Shown here: positions 1 to 64,000 of the stretch, piece after piece
Numbering within the stretch: position 1 is the stretch's first letter
How the letters are laid out: each line of letters begins with the position of its first letter
Assembly (NCBI GenBank): GCA_010093745.1
Contig: MU005969.1
Coordinates: 1 to 64,000, forward strand
Reading direction: 5' to 3'
From: Piedraia hortae CBS 480.64
Taxonomy: Eukaryota
Length of the DNA stretch: 64,000 bases
The notes under the pieces: generated by a model
What the model saw: the letters and a program-made list of their open reading frames with translations, nothing else
Database searches by the model: none
Told to the model about the DNA's origin: nothing
Made by a program: the position numbers and the translations under genes

Positions 1-3000
1 GTAGAGATTTGTATGCAGGTACACATCTGCTCACAATTATAATACGCGGGTCGTCCCGCGCACACACAGCCTCGCCGTAACAGTTTTGGTGTTTTTTTTT
101 TAAATTGGGCTTGTTGGACTTCTGTGTACTGTACATATTGTTGGGGGGGTATGTTGATGGTGTTGTTGCTGTGTATGGCGTTGCTGTGGGGTTTGGGGAG
201 TCTCCTTCGTCGGTGTCTTTGCAATGGAGCAGTTTTCATTCTCTGTCTGCATTAGTACACAGATTCCGTTAGCTAGGGAGCCATCTGAAATGTCCTCTCT
301 GCTCCTCAACTCGCTTGACAAAATATTCAACAGAAAAGTCCTTTGAGTGCTGGGCACCGGTCAGACGAGTGCACTGTCAACTCCCTCCCATACCAAAATC
401 CAAGATCACTATAAATTCGACATCCCCCTTCTGCCTAGACATCAGCTTCTCCAACCCCATCTAACCTCGTTCGAGACCCTCCCGCACGAAACCTTCCCAC
501 CCGGAGCCTCGGGAGTTCCCACAACAAACTCAGGTAATACCCCTCCCCAGCCGCACTGCGCAGTCGCTCTAAGAAGAAGCACGTATTGTCTCCTTCATCT
601 TCCATCTAAATGGTGGCTCTGGTCCTCGTTTCCTTGATTCGCGAACACAATCCGCTATTTCAAGAAAATGCCTGCTCAGCTACTTGGAGACGTTTAGGTT
701 TGGGATGCAGGGTTTTTTATGTGTTTCATTTTGTTTTTGATACCGTTGGGAAGCGGTGATGTTAGTCATTTTTGGGTGAAGTAAGCGAGATTCCCTAGTT
801 CTGTTTCTGTGCGAGGGCCTGGTTGCGCGAGAGATATGGCTTTGATATCCGGGATATATTGGGACGAACGGGAGCATACGCGTTTTTCTGTCCATGGGGC
901 AGGATTACGAACATGGACATTAGGAGACTGTTTGGGAATCGACATGTCATGCAAAGGATATTTTTACGTGTTGTGCACTTGTTTTTGATACTGTTGTGAG
1001 GCGGTGGCGCTTGTCGGTTTAAGTGAAGGATGGGGGCATGTAGAGCTAATCTGGACATTGGAGGCCCGTCGCGCGAGGGCAATGACTGAACCGCGGGTTT
1101 AAGGAGAAAAGCTCCCTACCAGTAAGGCGGACGCGTTTTGTCGAATCTATGGAGATGTACGTTGATATTTCTCATTGGCGTTTCGTAAGGTGATGCAAGA
1201 AGGTGGGGAATGGCCTGTCCGATGTGATGAGGACGTGGACATTTCTTGTCGTCGAGAAGACATGTTCAAGGGTGGGCGGGTTAGGGAACAGATGGCTGTG
1301 GATGAGAGTTGAATATAATTCATGCGCCATGGCTATGGGTCAAGTGGTGATTATAGGCACTAAAGTGCTTCCGCATTGTTCCTGGCGGGATATCGTGAAA
1401 ACTCTTTTTCTCCGCAGGGATCCATGATTTGGGAAGCTTGCTATCTAGGAGTTGTGTTGCGAGACCACTCTTTGACATGGAGACTTAATCCTTTGTCTCG
1501 AAATGGTAGTGGAGATCGCCGACTGAGGTGCCCGTTAAACTTTAAATGCGCTCGAGGACAAGGAATCTAGTTGATGACCAGTGAGCCCGAGAGTCATGAC
1601 TGGCGGAGATCTTCCAGTCCATATCAAGCGCGGAAAGAGAAAACTGAGTTATAGCTGACAAAACAAGTCAGTCTTCGCAGAATAGAGTCACTTTGTCCTC
1701 CTTCAGACGTACTCGATAGTATCCAGTCGGCCTGTGAAATTCGAATGATATCAACCCGATATGGCGAGGAACTCTCTGAAAGTGAACAGATGCAACCCCA
1801 GTGATAAAGTTCAACATGCAATATCTCCAAGGATAAAGTTTCAATGAGTTCCAAACTACCTCGCTCAAAACAGCAGTACTCTTACAATGACAATCGTCGA
1901 CTTGGTGCGTAGTGGTTAGGCATGAGGCCGAAAGTAAGGCATTTGCCACTCTTACAACCGCCCAAATTACAAAAGTCTTCCACTCACAAGTCCGGAAAGC
2001 TCGTCTCACACCTCAAAATCGAACAAGTATTACCCTTTCACGGTACCACCCCCCTTTGAGATATTTTTCGCGCGTACATCCCGTTCAAAACAATCTGGTA
2101 GTGCGAACTAATTCCGCCAAGTGGTGTGGGTCCGGAACATCTCCGCTTCGGATCGGGTCGGGCCGCGATATCAAATTTCCCGGCCGAGAAATTCTTCCAG
2201 CCTTTGATCGCCGTATAGGCATTGAATAAAACCTACACTTGGCTCTCCTCTTGATTGGCTGTGATATAATGCTGCAGGTGCTGAATATCACGGAGACGCT
2301 GTTGGAAAGATTGGGAGACAGCGGAATGGTTGGTGGAACATCTTAAGGCTTGAAATGGAGCGACGAGGGAGAGAGGTTGTTCGCTGAGGTGAGGGTGCGG
2401 GGCTTATTTCGTGATGGGTATAACTTGTATAGCCGACTTCAACTTTAGCTGGCACTCGGTGCATGAGGCGTTAAAGCGCGAGCTTGGGGTTCGATGTGTG
2501 AGGTAGGAGTTTCTTCATTCCAATCTGTACCGTTCTTTGTAGGCTTTGTTGCGCTATTAGGTATTCGAGGAGGAAGGTCAGTAAGCCTTCGAAGCTTGTT
2601 GGGCGCTGAAGGATGTCGTGGCAAACGAACTTGAAAATCTTGTCTAGACACAATGAACTCAGGCAAAGTGGTTCTCCTGGAGGGATCAAGCATCTCGTAG
2701 TAGATCCAGCCCTTCATTACGAAAGAAGTGGCGCTGTAGCAGGTGCAGTTATAGTATGTATCGGGTGTTGTAGACACTTCGCCAGGAATCAAGTGTCATG
2801 ATGATTCATGTGCTTGCATTTTCGAGTGGCTTATTGATTTATGATTGGCTTCTCATTGCTGTCTATGCTATGATGACCTGATTCGCACTGGGTATGATGC
2901 CTGACCGTGCCGCCTTGCAGAGCGAGTAACCCTTGAATGAATGGCGCGTCTTGGCTTTACCGGAAATTTCACATCTTGAGAGCAGCGCTCCACCGAGCAT

Positions 3001-3610
3001 AGTGAGACAAAGGATGACGGTTTGCCATTCAAAAGTGTTTGCTAAATTTCGTCACTTTGTTCTTCAAGATTGCTGCGCCGACGAGGTGCTCATATGTCTT
3101 GAGCCGCGCATTCAAAGCCAAGTTTCTATTTGGTTGGGAGTCTAACAGAAGCATCGTCGCTCATCTCGACTCATTGGAACGATGAGTCATGATAGCCCTT
3201 CCCTTGGCCGCGGGCCTGCCCGTGGAAACAGATCCCCACCGTGAGAGAATTTTTGCCGACAATTCACAGCCACTCGGTGTGATACATCGTTTGGAGAACG
3301 AGTCAGTCGCTGTCAGAAGGTCAGGAGCAACTCCACTATTGTGCTGTGAGTGCGTCGGGAAAGTTTACTGCGGTGGTGTGGGTCAAGTCAAACACGACAC
3401 GCTGGAGTGACACCTTGCTTGGCCCACGACAAATATCTGCACGTGGGTTTCAGTTTCTTTTCACTACACCTTACCTAGGACAAGCAGCCGAGTAAAGCTG
3501 CTTTCTTTTACCGTTTGGCTCTGCTTTTGATTTTATCCTTCTACAAATACACACACTCAACATCTTCGACATCTCCAGCATCTCTGGATCTCCGACATCT
3601 CTATTCAACG

Positions 3611-4118
3611 ATGGGTTATCTCCTCACTGTCATTCTCGCCGCGGCGGGCGCCTGCGCCAGCGTTGCCCCGGTACGATATCTTCCCTCTCTGCATCCAGGC
3701 TGTACACTGACAAAGACCACAGAGCCAAGGCAATGCCAAGTTCGTCACCACGTTCTCGTACTTGCCGCTCGAGACCACCTCTGCGATGAGCAACACGTCT
3801 TCGGTCCAGACGCCTTCGGCCCAGCGCTCCGGTCGTTACACCTGGGGTAATGCTACGTACACGGCTCCCATGGGCACCGCTGTCATCACTACGCTCACTG
3901 CGCTGGAACCCACGGTCACTACCATCACACTCACTGCTCTGGACACGACTCTGAGCACTGTTACGACGCCAGCGCCAACCACGTTTGAACGCCGTGACTG
4001 CCACCTCTCGACTCTTCTCGGCGGACAGGACTGGATCATCACGACGGTGTGCAATGACCCTTCTCCTCCGCTGCCGTGTACCCCTTGCGTCGGGTGCAAT
4101 GCGAATCCTTGTGATTAA
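3611..4118 (+). CDS. Small secreted Thr-rich protein with C-terminal 6-Cys module (paralog A, ~151 aa); exons 3611-3670 and 3723-4118
   Basis: Signal-peptide-like N-terminus MGYLLTVILAAAGACA. A phase-0 intron at 3671-3722 (GTACGA...CTGAC...CAG) joins it in frame to the 3762 ORF. The protein ends ERR-DCHLSTLLGGQDWIITTVCNDPSPPLPCTPCVGCNANPCD*. Confidence 0.85.
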
Positions 4119-5372
4119 GGAATCAGGTGGGCTACAAGGCAGGGTATGATTAGGGACTGGCCAGTGTTGGTCCACGAAATTGCACTGCTTACAATTTCTT
4201 TCCGTTTCATCGTTTTGTGCTGTAGACTGTCCGAGGCTTGAATGTGGCGGTCAGTCGGTCCACATTTGGGCAGCCTTTTCCTGACCTTTTCGTATATCTG
4301 CGTTGTAATTCGAGGCCGTTTTGGAGGATGATCGTAGGCTGAACTAGAGCGTTGCTGTTTTTAAATTCCTATGATAGGATGATGTGGAGCTGCTGTGCGG
4401 AGCAAACGGCCGACAGGCAGGACAGCTGCCACACGTTGCAAGGCACTGCGGCTGCGGTAGGTGAGTATGGCACTTGATACTGCGGGGCCTCTCGAGGATG
4501 CACTCGTCAAGGGCTGTCAGGCTGGCATTGGGCGTACAGCTGCTGTAAAAGAGTGAACGGCTGGGCCAGGACTGAAGCCTTACGTTGCAAGAAGCAGCGG
4601 CGGTGTTAGGTAGCATAAGGCTTTCAGAGACCGCGGAGCCTCTCGAGGATGCTCTCTCCAAGGCCTGGAAGACAGAACTTGAGCGGCGCTTGCTTGTCTG
4701 TGTCACAACCGTCAGCGGACCGCGATCCGGCGGAAACGGGCAATGGATGGCTCTCTCTGCTTGCGAAAAATTGCACCACCATTCCTATAGATTCCAGGCA
4801 GTCTACTGACGCTGCCTCATTGTTGAGTAGGCCTGTCGTTGGGCGTTGAGGGGTGCTGAGCTGCTACAGCGCTGTGACGCCTTGGCCTGAGCAAGCAGCA
4901 CGACTTGTCACCACATCGCTAAGACTTTTTACAGCGCTGTAACTAGAGTTTTCATACAGTAGAAGGCAATGGTTACAAGTATAGGGCATCATAGGAGGGC
5001 TCGGGGACCAGTCTGTGCCTACAGCCATGTGCATCAACGCAAACGTACTCAATGCCATTGCTCCAGAGCCTCTTCAGTACATTCTTCTCCTGCAAAACCG
5101 TTCGTAGTCCCCTTGAACCGGTCCTCGTAAGGTGAATACGTCGCAGTGAGCCTTCAGAGCCCTCGAAGCCCATCACTGGTCCCCGACCACACCCTCCCAA
5201 TACCCAGAAAAAATCACGTGGATTGTTAATTACCTCGATTATCTCTCAAGCTTCTGACCCCTGTCAAGATGCTAACTTGGTTAAAAGCTCAGATCTGTTC
5301 CCACGAATTATTGCCTCCTTCATCCACCTTTCTCTTCCCAAACTAGGCAATCAATCTCTACGCTCGACCAGA

Positions 5373-6034
5373 ATGATGCCTACATTCATTAAATTTGTGT
5401 CTCTCTTTGCGTGCCTGACGAGCACTGTCTCCGGCACGGGTGTACGTACCTTCCTATTTGGTGGTGCAGCGCCAAGACTGACAAACCTTAGCAGCCGAAG
5501 CACCACAAATCATTTGGGCCATATCATACGCACAATGAAACCACTCTCCGTCCATTGACTTGTGCCCCGACCTGGACGATATCTTGTGCTGCCACAGCTT
5601 CGCTTGCTACTTACGGTGGCACCCCTTGTCGCTCTACGGAAGGTGCTGGCGGTACCGCCCCTCATTCATCCTTGGGAGGCACCGGTCATCTTTCATCTTT
5701 CAAAGGCACTGGCCATCACTCATCTTTGGGAGGCACCGGCCCCCATTTGTCTACTGGAGGCACTGCTCCTCGCCTGTCGAGGGGCGGCACTGACAGCATG
5801 CCCAATTTCGAAACCGTTTTTCCTCCTTACTTGCCCCCGGGAATCACTCCTGGAATGCCGAAGCCCCCCGAAGTATCCATAACTAAGATCTCTTTGGCGG
5901 ACTGCCGCACGTCGACCCTACTTGGAGGCCAGGATGGCATCACACAAGTTGTTTGTATCGACGAACCTCCCCATCCTACCCAAGCCTGCACGCCGTGCGT
6001 TGGGTGCAATGTCGATCCTTGCCGTGATGAGTAA
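5373..6034 (+). CDS. Small secreted protein with Gly/His 9-aa repeats and C-terminal 6-Cys module (paralog B, ~203 aa); exons 5373-5441 and 5492-6034
   Basis: Signal-peptide-like N-terminus MMPTFIKFVSLFACLTSTVSG. A phase-0 intron at 5442-5491 (GTACGT...CTGAC...TAG) joins it in frame to the 5555 ORF. The C-terminus DCRTSTLLGGQDGITQVVCIDEPPHPTQACTPCVGCNVDPCRDE* is clearly homologous to paralog A. Confidence 0.85.
5648..5795 (+). repeat. Coding 27-bp (9-aa) tandem repeat GGT(A/G)xxxSx, about 5 copies
   Basis: GGTAPHSSL / GGTGHLSSF / KGTGHHSSL / GGTGPHLST / GGTAPRLSR / GGT. Confidence 0.85.
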
Positions 6035-6125
6035 CAACGAAACAATGAATGCAAAGCACGAATTAGCAGCGAGTAGATAGCCATGAAAGGCTCTTGTCAA
6101 TGATACAGTAAAAATTATCTATCCC

Positions 6126-9100
6126 TTATTCCCCCACCCCCACCCCCACCTCCTTCTCCTTCTCCTTCTCCTCCTCCTCCTCCTCCTCCTCCTCATCGTC
6201 ATCATCGTCATCATCAAGCACCCTCCTAGGCTTAACCTTTCCCTTCTCCATCGTCTCAGCCTCACCCATCTCCACATCCTCTTCATCCGAATCCTCGATC
6301 CGTTCCGCAGACTTGAATTTATTCGAACTCTTCTTCTCCAATCTCCTCCGTTTAGGCTTAACCGTCGGTTCAACGTCACTATCCTCTTGAACAGCAGATT
6401 CGCCCTCCCCTTCCTCATCGTTCTTCTTCTTCCTCTTCGTCCTTCGTTTCTTCTTCTTCTTGATCGGCTGACCATCCGAATCAAACAACTCCTCCTCTTC
6501 AGCCTTAAGACGGAGTTTCTCCTCCTCAAGCCTCTTCGCCATGAGCAGACGATCCTCCTCCGCGATCCTTTCACGTTCTTCTTTAATCTTCCTCCTCTCC
6601 TCCTCCGCCGCCTGGGCAGCTTTCCTCTTCTCCTCCTCGCGCAGAGCAATCTGCTCTTCCCTCCTGCGCTTCGCCTCCTCCAAACGCGCAGAATGCTCTT
6701 GTTCATACGCAGCCTGTCTCTCCGCGGCGGCTGTAAGCTGGCGCTTCATGGTATTCTTCCCCATATTCGCGCGCGCCTCGAGGTCCGCACGGGGAAAGGG
6801 CGGGGTGGGCGAAGCAGCTATCGTCAAAAACGAAGCGATCGCATCATCGAGGTCGGAGGCTGCGGTGTTTATCTCTTCGAGACTGCGCTCGGTTTCGGGA
6901 AGGGAGATTATGAGCTGGGCAAGTTGCATCTGGACGAAAGCGACGTTGAAGGCGAAGTGGATGTTTTCGGGCGATTGGACGAGGGCTTGACGGCTTAGGT
7001 CAAGAGCGGTTTTGTAGCATTCGAGTTTTTTCTCGTGACGGCCTCGTTGGAGCCAGACCCGGCCGAGACAGGCGATGAGATGAGAGTCGATCACGCCGTG
7101 GTGTTTGCTGCGTTGGAGGGCCAGTTCGTAGTTTTCGATGCTGCGCGCCCATTGTTTTGTTTCCGCGAAGATGTGGCCTAGGTTGATGTGTACGGAGGGA
7201 GAGGTGCGGCGGAGGCTCTCGCGGACCCGCGACAGGATTTGGATGCCTGCGCTGACGTCGCGTTTGTCTTCGATTAGGGCTATGGCGAGGCCTTGGGCGG
7301 CGAAGGCGTTCTTGGGGTCGAGGGAGAGGATTTTGTCGAAGAATTCGACGGCGCGCACGTAGGTTTTGCTGCGTTTTTCCTTGTCTTGGTCTGTTTCCCG
7401 CCGCATCTCACGTGCAACGGTAAGGTGCAGGTTGCCCATGGCAGCGAGGGCATAGAGATCATGCTTGTCATAGTGCTGCAGCGTGTGTTTGTGGTGACGC
7501 TGTTCCTGGTCCTCGTTGAGATGCGGCGTGCGCTTCTTGTGGCGGTGGAGGTACCAGCCATAGAGGCCGCGGACGTCGAGGTTGCCGATGTTGGCCTCCA
7601 GCAGCTCTTTGAGAGCGTCGCCCGCTCCGGGATCACGGCGGTCCAGGGCAATGCAGGCCACCCGCGCCTTGGCATCTACGTAGTTGGGATGACGCTGCAG
7701 CAGATCGTGGTAGACCTTGACAGCCTCATCCACGAGTCCTTCTGCCTCGTACGTCCGACCCAGATTGAACGAGATGGTCGTCACCAGCGCATCCGAGTCA
7801 ACGTCCTCGCCCGCGTCGACGTGGACGCAGGCCCCCAACGCCGTCTGGAAGCTCTCCAGCGCCTGGGAATAGGCAGCGGTGTGGAAGTGGAAGCAGCCAA
7901 TGTTGTTCAACAACTGCGGGCTCAGCAGCTTCCTCTTGGCCCTCAGCTTCGCCTCGCTATCGAGATCGCCTTCAACTGCCAGACGCTCGTCGTCGTCGGC
8001 AATCTCGTCGAGCTCCATCTTCTCAACCTGCTGCAGACACGCCAGGGCTCGGTCAGGAGCGTCGCGTTCATACAGTCGGGCCAAGTTTAGCAAAACTACG
8101 GGGTCTGGACTGACGTTCCGTCGGGAGTCCTTCCACGCCGCCCGCACCTGCTCTAGTAGTCCAATGGCCTTGTTCCTCTCGACGCTGCGGTCCTCTCTGC
8201 CGTCTCGTCCGCCGCCAAAGTCGTCTTCGGCGTACAAGATGCCCAGCAGCGTCAATGCCTCGATGCTCTTGGCTCCGCCCGCTGCCAGCACCTTCTCAAG
8301 GCCGAACTTGGCACCGTCCGCGTCTTGCATCAGCGTCTTGAGCTGTGCGGCACCGAACTTGGCCGGCAGAAACCCAGCCTCATCTCCACCACGCGCTTGG
8401 TCAGCCTTTGCATAATACTCAGCCGCACGCGCCAAGTCGCCGACAAAATGCTCCTTGCGCGCCAGCAGGAACCAGCCGTCAGAGGCAACGGCATTGACAT
8501 CTGTCTGCGCAATCGCCCGTCGCGCGAGCTGCTCCACGCGATCCCACATCTTCCGCAACAGATAGTACTGTCCAAATGTTGCGTTGGCGAGCGCCAGCGT
8601 ATCATCCTGCCGGTACGCCGCTTGCGTATGCACCGTCATTGCCTTCTTGTACAACGGGCTAAAAAATTTGACATCCGTCGGCGAGTATTTGTTACTGGAA
8701 TCAAGGTAGAAGAGGCCAAGCAGTGCGTTGGCAACGGCTGACTCTGGATTGACGTCTAGAGCACGCTGCCACGCCGCTCGTGCCGGCTCTTTGTGCCGCA
8801 GCTGCCACAGACAGCAGCCGATGCCGATGCGCGGGTCCGGCGATACCAGCCCCGGCGCTGCAGCCAGCGTCTTCTGGTACAGCCCGAGGGCATCGCCGTA
8901 GCGGCCCAGGGAATACTGCACGCGTGCCTTTCCGATCATGGCCATTACGTTCCGCCCGTTCGACGCCTTTAGCGCATCGTCGAAGCACTTGGCTGCCTGC
9001 CGCAGCGTTTCTGCCTTGTCACCGCCGCCTCCAGCCCCTCCACTCACTTTACCAGGTTGCATCGACGCTCGCAGCAGATGCAGCGTGCCTTTGGCCAGGA

Positions 9101-9551
9101 ATAGCGGCGGGTGCTGTGGATTGATGCGGCTGGCATCGTTCAGCGTCGTCGTGGCCTGCGACAGCCAGTAGTCCTTGGTGCGGTCCCCGTTGTCGGCTAC
9201 GCGTGGGGCTTGTCGACACTTCCATAGGTACAGCCAGCATAGACAGGTGATTATGCCCAACCGGTCATCGCTCCGTCCCTGCGCCGCCAATCCCTTCTGC
9301 AGCATGTCAATGGCGACGTCGACATTGCCCTGCTTCGCGTAAGATAGAGCAATGGTCGTCCAGTAGCTTCGCGCCGCCTTCTCCGTCTGCAACAGATCGC
9401 ACAGCTCGTCCGTCTCGTCCCCGAGCGCGTTGAGGTCCAGGGTTACCACTTCATCGCCTTCTCCATCGCCGCCACCCACCGGGATATCAATCACCTCTGG
9501 AATGTCGCCAAATCGCACAAAACTGGCCTCTTGCCGACCACTTGTCGCCAT
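6126..9551 (-). CDS. CTR9: PAF1 complex TPR subunit Ctr9
   Basis: 1141-aa intronless ORF with multiple TPR-like repeats, the motifs PDPRIGIG and DPKNAFAAQGLAI, a coiled coil and an acidic tail containing KFKSAERIEDSD. Confidence 0.93.
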   Translation of the reverse strand: MATSGRQEASFVRFGDIPEVIDIPVGGGDGEGDEVVTLDLNALGDETDELCDLLQTEKAARSYWTTIALSYAKQGNVDVAIDMLQKGLAAQGRSDDRLGIITCLCWLYLWKCRQAPRVADNGDRTKDYWLSQATTTLNDASRINPQHPPLFLAKGTLHLLRASMQPGKVSGGAGGGGDKAETLRQAAKCFDDALKASNGRNVMAMIGKARVQYSLGRYGDALGLYQKTLAAAPGLVSPDPRIGIGCCLWQLRHKEPARAAWQRALDVNPESAVANALLGLFYLDSSNKYSPTDVKFFSPLYKKAMTVHTQAAYRQDDTLALANATFGQYYLLRKMWDRVEQLARRAIAQTDVNAVASDGWFLLARKEHFVGDLARAAEYYAKADQARGGDEAGFLPAKFGAAQLKTLMQDADGAKFGLEKVLAAGGAKSIEALTLLGILYAEDDFGGGRDGREDRSVERNKAIGLLEQVRAAWKDSRRNVSPDPVVLLNLARLYERDAPDRALACLQQVEKMELDEIADDDERLAVEGDLDSEAKLRAKRKLLSPQLLNNIGCFHFHTAAYSQALESFQTALGACVHVDAGEDVDSDALVTTISFNLGRTYEAEGLVDEAVKVYHDLLQRHPNYVDAKARVACIALDRRDPGAGDALKELLEANIGNLDVRGLYGWYLHRHKKRTPHLNEDQEQRHHKHTLQHYDKHDLYALAAMGNLHLTVAREMRRETDQDKEKRSKTYVRAVEFFDKILSLDPKNAFAAQGLAIALIEDKRDVSAGIQILSRVRESLRRTSPSVHINLGHIFAETKQWARSIENYELALQRSKHHGVIDSHLIACLGRVWLQRGRHEKKLECYKTALDLSRQALVQSPENIHFAFNVAFVQMQLAQLIISLPETERSLEEINTAASDLDDAIASFLTIAASPTPPFPRADLEARANMGKNTMKRQLTAAAERQAAYEQEHSARLEEAKRRREEQIALREEEKRKAAQAAEEERRKIKEERERIAEEDRLLMAKRLEEEKLRLKAEEEELFDSDGQPIKKKKKRRTKRKKKNDEEGEGESAVQEDSDVEPTVKPKRRRLEKKSSNKFKSAERIEDSDEEDVEMGEAETMEKGKVKPRRVLDDDDDDDEEEEEEEEEKEKEKEVGVGVGE

Positions 9552-9700
9552 GGCCGGCTCTGTGCTGTGGTGAGGAGCTGTTGTCTGGCGTGTCGCTAGA
9601 GTGTTGCTGCGAGGTGGAACGGGCCGAATTTGTGGGGGCGGGCCGAGCTGTGGGGATGCGACAACCTCTCATTGACGGGCGCCCCGGTAGAGGAGCGCAG

Positions 9701-12625
9701 ATGGACCGCTTCAACTTCGATATAACTCCTGAAACGTCGGCTGATGAACGGTCGCGATCTAGATCAGGGTATAATGGCTTCAATCGACAGTCTCCCGTCT
9801 GTCCGGCCAGGATTGACCGCCAACCAGCGCGAAGAAGCAGAGACTACGGCGCCTGGAGCACCAGTCGTTCACGAAGTCGGGGTCCCATGGGAACGCAGGC
9901 CGAGGAGGAAATCATCAAGTACATCAGCCACCAATGGTCCTTCATGGCCCAGGAGAATTGCATCCCGATCAAAGTTGCGCTTCAGCTGATGGATTCGAGC
10001 TCTCTGGGACTGGAAGATCAGTACGGACGGTTTGAAGAGGCCCACGAGCAACTACAGAATGCGCTAAAATCGATTGTCAATGAACATCACCAAGGTTTCA
10101 ACAGCAGCATCGGAACATTTCACAAGATTCAGGCCGCCATATTGGCTTCGCAGCAAAGGGTGCGCACCCTCAAGACGGGACTTGGTCAGGCAAAGGGCAG
10201 TCTTGGCACTGCTAAGCCTGAGCTTAGGACGTTTGCCGGCAACAGCCAGACCTACGACGCTATGCTGCAGGTGCTTAGCGATATTGAGCATCTGCAAGCT
10301 GTGCCAGAGAAGCTGGAAGCCCAGGTTGGCGAGAAGAGATTTCTGGGGGCCGTAGAGACGTTGCAAGAGGCGCTTGTCCTGATTAGAAAGCCGGAGATGG
10401 AGGATATCGGGGCTTTATCAGACCTCCGAGTATATCTGGGCAACCAAGAGCACAGCTTGTCGGGCATCTTGATTGAAGAGCTTCACAGTCATCTTTATCT
10501 CAAGTCGCCTTATTGCGAGACTTCCACTCAAGATCTCGGCGGCGTTGCGGCGCAGGGCATGCGTGACTTTCTCGATCAGTACGACGGTGCGCCGATGCAG
10601 GAGGATCTCTCGGGCAACCCGGAAGCCAACACGTTCGAGTATATTCAGTTGTTGATTGAAAGCCTCAACAATTTTGGGAAGCTGGACAGCGCTGTAGAGG
10701 CCATTGACCAGCGGATGCCAGTGGAGCTATTCAAAGTAGTGGAGCGGAGTCATGGGGAAGTCGAACAGCGTCATCCGACTGCAAGTCGCACCCGACAAAA
10801 AACTATGGTGCCTGATGAGGAGCAGACTGCAGTTCTGCAGGATCTGCTGCTTACGCTATATGCCAAGTTCGAGGCCATTGCAGAAGCCCATCGTGTCTTT
10901 TACAATGTGACAATGGCAATTCTTAAACGCGAGGGGCAAGGTAAAGAAGACACGGCGAGATTAAGTCGCAACTTTCGTGAACTCTGGCAAGTTTTCCAGA
11001 GCGAGATTCGCTCTCTTTTGCATGATCATCTTGCGCCAGGCGGCGAGTCCGATGGCCAGCGAAAAGATTCACACGTGTCCGCCCATGTCTTCAGACCACA
11101 GGCTCGCGATAAAACCCGCAGACTGTTCCGGCTGACAGATATCGACCCCAAGTCGGCTGATTTTGCCTCTGAAAAGGAAGACCTCGAGTCTATACTCAAG
11201 ACTTCGGTTCCTGGGCTTGTCAACAAAGACTCCGGCCATACCATCTGCTACCGTGAGGATGAAATGGCTCATGACAAGAGCGGCACCGGTCACAAACTTC
11301 TCGTCGAGCCAAGTGTCTTCAACATGGCCATTCTCCTTCCTCCGACTCTGACTTTTCTCAAACGTCTAAAATCAATCGTCCCCCCATCTGCTCCAGGCCT
11401 TGCTCCAAATGGCCTCACAATCTTTCTCGGCGACTTTCTTCTAAATGTCTTCTACCCACAACTCGAAGAAACCCTACAAGAACTCTGCTCAGCAGCAACA
11501 TCCGGAGGCGAGGCTTTCCGTCTACACCCCGAGTGGCCCAAATACTCGTCCCGCCCCGTCCTACAAGGCGTAGTCCGTTTCTTTGACATCATCCAGCGAG
11601 TTTCTACTCTGCTCTCGGCTCTGCCTCATGAGCAAAGCTTCAGCACGTTGGTGCTAGACCAGATTGTAGCGTACAGAGAGAAATGCTCTCTCTGGTGGAC
11701 AGGAATGGTGGCCCGACCAAAGGGAGTCAAACTGGCAGCAGAACTCGCACATGAAGGTGAACTCGCCGAGTGTGCACAAGCGCGTATAAACGGCCAAGCG
11801 GATACACAACGTGAAGCATCACTGCTCATTTCCCTGGAGTTAGAGCGAGGCATTGACGATGCAGACCTCTTGTCAGACCCGAAGTCATTAGTGGCCATTT
11901 GCATGTTAACAGTCTCTATCAGGTGGCTGATTGCAAAGCTACGTGAGCTGCGCTACATTTCGCCAAAGGCTATCGAAGCTGAGCTGGGAGGAGCATGGCT
12001 TTCTACGAGCAATATCGATGTTGCAGCAATGGCACGTTTGCCTCTGAATGAGCGCACTGCGCGGGAAATGGACGCAATCCAGCTATCCCTTACCCAGTTA
12101 CAGGAAAATCTCTTGCGCGTGTTATACTTCGAGATGAGGATCTTCTTATTACATGGGATATATTCGTCAATGACGCGATCGTATCAGCTCGGACAGCCGT
12201 ACAACGACCCCGATCCAAGGATTCTACAGCTTGCAGAGGGGCTTTCGTCGTTGACGTCTTTGCTATCTACGCATCTACTGCAGACACAATACGCGCTGCT
12301 CGCGTCGGACCTCGATACCCTTGCTGATCAAGCACTTATTGCCTTTTCACCGAAAATCCAGGGGATGGATGTGTTTGGTCAGGAGAGAATGGCTCTTAAT
12401 ATTGCCGTTCTGAAGCAGAGTCTTAAATCGCTTGGAGGGGGGAATCTAGGCAAAGCAGATGAGTTTTGGGCGTTGGGAAGGAAAGGGTGTGAGAGTGTTT
12501 GGCGGGAGGGAGAAAATCTGGGAGTGAAGAAAGCGGAACTAAAGGCTCTCATGGCCTTGTCCTGGATACCAGAACGGGATGCTGCGGATGGGAGTGTAGA
12601 AGAGTGGGTGGAGAGGGTTTCATGA
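9701..12625 (+). CDS. SEC8: Exocyst subunit Sec8
   Basis: Motifs CIPIKVALQLMDSSSLG, IVNEHHQGFNSSIGTF, LIEELHSHLYLKSPY and GHKLLVEPSVFNM. Start codon uncertain (9701 preferred). Confidence 0.92.
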   Translation: MDRFNFDITPETSADERSRSRSGYNGFNRQSPVCPARIDRQPARRSRDYGAWSTSRSRSRGPMGTQAEEEIIKYISHQWSFMAQENCIPIKVALQLMDSSSLGLEDQYGRFEEAHEQLQNALKSIVNEHHQGFNSSIGTFHKIQAAILASQQRVRTLKTGLGQAKGSLGTAKPELRTFAGNSQTYDAMLQVLSDIEHLQAVPEKLEAQVGEKRFLGAVETLQEALVLIRKPEMEDIGALSDLRVYLGNQEHSLSGILIEELHSHLYLKSPYCETSTQDLGGVAAQGMRDFLDQYDGAPMQEDLSGNPEANTFEYIQLLIESLNNFGKLDSAVEAIDQRMPVELFKVVERSHGEVEQRHPTASRTRQKTMVPDEEQTAVLQDLLLTLYAKFEAIAEAHRVFYNVTMAILKREGQGKEDTARLSRNFRELWQVFQSEIRSLLHDHLAPGGESDGQRKDSHVSAHVFRPQARDKTRRLFRLTDIDPKSADFASEKEDLESILKTSVPGLVNKDSGHTICYREDEMAHDKSGTGHKLLVEPSVFNMAILLPPTLTFLKRLKSIVPPSAPGLAPNGLTIFLGDFLLNVFYPQLEETLQELCSAATSGGEAFRLHPEWPKYSSRPVLQGVVRFFDIIQRVSTLLSALPHEQSFSTLVLDQIVAYREKCSLWWTGMVARPKGVKLAAELAHEGELAECAQARINGQADTQREASLLISLELERGIDDADLLSDPKSLVAICMLTVSIRWLIAKLRELRYISPKAIEAELGGAWLSTSNIDVAAMARLPLNERTAREMDAIQLSLTQLQENLLRVLYFEMRIFLLHGIYSSMTRSYQLGQPYNDPDPRILQLAEGLSSLTSLLSTHLLQTQYALLASDLDTLADQALIAFSPKIQGMDVFGQERMALNIAVLKQSLKSLGGGNLGKADEFWALGRKGCESVWREGENLGVKKAELKALMALSWIPERDAADGSVEEWVERVS

Positions 12626-12782
12626 GATAATGCAGATCCACCTAGATACACGGATTCCCCCTACATATATTCATACTTTAGCGTCATGTCATCTGCATCG
12701 GCCCGTCCCTTATCGTGGCTATGCAAGGGCATGACGTCAGCGAGTTCCCATCCCGATGCCAATGCCACTGTGAAAGAACCCA

Positions 12783-14150
12783 ATGACCCACCTCCTAATC
12801 CTCCTCCACGGCCTCTGGGGCAATCCCTCCCACCTCCACTCCCTCCGCACAGCCATCGAAACCGAACATCCCACCCTCGAAGTCTTCATCCCCAGCACAA
12901 CCTCCCACTACCACACCTACGACGGCATCGAAGTCTGCGCCGAGCGGGTCGCCCATGAAATCGAAACACACATCACCTCTAATCCGTCCGTAACGTACGC
13001 AAAACTCAGCATCGTAGGCTACAGCCTGGGCGGCCTTATAGGCCGGTATGTCATTGGCCTCCTCTACGCCAACGGGCTCTTCACAACCCTCCAACCCATA
13101 AACTTCACCACATTCGCCTCCCCCCACCTCGGCGTTCGCTCCCTTGGGGACAAAGGTCTCGGAATATGGAACTACTTAGGAAGCCGCGTCCTCAGCACAA
13201 GCGGAACCCAGCTCTTCCTATCCGATACCTTCCGCGAAACAAATAAACCCCTCCTCGAAGTCCTCTCGGACCCGACCCGCATCTTTATAAAATCCCTCCG
13301 CCAGTTTAAAAAAATTACGCTCTACGCAAACACGAACAACGACCGCTCCGTGCCATATTACACAGCGGCTGTGACGGATAAAGATCCCTTTCTCGATCTC
13401 GACGCAGTCGAGGTCCATCCTCTATGGGAGAAGGTGGTGCTAGATCCCCTAAACCCCGCGTCCCCCATAACCCCCAGTCCAGTGACCTGGCAAGAGAGAT
13501 ATATAATGTCGAACCGCACGCGCGCGAACCTCCCTTTTTATGCCGTCCTGGCGGGTGTCCTCCCCATTGCGGTCCCCATTTTTTTGGCGAATGCGGGGTA
13601 CCAGACATATAAATCTGCGCAGAGGGTTAGGGAGCATGAGAGGGGGGATGTGGGGAGGTTTCGGGAGAGGATTTTGGAGGAAGTGAGGGAGGGGATGGAC
13701 AACGTTGAGGCGGAGACGAGAGAGATGGTCCAGGGGGAGGGGGGATTTCTGCCTACACCGCCGCCGGAGAGGCGGGGCAGTCCTGGGGGGAAGGAAGGGG
13801 GAGAGGATGGGGGTAGTCGACCAGAGAAGCAAGCTATCGCTCCCGGGGGACTGGAAGGAGTCGAGAACGAGAGGGGAAATAGACCTGAAGAGCAGCAAAG
13901 CAACCCTCCCAACGAGCAGCAAACCAAACCTGAGGAACAGCCAGAGGACTGGCCACCAACCCTCTCTCTTTCAAAAACTCAAAAAACCATCATGACGAAT
14001 TTACGGAAAAATGTCAATTTCACTGCGTACCCCGTTCATATAACCAAGGTGAGACATACGCATGCGGCAATCGTGGTCAGGAGGGAGGATGAGAATTTTA
14101 CGGAGGGCTGGGAGGTTATTGGACATTGGGTGGGGGGGTTTGAGATTTAG
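12783..14150 (+). CDS. DUF676 family putative lipase/serine esterase
   Basis: HLLILLHGLWGNP, nucleophile motif GYSLGG, FTTFASPHLG, YANTNNDRSVPYYT, HTHAAIVVR. Confidence 0.9.
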   Translation: MTHLLILLHGLWGNPSHLHSLRTAIETEHPTLEVFIPSTTSHYHTYDGIEVCAERVAHEIETHITSNPSVTYAKLSIVGYSLGGLIGRYVIGLLYANGLFTTLQPINFTTFASPHLGVRSLGDKGLGIWNYLGSRVLSTSGTQLFLSDTFRETNKPLLEVLSDPTRIFIKSLRQFKKITLYANTNNDRSVPYYTAAVTDKDPFLDLDAVEVHPLWEKVVLDPLNPASPITPSPVTWQERYIMSNRTRANLPFYAVLAGVLPIAVPIFLANAGYQTYKSAQRVREHERGDVGRFRERILEEVREGMDNVEAETREMVQGEGGFLPTPPPERRGSPGGKEGGEDGGSRPEKQAIAPGGLEGVENERGNRPEEQQSNPPNEQQTKPEEQPEDWPPTLSLSKTQKTIMTNLRKNVNFTAYPVHITKVRHTHAAIVVRREDENFTEGWEVIGHWVGGFEI

Positions 14151-14299
14151 ATCTTTGGGGTGGGTTGGGTATTTTTGTTATGGGTTGGTTGTTTGTTTGC
14201 GTGTATGGGGATTTGAAGGGGTCATAGATTGTGGTGTTTATCCGAATGTGATTTTTGCGAAGGGTTATTTTTATGGAGGGTTGGCTTTTTAGATGTGAA

Positions 14300-15005
14300 A
14301 CTGAGAATTACGTTCCGGAAACGTGAGTGCTCACCAGAGATTTTATGCATATATGCCTTTCGGAAGCCACTACTGATCTTGGGAGCTCGCAAACAAGAGA
14401 AGAAGAAGAAGAGGCCAGTAATTGTACCATCCCCACTCCACCTTCCTTATATACGACTGCCGCTTGTTCTGGGACGCCTTTGTCCCAGCCTCGCACGGGT
14501 CCCTTTGGGAAATTCAAACCCAAACAGGCACATCTGAATTCTCAGGAAATCTAAACGTTCGCAGTCTGTTTTATCACGAGTTCTACGAAGAAATCGGCCA
14601 TCCAGCTATGAGCGTTCTGAAGTGAGTATGCTCACCACACGTCCCTTTCCTGCCCTTTAGGAAATTCTGCTGGTTAGGCCAGTAGCGAGGCTGCACTCTC
14701 CATCATCTCTACATACGACTACCGCTCGTTCAGATGCACCCTCCTTCCCAGCCTCACGAGATGCTTTTGGAAATGCAAATACTCGAACGAGCGATATATC
14801 TGATTTTGGGGGATCGAACCCTCCGCAGTCTGTTTATCGCGAGTTCTACGAATAAATCGGCCATTCCGTCATGTAATTCGAGAAGAGCTCCGGAAAGTGG
14901 GTATTCTTACCAGATGACATCCCCCTTCTTAGCGTTCTTAAAAAAACTGTATGGCACTGCCCTGTGGAAAATAGAAGAAGCCAGTCGCGAGGCTGTAATA
15001 TCCTC
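14300..15005. repeat. Degenerate tandem repeat, about 2.5 copies of a 265-300 bp unit
   Basis: CGCAGTCTGTTTTATCACGAGTTCTACGAAGAAATCGGCCAT (14560) matches CGCAGTCTGTTTATCGCGAGTTCTACGAATAAATCGGCCAT (14825). ATACGACTGCCGCT matches ATACGACTACCGCT. A GCCAGT anchor recurs at about 14414, 14678 and 14980. Confidence 0.75.
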
Positions 15006-17243
15006 GGCTGAATGCAGCGGAAGAGATATCACACTTCTCTCCAGTAAATTCTTCTTCCCTATGTTGTGCACTTTCTCCTTTCTTTTCCATGCCCAATAAT
15101 TCCGTTCCGTTCCGGGATTCACTTCCTGTCCCTCTCTGTATTTCACACTTTGCAGCCAATTCTGCACGGGTGCTGGGCATCGATAGTCCGCAACCTTCTT
15201 GAAAGGCATCGTTGCGTATCGACTGTGGGAAATCAAAGGAGGATTTAACACCCGGTAGACCACGAAGTTGTGTACCGTTCTGCCGTTACAACTGATCGAG
15301 TGCCCTGACTACAAAAGATTCGATCTTGCACGGTAGGGGGATGTGAAGCTCAGGGAGGGAATTCATTGGTTAGGAGGACTTGCTTTGAAAGGAGGGAGGG
15401 TATCAAGTTGTGCGAGACTGGGGTCGGAACCGGAAGAATCAAAAATTTTCGTATACTGAGGTTTTTTGGAGGTTTAAAAGAAAATCTGAACGGAGGAGAT
15501 TCAAAGCAACTGGATTCTGACATGACTTGGGGCGTCAGAACTCTCCCAGTGCGGTAATGGAATTGGATGTGCATAGCCTGCTGAAACAAAGTTCTTCCCG
15601 AATGGAGGATAGGGTGTGCAATTTAAGGCAAGGCTTATGACTTCTGCTTCGAAGAGGATGCGTCTTCTTACCAAAGTGTCGTTCAGCAAAGGGTTTTTTT
15701 TTGGTAGAGAATGATCGGGAGGAAGGTTTGGATGGTGACGGGGAAGGTCACTTTCGCAGAAGGAGGTGGGATTGAATGGGCACTAGCTCCACTTGGAAGA
15801 CATCAATACTGTCAAACCTGATGCAGTGGATCCTTGACATAGCAAACAGGAATTTTGCGCCAGATCGATCCGCTACAACCACATTCAATAGTGTCTTAAG
15901 AGTTTGTATTCTGGGTAGTTGTCTCCTTTTATTTAGCCATGTATGGCTTCCCATCTCTACAAGAGTTAAATATCCATCATTGCCCTTCCAAAAGCAAATT
16001 CCCACTGATAGAGTCTAGACGAAACCCCAATATATCTGGCTTGCAAAGAAGCAAGATGGAATTAAAATTCTGTACCTGCTATGATGTTAATTAAACCACC
16101 TATTTATATAGACTTCGCAGAAAACCAGCTATCTTTTAGTTCTGTCTTTCACTAACTTACCACAATTCTTTTACAACGATACGAATTATCTCTTTGACCT
16201 TTTTAAAGGCCGAGTTGAGACTTCGTTCATGGGTCAATGTGCGTAGTGAGAATTGGGATCCGATGAAATCTATCTCATCAGCTGTCCGCGGACTATCAAA
16301 TTACATCTCTTGATTTTGCCATGGCCCTCGAGTAATCGACCAAATATAAGTGGATGAAGGACGGCATTGTTTTACGCCGTTCCCTTTGGCTCAAAGTCGA
16401 CCGTGCAAATAGTGGAGTGTATAGAAGAGTACTCGAGCAAAGTAATTGCCAGTCTTGGCACAACCAAAAATTTATAGAAACAATTGCGAAAAAACAGATT
16501 CCTTATAGTCTATGTAGCAATTGAACTACTTCCACAACAAACTAAGCCCGGAGGAGGAGGATTTCCCCTGATCTACACCTTCTAACAGCAATCCCAACGC
16601 AGATAGGGCCAGGAGGCCCCAACACAAACAACAAAATCTCAGTGGATGACATCGGCTAAGGTCCCTCTGTAATGATGAACCAAGTAAAAGGGACCCATCT
16701 CCTTCAGTCTGTATGGACCCGGCAGTGCACATATTGGCTCGACAAGGTACGAATTAAAACAGGCAGAAATTGCTGTCCTAACACTTATTTGAGCCGGGAT
16801 AGAAGCTCCCCAACCTGTCAGAAGGATGTGGCACCTACCATGACCAGAACTGTAGATAAAAGTCGAAACTTCTCAGGGTTTTTACCTCTATAGAGGAAGT
16901 TTCCCTGGGACGGGTCATTGTCTTGTTCATGCTTAAGGGCATGGTTCGCTGACGTTGTCCTGGCGAATGCGGTTAGACTGAAGTAGTATGGGGAAAATTT
17001 CGAACCTCACCTCATATAGATATAGACATCTACATTTCACTTTTTCAGTCAAAGTTGAGTGAAAACATTTGTCATCGATACCCGCTCCCCTTTAGTCCTC
17101 GGAGGTTCACCCTTCAGACACATCGCATGGCAATTGTAACAATATATGTCGAGAAAAGGTTGACAGGACTGATGTGGTGAACCAGTCCAATCATGCCCTG
17201 TTCAGTAGAATAAACCAATCATTTGTCCCTGCGTCTGTGGAAA

Positions 17244-17890
17244 TCACTGTGGGCTGAAATCCCGCCAAGTGAGCTCCCCACCACCAAGAATGAGCCGACG
17301 AAGCTCATGAGCGCATGAAATACCGTACTGCAATTGTGCATAGATTTTGCCATCGTGGATTGTGTGGTGGATCGTGAACATCTTGACTCTCCTAGTCCAC
17401 TGGATATCATCATAACACCCTGATACCGAGATTGCTGTCTTGGCCGCCGCAACAATGTAATCGAAGAGGTCCTTGGCAGTTTTCTGGTCTCGAATGTCCC
17501 ACTGTGGTCGCAGTTTGGGGTCAATGCGCTCCATGATGATCGCAAAAGCATAGGGTTGAAGAGAAAACGAGCCACACCCGACTTCCTTACCAAGCAGTCT
17601 TTTGCAAGAGCTATTTGGGTTTGCCATCGCGGCTCTTCAGGGGTTTTCAATCGAGTATAAGTACCAGAGGCTGGTTGGACCTCGGCACAGTCACTACATG
17701 CGGCGGGAGCTATTCTTCATGAACCACTGGTCATACTTTGCAGTATCTGTTTGGCTTGATACTGCTGGCTTCTTAACCGACTGGGCCATGCGAGCTGTAC
17801 TCAACATAACCTACCAAGCTATGCATTGCCAGGGCCCCAATGACCGAATGGTACCAGGTGGTACATGATTCCCGGTAATTCGTGTGAGCC
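17244..17890 (-). mobile_element. Decayed Ty1/copia gag-like fragment(s)
   Basis: TWYHSVIGALAMHSLVGYVE, KYDQWFMKNS and AFAIIMERIDPKLRPQWDIRDQKTAKDLFDYI resemble the N-terminal and UBN2-type gag segments. They are split across reading frames. Confidence 0.5.
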
Positions 17891-18293
17891 GTGATTCGTA
17901 GGAAAAGAGTAATGTACAGCGGAAACTCTAGAGTCCCCTGACGGCAGGGACTTAGCTCAGTATGCGCCGTCTTCTCGGCGTCTTGGTCGCCAAAAGCCGT
18001 ATCAGGATCGATAGCAAGTGCGACGCGGAAGGGATGCGAAATACCCCGGAGGCGGATTTGGTTGAGAGCTGCCCCACGGAGGAGTAAAAACTTAAGCAAG
18101 TTGCTTCTGGCCAGATTCGAACCAGTCGCGATTTGCAGCAAAACTAGTTGCAGGAGCACTTTGAACGGTTCTAACTCCTGTCCAGCGTCAGAAATGGAGC
18201 GCGATCAGGGAACGCCTTTGACATGGGACGAGGAGTTGCGGTTGTAACAATGCCGTTTTCCAGCTTGCGAACAGAGCTGGTCGTGGGTTCTGC

Positions 18294-18930
18294 TCATTGG
18301 AGCAAAGAAAAGACCCGTGCGACCCGTGTTGGGTCTTGGAAAAACTCGATAAGCTGACCCGCTGTTGTAATAAATAAGCTCTTGCTGTCATATTGACAGT
18401 TGACCCAATTTTTGAAAATCGTGTAGTGACTTGCTGTCCCAACTGGTCTGCATTTTTTTCCGAGAAAGCCCCAAATCCCCTTTGAGGTTTGGAAAGTTTT
18501 GATGAGGGCCACGTAGAGTTACACGTATCCAGTATGATGGAATGTGCTTTTACATTTTGTGCATCCCAATCTCCCAATCGTGACGTGAACTCTTGCTTGG
18601 CCTTTAAGAACCAGACACCACTGGCTTTGGGCTCCTTCTTAACGGTGAACCCAATCTCTTTTCTGTTTTCTGGTGAGATAAAAAATTGTATAAGATCATC
18701 CCCGGCGCAAGTCATGCTGGAGTCGTCGTAGACGAAGAGTCCTCCTTCCGCGGCAAATCAAAGGTCATCAGCGAGTGCGTACTTGAAGCTTGCCAAGTCG
18801 GTTTAGGTCGAGTCCCATTCACAAAGCCCAGTGCTGCGCAATAGCGATATGATCTGACTTTGCCAGGTACGATACGCCTTGTTTCCGTCGAGCTTGGAGA
18901 TTCTCAGGTGGAGATCGTATCGTCAGGCAT
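18294..18930 (-). mobile_element. Frameshifted Ty1/copia gag relic
   Basis: Collinear motifs in shifting frames: ISKLDGNKAYRTWQSQIISLL, LGFVNGTRPKP, WDAQNVKAHSIILDTC, LIKTFQTSKGIWGFLGKKCRP. Confidence 0.7.
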
Positions 18931-21900
18931 CCTGTGATGGATTGAATATGATTATAGGGTTATGTTTTGCGTGCCTAGCATTTAAGGGCTCAAAATCAGT
19001 GAATAAAATGGACGGGGGAGTGTCGACCACAACTCGAGTGTATCACTCATCAAAATGGCATATCCGTGGGATGAAGCTTCCACCGCCTCCTGCGGGATTT
19101 CATCCCATGAAGACGGGTGTGAAACTGATGCCAGAGTTCTAGTTAGCGCCAACATTAGAAACGGAGGAAACGAAGAGAGTGTTAGATCCCAACCCCCCTT
19201 CCAATACCCATCAGAAAGAAGGTGGATTTTACTTACGTCACTCCCATGTGGTGGATTGTTGCATGGTCAACAATGTAATGTCGTGAAGTGAGGTGAGAAA
19301 GCTTCCCCACTCTACAGGTCTAGCCGCCCTCACCGAGACCACGTCACCGAACATGCACTGTAGCATTAGCTGAACCGTGTAATGAAGTTAAGATGGCACA
19401 AAATGTGCATGGCTATGGCCGCAGATTTGACTGCCCGTCGGCTTTGGAATTGCGACAAACGTCATACCGATGACAGAGTTGCTAAGGGAATTGAACGATA
19501 GCTACGCAGTCTATCGGAATGTTTGCATCTGTGTAGGGCAGCTCTTGTGATGTGTTGCCCTCTTATAAATTTGCACGTGGGTGTTCGTCACAGACACGTG
19601 ATTTGATAATCCTTATCGAAAACATTCATTGCAAGCGTACTTCCGGGGAAGTTGTTGTAACTATTTGCATGGCAAAACGTATCTTTGCTTGAAAGGTGTA
19701 CTTAAACGCTCTGAAGATGAAAAATTGCCATTTTGGAAGGTACACGAAAATCCGTACCGGGGTAGGGTCCTCGCAGGGTCTGAGATGTCTGGACTTTCAA
19801 GGATTGTCAATGTGTATTCTGGCGGAAAAAGGTGGAACCCTCAGGTATCAAATGTAATGTCAATTTTGCCAAAGAGTACTTTTTTGAAGACAAGTATAAC
19901 TCAGTGCGTAAAAGCTGTAAAACTGCTCTTTTGTAAGATGTGATAAAAGTCTATCCTCAGGGGTTGATGCCTGGATGCCTGGAGATTGTTCAAGGACCGA
20001 CGAAAAGAGATGGGCATTGTCAGGCCCGAGAGGCCGGAGGGCACAAATGACGGAGCTAAGCGGTGTGCGCTACTCTATATTGATTAAATGACTAGAACAA
20101 CGCGTAAAGGCCAAAAGGGCAACTGTCTCGGTGTTGTAGGATTTCACGGGCCGTGCCGAGACCACGTGACGACAAGTTGACTGAGATCCTGACAGGCATG
20201 TGGAAATTTGTCGTATCTCAAAATACAATAGTAGTATTTTTGCGAAAGGAGTATACTTAACTCTTGGAAGTTGAAAGATTGCCCTTTGGGAGATGTACCG
20301 GAACTCTAATTCACATGTCTCAATGGGCTGTTTCCCGGGCTCATAACTATAACGACTCTACCCTACAAGAAAACACCTATTCTTCGAAGAGTCTTCCATG
20401 TCTCGCCGACCGCGGCACCGTGCCATTCACTTCCATTACTCCCCCAACGACAAACACCCCCACCCTTACTGCGATACCAACCGGCCCGAACAAGCATGGC
20501 CGGAACAAGCCTGCTTGATGGTGTCGGACCGACGGCGGCTGCCCTCCGGCAGTACGAAGAGAAGCAATTGTGGGGGTTCCACCGACTTGGAGGCCTCACT
20601 CCAATAACGCGCAGCCCCCTCGAGTACGTCCATGCCCCGGCACCTGATTATCGGCGGGCGCGGACGTCCCCACCGCGGACCTGGTACACCCGCACGAACT
20701 GCCGCAGAAATGCTGAGCCACAGCCGGGTCTGGACGGCCTCCGTGGCTCCCGACAGCGACGCATACTGTTGGCATGAAGTCTCGTTGCTATCAGTGTACG
20801 ATGCCACTGCGCGACACCTCTTACACCAGCAGCTGCACCCTAGGTTTTGTCCTCACAGAGGTTTCCCTCAGGGTCATGTCGCATGCGACATGGTGAATGC
20901 GCCCTGCTACTGTTATGAGGTGAGTCATGGAGTAAGACTGCATGCTGACAGTCTTACTGCATGTATGACCACTTGCTTATGGTCATACAATTGATGACTC
21001 TTCATACGAGGCTACGCACGGGCCTTCCAGCCCAGAATATATTCTCTGATGTTCCCTCGAAGATATACTTGTATTCACTCATAAAACACATCTCTACTTT
21101 CCATCCATCGTTCTCACTCATACATACTATCTGTCTTCGTCACATACCGCCCATGCAGTTATAGGAACCTGATTGATGGTCAGGCATTTGTACGACTTCG
21201 CAAATATGTGTCAAAAGTTACTGGAGCTTTTCTGTAACGATTTATGGGAATGACATTGATGTTTTGTTTTTCTGCGGAGGATTTCGGTGTGGACATGTCC
21301 GAAAAGATGAAAGGCATCGCTCTTTTATAGATAATTGTCGGAGGATTGGATGACCTCCGAGGAGCACCCGTAAATTCTGCGTCTGTACGCCACCCGGACG
21401 TCGTGCGGTCGAGAATCTTGGCTACGGCCATACGCTGGTTCAAGCCATTTGGATCTCAGAGGGCCGGGGGCTTTGGTTGGGATTTGAGCTTTTACACCCT
21501 TTGGTGAAGATGCGTGAGGCGGATTACGATGTAATCGAAGGCAACGAAATTTGTGAAATGAATGGTCTTGAGAAACACTGGAAATATGTGTGGGGTATAT
21601 AGGAGAAAAACGAATTTTTCCGAGAGCCTCGGACAAGGAGAACAAAGTAACGGCCTGACTATCTGGTCATACTACACAAGCCTCATTAAGTAATGATGGT
21701 TGACTAATGGGTGGTGGTCTAGACAAATAATCAATGCTGCATGGCGGTTTCCATTATTTTCAAATTCAAGTAGCAAACAACTCGACGAACATGAAACAAG
21801 CTCTTCGTTTGTCTCCTGTGTTCGTAAGTATCTCTATTCGCAAACTATCATATTTCCTTTCCCACAATCAAACTCTCAAAGGGGCCTCACTCTTTCTCCC

Positions 21901-23038
21901 AACATTGAAACCCCCAAAAAATTCCTTTTTTTAGGGACCAACGAGTCACAAACTAAGCATTTTCTTGGACATTTCCTTTCCAGGGAACGAAGTGGAATGG
22001 CATGAACCTTCCACCGTTCCAATCCATCGAGTTTACCACGATAGTAGGTCAAACTGTTACAAACCTTTCTGAAAGGGAATTCAGCACCATAGCAAACCCC
22101 CAAGAGTGCTGATCGTTCGGCGAGCACTGATCCCCCAGCCGCGACGTTCCCGGAATGATTCGCAAACACCTAGGACATCCACTCACGAGACGGTCATCCT
22201 TACGTGCAGAAACGCATTTCTCAAATTTAACGACGAAGCAGCCATGGTCTGCGTAGTGATTACCCGTGTCACATCTCAGATCACAATAGAGGCGAAAAGC
22301 AGCCTTGAACAAGTGCTCTACCTCCTAAATCTACAAACGAAAACGCTCGCTGAGGGCAGGTCCGTGGTGGCTTACGAATTTCGATGGTGCACTTGTCCAC
22401 AATCTGCCCTAAACCCTACAAAAGGGTGGGGGGGTAGAGGGTGAGAAAGATTTTTCCCGCGATACATCTCCAAGAATGAACCTAAATTGAAATCCCTCTA
22501 CAGCTAGTCAACTATGGAAGCTTGGAGGAAAAACTCGAGGTCCTACTGACATGTACTAGCTAAACCAGAGGCTGTGTTGCCAAAGCGTTAGTAAAGCTGC
22601 TCAAATCCATAGGGTTTTCATCTCGTTCGTGATTTTTTAGGTATGGATGCTTCTATAGGTGCATTTGAATCATGGCGTCTCTCAAACACAGCTTCTGCGA
22701 ACCCTCCATGTTAAACCATAGAGGAATTCACGGTATTGTTGAAATGATTTTGAGAAAGAACCATGAACTCGTCCTCGGGATGAACGTTTATCTGGCCCAA
22801 AGGGACAAACCTCCTCCATCAAGAGAGTACATAGACACAGAATACTTGAGACCGACTTCGGTTCTTACTCGATTTATGGGCGACACAACCAAACAAAGGG
22901 ACCTCACGTATGACCCCCACGCACGAAAATTATCTCAAAAGACGCCTACAAACTCTACAAAAAAACCAGGGGTATACCCATTTCCCCAACTCCTCGCTGC
23001 TCAAAAACAACAACATCATCATCATTACCACCCTTCAT

Positions 23039-25429
23039 CTAAACATGCTGCTGAGCCTGTGTCTGAGCGTGACTGTACTTTTGCAAATCATCCTCATCAA
23101 GTCCAAGACCGATTCCGCTGTCGTCTACGTTTTCGTTGTTCTCGTGGTAGAGGGTTGGTTGGTGGGGGATACCTTGGGGTGGAATTCCCTGGTGGGTGAT
23201 ACCCTGGGATTGCATACCTTGCTGGTGTGGGATATCTTGTGGCTGCATGCCTTGCTGCATGTCCTGCTGAGGCGGCATATTCTGGCACTGTATGCCCTGC
23301 GGGGTCATCTGAGCCATATTCGACATGGAGAGCATCTGCGCCATGTGTCCCTGGGGCTGCTGCTGCTGCGGCGGCTGCGAGAGAAAGCCATTTAAGTTTC
23401 CCGCAGGCGGAGTTTCGTCCATGTCTAGGAATCCACCGAGTTCGGCCTTCCAGAGGGACATTTCATCGACAAAGATTTTGAGGACGAACCAGTGGCCATA
23501 TGAGGCGCCGTTCATGATGACTATGTCGCGGAGGGCGGCGGTGCCGATCGTGGAGATGCACTGCAAAATCGTGCGGACTGAAGCATGGGGGAAACGGGAG
23601 GGTAGGGATTGCAGAAAATTGTCCCATCTATCGAGGACGTTGCCGGTGACTTCTGGTCCGCCGTGGCCGCTTAGAAATTGGCCAAGGTTGGCGGTGTTGT
23701 CTTCTATGTTGTACGTGCCGAGAGCAAAGGGATCGTTGGTATCGAACCCTGGCGTCTTCAGAGGCTCCATCAACGTCCGCAGCTCGACGGTTAGGATGCG
23801 ATAGACTTCTTCGTAGCCGCAGTTGGGCAGTTCGGATTCCATAACGCGCTTCGGGTTCACACATGTCACCCATTCATGCCACATTTGCTCGCGATTCTCG
23901 TCAATGGTCAACAGATTTGCAGCGGCGTGGGCGCTCTGGTTGACTCTGAGAAGACGATAGAGTAGACTGGCAAAGATGGTGGCAGGACGCAATTTTGCCT
24001 CGAGGACATGGGGTGGCTGAGAAGCAAAGGTCTTGGCAATGTGAGAGTAGAGAGTGGCCGAGATGCTGGACAGGACCTTGATGACAATGACGGGCGCGGC
24101 TTGCAGCGCCAAATGCTTAACGAAGCGCACCATTGTGCGGTACATGACCAAATCACACTGCTCAATCCACGGCGCCATGTTTGGATGTGTAAATAGCTTC
24201 TGAACGGGAACAGTGAGAGTTCCGTGAAAGGATGTGTACAGGCGGAAGAACTGCTTTTCCTTGCAGTAGCGGATGCTGTCCACCAGAGAGGTGCAATGAG
24301 TGCGATATAGGGCGTACAGAGCCGAAGCGGCGTCTGGATCCGCGCGATGAGGGAGGTATGGATTGAGAGATGGAAGGACCACCGGCTCATTTTCCTGGCA
24401 ATCCGGGATCTTGGCTGGAGGGAAGCGCAGGGCATGCTCATAAGTCACTGCCTCTGCAGAGCCGAGTTGCATTCCGGCTGTCTCTGGCATTGCAAACGCG
24501 CGCCCAATCGAGGATACTGCATTTGCCGCCGGCCGTTCGTAAAGAGCACCAGCTGATGGAAAAGCTGCCGTATCTGCCTGCAAACGCGGCATGCCGTTAA
24601 AATCCAAGGTAGGTTCGTTGCGTTGAGGCTGCTCCATAGGAGAAACCATGACGGGCGGCGGGTTTTCATCCGACAATGCCAAGTTGACATAGTGGTACTT
24701 GCTCTCGCCTCGGACACCCAAGCGACGGGTCTTGATACCCGGAAAGATGACACGGACTAGTTTCCCAAACGAAGCTGGATTCAACGGGACAACGCGTTCG
24801 GTTCCGCAACAACTGGCGTACTGAGAATACACTCTGTTCCTAGGCACCGAAGACTTTGCTGGTTTGCATACATCGCGAAGCCTAGAAATCAGCACTGAAA
24901 ATCACAGACAACACAGGACAACATACCATAGCATCGCAAAGAGCTGTTTAGTCTTTTCCGCCATTGGCGATCGGTCATTGTTAATAACTTCATGAGCCAC
25001 ATCGTGCAATGTACGGTTTTCGTTCCTGTTCAGCAATTCCCTCAATTCCTTGTCATTGCTGGCTGTAACGGCTGAGCCCCTCCCCTTCTTATTCTCTCCA
25101 GACTCGGCCCCGTTCGAAGCCTGTGGTTGCGATGGGGCGCGCGGATGACCCATGTAGGCCTCGGTTGTTGTGTAAACAAACGGCTGTTCCTGCACAACAT
25201 GGAAAGGAGGACCGCCCGGCAACGGACGCTGGCCCATCGGGGGCTGCTGATTCATTACATGGGTATTTGCAAATTCAGGTGGAAAGCGAGCTATCATATG
25301 AGTAGGCTCTTGAACATAAGCATGAGGCTCGACGGGAACCAAGCCGGTGCGATGCGAGGCCGCACTCATAGTGGATGCACGCGATTGCGGTCGACTATGC
25401 GACCGGTCGCGTAGTGGATGCGATGCCAT
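23039..25429 (-). CDS. RFX1: RFX winged-helix transcription factor (Crt1/Rfx1, CPCR1/RfxA-like); intron 24882-24926
   Basis: RFX DNA-binding signature VPRNRVY...PLNPASFGKLVRVIFPGIKTRRLGVRGESKYHY. A 45-nt GTATGT...GCTGAT...TAG intron restores FAMLW-LRD. Q-rich C-terminal tail. Confidence 0.92.
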
Positions 25430-26040
25430 GTCGAAGGAGGCGTGATCTAGGACGATCGTATAGGCCCTGATCAACAAGCGTCGCTTCTGTTGCTAGGCGC
25501 CCTTGTCCACAGCAACGACGCTAGAACACGTAAGGAACAAGAGCGCGGTGATGCGAGTGAATGCGCAAATGGACGTGTGATTACTGCAAAGACAGTGTAT
25601 CCATGCGCGGTGAACTGTCGTGGTGGAAGTGTGTTGTTGATAGCCGCTATGTTGTTTGTAAACAAAAGGCAAAAGCCCGGGGTGGCCTGGTTTCCGGCAA
25701 AGCTAGCCCGATAAGGCTTGGTCTATCCGCGCCCCGCGCCCCTCGATGGCGTCAGTGGCTTTGGCAGCTTCTATTACCGACGTCTGCGCCGTTGTGTGCT
25801 TTGGGCGTGGAGATACCTCTTGTCCGACTGTAAAACGTCAGCACAGACCTGGCCGGAGATTGTAGCGGCACGTTTGACAAAGACTTTTGCACCGTCATCA
25901 CGCGGAATGTAGGCAGTGAGATCTAGGCTCACAATCGACGACGCGTTCATCTCGAGCTGGTGTCATCCATCTGTAGCACATCTAGTAGGAGAAACCAACA
26001 ACCAAGACTCATCTGTCCTCGATCCCTCCGCCTAACCAGA

Positions 26041-26091
26041 GTTGCCAGTTGCCCAAGGTTGCCAGTTGCCCAAGGTTGCCAGTTGCCCAAG
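26041..26091 (+). repeat. Perfect 17-bp tandem repeat (GTTGCCAGTTGCCCAAG)x3
   Basis: Directly visible. It contains six GTTGCC hexamers. Confidence 0.95.
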
Positions 26092-26139
26092 AAAAGTGAT
26101 GTTCCGGTAAACTTTTAAAGGGATGACATTCTTCACCAT

Positions 26140-26193
26140 GTCATCTGGAAACTTTCCAACTGACATGTTCACGCGGAGACGTCACCAAGCGAC
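26140..26193. promoter_or_regulatory. Two X-box-like imperfect palindromes upstream of the RFX gene
   Basis: GTCATCTGGAAAC (26140-26152) and GTCACCAAGCGAC (26181-26193) compared with the RFX consensus GTNRCC-N0-3-RGYAAC. Confidence 0.45.
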
Positions 26194-26381
26194 AATGACT
26201 TGACCAGTATTGTAGGACTACTAGGTTCGCAACTACAAAGTCTATCTCTTGTGCCCACAGCACGGCTCCAACTGCGGTAGCAAACCCATAGCAAAAACTC
26301 ATAATTCAGGTAGCGAGCACCAATCCGGTTTGTAAAGATCCTGTGCTCCTCCAGAACTTGCCCCATGACACTTCCACCCAT

Positions 26382-27132
26382 TTACTGCATCTTTCCAGCC
26401 ATGACCGGATCGGCCTGAGCGCGGAGGTTGGCCGAGGTTCCAGCGCCGTGCTCAAAGAAGCGGGAAAAGAGCGGGTAGAAAAGGGAGCGGAAAATGACCT
26501 GAGCACCCCTGTATATTGTCAGCACCAGCTCGGCAGAAAGGGGTTTGGAAAAGACTTACGCAGTCGAAGGGAGGGCCATCCAGATGACAAGGATGAACTT
26601 GAAGATGTAGTAAAAGGGAAACCAGTAGGCGGCGTTAATGGCCGATTCGATAACCGTCAAGAAGGCATAGACGACCCAGTACTGTAAACTGTCAGCTCTC
26701 ATGTAGCCAATTGTTTGCTTGTCCAAACTCACCGTCAACCACTGCGTGTCATCAGACTTGCCCTGGGAAAAGAGAGCCTGGAGAGAGTAGTAGGCAGGAA
26801 GCGCGAAGCCCGCCGTGTTGACCAAAAACTCGCCGGCAATGTTGAAGAAGACGAGGAAAAAGTACAGGGCGCCGAGACCGAGAACGACATAGACCTTGGG
26901 GACGTTGGTCTGCTGCTGGAAATTATTGAGCATCGGGTACCGAGAAAGCTCTACCGATGGGTTAGCTAGGTGCATCTTGAGCACGTCCCGTTGGGAAACC
27001 TGCCCTTGTCGAGCTGCGACAGATGGTACTGCGCCCTGAACAGCTGGTTAGCGCTTGCCGCCACGGCATTGCAAAGGACACGCACTTCTCCTGCACGGTG
27101 CCATTGGCGCGTCCGGGCTGCATCGTAGACAT
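26382..27132 (-). CDS. YOP1: ER-shaping protein Yop1 (HVA22/DP1 family), 5 exons
   Basis: Spliced product contains QLDKELSRYP, DDTQWLTYWVVY, YWFPFYY and GAQVIFRS. Introns at 27036-27085, 26951-27003 (GC-AG), 26682-26732 and 26509-26559. Confidence 0.92.
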
Positions 27133-27498
27133 TGTGGCAGATTAAAACGGAATCGAATTAGACGCGGTGTGTGTGGTGTTTGTGTGTTCAAATGGGTTCG
27201 GTGGAGAGGGATCAAGGGTACGAATCAGTGAGGAAGGTGTGCCGAAGGTGACGTTATCTTTGCCAAGACCGACCCACACACCCTGATTGGAAGTCACGAC
27301 TAACCGATTCACCGTAGATAATGCTCGTGCCAAGACCCATTCACACACCGTGATTACAGGGGAACCAATCCAGCATTACTCACCATGACAGTCAAGATCG
27401 ATAGCCGGTGATTAATCATACAAAAATCGCACTGAAAAAAGCCGCAACAATAACACAACAAGAAGCCTGTCGTTTTTCTAAACATGAACAGAGAAGAT

Positions 27499-30400
27499 TC
27501 ATCTCCGTGAAGAAACCATCTCGCCAAACTCGCCTCTCTCCCTGGTCGTGTCGTATGCCTGCAAAACTCTTGCCTGGCTCTCGTCCGTTTGTGAAAAGGC
27601 ATAACCGCGCTGCTTCCGCATCCTTTGGACTTGACGCACCTTCCTGATCGCTTTCTGAAATTGTTCCATCCTGTCCGAAATACATCAGCACAAGCCGAGT
27701 TCTAAATCGCGGATGAACTAACCTAGGCCGATAATCCTGAACATTATACTTTTGAATCTCCTGCACATGGTGATAGCTCAGAGGATACCACATCCTCTTG
27801 GCATACTTCCACGCAAAGTCTCTCAGGAGACAGAATGCAGGTAGAACAATAACCATGAGCCAGAATCGTGGGTCCGTAAGCAAGACGGACAGTATATTCC
27901 GATACTCGGTCGAGAAGTTAAGCTTAGGCGCAACGGTGGCGTAAATAGGCAAGAAGAGTATCCAGATCGCCAAAGAGCCAGGTATGGCTATCACGGTGTA
28001 CTTTGTCCACATATTCGTCATAAGACTTGCCTTGCCGAGGACGGTGACGAGGCAGGCCGTGTAAAGTGCAGTACCCCATACCCAGTGTCCGGCTGTAGTG
28101 CCGTTGCTGCGTGGAGCATCGCTATACCATATGAACTCGGAGGCGAAGTAGAGGACAAGGCTGTGATAGAAGCCATTGCTGACCCAGGCCCAGAACTGAT
28201 GCATCTGGAAAAATACCCCTTTCTGGCTGAGTTGGTAGAGCTGTGGATAGCGGTCTAGCAGTCGTGCATTGACGAATTGATCAAAGATGCCTAGCACAAA
28301 CGGCGGCATGGCAGTGAAGATGACGTTGTAAAACGACAAGGTCCAGGATTCGTAGATGACTTGGCCCGAGAAGGCGTTTTGGAAACTGTACCAGAATTGA
28401 GTGATGAAGAGCGCCGTGTTCTTGTAGTAGAAGTAGAGAATGACTTTGCTGATGCGTTGGTAGCTCCATGAGCCGTGGACGAGGAGTAGTTTCCGTAAGT
28501 AGCGGAATTGAGCAATCGAAACATCAGCACTACGAGCTGCTTGCAAACCTTCGACGCCTGAAATGCCAATCCCAATATGAGCAGCTTGTATCATAGACAC
28601 GTCGTTTGCGCCGTCGCCGATGGCGAGAAGAATGCTCTTCTTGTGACGCTTCACGAGCTTTACGACCAGTGCTTTCTGCAAAGGGCTAACGCGACAGCAG
28701 ATGACTGCTTTGCACATGATGGCCAAGTCGAGGAACAGAGTTTCCATGTCCTTCTCCAGTGCATACGTAAGGCTCTTTCCATCGATAACGAGCGCCAACA
28801 TTCCCATTTCCAGCTCACTGTCGGTGCTGTGAGTGCGAATAGCTTCCAACTTCTTCTCGAGATTGTTCCTCGTTTCGTCTGCATTCTCTTCGTTGACAAT
28901 GAGCAACGTCATGTCTTCCGAAATGAGTTTGCAGCTCATGCCAATGTTGATTGCTGTTTCCTGCCGGTCACCGGTCAATACCCAGACCTTGATCCCAGCC
29001 GTCTGTAAAGTGTGGATCGTGTCTGGAACACCCTCTTGCAGTTTATCCTCGATGGCAGTAGCGCCAAGCAGGGTCAAGTCATGCTCAATCAGTTCCGCGG
29101 CCTTGTCCAGCTCCTCTGCGCGATTGCCGGACACAGACGTGGCAGCGGTGTTATAAACTTCCCACCATTCACGGAACTCGGCCTCGTCGATATCGCGACT
29201 GGCCAAGCACAGTGTCCGCAGGCCTTCAGCAGCATACTCTTCCAAATGTAGCAGCGTTTTCTCCACCATCTCGTCCTTTGTGCCCAGGCGCTCGAGGATG
29301 ACGGTGTCGGCACCCTTGCAATAGCAACGTATCCTGCCATCCGGACACCTGTAGATGCAGCTCATCCGTTTCCTCGTACTGTTGAACTCGCACACTGCCA
29401 GCAGCTCGTACTTTGCTTCCTGCGCATCATCACCGATCTGAATGGTCACGGCTTTTGGCTGTCGAGCAACGAACTTGTAGCCCAGCAAAGCTGCACCTTC
29501 CACCAATGCTCCTTCATCGGGTGAAGCGGCCTGGTATTTGATCAATGCTGGATTATTCGCATCTACTTCTGGAATCACGGTGTGACAAGTCGACAAAAGG
29601 GCGAGAAAGTGGCCAATTGTGTCTGCCTGTCTGCCTCCATCCAGACCGTGTTCTTTCAAAGCGTCAAAGTCGTAAATGCCATGGGCTTCATCTGCGCTTG
29701 ACAAGACCTTCCTGTCCTCAGGAACCTCATCCGCGTACTGTACACCCGCGATTGAACATTGTCGAAACTGCATCATGTTTCTTGTCAAAGTGCCTGTTTT
29801 GTCGCTGAACACAAACTCCACCTGGCCGAGTTCTTCAACGAGCGAACTGGTGCGGCAGTTTGCTGGAGTGTCTGTCTCAATGTAAAACATGTCCAAGTCA
29901 GAGCTGATGAGGAAGGCCTGGTAGTATTTGATAATTTCTACCGTAACAAACAAGCTGATGGGCACCAGGTTGGAGTATAGGATCCAATATGTGAAAATGT
30001 CTCCGAAAAACTGTCTCGGGATGTTGACACTGGTGTATTGGAGGAACCAGAGCTTCTTGCCCATTGTGACTCGAACGACAATGTCTCCAACGGTGGAGAT
30101 TAGAGCCAAAACTATGAGGACAGCGCCAAGCATAAGGATCTGGCTGTTCACCCGCTTTTCAACGTTGGTGCGCTTGATCGGGGTGGCCGTTGCATTACGC
30201 ATCAGTTTCGTCTCGTGGCCAGTAAACACGACAATTCCATGGATCCACGGCGTGTTGCGTAGCGTGGCGCCGCGTAGCAGCAGTTGGTCTGGATTAAGGG
30301 GCAGCTCCTTCTCACCGCCGCCGGTCTCCATTGCCAGGGTTGCCTCGTACGTGTACAGCCTGCTGTTTGGCTGTTCGCTTTGTATTCGCCCACTAAGACG

Positions 30401-31612
30401 TGCGAGCTCGGCAGAGGACACTAGGGTCGAAGTTTCTGGCAGAGCTTGCTTGATTTTGAGGTTGGTCTCTCCATCGAGATTGGCTGTTTCGATATAGCAA
30501 AGTCCCTCCGGCTCCGACGATGCCAGGAGAACGAGATCGGCGGGAAATGGCTCCTCAGATTGGACGCGTAAAATATCACCAACCTGGACATCGATCCATT
30601 TGACATCCTCGAAACTGGCGCCTCTCAGAACCCGGGCGGGACTCCTGTTGAGTTGACGATCTTGGCTTTTCCGTCGACTGTCCTCCACCATCTCCTTGCC
30701 TGCCGAGACCAAGAGCACAATGCCAAGAGGCACTATGGTGGTGTATCGGTTGGTGGGAGAGATATTAGGAATCTGCTGTAGAATGGCTGTGAATAAGAAG
30801 AAGAGATTGGCATATTTGCTGAATTGCTCGTACAGGAATTTAGGAAGAAAGGTAACAATGTTGTACTTTGCTGTTGAGACATGGTTGTCGATGTACTTGT
30901 GCACTGCGTTGGCTGGGGGGTTGTTCAAGACAATGCTTCGGGGTCCCAAGGTTGAAGGATCAGGTGCCTGACGACCGAATTTCGGGACGCCGAATTTGAA
31001 CTTGGCTCCAGGCGTCTTCTTTGAGGAAGAATCAGCTGAATCTCTGTTTGCCTGATTCGCTCTCTGGCCCGGTTCGGTCAACGGAAGATCCATTTCGGAA
31101 TAATTGGAGCCCACACCAAGTTTGGATTTCAAACGACCCACAAAGCTCCCTCTGTTCCCAAAAAATGAGGCTTGGCTTTTGTGCTTGCCATTGTCGGTTT
31201 TAAGCGGGAGCCCGGGGAGACTATCATCATCAATCCTTCCTCCTGCTGCATAGTATCCAGACGCCGCATCCGAGTCCAGCTCGTGCTCCACATCTGAGTA
31301 CTGCTGGTAGTTGTTGAGAATGCTTGTTTGACTGTACTTTCTGCCGTCCGCCGGTGGCCGCTGCAGATGACTGTATACTCCCGGTGATTCCGGGCCTCCA
31401 GGCAGATTGGCGGTCGTCGGGCTGCCAAGACTTTGCCGCAGCGATTCCGCTCCTGATTGCACCGGTGCACTCGAATCATTTATATGCCGCTGCATTGTCT
31501 CGTCGGATATGGGAGGAGGCTGGCCATTGTTGTAAACTGGCCCGTCATCATTGCCGAGGCGCTGCAGGTTGATGTCGGTTCCACGGTTATCGCCATGCCA
31601 TGCGCCTGTCAT
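27499..31612 (-). CDS. DRS2: P4-ATPase phospholipid flippase Drs2; intron 27671-27722
   Basis: Motifs DGETNLK, PISLFVT, DKTGTLT and GDGAND. Splicing restores the C-terminal YRPRMEQFQKAIRKVRQVQRMRKQRGYAFSQ tail. Confidence 0.95.
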
Positions 31613-32828
31613 GCTGAGGAAGTGCCCTGTACTTTGGCTGCTGAGACTTTAATAGATCACCATAGGTTTTCGAGATTTTGGGAAGGATTCGGACCTCGCA
31701 GAGGGTGTTGGACTGTTCAATTGGGCCAAGGAGCGGCTCGAGTGGAGTAAATTTGGCACATCAGAGTGCCTAACACAACGACAGGCTACAGACTGAGCTG
31801 CGTGAACGATTACCGATCCTCGACGTGACTCTTCTGGCTTCCAGGCTCCCAGGCTCTGAGGCTTCGTTTGTGCTAAATTGGGCGCTAACGTGGAGAAAGC
31901 GGGGATCAATCGGTGCGGCCCGTACCGTCCGAACGCCTCCCCCACCTGACATCTGCAGCTACAGGAACGTTGAAACTCCGACTTTGTTGTCCTCAATGGC
32001 CGAGAAACGGCTGGGTTTAAAGGCCGTCTTTGAGCCATTGCCCCCGCGTCTGTCGATGTGCACGTAAAACAGACACAGCGCTACTGGCTGCAGCGCCGGA
32101 TCCGCTCAACAAGAAGGTGTAAGCCAGCCTGCAGCCCTCGGCACGTGAAACACGTATTCAAACACACGTAGGAGATGAGACACACCCCTGTCCGAGTCCC
32201 CCAATAGCAGACTTGCCTTTGTGTTTATAGGAAAACAACTTGGTGGAATGACCTATTGAGTGAGAGCGTGTAACATGCCAGATCAATACGTCTTCATCGG
32301 ACGACGCCTATGCACTGGGCTGGTCAGATGTTCCCATGCAGACCAAGAATGCATAGCAGCTACAGGGATACCATCAGCACAGACACTCTATTTGGTGCAT
32401 TAGGCGCAGCTACACCTCCACCTTTCGTAGAGCTCACTCAGCCCAAAATCAAAGGGATGAAAATGTTCTCGGTTACATCGGTTATTCTCGGTTTGTACGT
32501 TTATTGGAATAAATCGTCCCAACAGCTTCGTCCTACCTGCTCCATGTCGTGATTGAGTGAATAAAGCTCGATTCACAGGTTGAATCATGGACATGCTGTC
32601 TCACGTCGTTTGTTTCCATTGGCTCCTGCCCAAACAGGCTTCAGGCACGGAAACTTTCCGTTGAGCAGCTCAACTCCACTTATAATTCACTCGTTTCCTA
32701 GTGCTTTTGAGCCCATGATAGCGGGCCTTGCGTGGTAATGTCACGCTCCTCGACCACCGTCACCTAACGTCCCTACAAAACACCCCACCCGTGGAACTTC
32801 CCAGGACATAAACTTGGACTTTGGCACT

Positions 32829-34332
32829 ATGGGACTCTCTAATGATGAGCGTGGTTGGATCTTGTCGCTTTTGAGCGGTGCAGGTACTGTACAATTCAAC
32901 GGCGTTTCGGCAAGAATACTTACCAGGGGCAGCGTGTGTGATTGGATCATCAATTATCTGCGTCGACCTTCTTGTAAGGCAGTTTCCGGGCAAACGACAC
33001 TTTAGAATCCAGGAGAGCGATGCTTTCTTGTCACTCTCGCTCAGCTTGAGCTCTGGAGTCATGGTATGAAGTGGGCCACAACGGTAAATGTGTTTATAAC
33101 TAATCTATCATCAGTTGTTTTCGTCGCTGTATTCCATAATGCCCTCTGCAAGAAATTCACTTGAACAGGGAGGTCTTTCGTCAAAGGCCGCAGCGTGGAC
33201 GCTTGTTGCGTGCTTTGTTGGTGGCATCTTTGGAATTCAACTGATCTCGGGCGTTATTCATTCGCATATGCCGTCGAAGATTGTAGATTGCGAGCATTCA
33301 CACGATGGTGATGCTCATTCCCATGAAGCTCACAATCAAACCCCCAACTTGTCTTCTGAACATGGACAAACTGCAAAGGGCAAGACGGCAACGGAAAGCC
33401 AGACACATCAACAGATAGGCTATAGCCATCCAAGCAAACGTCCAAACACTGAAGATCACACGGACTCAAATCAAACTCGTCGAATGAAACCCGACAGACC
33501 GCCATTTCGGCAACGGCTTACCAACAGGATCACGCACTTGATGAATAGCGAAGGCTCATCATGCGATTGCGTTGGTTCCTGCTATGGATACAGCGATATA
33601 TGCGGACAAAAATGCTTTACGAACAGCATTGCAGAAGGGTCACGTACTGGAAGCGAGATAAGTGTATCGATGTCCAAAGAATCTACGGCTAGACTTGTGA
33701 TTTCGACTAACGAGTCAACTCCATTGCTCGGTAATACTGAGCGGGAGATGGTACCAGAAAGTTCAAATGGACGGAGCTCCTCAAGCTCGAGTACACTGCA
33801 ACATAATGAGAACCCAGAAGCTGGACATGGCACGGATATTCATCATCATCACGTACCTACAAATGCCTTTTTATCTGTGGGGCTACAAACGGCTATTGCC
33901 ATTGCTCTCCACAAATTGCCCGAGGGCTTCATTACCTACGCATCCAACCATGCAAACCCTGAGCTGGGGCTGTCTGTTTTTCTGGCACTGTTTGTGCATA
34001 ACATCACCGAGGGCTTTGCGATGACACTGCCCCTCTATCTCGCCATCAACTCGCGACTCAAAGCCATGCTGGTGTCTTTTGTGCTCGGTGGCTTGTCCCA
34101 GCCGGCAGGAGCGGCGGTGGCGGCACTGTGGTTCCACCTCGCAGGCCGGGAACGAGAACCCAGCGAAGCCGTGTATGGAGGCATGTTTGCCGTCACAGCT
34201 GGAATCCTGACAAGCGTGGCATTGCAACTGTTTAGACAGAGTGTGGATCACACTCACTCGAAGCGGCTCTGTATGATTGGAGCCTTTACAGGCATGACCA
34301 TTCTGGGTATCAGCAGCGCGTTGACGGCTTGA
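32829..34332 (+). CDS. ZIP family zinc transporter (Zrt3-like); introns 32884-32932 and 33064-33114
   Basis: LSLSSGVMLF, AIALHKLPEG, HNITEG and His-rich loops. Confidence 0.88.
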
Positions 34333-34710
34333 AAATCGATGTATTTATGATGTATATATCCACTGGCTGGATGATCAAAAAGCAGCTCATGTGATGGATT
34401 CTCCTGATACGATCACAGAGTGGCAAGGAGGTCTCTGGGCCTTCCCTTATGACTCCACCTCGTCTACATCAAGGTTGGTGGCACCGATCCAACTGTGTTT
34501 GGTTATTCAATCCCCTTAAAAAAACAAGCCGAGGTCAGCAAAAACCCCAACGCTTACCACCTTTGGCCAAGGTCAGTCGCCGTCCAGTGGGTCGGACGAG
34601 GCGAGAGCCGTCTGGTCCACGGGAACGAATGAGCACTGACTCGGCCTCTTAGATCCCATATGTCGTCGGGTCTTTGACAATGCGCTCGCAAAGTTTGTTC
34701 GCGCGCAATC

Positions 34711-37539
34711 ATGCCCAGGTCCATCCGCTCTCATTACAGCGTGGCCTCCAGTCGTGGCGAGGACGAGAGGAACGAGCAAGACAACGAGGCCGAGGCTTCG
34801 CGCAACACCTACTTCAATGCGCTTCGGAGTCGTACCGCCCCGGCATCGCCCACGGAGAACAAGGCTCAGGGGCGCAGACGACCATCTGAGCTGGACCTAA
34901 GAGGCCGCCTGCCTGACCGTCTCGCCGTTGATGAACGAACCGGCCTGCTCCAAAGCTCTGATGCCCTACACAGCGGGTACAGGACGCTACCCCCAAGCGC
35001 AGTGGGAACTCCCCGGCCGGGACTCACCAGACATTCTAGCCATGTCAGCACTCGCACGCTACGAATGCGCACAACCCATAGCCGCCGCAGCTCCGTCGCC
35101 AGTAAAGTCGTCAGAGCCCTCGGCACGGATGCCAACCAGACCGACCCCAACGACGTGGATTCCATCAAACCATCAATGCTCCTGGATGATCGCGTCTGGT
35201 ACGATCAGTTCACATCCACCGACTGGGTGCGCGACAGCATCGCGGATGCCTACCGCGTCAAAAAGCTCCGGAGCCGTGGCGGCTTCAGAGGCCAAGCCTG
35301 GCTACTCTTCGACGCAGCTCAGGGCTGGATCATCGTAGCCATGATTGGCATCCTAACCGCTGGACTTGCCTACCTAATCGACATCACCGAGGAAACCATG
35401 TTCGACTACAAGACAGGCTACTGCAAAGACGGGTGGTGGAAGCATAAGAAAGCGTGTTGTCGGGGTACAAGTTCCTGTGACAACTGGGCTCCTTGGTCTC
35501 GATTTCTCGACCAACACGGCTCTGACGCCTGGTGGGCAAACTACTTTTCCTACATTGTCTGGGTCGTCGTTCTTTCCATTGCGGCCTGTCTCATCACACT
35601 GCAGACGAAGACTTCTGTTTCATCTGCGATTTCGCTTTCGACTCTGGATGAGAATCTTGGAGCGGAAAGCGGAGAGAATGGTGATAAACAGAGACTATCG
35701 AACCTTAGTCCTGGTCGGAGGTTTGAAGAGGCTGCACGGCGTCCCCCGGTGGTTTACTATCCCGCCGCAGGGAGCGGTGTGGCTGAGGTTAAGGTCATCC
35801 TGTCGGGTTTCGTCTTGCATGGTTATTTGGGTGTCAAGACGCTTTTTTGCAAGAGCGTGGGGCTGATTCTCAGCGTGGCCTCTGGGCTGTCGCTGGGAAA
35901 AGAGGGACCGTACGTGCACATTGCGACTTGCATTGGCAACATCTGCTGCCGCATGTTTGATAAGTATCGACTCAACGATGGAAAACGTCGTGAGGTGCTT
36001 TCTGCTGCCGCTGCAGCTGGTGTTGCGGTTGCGTTTGGAGCTCCTATTGGCGGTGTGCTATTCAGTTTGGAGGAAGTGAGCTACTACTTTCCTCCCAAGA
36101 CGCTTTTCCGCACATTCTTCTGCTGCATTGTGGCGGCTTTGTCGCTGAAGGCGTTGAATCCTTATAATACTGGAAAGATCGTGTTGTTCCAGGTGCGATA
36201 TTTGCTGGACTGGCAGTTTTTTGAGATTATTGCTTTTGTGTTGCTTGGGGTCCTGGGAGGACTCACGGGTGCAATGTTTATCAAAGCATCCGCGATATGG
36301 GCCAAGACGTTTCGGAAGATTAACGTGATCAAACGCTACCCGATTGCCGAGGTGGTTTTGGTGGCTATCGTGACTGGATTCGTCAGTTACTGGAACCGGT
36401 ACACTCGCCTTCCAGTGGCAGAGCTCTTGTTTGAGCTGGCTGCACCCTGTGATGCGTTCACATCAACCGGGTCCAGTCTCTGTCCGACTCGAGAGCGGAT
36501 TCCAGATATAATCCGGTATCTCGGCTCCGCGTTTGTGGTCAAGACACTACTTACGATTGTCACTTTTGGCATCAAATTGCCTGCGGGGATTTACGTGCCT
36601 ACCATGGTTATCGGTGGTCTGATGGGCCGCATCGTCGGTCATGGGGTACAATGGCTTACGCTGACCTACCCCGACTTTGGGCTCTTTGCAGACTGCCCAA
36701 AGGGAGGGTCGGAAGAATCATGCGTTGTGCCAGGAGTTTATGCCCTCGTGGCCGCCGGCGCAACCATGTGTGGCGTTACACGGCTTTCAGTCACACTGGC
36801 CGTAATCTTGTTCGAACTCACAGGCAGTCTGGACCATGTTCTACCCTTTTCCCTGGGCGTGCTGATCGCCAAGTGGACGGCAGACGCAGTCGAGCCAAAC
36901 AGCATCTATGACATGCTCACGGACATGAACTCTTATCCATTCTTGGACTACAAAGCACGACCAATCTTCACCACCGACCTGGGTGACCTAACACAAGCAC
37001 CCACCCGGAACCGATACATTGACATCTCAAGCTCACCGCTCGTGCCGGCCAAGGAACTCCGCGGCAAGCTGCAGTACCTGCACATGGCAGGCGAATTAGA
37101 CGGGGGTCTCCCCATCGTCCGCGATGGGATCCTCGTCGGCTTAATCCCTGCTCCCGATCTCGAATTCGCACTCGATAGAGTCGAAGACGAGGATCTAGCC
37201 TTGTGCGTCATGGATCCCCGCTCCAACACAAACCCAAACAACACCATGGAGCGCGAATTTCATGACGTGGAAGCCTCGGTCGGAGACCTTGCAGCCGACG
37301 TGCAGCGCCTCTTACATTCGACCTCATCCTCGTATGACGCAACCGACTTTACTCCCTACATTGACTCTTCACCCGTGTCACTCGACATTTCCAGCCCATT
37401 GGATCTCGTCTTTGAGATTTTCGTAAAACTTGGCTTGAGACATTTGTGTGTTTTGCGAGATGGACAATTCGCGGGAATGGTGCATAAGAAGGCGTTGGTT
37501 AGATATATTAAAGAAGTAGAATCGAAGGAGAGTGAGTAG
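34711..37539 (+). CDS. CLC family chloride channel/antiporter with C-terminal CBS domains
   Basis: GSGVAE, GKEGPYVH, GVAVAFGAPIGGVLFSLEE, PAGIYVP. Confidence 0.95.
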   Translation: MPRSIRSHYSVASSRGEDERNEQDNEAEASRNTYFNALRSRTAPASPTENKAQGRRRPSELDLRGRLPDRLAVDERTGLLQSSDALHSGYRTLPPSAVGTPRPGLTRHSSHVSTRTLRMRTTHSRRSSVASKVVRALGTDANQTDPNDVDSIKPSMLLDDRVWYDQFTSTDWVRDSIADAYRVKKLRSRGGFRGQAWLLFDAAQGWIIVAMIGILTAGLAYLIDITEETMFDYKTGYCKDGWWKHKKACCRGTSSCDNWAPWSRFLDQHGSDAWWANYFSYIVWVVVLSIAACLITLQTKTSVSSAISLSTLDENLGAESGENGDKQRLSNLSPGRRFEEAARRPPVVYYPAAGSGVAEVKVILSGFVLHGYLGVKTLFCKSVGLILSVASGLSLGKEGPYVHIATCIGNICCRMFDKYRLNDGKRREVLSAAAAAGVAVAFGAPIGGVLFSLEEVSYYFPPKTLFRTFFCCIVAALSLKALNPYNTGKIVLFQVRYLLDWQFFEIIAFVLLGVLGGLTGAMFIKASAIWAKTFRKINVIKRYPIAEVVLVAIVTGFVSYWNRYTRLPVAELLFELAAPCDAFTSTGSSLCPTRERIPDIIRYLGSAFVVKTLLTIVTFGIKLPAGIYVPTMVIGGLMGRIVGHGVQWLTLTYPDFGLFADCPKGGSEESCVVPGVYALVAAGATMCGVTRLSVTLAVILFELTGSLDHVLPFSLGVLIAKWTADAVEPNSIYDMLTDMNSYPFLDYKARPIFTTDLGDLTQAPTRNRYIDISSSPLVPAKELRGKLQYLHMAGELDGGLPIVRDGILVGLIPAPDLEFALDRVEDEDLALCVMDPRSNTNPNNTMEREFHDVEASVGDLAADVQRLLHSTSSSYDATDFTPYIDSSPVSLDISSPLDLVFEIFVKLGLRHLCVLRDGQFAGMVHKKALVRYIKEVESKESE

Positions 37540-37644
37540 GTTATTTTACGTCGTACTTGATTTGTGGCGTGCAGGATCCACCTCGCCCATCCTTTTCACC
37601 CCCTCTTTCCCCCATCTCTCCATCAATCCATCACACCCGTGAAG

Positions 37645-38203
37645 ATGTCCGCCCTCCCAGAAAACTACGGGTGCGCCTCCTTCTTCCCTTTCCCCCCCTT
37701 TAACCCTCCCCACTAACCCAGCGATAGCTTCGTGATCCTCACAATCGTAGCCTCATTCTTCGTCTGCTCCCCTTTAACCCTCCCCCAACCCCCCTAACAG
37801 AATCTAGCTCTCGGCATGGCACAGCTTCCGCTGCACGCCCTTCCGCAAACGTGCTGGGATCCCCTACCCGAAATCCTTCGCGGATAGCAACGATTTCGCT
37901 ACGGCTAACAACGAAAAGAAACAAGCCCTCTACCTCTTCAACTGCGCTCAACGCGCCCAGGGAAATTGGCAGGAAAATCATCCCTCCGTGGCGCTCGCGG
38001 TGCTCATTGCTGGGTTGAGGTACCCTGTTACGGCGAGTGTTATGGGACTCGGGTGGATGGTTAATAGGGTTGTTTATGCGGTGGGGTATACGAATAAGGA
38101 GCAGAAGGAGGGGAGGGGGAGATTGAGGGGGAGTGCCGGGTGGTTTGTCCAGTTGGGGTTGTTTTTGTTGGCGGGATGGACGGGGGTGGGGATGGTTATG
38201 TAG
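37645..38203 (+). CDS. MAPEG family microsomal glutathione S-transferase (MGST3-like), 3 exons
   Basis: Spliced product MSALPENYG...RKRAGIPYP...FNCAQRAQGNWQENHP...RVVYAVGY. Confidence 0.85.
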
Positions 38204-38510
38204 GGAGGGTAGCTGTGATGGGGGGGCTTTGAGAATGGGGAGACCTTGGGGGGTTACCTATGATGTGATATTGTTTGTCCTCAGATTAGCTCTCTACCGT
38301 TCTCAGCGCCAACCACGCTAGGCTGGCTGCGAATTTGGCTAAGTATCGTCATGGGACAACTCTCGGATCTCTGTTCAAGCGGGTCATTGCATAACTCTGC
38401 TCGGTGAGGTTTTCGTCTTGGAGTTGGGAGAGAAGGTGAAATGCTTCGCGGAGGAAAAAGTTCGGGCAAATTCCGCTACATCCCAACACTCCCTCTAATA
38501 TAGTTACATT

Positions 38511-39934
38511 TCAGCTGCCATTAGTAGATTGACGGTAGTCTGGTTTACTTTCGTCATCGTCACTCATCAAGCCCTCGAGTTCGAATTCTTGTTCGTCGTG
38601 GGAATGTCGCCCGTTTAATAGTGTGCGGCTTTCGGGTTTTGCCTTTCCCGGTGACGGGACACTGCATTTGGAGTAGAGGTGGAGGAGGATTAGTACAACT
38701 GATGGTCATGTTGGTACGGTTCAGATGGTTGGAGGAGTGACTTACAGAAAAAGAGCAAAAAGGCGATGCTGTATAAGATAAGAATGTAGCTGACATGGGT
38801 GACGCCAGCGTTGGAGAGAAATGCCATTTGCTCTTCTGTAGCGCCCATGAAGAGGAACCCAGAGGCATATAAGAGAAAAGGGGGGAGGTATTGGAAGCTG
38901 TTGATTTCGCTGTCGATGTCGTTTGGGTTGATGGGAACGACGCGGTCTTTGAGGACGAAACTGATCTCGATGATTCGAGCTAGGCCACCCGCCATGAGGG
39001 TGTAGCCAAAGATGGTGTGGACGTGTGTGCTGAGAGCGAGGGATTGTGGATGGCCGCCCATACCCCAGCCGGTTAAAAGAATGACAATTGCGGGAACGAG
39101 GTTCCGCTTCGGTCGTCCTTGACGGTCACTCGATAGCCAGATGCCGACCAGACCGGCTGCCCACCAGATGATCCCCATGGATGTGTGTTGGAGGTCGTTC
39201 TTGACCCACGCCGTGCCCCAGCGGTGTTCTGTGAACGTGTTGACCACCCCCCATGCAGTGATGATGGAGCTGTCGAAGAATTCCTGGCTGCGGCCCTTCT
39301 TGGCCAGCCAATTCTGGCCGCAGAGTAGTAGTATGGTCATGACGATGCCGTAGGCAATGAAAGCGCTGCCCATGATAAAGTGCGCCAGACACTGACCCAG
39401 ATGGTCGCCCTGGCAGTAACCTTGGCTGGCAATTCCGCCGAGTAGCATCTGCGTCCAGGCGGCGACTGGCAGAAAGCAGCCCAACACGCCGTGAATTTTG
39501 ACCCCCGCCTTCCTGACGTGGCCGAGCCAGCCCTTCTCGATGTGCATCTTCAAGTACACGCCCAACACCGCCTGCGCCAGCCACAACAGCATCAGCAAAT
39601 TCGCAAACTTGGCATGCGCGTTCGGTCCAAACTGTCGTCCTCTATGCGCATGGCCCAGGAAGTATCCGACTATGGCGATACACGAGCCCAGGATCTGTAC
39701 GGGAACGTGCCAGCGACTGCGGACGAGACCAAGCACCATTCCAGAAGGGAACAGAATCGCCCATGCGAGGATCTGAAGCAGAATGTGTATCCATAGGGTC
39801 GTGTCCAGTGGTTCGTGGCTGACGGCTTCTCCTTCGGCCACATGTTCATGACCGCCATGGGCTAAGGCAAAGGACGCATAGGCGACGAGAATGAGTGCTG
39901 CAAGCAACGGCCGAGTGCGAAACGTCGCCGCCAT
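38511..39934 (-). CDS. YTP1-like polytopic membrane protein; intron 38699-38745
   Basis: Signal peptide followed by AHGGHEH, LGQCLAHFIMGSAFIAYG, DLQHTSMG and GFLFMGATEEQ. The last exon encodes EFELEGLMSDDD. Confidence 0.85.
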
Positions 39935-40079
39935 CTCAAGACTGCTGAAGCGACCGATGATGCGCGTCTCAGCTGCGAACCAGGGTTCACGCTAGAGCTG
40001 TCAGGGTTATCTACTGTAACACACGGTAACAAATCACTCTGCCCCCAAGAGCTCGCCTTGAACGTTTCAGAGCAGGCAA

Positions 40080-40508
40080 ATGGAAGGGAACAGTACAAAT
40101 GGGACAGAAAACCCACAAAAGGCACCGAGTTTCGGCAACAATGGCGATTCAAAGTCACGCATGGATGCACTGCTCGCGAAGCAAACAAAACTAGAAGATA
40201 CTCTCTTCGACCTCAAGTCTCAGCAAGCCGGGCTTGTGGCTCAAGTAAAAGGACTGCTAGGGATGGATTTATCTCAAGATAGTTCTGTAGAAGATGAAGT
40301 TGTGGAAAGGGCAAATGCTGTCATCAAAGATCACATTGCTCGACTGAAAAAGTGTAAGAAAGCCTGCTCGTTATGTATACTGCAAAGTTGACCAAGTGCA
40401 GACAACGAGATCAAGGACATTGCTCAAGGCCTGATAGGCTTGATCGCGGAGCAGCGCGGAGTAAGGATTGCAGATGTGATGGCCGACTTTGACTTTGAAG
40501 CGGACTAG
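40080..40508 (+). CDS. Swi5/Sae3 family recombination mediator; intron 40354-40401
   Basis: Spliced product HIARLKKYNEIKDIAQGLIGLIAEQRG matches the family core. Confidence 0.85.
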
Positions 40509-40725
40509 ATAGACGAATATGACGACGGAGACGAGCAATCTCTGTGAATTAGCATCTGCTTGCTGTAAACGTGCGTGAAGCGGCAGTTTGGAGTGGTTTG
40601 CCAAGAGTTGGTGCCTGAGGCATGATCCATGACATGGGCCTTGGCACACGTCCAATATCGGCCAACCCACTACCACACACCACACCACAATCGTGCAATC
40701 AGTGGGCACCACATTTGTCGACAGT

Positions 40726-41206
40726 ATGGGTTCCGAAAAGACCGCGAGTGGCCATCGCCTTTACGTCAAGTACGTTTGCCATTCTCGTCGCCGCCATCCT
40801 GTGGTCGATGCAAGCGCGGGGTTTCTCTGAAGAAAAAAAGATGTTAACAGTTCCGTAGGGGCAAGCACGTCTCGTACCAGCGCGGCAAGCGCAACACGAA
40901 CCCGGGAACGTCCCTCCTTCTCATTGAAGGCGTACACGACCGCAAAGACACTGCATTCTATCTCGGAAAGCGCGTGGCCTACGTTTACCGGGCTAAGAAG
41001 GAGATTAGAGGGACGAAGATCCGAGTAATCTGGGGCAAGATCACGAGGCCGCATGGTACGTTGGATGGGAAACGGCGACGTTCTGGACAGATTTTAACGG
41101 TGTTGCAGGTAACGCCGGCATGGTGAGGGCGCAGTTCAAGCACAACTTGCCGCCCAAGAGTTTCGGAGGAATGGTTCGCATCATGCTATACCCAAGCGCG
41201 ATATGA
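40726..41206 (+). CDS. RPL33: 60S ribosomal protein eL33 (L35Ae); introns 40770-40858 and 41056-41108
   Basis: [17 protein letters not shown]...[13 protein letters not shown]...[14 protein letters not shown]...VRIMLYPS. Confidence 0.95.
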
Positions 41207-41952
41207 TGATGAGGGGATTCGGTTGCTCGAATGTGTCAAGCGAGGCGGCCTGAGTTCGCGCGGTCCTGCGCGGCAAAAGAGTAATGGCTTTTCGCATCCT
41301 GCAGCCTTTCCTGTATGCCAAATCCAGTCAAACCGATTACAGTTGTGCAGTGTATTGCAGTGCTACTTTTACGCTTTCAACGATGCACCTTGGAGAAGAA
41401 GTATCATTACTGACGGCAGCAGGGGCGGCCTTGACATCTACGGACGCACTGGACGGGAAGGAATTGATGCAGCACAGAGAGACAGTGATCCCTCGACTGC
41501 TACGTTGACACTGCCCATCATCCACCTAAGCTGCCAATGACAGCTCATGACGATCTGAACAAAGCTCGACAAGGCACCTTCCAAAATATTATCATTCCTC
41601 CATACCCAGCGCAATGCATTGGGACATACTCCCTGCAGCTAGGTAAGGCGCATTTCCTTGCTGTCGTCCCTCACGTTTACGCCAAAGAGCTCTCACAGCC
41701 GCTAGCACTATTTAGGCTGACGGATGCAGCTAGCCGAATCGGGACTAGCTTAGCCTGTGTGACATCCGTTGTCGTGGCTGACGGGTGACGTGGCGATGGA
41801 GGCCGCCAGGCTAGTCTGAGTCTCTCGTTATCTGTTTTGATCCTTTTGCCTCTGTTCATTTGGCCTGGTCATTACAGCGCACGGGTCCTGGCTTGATCCT
41901 TGCATAGAGACCACTAACCGGGGTTCGTCGATCAGTCTGAAATTATTGCACC

Positions 41953-44900
41953 ATGTCGCATGCATTGGAAAGCGAGAAGCAACTACGGGACGATTCCAGC
42001 AGCAAAGATGTGCAAAGAAGTAAACAAGATGGGGAAATCGCAACAGAAAAGGCGGCGTTGGCTGCATCTCCCCAACCAGTTGTGCAACCAATGGCTCGTT
42101 CCAGCACAGTAGATGCGCCTCCGCCCAAGGAGGAAAAGGAGGAGGAAGCAGATCCCTTTCAACACTTACCGGCGCACGAGGCCGAAGTGCTGAAGAGACA
42201 AGTGGATGCGCCAACGTCGAAGCTGGGATACAAAGATCTGTACCGATATGCCACACGCAATGACATCCTCATCATGTTACTCAGCACAATATGCGCTATT
42301 GCCGGCGGGGCGGCGATGCCTCTGATGACTGTCGTTTTTGGTTCCTTGGCTGGAACGTTTCAGGGCTTCTTCCTAGGCAGGACGACGGGCTCCGCCTTCG
42401 AAAGCGAGATAGCAAGATTGACCTTGTACTTTGTATATCTCGGCATTGGAGAGTTTGTAACCATATACGTTGCAACGGCGGGGTTCCTCTATACCGGCGA
42501 GCACATCGCTTCAAAGGTCAGAGAGCAATATCTCAAAAGCCTTCTGCGGCAGAACATGGGCTATTTCGACAAGTTGGGTGCTGGCGAGATCACAACCCGA
42601 ATCACTTCCGATACAAACCTGATCCAGAATGGCATCTCGGAAAAGGTCACACTGGCGATCACGGCGGCTGCTACATTCATTGCGGCGTACGTTATCGGGT
42701 ATATCAAGTATTGGAAGCTCACCTTGATCTTGACCTCGACTATTGTGGCCATCTTCCTTACCATGGGCGCCATTGGCAGCTTCATTGTCAAGTACAACAA
42801 GAAATCTCTGGCTGCCTATGCACAGGGCGGAACGGTAGCAGAAGAGGTCATCAGCTCCATCCGAAACGCCGTCGCTTTTGGAACTCAAGACAAACTTGCT
42901 CGCGAATACGACAAACACCTCACTGAGGCTGAGAAGCCCGGATCGATCGCCAAGATGATCCAAGGCTCAATGTTTGGTCCCTTGATGTGCTATAGCTATC
43001 TCACCAATGCCCTTGCGTTCTGGCTAGGTGCTCGATACATGTCTAACGGTGAAGCCTCACTTTCTGATGTCTTGGCCATAGTCCTTTCCATCATGATTGG
43101 CGCCTTTGCTCTTGGTAATATCGCTCCCAGCGTGGGCGCTTTCACCACGGCAGTAGCGGCAGCAAGCAAGATTTATGCGACGATTGATCGTAAATCCCCT
43201 CTTGATCCCGAGTCGACGGAGGGAATGAAGCCAGATCGCATGGAAGGGGTTGTGGAGCTACGGAATGTCAGACACATCTACCCGAGCAGACCAGAGGTTG
43301 TGGTCATGGAAAATGCCAATCTGGTCGTTCCCGCAGGCAAAACTACAGCTCTCGTGGGTGCGTCTGGATCTGGTAAATCGACTATTATTGGACTGGTGGA
43401 GAGGTTTTACGAACCAGTAGGCGGCCAGATTTTGATAGATGGACACGATATTCAAAGCCTGAATCTAAGGTGGCTGCGTCAGAATATCAGCCTGGTGTCG
43501 CAGGAACCAACCCTGTTTGCCACAACGATTGCTAATAACATCCGATATGGCTTGATTGGGACAGACCAGGAGAACTTGGCAGAGAAAGAGACGCAGGAGT
43601 TGGTGGAGAATGCTGCCAAAATGGCCAATGCCCATGACTTTATCGCCAATCTCCCAGAAGGCTATCAAACCAATGTTGGTGAGCGTGGCTTCTTGCTGAG
43701 CGGTGGACAGAAGCAGCGCATAGCCATTGCCAGGGCTGTTATCAGCAATCCTCGCATCCTCCTCCTTGATGAAGCTACATCTGCACTGGATACAAAGAGT
43801 GAAGGAGTTGTTCAACAGGCATTGGACAAGGCCGCCCAGGGCCGTACTACTATAACCATTGCACATCGGTTGAGCACCATTAAGGATGCGGATAAGATTG
43901 TTGTCATGTCGCAGGGTTGCATAGTAGAGGAGGGTAAGCATAACGAACTCCTGGAGAAGCGAGGGGCGTATTACAATCTTGTCATGGCACAAAGCCTTGC
44001 ACAGGAAACTGAAACCAAGCGTGAGGAGCCCGAAGAAGCTCAAGAGGCAGAGCTGGAAAAAGCCCCGACAGAAGTCGATGAGCCGGAAATCGGGCGGACC
44101 AAGACCCAGCAGTCTGCTTCGTCAAAAGTTTTGGCCGGCAAGGAAAAGACAAAGAACAAAAAAAAGTACTCGCTCTGGACACTGATCAAGTTTGTTGCAT
44201 ACTTCAATCGTCAAGAACTCCTGCTCATGCTGATCGCCACTTTTTTTTCCTTTATCAATGGGTCAGCCCAGCCAACCCAGTCAATCTTCTTCGCCAAGAC
44301 CATATCTGCCATGTCTCTGCCGCCTAGTCAGTATGGCAAGATGAGAAAAGACGTTGGGTTCTGGTCGTGGATGTATTTCATGCTTGCTTGGGTGCAGCTC
44401 AGCAGTACCGTAGTCCAAGGTGTGGTGTTTGCATATTGCAGCGAGCGACTGGTGCATCGGGCCAGATACATGTCCTTTCGCACCATTATGAGGCAAGATA
44501 TCCAATTCTTCGACCGCGAAGAGAACTCCTCTGGCGCTCTGACGTCTTTCCTGTCCACCGAGACAACCCATCTGTCTGGCATCAGCGGCGTCACGCTTGG
44601 TACAGTCCTGCAAGTGCTCAGCACTCTGATGGTCTCATACGTCTTGTCCCTGGCCATTGGCTGGAAACTTGCGCTGGTCTGCATCGCCACGGTCCCCGTC
44701 GTGCTTGGCTGTGGGTATTACCGGTTCTCGATGCTTACTCGTTTCCAAGACATGTCTAAAAAGGCGTATGAGGAATCGGCATCATATGCGTGCGAGGCTA
44801 GCTCAGCAATCCGCACTGTAGCCTCTCTCACTCGCGAAGGCGATGTATGGGATAATTACCACCAACAACTCGTCGGTCAGCAAAAGAAAAGCCTGAAAAG

Positions 44901-45707
44901 CGTCCTCCACTCCAGCACCCTCTACGCTGGATCTCAATCGCTCATGTTCTTCTGCATCGCCCTTGGATTCTGGTACGGCGGCACCTTAATCGGTAGCGGC
45001 GAATATTCCATGTTCCAATTCTTCCTCTGCTTCAACGCCGTCATTTTCGGCTCCCAATCAGCCGCCATCGTCTTCAGCTTTGCCTCCGACTTTTCCGCCG
45101 CGAGATCCGCAGCAGCAGACATGAAAACCCTCTTTGATTGCAAACCCGAAATAGACACTTGGAGCGCCGAAGGCGAAACCTTATCCCAAGTCCAAGGCAA
45201 CGTCGAATTCCGCGACGTCCATTTCCGATATCCAACCCGTCCCGAACAGCCCGTCCTCTGCGGCCTCAACTTTACCGTCAAAGCAGGCCAATACGTCGCA
45301 CTTGTCGGAGCATCAGGCTGTGGAAAAAGCACAACCATTGCCCTCCTCGAGCGCTTCTACGACCCCTTAGTAGGGGGAATTTTCATCGACGGCAAAGAAA
45401 TCAGCCGTCTAAACATTAACAATTACCGTTCTCATCTTGCCCTCGTCTCCCAAGAACCGACCCTCTATCAAGGCACAATCCGTGAGAACATCCTCTTAGG
45501 AGCAGACAAAAAACCCGAAGATGTCCCCGAAGAAGCCATCATCCAAGCCTGCAAAGACGCCAACATCTACGACTTTATCCTCTCCTTGCCAGAAGTAAAA
45601 CTTCCCCCTCCTCCCCACACTTCCGCTTAAAAAAAATAATTTAAAGAATACCCCCCAAACTAACCCTATGTATAGTCATTCGAAACCCTCGTAGGCAACA
45701 AGGGAGC
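41953..45707 (+). CDS. Full-size ABCB (MDR/P-glycoprotein-type) transporter; 3' end lies in the assembly gap; intron 45595-45675
   Basis: TMD-NBD-TMD-NBD layout with GASGSGKST, LSGGQKQRIAIARA, LLLDEATSALD and a second Walker A GASGCGKST. The exon after the intron reads SFETLVGNKGS up to the N run. Confidence 0.93.
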
Positions 45708-46373
45708 NNNNNNNNNNNNNNNNNNNNNNNNNNNNNNNNNNNNNNNNNNNNNNNNNNNNNNNNNNNNNNNNNNNNNNNNNNNNNNNNNNNNNNNNNNNNN
45801 NNNNNNNNNNNNNNNNNNNNNNNNNNNNNNNNNNNNNNNNNNNNNNNNNNNNNNNNNNNNNNNNNNNNNNNNNNNNNNNNNNNNNNNNNNNNNNNNNNNN
45901 NNNNNNNNNNNNNNNNNNNNNNNNNNNNNNNNNNNNNNNNNNNNNNNNNNNNNNNNNNNNNNNNNNNNNNNNNNNNNNNNNNNNNNNNNNNNNNNNNNNN
46001 NNNNNNNNNNNNNNNNNNNNNNNNNNNNNNNNNNNNNNNNNNNNNNNNNNNNNNNNNNNNNNNNNNNNNNNNNNNNNNNNNNNNNNNNNNNNNNNNNNNN
46101 NNNNNNNNNNNNNNNNNNNNNNNNNNNNNNNNNNNNNNNNNNNNNNNNNNNNNNNNNNNNNNNNNNNNNNNNNNNNNNNNNNNNNNNNNNNNNNNNNNNN
46201 NNNNNNNNNNNNNNNNNNNNNNNNNNNNNNNNNNNNNNNNNNNNNNNNNNNNNNNNNNNNNNNNNNNNNNNNNNNNNNNNNNNNNNNNNNNNNNNNNNNN
46301 NNNNNNNNNNNNNNNNNNNNNNNNNNNNNNNNNNNNNNNNNNNNNNNNNNNNNNNNNNNNNNNNNNNNNNNNN
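45708..46373. other. Assembly gap
   Basis: Run of N. Confidence 1.
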
Positions 46374-47835
46374 GTGTGTTCCCGTTTCGTTTTAGGGAGC
46401 CAGGATTGTATTAGGGAGGGGAGAGCCCCTCTCTGGGGATTCACCGTCCATGTGAGTAGCGGTCTCTTGCTACACTCTTACGTAGTGGTGGGCAACCGTG
46501 TTCGATTTCTGGGGAGGGATATCTCGTTCGATGAGACGAGGTTCTGGGTTGGTTCTCGAATCATGGCTTTCTCATTGCCAAGATATTCACGTTTGAAATG
46601 ATCTGATAAGGCGGTCAGGATGGTATGTCTATAAGTATTGATTCTCTATTTACAGCGGGAAGTACCGCGGCGGGTTGCTCTGTGAATTTTTTCAGCACCT
46701 ATTCTCATTATTCTGATTTGAGTTTCCTCCGGGTCTTGTAATTGGTTTGCACTCATGAAAGACCACAAGTGAGATACGGGGGTTAGTTTATCGATGGGAG
46801 ATATATGTAGGGTCGAGTTTCCCTTTGGGTGTTTGAGCCGAAAATCAACGTGTGGATCACTCGTAACGAGGGAAGGGATGTCTATTTCTCATCACAGATG
46901 AAAATTTCATTTGCAATGTGTTGGGATTTGATTCTCCACGTATGGATGACTTCCATACCGGGTGAATGTCATTTGGGCGATACAATATAGATAGTCGAGA
47001 TCATCCATTTTGATCTCATGAAGAGGAAATGTACACTGTCCCGCTAACCTACTCGGAAGTATACCTAGCCCCTTTTCCAAGCGAATGGCCCTTCCCACCC
47101 GCATGAGGCCCTCACTCATGTAGTGTAATCTCAATGAATTCCCATAGCCCTCGGTGCAACAAAGCAAATGCTTCACTGGGGACGCTCAGGCTGAATCTTA
47201 ATCTTGACGCAACAGGTATTCATTCATCTCTGGAACTTTCCACCAGACCTCGAAGATTCATGCACAAGAAACCCCATAGCTCGACAAACCCATGCATTCT
47301 AATGCGTGTAAAAGAAAAGTGCCGGACAAATGAAGGTTATGCAAAGCATCTCAACAGTCATAATCCAGAAGACAGGACGGCCGCATCACCTTGCAAATTC
47401 GGTGGCATCGTGAGCGAGAATGTTGTTGAGGAAAGCCCTCCACTTTCCGATGCGGACGTCAAAGCACTGAGCAAGACATGCTGCCTTATGAGGCAGGGAT
47501 ATGGCCCAAAAGGATGGGAGTTTTCTCAACTCATCCACAAAGTTTTCTTGACTTAGTTATTGTAAATCAAAACACTTAGGTCACGCTGCAAGTGTCCATG
47601 TTATAGGAAGAAAAATTATCCATCGCTTGGTCACTTTCCAAAGTGTCTAGGAGGGGTACACGATTTTTCATAGCGATTGAAAAGCCCCAGAAGCAGAAAC
47701 ATAGGAGAACGAAGCACTTTAGCATTAAGGCCTCATCCCCCAAGGTAGCAATAACAAAAAAATAGGTGATAAACTAGCATACAACTCCCACAAACCCATA
47801 GAATGACAACCAGCCGTACAGCTCACTTAGGAGAC

Positions 47836-48246
47836 TTACAATCCATCCACCACCCTGACCAGCACTGCCGTGCCCATAGCTATCCCGAACATACCCAGTA
47901 TTACCCAGGTGTACCTTGACTTATACCAGGCTCTCCTTGGTGCTCCCGCAGAGGCTGGCGGGGGAAGGGTTGCTGTCTCTGACTTGACGGCGGGGAAGAA
48001 ATTGTTTGTTGGTGGGGCGTGTATGAATGTGGCCTCTTGATAGATGGGAAGAGAGGTAGCCGTCGCGGCGGGCAAGCAGTGGACGCTCGGCTTCAGAGGT
48101 GGTTGCTGATTGGAGGGGGACCTTCCGAATTCGTAGCTAGGTGGTGGGTAATTTGCTGAATGAATTGCTTCTGGCCTGGGCGGGAATCCCATCGTAGAGA
48201 AGCTGGGGGTTGGTTTGGGGTAGAATGCTGTGGGTTGCCAAGTCAT
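47836..48246 (-). CDS. Hypothetical Pro-rich protein with a single C-terminal transmembrane helix
   Basis: ATG at 48246. P/S/T-rich body followed by RRAWYKSRYTWVILGMFGIAMGTAVLV. Confidence 0.55.
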   Translation of the reverse strand: MTWQPTAFYPKPTPSFSTMGFPPRPEAIHSANYPPPSYEFGRSPSNQQPPLKPSVHCLPAATATSLPIYQEATFIHAPPTNNFFPAVKSETATLPPPASAGAPRRAWYKSRYTWVILGMFGIAMGTAVLVRVVDGL

Positions 48247-49663
48247 ATGCTCATCAGATAGAGAGAGGGGGAGTGGCGTTTGGGTTGCAGGCAATGATTT
48301 ACAATTTGCGAGAAGTTATGTGAGGGTGAGGCTGGGTTAGTAACTCAAGATGGCAGGAGCACCTGCATGGATGGTCTTAATGCCCAAACGATTATGGGTG
48401 AGTTGGGTGTGCCAGGTGCTGCCGTCTTGCATAAATTGACTGGATTGGAACAGAACTTTTGCTTTTCTGCTTCGAGGGCTTGTAACGGTCCGTACCTAAA
48501 AGGAGGTGTCTGAGGAGTATTGTCCTGAACCGCAGAGATGCTGTGTAAACACTGAACAAAAATCCTTGCTTAAAGATTCGAAGAAATTCCAAACATGACC
48601 AGGCGATAGCCCAAAGCCCAGTGGCCAACTTGCGCGCCTTTGTTTTGCGGCCCCAATGTATAGTTGGAGATTTTCCAGCTGCAAACCTTCTGTCTCTACA
48701 AGGGTTGAAATTTTGGGACTTTTGAGCTTGGGATTCTTAATTGGTGGATAGCAATGAAGGTCAGTTTCTGGTTCTGGCGTTTGAGTTATCTGACATGTTC
48801 ACGCTGGTTCACTCATAAACTTTCAAGGTCGCGGAAGTTTTCCATCGCAACGAAGGCAATTCGCAGCGTGCATTGGGTTTTTTGAATGCACAGTTTCCTG
48901 ATAATTGCGGGGAAAACGAAAATGTCTCTACGTCTCGTTGCCGCGTTTCTGTTTGCTGGCTGGATCGCAACGCGAAACTTTACTTTGTAATGGAGGCTCT
49001 TGCCTACAAATACCCCTAGAAGTTAAACACTGTACGATCAAGGGGCCTTGAGTTTTAACCCTCAAATCGAACAATAGTTCAAGACTCAGTGATTGGTTTC
49101 CGGTGTTTGCTCTTGATAGTTTGACTTTGTAGGTGCTCTTTTTGCCCATCTGCAAGGCTGAACTCTACTATGTGTGCTCAGCTTCCCCATGAATCTTCGA
49201 AACAAAAAGAATCCAGGCGGGGACACCCAAAGTCGATTCGAAGAAAAGTCTAAACTTCATCTGTCACGTCCAAATCAGAGTTCAGTCTGCCAAGAGTCGT
49301 TGCCAACAGAGCTCTGCCTCATCGCGCCCCTATACCTTGGTTTGGTCGCCCAGTTCGCATCACACACAAACATCCTGCCTCGGCCCCTTACTTCATAACC
49401 TCCCAAAAAAAGAATGGTCACACAAACAGCAAGGCGCAACACAAGGTCACACAAAACATCCCCAGACGAAACGCCTCAAATTCTTGGTGTACCAGTGGCA
49501 TGTACGTGACAAATCTAGGCGCATTCCAGTGGTTTTGACAAAAGGAATTGCAATCCCTCCTTCAGCCGGGCCAGCAGTTAGCCAGACCAGCAATCAACCG
49601 GACAAACAGCCTCTCGTTCAGCGGATAAACACACACTTTCCAACCACACACTCTTCTTGAAAC

Positions 49664-50972
49664 ATGTCCCTCATTTCAACCTTCTCAATGCTCCCGGCGA
49701 ACATAACAACTACACTGCAAATCCTTCCTCTATCAATCCACAACTCCGCCTGGGCGACCATATCATTCGCCGGCTCGCCGCGCACATCAGGCGGAGCATC
49801 CATATTAAGCGAAGCGTCCGTCCTACTCACCTCGACGACGATAGAAGGCGGAGGGTTCCCACCCATTCAACCCACGAGGGAACCATCCATACCAATATCC
49901 ATCTCGACAACAATATCAGGCGAAGCATCCCTACCATTCTCAGCCATCGACACCCCGGATGTATCCATCTCAACGACGATTTTAAGCTTATCATCCCACC
50001 CTGCCCCAACAGTCTCCCCAACCTTCCTCCCCTCCCCGGTCCCCCCAAAATGCAACCTCACATCCCCCCACTGCCCCTCCTGCGCTCACGCCTACCTCCC
50101 CCTCGGAACCACCACCTTCGAAATATTATGCGATACCGCCCTAGTAGGCAGAACAATCTCACCGCAGCATTGGTTCTCTCCCCTCGGCTGTGTTCGCGCT
50201 TGCGAAGCGATTGAGGGCTGTCTAGGGGGGATGAGTTCGGGAGGGGGATCTTGTGAATTGATCATTGGGGGGGTTAGCAGGGAGGGGAGGGAGGGGGTTA
50301 TGGGATTCGTTAGGAAGAGTGATGGGGAGGCTGCGCAGGAGGGGAGTGCTACGGTGTCTGCTACGGTGTCGGGAGAATTGGGGACAGTGATCCCAGGCTT
50401 CATCCCCACCGGGACTATAATCCCTGGTTTCGAGCCCGGTCCGGTGCTGGGGACGCCGTCAACATTCGTAACAGCTACATCGTCGAGTCGTTCGGGGATA
50501 CGACACGGACCGCTGCTGCCGGCATCCTCCCCTACACAGCCACCCTCATCCAAAAAGTCATCATCAGGCACACCAAACCTCCAACACCCAGCATCTCCGT
50601 CGTCCAACCGCACATCAACCAAAACCCAACCCCCCTCCTCCAAGCGCCCATCTACCTTGTAGTCAACGACCTCCACAACCCCCCTCTGAACCCAATCTTG
50701 CCCATTCAACTCAACCTTCTGCCCAACCTGCAACCTCTCCACCACCATTCTCCGCTTGAGCACCGCCTCAATAACCTTCACGGTGGCCTGCGCCGCCGAA
50801 CCCGTCTGCAGGAGGTACACCACCGTCCCCTCTCCAAAGGCCACGCGGGGTGAATGTCTCGAGTTCTGCGCGGTGGAAGGGGAGGACTGCGCCGCTGCGG
50901 TGTGGAATAAAGGGAAATGCACCCTTTGTCAGGGGATGGAGGGGAGGGTGGATTTTATGATTGCTGGGGCCG
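49664..50972 (+). pseudogene. Ser/Thr-rich protein with two Cys-rich (PAN/apple-like) modules, interrupted by in-frame stops
   Basis: The ORFs at 49664 and 50756 share a frame, separated by TAG 50660-50662 and TGA 50687-50689. Module 1 begins CNLTSPHCPSC and module 2 begins CPFNSTFCPTC. Confidence 0.55.
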
Positions 50973-51063
50973 NNNNNNNNNNNNNNNNNNNNNNNNNNNN
51001 NNNNNNNNNNNNNNNNNNNNNNNNNNNNNNNNNNNNNNNNNNNNNNNNNNNNNNNNNNNNNNN
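50973..51063. other. Assembly gap
   Basis: Run of N. Confidence 1.
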
Positions 51064-51141
51064 GGCCTGGGAATACATTGTGTCAGGGGTGACTACCACA
51101 TTGTCGGGATTACATTAGATAACTATATTGACATTGTTTAT

Positions 51142-52279
51142 TTATGTGGATGTTTCGAGTTTGGTGGCTTGCAAGCGGTCGTTGCACCATGCGCGTCTGG
51201 CTTCCATGGGACCGTTGACTTCGGTGGGCGTTTCGGTGAGGATGTGGATTACCAACACGGACCAGGTGACTGGACGTTAGCGAGAGATAGGAGGGGGAGG
51301 GGGTTTGATGACTTACCATCGAGAAGACAGCAGATAAAGCACATCCATCCGTGCTGGCCATCTGCGAAGATGAACGCTACGGCTAGGTTGGCGGCCGTTC
51401 CGGCCATCATGACGATTGCACCGGTTATGGTCTTGAGGACGAGGACTTGTAGTTGCTTCGTGTTGCGACCGTTGGTGATGCTTGGGGTAGCGGAAATGCG
51501 CTTCGCACGACGAGTCCAGAATTGGGGCATGCCCGAAAAGAGCAGTGGTTTGAGTAAAACGACAAAGACTGCTGTTAGGGTGATTTCGATAAAAAGGTCG
51601 AAGCCCAAAAGGACCATGGCTCCTTTTTGCGTTACGCCGATGCGGCATTGACCATCGACGTGGCTGACATTCCCGATTGGGGCGAGAAAGGATAACACGG
51701 TGATGATGGTAAGGCCGCAGAAGACGACAGTGACAAAGCCGATCCAAACGGGATCTTCGCGACGACGCTTGAAGTTGCGAACGACGTGGGTCCTCTCGAT
51801 GAGGAAGAACTGCATAGCAAACTTGATGGCCAGGTAAAAGGCGAGACAGGCATACATGATATTGCGGCAGTATGTATTAGTGGCAGGAGCCATGCCCATG
51901 CCGGATACGGTGATGGCGGTTGCAAAAGTGAACGATATGGCCAAGACGTACAGGACCATGGGGATCAAACGCATAAGTCCCTGCGTCTTCCAATACTTGC
52001 GCGAGCAAGCAGAGCGGACGCGAAAGCCTATTGCCGTCAGTGTCTACTGCCATCACATCTGTGTATTTACAAACCAAACAGCATGGAAAGCACCATGAGA
52101 CAGCCAAGCGAGGTGGCGGCAAAGATCATACGTACGGCGACGGCATTGTCATTCCTGCCTTTGGCTGCCTTTTGCCCCACAAAGCCCAGCGGGCGCGAAG
52201 AGACGAGGGGACAAAAGGCCGCAATGCAGACGGCAACCCATCGAGGGCTGCCGGGTAAAATGGGGGCAGCCAAGGACAT
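51142..52279 (-). CDS. Fungal 7-TM (GPCR-like) integral membrane protein; introns 52028-52074 and 51270-51316
   Basis: About 7 hydrophobic segments, FLIER in TM3, a CRIG loop and spliced HGWMCFICCLLDVTWSVLVIH. Start codon uncertain. Confidence 0.75.
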
Positions 52280-52900
52280 AGGGCAAACGAGTGTGGGTGG
52301 GTGTGGGTGTGTGAATGTGACGCTTGATTTTGTGCGTGAAATTAGCGTGTGCGTGGGTGGTGCCGTCGCCGGCCTGTCCCGCATTGATGGTGAAGTTCAT
52401 CAAAGTGGCAGTATGGCGGGACAGCATCCATTTTAGAGAGCTGCCCCTCCATTTCCGTAGTGACATGTTACCAAGCGAAGGTTCTGGGCGTCTTTTCCCG
52501 GGCCATTAGCTGCCCTGGGGGAGCTCAAAGGCGAACATGAGCTGAGACAGCTGGTAGATCGTTGACCTGGTTGAATTAGGTATGTATATTTGAACTGTAG
52601 ACCTCCATCCTAGCGCAATTCAAGTCTTTTGAACGAATCCAACCATTTTTGCTGTCGCATTACATCCAACTGTGCGTCGCAACATGGACGTGAAGTCGAG
52701 CAAAGGAGGGGCTAGATCACATGCGGTCTAATTCCAGCTGCGCTAGTCCGAATCGGACAACACTTCCGACACCGCTTTGGACGTCACACTTCGCCCCACC
52801 TCACATCTCCACACCACACCTCTCCCACGCACAACCACCACCAACCAGCGCCAACCACACCCATTGCAACAACCGCCCAACCACATCCATTTCAACCACC

Positions 52901-53740
52901 ATGCCCAAAGCCGAAGTCGGAAGCGTCAAATACCTCGCGAACAAAATGAAAGCCAAAGGCCTCCAGCGTCTGCGGTGGTACTGTCAAATCTGCGAGAAGC
53001 AGTGTCGGGACGAAAACGGCTTCAAACAGCACACTCTTTCCGAAGGCCACGTCCGCGCCATGCTCGTCGTTGGCGAGAATCCCAACAAAGCAATCTACAA
53101 CTACAGCCGCCAGTTCCAGCGCGACTTCATCCAACTTTTACGCACCGGACACGGCGAGAAGAGAGTCCACCTAAACAACTTCTACCAAGAATATATCCGC
53201 GACAAGGATCATATCCATATGAACGCTACGCGGTGGGCGAGTCTTACGGAGTTCGCGAAGTTTCTTGGGCGAGAGGGTATTTGTCGCGTGCATGAGGGGG
53301 AGAGGGGGTTGGAGATTCAGTGGATTGACGATAGTCCTGAAGCGCTGCGTCGGAGGGAGGATATCAAGCGGAAAGAGAGACAGGCGAAAGGGGAGGAGGA
53401 TGTTGAGTCACGACTCCTGGCGGAGCAGATTCAGAGGGCGAAGGAGGAGGCCGAGAAGTTGGGGAGGACGGAGAGGCAACAACCGGTTGTGATTGAGGAG
53501 GGTGCAGAGCCCGCTCCTGTGAAGTTGAGTTTGAATAAGAGTGTGAAGCCTAAAGAAACGACCGTTCAGGTTAAGAAGCCGGCTAACCCCCTCGCACGGA
53601 AGCCAGCGACGCCTAAAGTGGTCATGCCAGAGCCGCAGAAGAAGATGACTAACGCGGAGCTTATCATGAAGGAGGAAATTGAACGGAAACGACTAGCAGA
53701 GGAGCGGGGGGGAAGGAATAAGAGGGTCAGAATACACTGA
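52901..53740 (+). CDS. RTS2: KIN17/Rts2 zinc-finger DNA/RNA-binding protein
   Basis: KAKGLQRLRWYCQICEKQCRDENGFKQH and HIHMNATRW. Confidence 0.93.
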   Translation: MPKAEVGSVKYLANKMKAKGLQRLRWYCQICEKQCRDENGFKQHTLSEGHVRAMLVVGENPNKAIYNYSRQFQRDFIQLLRTGHGEKRVHLNNFYQEYIRDKDHIHMNATRWASLTEFAKFLGREGICRVHEGERGLEIQWIDDSPEALRRREDIKRKERQAKGEEDVESRLLAEQIQRAKEEAEKLGRTERQQPVVIEEGAEPAPVKLSLNKSVKPKETTVQVKKPANPLARKPATPKVVMPEPQKKMTNAELIMKEEIERKRLAEERGGRNKRVRIH

Positions 53741-53908
53741 GTGGGAATTTGATTCATGAGAATGCACCGAGTGGAGATTTGTTCATGATACCCTGCATGT
53801 AGAAAGAGTCGATTGAATGATGTAGCAAAGTCTTATACGAGAATGCACGTATTATCACAATGTCTATCGCCCTTTTGGCTTGAATGTTAAGGCCGACGGC
53901 GGCTTCTA

Positions 53909-55224
53909 TCATCCAGCAGAAGTGGGTTTATGCATAATCGTGGTCAGAAACTGCAGAGTCAGTATATGTATTTCCAGGTAAGGGGATGACAAACCTTCCG
54001 GTTGATCCTCGTAGTCGCGCTCGTGGCCAGGACACCGTTTTTGATACTGCTGGTAGCCAAGTGATTCAGAACGGTGTGGTTGGGCATGGGAAGCACGCTG
54101 GAATCGTCTTTGTGCGGCGTTGTAGCGTTCAGGATGCTCTTGCCTAGGATGACAGGCAGCGTGGGGGGCGCGGGTAGATGGGCAATGACTTGGCAGGAGC
54201 GGCGATATGCGTAATCGTTGGAATCGTTAAGACCGTGGTCGAGAAGAAAAAGCGGGATTTCAGTGGTATATTTTGCCTTGGGCGGCTTGGGAGAAGCGAA
54301 ATGAACGGCGCTGTGATGCGACATGGCTCGACCATGGCCTGGAGGTCGAACATCGACTGAACTTGCCAGGGGCGTTCCGCTGGAGGATAGACCAGCAGCT
54401 CCTGGGATCGTCATGGGCTGGGCAGGTTGATGTTCTGGCGCCATGACTTCGATATAGTTGACCAGAATATTGGTGTAGTCTACCGTCGTGGGCAAATCAG
54501 CAGACGTAGACATGTCGCCGTCGACGAGGAACATCAGATGATGGGTTCCAGGCTTAAGAGGTAAAGTAGCTGAGAAAGAGCCGCCGTCCGGATCACGGTG
54601 GAGTTTGAATTTACGATCCCACGATACAAACGTACCAGTCACGTAGACTTTGTCAGCATGACCCTTCCAGGTGATGGTGGTGGGCACGGTTGGAGCAGCG
54701 GATTGATTCAGCATTGAATATTCATCCTCGTCCTCCAGAGTGGTTGAACTGAGGATGCTTGTCCTCCGATGCAGGTCGCTTTCCATCTTGATTCCGCCGC
54801 TCAGCGCATCGGGGCTGGGGTCGTTGTCTGCAGGCAGAGACGCGTCTGCAACGGCATCCGCAATGGGAAGTGGCAATCTAGGCGGTCTGTCATAGCGGCC
54901 TGCAGAATTCAAATTGATTGGAGCTTCCTCAGTCACGGCCTTGTCTAGCCCTCCAGGGCGGAGCGGCAGAGCTTTCTGGGGGACGTGCACCGGCTGAGAT
55001 TGGGGAGATATTGCCGACGACGCTGATTTCTCGCGGTCAGACTTGGCTGGGGGGTTGGAAGAGTGGACCGATCCATGGGCGTGTGCGGCTGAAGTGGAAG
55101 ACGATGCCGGAGAAGTCGAAGACAGCAGGTTATGCGCCGGGCCGCGAGAGGCAGAAGTCTTGGGCTGTCTTGATGTCGTAGAGGGCGACTTGCCGTCTTC
55201 GTTTTTGGATTCACTGTTTCCCAT
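53909..55224 (-). CDS. SNF1/AMPK beta subunit (Gal83/Sip2-like); intron 53951-53994
   Basis: Myristoylation-type start MGNSESK, CBM48-like VYVTGTFVSW, PNHTVLNHLATSSIKNGVL and spliced RKFLTTIMHKP. Confidence 0.92.
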
Positions 55225-55396
55225 TCTTGCTGCAGCTGTCCCCTGTATGGCGCATGGCTCTGGGGGTGCAAAACGCAAAAAGTCGTCTCATATACAGAAA
55301 TCCCCGTGGGGCCCCAGAGCTGAGTAAGCCACAGTGGGGCGCGCTAATGCACTGTAATCCGTTTGCGGAAGAGATCGTCGACGACATCATCCTACA

Positions 55397-55984
55397 ATGA
55401 CATACATGAACCAAGAGTTGCATCCGTTTATCCAATCCGTGTCATCGTTCCTCTACAGTTTGGCAATCCTCCTAATCTCTACGACATTGTCTGTTTCGAA
55501 CTACCTGCTTCAACCTGTTAAATTTCTTCTCCAGCCTGCCATCCATCTGAATGCTTTTATTCTGGACTGGCTGTTGACTCCATTCAGATTCCTGGCAAGA
55601 CTCGAAGTATGGCTATCTGCTATGTATCCTGATAAATGCTAATCAAAGCAGACGCTGTACATTTACTTTGCCATCGCATCCATTGTCGGGCTTACAGTAG
55701 GCGTGGCTGGGGCGTACACTCAACGCTTACTTTCACATATCCTGCGCCTCTATCCGTCTCAAGATGTGGAGCCAAAAAGATCGATACAAGACTACAGAAA
55801 GAAAAGGCAGGATGATATCAAACCGCTTATATCTGCCGAGCCATCAGAGATTACACTGTCCTCATCTGCAAAAGCTCTATCAGATGCTGGATATCTGAGC
55901 AGATCGATGGCTAAGAAGCCAAGGGGCAGCAGGAATGCAAGCCTGCTACATCAATGCATCATGGAGGATTCTGATGACGAGTAG
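55397..55984 (+). CDS. Hypothetical small membrane protein; intron 55607-55651
   Basis: Canonical intron gives FLARLETLYIYFAIASIVG. Hydrophobic N-half and an acidic IMEDSDDE end. Confidence 0.7.
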
Positions 55985-56231
55985 GCAGGTAAAAACATGG
56001 ATGTCTTCTGGCGGCCCGTGCCGTCGGCTAATTCCCGGCAGTTTGCGTGGAATCTCCTTTTGCCGTCGCAGCAACGGGCATCGCAGCACAGCAGTGTCCA
56101 ACCTCTCGAAACTTTTGCAAAAGCGTGTCGGATTCCGTGTCGCATACAAATCTGCAATTCCACGTTCCAAAGCCATCTGTTTTGACGCGATAAGCGTTAT
56201 CACGCAGCCGTCGCATCTTCCTGCCTAAGGC

Positions 56232-57767
56232 ATGAGCCAGGCCATGTCGACGAGGGCCAGCAACGCTCGCAACGTGCGCCAACGGAAGCTAAATCCCAAG
56301 CATGGCCTGGCCATTGTTGACGAGAGCGATGTCGAACAAAACGGCGAGGAAGAGTCGCAGCCTCAGACAACAGTCGAAACGGGCGTTGAGAAGGCAGAAG
56401 AGATTGAATTCCATCTGCAAGCCGTCATCAATGCTTCGAAGGCAGCCAAGCAGAGTTATATCCCGACGCCAGATGCCACCAAAGCAAAGGGAATAGACTA
56501 TGACGAGCTTTATCCAAAAGTGTTCAAGCCTCCTGCCAGCAATATTCGCTTCAGCTCGACAGTGGAGGATTGTATGTCCAGTCTGTACTGCGTAGATGAC
56601 GAAGATGTCGCGTTCATAGCAAGACTCAGGAGTGGAAAAGATTTCGAAGGCCACGATCGGCATGACCAGCTCGGTCCCTGTAGCGAAGATGTTTTTGAGG
56701 AAGCCATAAACTTTTTCGAGCAGACCAGCGCTCATTTGCAGCCGTTTGCCAACGTCGACAATGCGCCTATTCTGTCATTTGGCGAAATGGAACAATCGGC
56801 TGCCAACGAGGACGACCTTTCGACGGATGCCTACCGATGGTTGAGTCTCATCTATCCGTACTGGGTGTCCAGGAAAGGCAGTCGACCGCTGATGCCGACC
56901 ATCAAAGCCCGCATGATCGATGGCACCGACATGGACGATGCAGATCCATATGTCTGTTTCCGTCGACGAGAAGTGCGGCAGACGAGAAAGACTCGCGGCC
57001 GAGATGCTCAGGTGGTTGACAAACTCAAGAAATTACGACTAGAGTTCGAACAGGCCAGACAGCTGGTGCAGATGGTTGTGCAGCGTGAAAAGAGCAACAG
57101 TAGCAATCTTGAAGTCAGCAAGAAGCTGTTCAGACAGCGTATGGAGCTGAACAGATTTAAGAGGTGGATGAAATTGACGGCCGAGAACGACGAGGACTTG
57201 CTCGTTGATCAGAGACGTGCTCCTAAGCCGAGACCTAGACCGTCTACCGAACAACACCGCTCATCTACAATCCGTATCCGAACCAGTATCGATCGGCCGT
57301 CGTTGCCATCCGAAACCTTTTCGTTGGAAGAACTCCACGCCGAGACGGAAGCATTGATGAACGCCCAAGTCGAGAATCAGAAGAAACAGCACAAGGCATG
57401 GAACGATGGTTGGATCGACGGGACTATGCGTCCCATCACGCCTCCGTTGGAGAGGGAAGATCCCTTCTCAGGTTGGACGTCTCTGCCGCTGCTGCAATCG
57501 GCGCCCCCGTCGCCTTCGCCAAGCGACGTGGAAATGACTGACGCGGCGGCAGTAGGATACATCCCATTCTACTACCCGACAGAAGAGCCAAGGGTTGAGA
57601 GACCCCAAGTCCGCATGCGTCGCGGTCGGGGTGGGAGGATGTGGCTCCAAGTCCGTCGACAGCGGGATGCTAGTCAGAACGTCGTCTCCGATGCAGATTC
57701 CAGCGATGAGGATGTGGATTATTATAACAAAAACCCTGGCAAGAAAAGGGGATGGCTGGACGTGTGA
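56232..57767 (+). CDS. EPL1: Enhancer of polycomb-like NuA4 subunit
   Basis: VETGVEKAEEIEFHLQ, YIPTP, IRFSSTVEDC, DPYVCFRRREVRQTRKTR, RMRRGRGGR. Confidence 0.93.
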   Translation: MSQAMSTRASNARNVRQRKLNPKHGLAIVDESDVEQNGEEESQPQTTVETGVEKAEEIEFHLQAVINASKAAKQSYIPTPDATKAKGIDYDELYPKVFKPPASNIRFSSTVEDCMSSLYCVDDEDVAFIARLRSGKDFEGHDRHDQLGPCSEDVFEEAINFFEQTSAHLQPFANVDNAPILSFGEMEQSAANEDDLSTDAYRWLSLIYPYWVSRKGSRPLMPTIKARMIDGTDMDDADPYVCFRRREVRQTRKTRGRDAQVVDKLKKLRLEFEQARQLVQMVVQREKSNSSNLEVSKKLFRQRMELNRFKRWMKLTAENDEDLLVDQRRAPKPRPRPSTEQHRSSTIRIRTSIDRPSLPSETFSLEELHAETEALMNAQVENQKKQHKAWNDGWIDGTMRPITPPLEREDPFSGWTSLPLLQSAPPSPSPSDVEMTDAAAVGYIPFYYPTEEPRVERPQVRMRRGRGGRMWLQVRRQRDASQNVVSDADSSDEDVDYYNKNPGKKRGWLDV

Positions 57768-57844
57768 ATTCGTCTGCATGGGAAGTTATTCTCTTTGTAA
57801 ATGATCGGACTTGTACTGCAATCAGTTCCTCTGCTTTACTGTAA

Positions 57845-59386
57845 TCACTTCTTCTGCTTTTTCTTCTTTTCTCTCGAAGGAGGATTGTTTTTCCTCTTCT
57901 CACCCGGAGGGGGATCATCTCTCCCCATCCTATCAAGTTCCTCTTTAACCTCCTCGAGCAAACTAACCTCCCCCTCGATAACCATCCTCGCCATGTCGTA
58001 GCGTCTATTCCCCTTCCATTTGTCCTCTACATCCAGAAGGTGCTGGAGGGGATACATTCCCAGCCGCTCAGTCACAACCCTCCTTAACAACCTCACCCCC
58101 TCCCCCGACAGGGGAGCAGGTTTAGGCAACCTCCCCTTCCTCCTGAACCTCTCAAGCTCCCCCTGCGAAAGCGCAAGAGTGTTAACCAGCACGCCCAAGT
58201 CATCACTCACCATCCCCTCTTCACTGTCCGGTCGGTAGAGGAGAAACCCCTCCTCGAGGATGTCCTGCCCCTCAAGAAATCCCACCCTCCCCTCCACCTC
58301 CCACTCGGGGAGATCTACATTCTTGGTGATGAGGTCGAGAGATACCTCGACGACGTCGAAAGGTCGATACTGCGGTGTTGTATATCCATACCTCCTCAAC
58401 ACCTCTGAGGTCGGCATCGCGCCGTAGTCGTTTAGGATTTCGTCCCCCGCGACGATGGGCGCGGTGGAGCGCATTACGAGTTTTTTGGATTCGGAGAAGA
58501 GCCGTGCGTTTGGCGAGGCGTCGGAGTTGAGGAGGTCGGCTAGGGGGATGATGGCCTTGAGGGTGTTTTGCTCTTCTTCGCCCGACGACAACGACGACGA
58601 CGAAGACGAGGGGGAGGAGGAGGAGGGGCCGGGATCGGCTTGCTCACCCTCCTTGTCCCCCTCATCGTCAGAGTGGATGGAGTCGTTCCCCTCATCATCC
58701 CCGGAAGAGGGTGAAGTAGAGAAAGGCAAATCAAACGCATAAGCCATAATCAAACTCCCCGCCCAATGACACCTCCCCATCACCTCCCCCTCACCGGCAC
58801 CCTCACACCCAAAAACCCCCTCATTCCCCCTAATCACAGGAAGAATTTCCCGGCGGAACGTCTCGTCCGCATCCCCCCTCCCAATCTTCCCCACAATCGC
58901 CGACCCAGCTAGCAGTTCGAGCTCGTCGGCTGACCAGAAGATCAATGTATCGAACTCTCGCGGCAGGAGGGAGAGATACCCTCCCCATCTCCCTGAGGAG
59001 TGGGAGATTTCGTAGAGGAGGGTTAGGATGAGGCCTATCCAAGGGGTGGTATTTCTGAGGAGGGGCTTGGGGATACTGCTTGTGAGGGGGGAGAGGATTG
59101 ATGAGTGTGGGATGGTGAAGAGATCGGTGTTTGGCTCGATGGAGCGGGTGGTTAGGAGGCTGATTCCGCGGTTGGGGAGGGAGGTTAGGTGTAAATAAGG
59201 GGGGAGGGTGATGTTAAGGGTGGAGAGGGTTGTGAGGAGGAGGCTTATATGGATATTCTTGGGGGATTGGATGTTGTCGGGGGAGGGTTGAGTATTCACG
59301 ATGGATAGGTTTTTCTCTACTGTTAGGTCGTTCTTGGATGTTTGGCTATTCTCGGTATTTTCTGATATCGTGGGTTTCGTAGACAT
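57845..59386 (-). CDS. SET-domain protein lysine methyltransferase (Rkm4/SETD6-like)
   Basis: WGGYLSLLP, SLIMAYAFD, IPLADLLN, EILNDYG...LRRYGY. Confidence 0.85.
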   Translation of the reverse strand: MSTKPTISENTENSQTSKNDLTVEKNLSIVNTQPSPDNIQSPKNIHISLLLTTLSTLNITLPPYLHLTSLPNRGISLLTTRSIEPNTDLFTIPHSSILSPLTSSIPKPLLRNTTPWIGLILTLLYEISHSSGRWGGYLSLLPREFDTLIFWSADELELLAGSAIVGKIGRGDADETFRREILPVIRGNEGVFGCEGAGEGEVMGRCHWAGSLIMAYAFDLPFSTSPSSGDDEGNDSIHSDDEGDKEGEQADPGPSSSSPSSSSSSLSSGEEEQNTLKAIIPLADLLNSDASPNARLFSESKKLVMRSTAPIVAGDEILNDYGAMPTSEVLRRYGYTTPQYRPFDVVEVSLDLITKNVDLPEWEVEGRVGFLEGQDILEEGFLLYRPDSEEGMVSDDLGVLVNTLALSQGELERFRRKGRLPKPAPLSGEGVRLLRRVVTERLGMYPLQHLLDVEDKWKGNRRYDMARMVIEGEVSLLEEVKEELDRMGRDDPPPGEKRKNNPPSREKKKKQKK

Positions 59387-59414
59387 TGCGAGTTCTTCAA
59401 ACTTTGATTCCTTT

Positions 59415-59446
<32 letters not shown>

Positions 59447-59559
59447 AAAGTGGGATAGCTAAGTATTGTGGACACCAAGCAAAATATTTCGTGCTCCGAG
59501 TACGGAGAGTGCGGAATTGCCCCGCCCACCTCAACTCCCTCCCACTCCACGGGCAAAAC

Positions 59560-60648
59560 ATGTCTCTCCTGAGTCATGCCTCGCGACCCTTGACCCGCCG
59601 CACCCACCTCCGCTGGCTGTCGTCCTCCACGCCTAGGGTCATACTCTCCGGAATCCAGCCCACCGGGGTCCCGCATCTAGGCAACTACCTCGGCGCGTTG
59701 AAAGAATGGGTACGAATCCAAGACGAGTCCCCTCAAGATGACACCTTCATCTGGATGATAGCCGACCTCCACGCAATGACAATCCATCAAGACCCCCGAA
59801 AACTCCGAATCTGCCGCAACGAAACCCTCGCAATGCTTTTAGCAATCGGCCTAGACCCAAAACAGAGCATAATATTCCACCAATCCGACGTCCCCGCCCA
59901 TTCGGAACTAATGTGGATTCTGTCGTGTCAGGCTAGTACGGGCTCTTTGGGGAGGATGACGCAGTGGAAGGACAAGACGGCTTCGATCAAGACAGGCAGT
60001 GAGAAATTGAAGTTGGGACTGTTTTCGTATCCCGTACTACAGGCTGCGGATGTGCTGGTTCATGGCACGACGCATGTTCCCGTAGGACATGATCAGGCGC
60101 AGCATTTGGAGTTTACAAGACAGATGGCGAATAGGTTTAACGAGAGCTATGAGGGGGATATTCTGATCCAGCCCGAGACGATGATTGGGTCGGCGAAGAG
60201 GGTTATGAGTTTGACAGAGCCGAAGAGTAAGATGAGTAAGAGTGCGGCGAGTGGGAAGTCGAGGATTTTGTTGAGCGACTCGGAAGAGGTTATCGCCGAG
60301 AAGATAAATGCTGCGTTGACGGACTCGATGGAGGGGGTTTCGTATGATCCTGAACAGAGACCCGGGGTGAGCAATTTGATTGAGATCATTCACCACACGG
60401 CCGAGGATTCGCCGGATTGGAGCCTTGAGGATTTGTGCAAGGATCTCGAGGGGCTTAGTTTGAAAGCTTTGAAGGAGCGGGCGGTGGAGGTTGTGTGCAC
60501 TGCTCTGGCGCCAATTCGCGAACGCTATCAGAGCACCATCGAGGATTTGACCGAATTGGAGGCCGTTGCTGCTGATGGAGCGGCGAAGGCGGCGGCGAAT
60601 GCGGATGTTGTCTTGAGCAGAGTCAAGGAGGCGGTGGGACTGAGGTAA
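59560..60648 (+). CDS. MSW1: Mitochondrial tryptophanyl-tRNA synthetase
   Basis: Arg/Ser-rich presequence, SGIQPTG-HLGN, YPVLQAAD, VPVGHDQ, KMSKS. Confidence 0.95.
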   Translation: MSLLSHASRPLTRRTHLRWLSSSTPRVILSGIQPTGVPHLGNYLGALKEWVRIQDESPQDDTFIWMIADLHAMTIHQDPRKLRICRNETLAMLLAIGLDPKQSIIFHQSDVPAHSELMWILSCQASTGSLGRMTQWKDKTASIKTGSEKLKLGLFSYPVLQAADVLVHGTTHVPVGHDQAQHLEFTRQMANRFNESYEGDILIQPETMIGSAKRVMSLTEPKSKMSKSAASGKSRILLSDSEEVIAEKINAALTDSMEGVSYDPEQRPGVSNLIEIIHHTAEDSPDWSLEDLCKDLEGLSLKALKERAVEVVCTALAPIRERYQSTIEDLTELEAVAADGAAKAAANADVVLSRVKEAVGLR

Positions 60649-60664
60649 TAAAACAGCGTACATG

Positions 60665-61720
60665 TCAATCCCTCCAGTTGATCAACACTTCGTCCGTTCT
60701 GAACCTCTGGGTGCAGGTGCTGTCTTCGAGCTTCGTTCTGAATCCCTCATTCCACTGTAACAGACCTGCATGAGCAATCATTATCCCATTATCGATGCAA
60801 AACCTCTCATCAGTAGAATAAACCATCCCCCCACGCTCGGCAGCCATCAGGCCCATCATCTGCTGCAACCTCTCATTGCACCCCACCCCACCCACAACCA
60901 GAACCTGATTCGCGCCCACATGCGCCATCGCCCGTTCCGTAATCTCCACCAACATCCCAAAAACCGTCTCCTGCAGGGTAAAACACAAATCCGCCTGTGT
61001 GATCTCCCTCCCCGACGCCGCATCAACCCAGGCCTCCTTGCCATCCAGCCTCCTCCCCATCTCCTCCACCCTCGCCAGAATCCCAGAAAACGAAACGTCC
61101 ATCCCCTTAACCGCATACGGCAGTTCGAGCAACACCGCTCCCCTCTTCGCCTCCTGCTCGATATTGTACCCCGGCGCGGGGTCATTCGAAATATTCAACA
61201 CCCTCGCGAAGCGATCCAGACAATTCCCCACCGCAATGTCCAGTGCCTCCCCAAAGATCCTATACCTCTGCGCACTATACGCAATAACCTGGGTATTCCC
61301 CCCACTAACATACAGCACAACAGGGTTTTCCGCGCCCGTAATCGCCCGCCCCATTTCAATGTGTCCCACGCAATGGTTGACCCCCACGAGGGGTTTATTC
61401 CATAGTTGGCTTAATGTGCGCGCGACGATGGCGACGGAGTTTAACGGTGCGCCCATCCCGGGCCCTTTGGTGTAGCAGATGCAGTCGAGTTGGGAGGGGC
61501 TGACCGCAGCCTGTTTGAGGGATTGTTTCACGAGGCGGACGATCCATTTTTTGTGGTGCTGAGACGTGTCTTTTGGGAGAAATCCGGACCCGGGAGGCGC
61601 GTGGAAGGTGTGTCGGAGGTTGGAGAGTATCTGGACGGGGAGGGTGGGGTTGGAGGGGTGGAGGATCACGCCCACGCCGAGTTTGTTGGCGGAGCCTTCG
61701 AGGCCGAGTGCGAGGGGCAT
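60665..61720 (-). CDS. KAE1: tRNA t6A threonylcarbamoyltransferase Kae1 (KEOPS complex)
   Basis: [48 protein letters not shown]. Confidence 0.96.
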
Positions 61721-61871
61721 TATGCAATTTGTGTGGCTTGGCGGTCTTGGCACGAGGGTTTTGATGGGGCGTTCGTCCAATCAAGTGGGGGGCGGGCTGT
61801 GACGCTGTGACGTTTGTCGTGATCCAGATTAGGCAGGGCTACAGCACAACATCAGCAGAATAACAAGCACA

Positions 61872-62591
61872 ATGTCATGGACGGGGTTCAAAAAGGTCAC
61901 GCAGAGGGCGACGACGACGGTGATGATGAAGGCGGGCCAGGTTGAGAAGACGAACGATCGCGACTACGAAGTGGAAGAGAGACGGTTTCGCGTCCTGGAA
62001 GCGGCGTCGTTGAAGTTGCAGAAAGAGGCAAAGGGTTACTTAGACTCGCTGCGCGCGATGACGGCGTCGCAGATGCGCATTGCAGAGACGATTGATACCT
62101 TTTACGGCGAGGCGGGCGCGCGGGACGGCGTCTCCCGGAGTTATAAACAGGCGGTTGAGGATCTGGATGCCGAGACGATCAAAGCCTTGGATGGGCCGTA
62201 TCGGTAGGCGGGATCAAATCGTTGCAAGCTATGGCTAATGATTGTAGGACCACCGTCATTGACCCCATCAGCAGATTTTGCGCATATTTCCCCGACATTA
62301 ACGAGTGTATGTGGATTGCGTTGATTAACAGGCAGGTACTGACAATCCAGGCATAAAAAAGCGCAACCACAAACTGCTCGACTACGACGCCATGCGCAGC
62401 AAAGTGCGGAGGCTGGTGGACAAGCCCGACAAGGATGCATCCAAGCTGCCTCGCGCAGAAAAAGAATGCGAAATGGTGAGCAAGCCCCAGTCCACCTCCA
62501 CCTCGTTTGATCTCCCCCCGTTGAGTCCGGACATGCAACATTCTTCAAGAGTGATGGAGTGGCTTGCGCCGTTGCGTGCACGCCAAGGAGG

Positions 62592-62634
<43 letters not shown>

Positions 62635-63401
62635 AATGCAACATCGCGTGCAAGAGCAGCGACAAACCCCGTGACGAGGGACTTTGCCACTGCGCCTGAT
62701 AGCAAGAACCATCCAGCTTGGAAGAACCGAGCGGTAAGCATTACCATTCCGGGGGACAAAGAAGCGACGACGCTTCAGCGTGACATCCATCCAGCTTACA
62801 GGTCTCCTGCATTCTGCATGTCAGACGAAGGCAACTCTTCAACAGAGCCGTCTTTGCCGCAGACGCCGGTATCGTATACCGGAAACCAAGCCAGGGACTC
62901 GGGATCATTGCCCTCACTACCCTCATTCACATCAGGATCGTACACAGCAGAGCCGCACAGCTTCTTCGACTGGTCCAGCGACGAGAACCGCAAAAAGCAC
63001 AAGAAGGAAAAGCGATCAAAAGCTAACAAGATGTCGCAGGCCAAAGCAGGCTATGACCAACTGAACGACCAGCTAAGGAACGAGCTCCCGCAACTAATCG
63101 AACTGCGGTAAGCACATCCCACCCAACCCTGAAATTCACTAACAGAAAACCAGCGTTCCCTACCTCGACCCCACGTTCGAAGCCCTCGTCAAGATCCAAC
63201 TCCGCTTCTGTGCAGAGGCATACGGCCGCATGGCGCAGGTGCAGCAGTGCGTTTTTGACATTTTTCGAACATCACAACTAATTGCATAACAGATACCTAG
63301 ACGCATCAACCCGCGACCAGTACGCAAGCGGCGACCTCGACGCTAGAGTCGAAGACGTCCTCGGCCAGATCCGCGAGCTTAGCATTGCAGGGACAGTCTA
63401 G
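61872..63401 (+). CDS. RVS161: N-BAR protein Rvs161/Hob3, 6 exons (introns at about 62204-62247, 62307-62350, 62476-63039, 63108-63153 and 63247-63292)
   Basis: MSWTGFKK, LQKEAKGYLDSLRAMT, KLLDYD, ELPQLIELRVPYLDPTFEALVKIQLRFCAE. Confidence 0.93.
62593..62634 (+). repeat. (GAT)14 microsatellite inside the RVS161 long intron
   Basis: Directly visible. Confidence 0.95.
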
Positions 63402-63510
63402 TAGCATTACAATGTATCATGATCCAACCAATTCCATCCGCTGTCCCATCAATCCCATCCTGCCAATGAAATTCCATCCCACCCAATCATCTCATCCTGC
63501 TCCCACCACC

Positions 63511-63511
<1 letters not shown>

Positions 63512-63546
<35 letters not shown>

Positions 63547-63554
63547 CCCCCCCC
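63512..63554 (+). repeat. Poly-C tract (C32-T-C10)
   Basis: Directly visible. Confidence 0.9.
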
Positions 63555-63639
63555 GCATGGCTTAGTAAGCACGGCCTCTCCCGCAAATCCACCTCGCCAA
63601 AATATTTTTTTTTTCCCGCGCAGCAGAGTATAGGGTACA

Positions 63640-64000
63640 ATGGCCCCCAGCCGTCGCATGCAGAAACAGCCCCCACCGGAGCCTCTTAGCACTGTCACAA
63701 AGGGGAAAAAACGCAAAGCAACCGCTCCTGCCGTTGGGAAGGGGGAGGGGAGGAAGAAGTTGAAGTCGAAACCTACATCTGCGCCGAATAGGAAAGACGT
63801 TGACTCAGATCTCGATCTTCCAGACGACGAGTTTGATGTAGAGGATGGGCTGGACGACACGTTTGAGGGGTTTAGCGACTCTGTCGATGGGGGGGATTCC
63901 GATGGAGGGGATGCCAATGACGGGGTGGATTTTGATAATGACGATGAAGAAGTAGACTCCGACGCAGAAGCCTTTGCCACTGCCCCCTCTCCTGAAGCAG
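63640..64000 (+). CDS. 5' part of a nucleolar-type protein, probably the rRNA m5C methyltransferase Nop2 (truncated by the window edge)
   Basis: MAPSRRMQKQPPPEPL...KKRK followed by an acidic tract resembles the N-termini of filamentous-fungal Nop2. The catalytic domain is not in the window. Confidence 0.6.
   Translation, partial: MAPSRRMQKQPPPEPLSTVTKGKKRKATAPAVGKGEGRKKLKSKPTSAPNRKDVDSDLDLPDDEFDVEDGLDDTFEGFSDSVDGGDSDGGDANDGVDFDNDDEEVDSDAEAFATAPSPEA

Follow-up and report, generated by a model that had tools for sequence, protein, structure and literature searches.

There are two genes on the forward strand of contig MU005969.1 of Piedraia hortae CBS 480.64 whose predicted secreted products have in common solely a C-terminal module of 38 or 40 amino acids with six cysteines. 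Sequence comparisons indicate that this module represents a real family, hitherto undescribed, from a single clade of black fungi. The proteins are of a familiar kind, namely fungal secreted Cys-rich proteins made in prepro form, and the cysteine framework, to judge by sequence, matched no family or structure among those searched. Our preferred reading, to which we give somewhat less than an even chance, is that these proteins are precursors from which a Kex2-type protease releases a mini-protein of 40 residues with three disulfides, and that this mini-protein would bind the wall or matrix of the fungus that makes it.

Structure of the two genes

Gene 1 is located at positions 3611-4118 (+ strand) of the window, by which we mean the whole stretch of 64,000 nucleotides that was analysed, and it encodes the 151 amino acids annotated as hypothetical protein K470DRAFT_293845. 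Its first exon (3611..3670, 20 codons) is predicted by hydropathy to be a signal peptide, the best 10-residue Kyte-Doolittle mean being 2.44, and the N-terminus is identical to that of annotated P0005. A phase-0 intron of 52 nucleotides follows (3671..3722, GTACGA..ACTGAC..CAG, with the branch-like ACTGAC at 3706). The spliced translation equals K470DRAFT_293845 of Piedraia hortae CBS 480.64 in every letter, and a protein search with the exon-2 product gave one near-length match, 100% identical, among 16 candidates. Next comes a region that by its composition is Ser/Thr-rich (3723..3989; 38% S+T and two N-glycosylation sequons) and that is likely a pro-region. It is followed by Arg110-Arg111 (3990..3995), a predicted Kex2 site that is the sole dibasic site of the protein and lies one residue ahead of the first cysteine (C1). 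The six-cysteine module D112-D151, together with the stop codon at 4116-4118, occupies 3996..4118.

Gene 2 (5373-6034, + strand) encodes 203 amino acids without internal stops. Its exon 1 (5373..5441, 23 codons) is also predicted by hydropathy to be a signal peptide, with a best mean of 2.15, and a contig of run X2 covers it over 5377-5441. A phase-0 intron of 50 nucleotides (5442..5491, GTACGT..ACTGAC..TAG) separates this exon from a spacer (5492..5899) that is rich in Gly, Ser, Thr, His and Pro, that has no dibasic site, and that includes a 27-bp (9-codon) repeat present 3.3 times at 5654-5741. The nearest arginine ahead of C1 is 40 residues away. The module D160-E203 and the stop codon (6032-6034) take up 5900..6034. 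The original prediction of two same-strand genes with phase-0 introns and a shared tail pattern was thus correct in all of these respects.

One X2 contig lacks precisely 5442-5491, a gap bounded by GT..AG and flanked by 65 letters on the contig's shorter side, thereby joining 5441 to 5492, and this joint is absent from DNA run X1. These observations show that gene 2 is transcribed and is spliced at the first AG, where the kind 'RNA' given for run X2 is a software guess. The X2 contigs leave out both modules and the intergenic stretch. An X2 contig covers 3722-3990 of gene 1, and no contig among the read contigs searched bridges the gene 1 intron. The reads therefore confirm one of the two proposed introns, that of gene 2, through a single contig.

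Gene 2 was not found by its tail in the protein collection, either among entries of 98-314 amino acids or among entries of 84-2000 amino acids, the latter look-up using a profile that contained gene 2's own tail, and is therefore apparently unannotated in that collection. Downstream of the pair are a minus-strand gene for a TPR protein, which we take to be Ctr9-like, and Sec8. A weak match between an intergenic ORF and contig C3 (E 0.046) was taken as chance.

Conservation of the module within Piedraia

The cysteines are spaced by 16, 8, 2, 2 and 4 residues in gene 1 (C-x16-C-x8-C-x2-C-x2-C-x4-C) and by 16, 10, 2, 2 and 4 residues in gene 2 (C-x16-C-x10-C-x2-C-x2-C-x4-C), and the predicted spacing is confirmed in both. 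When the two exon-2 products are compared by BLASTP, there is a single significant block, which is the tail (27/42 identical, E 3e-14), and outside the tail there is no block below E 13. The 31 gap-free aligned codons of the module contain 30 mismatches, distributed 5/6/19 over codon positions 1/2/3, and give a pS of 0.82 versus a pN of 0.17. These values uphold the proposal that the tail alone is conserved and under selection. They point to an old duplication whose silent sites are saturated and to purifying selection on the module.

A six-frame scan of the window places the cysteine pattern at these two places alone, and searches of the fungus's own genome (16,946,159 bases) returned just these two copies, which is a lower bound. 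According to the available text of PMC7082219, this genome of 16.95 Mbp and 7,572 genes is the smallest, and has the fewest genes, among 101 Dothideomycetes. The Piedraia pair groups at 73/73 in a module tree that is too weak to use, and besides the tree the only signs of a duplication in the Piedraia lineage are a shared NxxPC ending and a longer loop.

Relatives outside Piedraia

A profile made from the two Piedraia sequences gave seven matches among 1.84 billion representatives. One is gene 1, four are relatives that have the complete cysteine pattern, and two are repeat proteins. These last two, P0006 with Ig/cadherin repeats of bacterial type and P0009 with a tandem repeat that lacks the cysteine pattern, were dropped as false. 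A six-sequence profile found 14 proteins among 1,288 candidates. There are 16 modules in total, 14 of them beyond Piedraia, and these numbers are lower bounds from word- or representative-limited searches. Scans of metagenomes with the two-sequence alignment gave 83 stretches, none of which was confirmed, and with the six-sequence alignment 1 of 41 was confirmed.

The carriers outside Piedraia are Friedmanniomyces endolithicus (six clusters), Teratosphaeria destructans, T. nubilosa and Baudoinia panamericana (one each), Teratosphaeriaceae sp. CCFEE 6253 (two) and environmental proteins (three). Within a Friedmanniomyces 90% cluster, one entry is labelled Rachicladosporium monterosium, which is the sole named exception. 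Baudoinia and Friedmanniomyces are filed in Teratosphaeriaceae and Piedraia in Piedraiaceae, a family that, in the available text of PMC4312929, has clustered inside Teratosphaeriaceae, but unstably. The module had been called lineage-specific, which holds at the family level (Teratosphaeriaceae plus Piedraia) and, given the 14 further proteins, does not hold for Piedraia alone. As far as the available sources describe them, the habitats of the carriers are Antarctic rock, alcohol-exposed surfaces, Eucalyptus leaves and hair, and at least one of the two Teratosphaeria species is a Eucalyptus leaf pathogen.

All 14 non-Piedraia modules have the pattern C-x16-C-x6-C-x2-C-x2-C-x4-C, whereas the second interval is x8 or x10 in Piedraia. 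Eleven of the 30 core positions are invariant in 16/16 modules, namely the six cysteines, Thr5, Gln10, Ile13, and a Pro and a Gly that sit in the segment C-x-P-C-x-G-C; P0014, a cluster member outside the 16, has Arg in place of this Gly. Pairwise identity over the core ranges from 15 to 30 of 30 positions among the 16 modules. No alignment of the flanks is possible from one genus to another, and the module alone is conserved.

Exact-string searches of the literature, covering main texts in journals open without subscription, found neither the four locus tags nor CTPCVGCN nor the cysteine spacing, and among the titles and abstract openings listed none dealt with this family. Supplementary secretome or orthogroup tables (e.g. 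those of PMC7082219 and bioRxiv 10.1101/127746) could list members of the family.

Searches for known domains and folds

The tail had been described as unrecognised, and searches of Pfam, NCBIfam, PDB sequences and folds agree in that they gave no match to a described domain. With Pfam, the exon-2 products and tails reached a best E of 0.075, which is below the cut-off, and with Pfam and NCBIfam the six modules searched had no family common to more than one member. There is no curated-threshold match to CFEM, CBM1, hevein, LysM, EGF, TNFR or other Pfam Cys domains among the Piedraia proteins and relatives scanned. Thrombospondin-1 was matched by a single tail among PDB sequences (E 0.24-0.29) and was gone when a profile was used; cytochrome oxidase subunit 1, found in the PDB with the profile, was set aside at E 1.4 or worse. 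The ESM Atlas gave a best feature score of 0.85, to a cluster without a name, and no usable match for the Baudoinia module.

AlphaFold2 models were made for the gene 1 tail (16 sequences; mean pLDDT 65.6, pTM 0.28), with strands at 5-12 and 15-22, and for P0011 (mean pLDDT 54.6, pTM 0.26), with strands at 40-45 and 50-55. The hairpin register is identical in the two, and in each model the paired strand ends add up to the same number as the positions of C1 and C2 do (27 and 95, respectively). From these equal sums it can be deduced that C1 and C2 are probably opposite one another where the hairpin begins and ends, with Gln10 at the turn. Thus, models of low to medium confidence predict a beta-hairpin between C1 and C2. 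They also predict a small knot formed by C3-C6, a part in which the confidence of the module models is 54-65. In the P0011 model, confidence is <50 across residues 1-36, a stretch that ends at its KR at 35-36.

Foldseek found no match in the PDB at E<=0.001 for either model, and its arenicin-3 hit (E 6.6) was rejected as a fold relative, since the hairpin in question is generic. With VIA-align, 0 of 48,161 chains reached Z>=2 for either model, and a BFVD fold search gave no match. Because the models are weak and are only 43 and 74 residues in length, these blank searches do not show a new fold.

Precursor layout and predicted Kex2 sites

Kex2-type sites usually bracket the module, a feature that is absent from the original prediction. 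For counting, 10 of the 16 members were used, such that each Friedmanniomyces and CCFEE group was represented once, the eight residues before C1 were inspected by the site rules in the available text of PMC8528282, and the expected numbers were derived from the remainder of the same proteins. A strict KR/RR or LxxR site lies before C1 in 4 of 10 representatives versus 0.45 expected (P 6e-4). Two looser criteria, both picked after looking, gave 6 of 10 versus 0.64 expected for KR/RR or [LIVM]xxR and 8 of 10 versus 1.8 expected for any Arg. Since the counted proteins are homologous, these counts show conservation and not independent events. No Arg is present in the 30 residues ahead of C1 in gene 2 or in the T. 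nubilosa member, and the upstream sites of Baudoinia and CCFEE 6253 do not match LxxR.

The module forms the end of the protein in 6/16 members, with 0-3 residues after it, and is followed by a 28-residue tail in the two Teratosphaeria proteins. It is internal in the other 8/16, each of which has a C-terminus that by hydropathy is hydrophobic and resembles a GPI signal. There is a KR two residues after C6 in seven of these eight GPI-type members, and EER in the eighth. Complete members have hydrophobic N-termini by the same measure, and metagenomic locus L007 supplies a signal-peptide-like exon that is missing from P0008, with a phase-0 donor behind it, which is the arrangement also seen in Piedraia. 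P0010 has three KR sites upstream of its module, two of which close two-Cys units. This recalls Kex2-processed repeat proteins (KEPs), which, so far as the available description goes, yield peptides freed from a secreted precursor at basic sites, but KEPs consist of repeated units and the module is present once per protein (16/16). Precursor length varies from 74 to 511 amino acids across the members, and His makes up 5-8% of the spacers of gene 2 and Friedmanniomyces.

The spacers had been interpreted as variable stalks. This description suits gene 2, where there is no cleavage site. The spacer of gene 1, like those of many relatives, ends at a Kex2-type site just before the module and is for this reason more likely a removable pro-region than a stalk.

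Gene 1, the T. destructans protein, P0010 and P0011 have a predicted layout like that of Kex2 pro-domain-processed (K2PP) secreted proteins as given in the available text of Outram et al. 2021 (PMC8528282), which consists of a signal peptide (here predicted by hydropathy), an unstructured region closed by KR/RR or LxxR, and a compact domain. Such a closing site is present in gene 1 (RR 110-111) and not in gene 2. However, the K2PP search described there takes sites that fall within the first half of a sequence, whereas the gene 1 site is at 110-111 of 151 (73%), and K2PP is defined for plant-pathogen effectors, whereas the module carriers are mostly non-plant-pathogens. Because the gene 1 site lies beyond the first half, gene 2 is without a site, and cleavage is only predicted, we do not file the family as K2PP.

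Possible functions of the module

In our preferred reading, the products of both genes would enter the secretory route by means of their predicted signal peptides. A Kex2-type protease would then cut the gene 1 precursor after R111, thereby freeing D112-D151, and the six cysteines would form three disulfides. The binding surface might comprise Thr5, Gln10 and Ile13 of the hairpin together with the C-x-P-C-x-G-C segment, and the putative partner would be a conserved component made by the fungus itself. The gene 2 product, which is without a cleavage site, would present this module on a tether rich in Gly and His. In GPI-type relatives, the module would first be held at the wall and then be set free by cleavage at the KR behind it. 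The same residues are kept across rock, alcohol, leaf and hair dwellers, which favours a fungus-made ligand over a host target, and the GPI-type and Ser/Thr-rich contexts suggest that the module is placed at the wall. From this ecology and architecture we infer a target in the wall or matrix. According to the available text of PMC11551259, P. hortae hyphae are embedded in and held together by a fibrillar matrix, the composition of which is not established by the authors. There may be a functional analogy to the hydrophobins and the hyphosphere (HFS) surface-active proteins, which the available text of PMC8596622 describes as secreted, rich in Cys, small in size and situated at the surface of hyphae. 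However, those proteins have eight cysteines (C-CC-C-C-CC-C; C-CXXXC-C-C-C-C-C) versus six single ones here, and a CC pair is present in 0/10 modules.

A serious alternative, although a minority one in our estimate, is that an O-glycosylated stalk is kept and the protein serves as an adhesin, as was also proposed originally, or as a cross-linker that links to wall proteins, matrix or substrate, partly through intermolecular disulfides. This would fit the lack of a basic site ahead of the module in gene 2, the GPI-like tail and Ser/Thr-rich regions of 8/16 members, and the fibrillar matrix that sticks P. hortae hyphae together (PMC11551259, available text). PIR wall proteins provide a parallel, in that the available text of bioRxiv 10.1101/2024.07.18.603779 states that they can be attached by disulfides of their C-terminal Cys-rich domain. 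As predicted for the proteins described here, they are secreted and Ser/Thr-rich, with a Kex2 site, a terminal Cys-rich domain, a C-x16-C interval, an optional GPI signal and a conserved Gln. However, their Cys domain in that text is C-x64-C-x16-C-x12-C, and whole proteins of the present family have no Pfam match. The PIR repeat, which we take to be DGQ[IVP]Q, is found in 0/10 modules when the modules alone are scanned. A retained stalk is also difficult to reconcile with the only dibasic site of gene 1, which directly precedes the module, with the KR after the module in 7/8 GPI-type members, which would sever the anchor, and with both Piedraia proteins, neither of which has a hydrophobic C-terminus by hydropathy.

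We consider it unlikely that the module is an antimicrobial or competition peptide released by Kex2 in the manner of AFP/BP/NFAP2. The prepro layout, the six cysteines and the small mature size are similar to what the available text of PMC13525654 describes, and the levomeric-1 gamma-core pattern given there (C-x3-9-C-x-G) is found in 8/8 non-Piedraia representatives. However, this pattern fails in both Piedraia modules (0/2), the dextromeric pattern is found in 0/10, and the models place the hairpin between C1 and C2 rather than on the gamma-core. That superfamily is described as basic, whereas the net charge of the 16 modules ranges from -3 to +2 and is -2 and -3 in Piedraia. The cysteine spacing also differs, precursors here are 74-511 amino acids in length and some are GPI-type, and there is no sequence match in Pfam or the PDB; the fold comparison, made on weak models, was blank.

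Less likely again is a reading in which the module is a new mini-fold that acts as a unit of matrix cement in Teratosphaeriaceae black fungi, reshuffling its disulfides, and is used by Piedraia to weld hyphae together and to the Cys-rich hair cuticle so as to yield stone-hard black piedra nodules. If so, Piedraia would have duplicated the module into a released form and a tethered one, with a Pro-rich loop that is longer in each.

The original prediction allowed for a module that is either disulfide-bonded or metal-binding. Three disulfides are favoured for a secreted module with an even number of cysteines, and a metal is possible and less likely. We would give only a small chance to a secreted peptide that binds Cu or Zn through the C-x2-C-x2-C-x4-C cluster. 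The four closely spaced cysteines would suit such a role, as would the His-rich spacers in gene 2 and Friedmanniomyces and the fact that AlphaFold is least sure at the cysteine cluster, as metal sites can show. Set against this are the even and invariant number of six cysteines, the absence of any conserved His or Asp column, and the occurrence in 0/10 modules of the ferredoxin-type 4Fe-4S pattern CxxCxxCxxxC. The secretory route oxidises thiols, which also counts against metal binding.

A fainter prospect still is a self-signalling peptide that provides a developmental or density cue to a fungal receptor. Small size, the predicted Kex2-type release and non-Cys residues that are strongly conserved across lifestyles would be expected of such a cue. 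However, the module is single and unrepeated, anchored and tethered forms exist, and the genes that adjoin the pair encode the TPR protein and Sec8 rather than a receptor. Least probable of all is the host-directed effector proposed originally, for although the small secreted Cys-rich prepro layout resembles that of K2PP effectors (PMC8528282, available text) and the module is found in two Teratosphaeria species, at least one of them a Eucalyptus leaf pathogen, it is conserved equally in rock and alcohol-vapour saprobes, its non-Cys positions are highly conserved rather than diversifying, and P. hortae, in the available text of PMC11551259, lives on dead hair shafts with the epidermis uninvolved.

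Implications

The module marks a single clade of stress-tolerant black fungi, among which are rock dwellers, tree pathogens and a coloniser of human hair. The fact that it is found in layouts of the released, the tethered and the GPI type suggests a binding unit that can be reused. With its 40 residues, it is small enough that direct synthesis, solution by NMR and assay are feasible. Given that the composition of the piedra matrix is not established in the available text of PMC11551259, and that two copies are found in the smallest genome of its comparison set (PMC7082219, available text), the Piedraia pair is a testable candidate.

Gene 2 and its surroundings

Gene 2 (5373-6034, plus strand), the downstream member of the pair of paralogs that share a C-terminal six-cysteine module, is probably an unannotated gene. 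Its splicing is shown by a contig of the public sequencing run X2, and its product is absent among the matches from the protein collection searched. The gene for a TPR protein lies convergently downstream, and the 3′ ends of the two genes probably overlap because the gene ends are just 91 bp apart (6034-6126). Positions 6069-6123 within this gap are covered by an X2 contig.

The stretch between gene 1 (3611-4118, plus strand) and gene 2 carries a degenerate tandem duplication of approximately 150 bp (4418-4534 and 4567-4685, 73-75% identity), whose plus-strand frames resemble a broken coding stretch. These frames include an ORF of 77 amino acids (4576-4809). A Pfam search gave no match, and the match of the stretch elsewhere in the P. 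hortae genome was at chance level only. Between the contig start and gene 1 (1-3500) there is no convincing ORF, and a 42-bp direct repeat is found there (731-772 and 979-1020).

Relatives with unusual features

Among the relatives outside Piedraia, P0015 is labelled Rachicladosporium monterosium and shares one 90% cluster with Friedmanniomyces proteins; the label possibly reflects a mixed or mislabelled assembly. Two proteins of Teratosphaeriaceae sp. CCFEE 6253, P0030 and P0031, have an altered turn in the predicted hairpin, KRTPQG, which puts a KR within the module itself, and their tail contains repeated KVLARDA units. P0010 (334 amino acids) has several two-cysteine units, C-G-x-x-G-I-[ST]-C, upstream of its module, two of which are closed by QKR. 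This upstream region is like a Kex2-processed repeat protein, here fused to the six-cysteine module.
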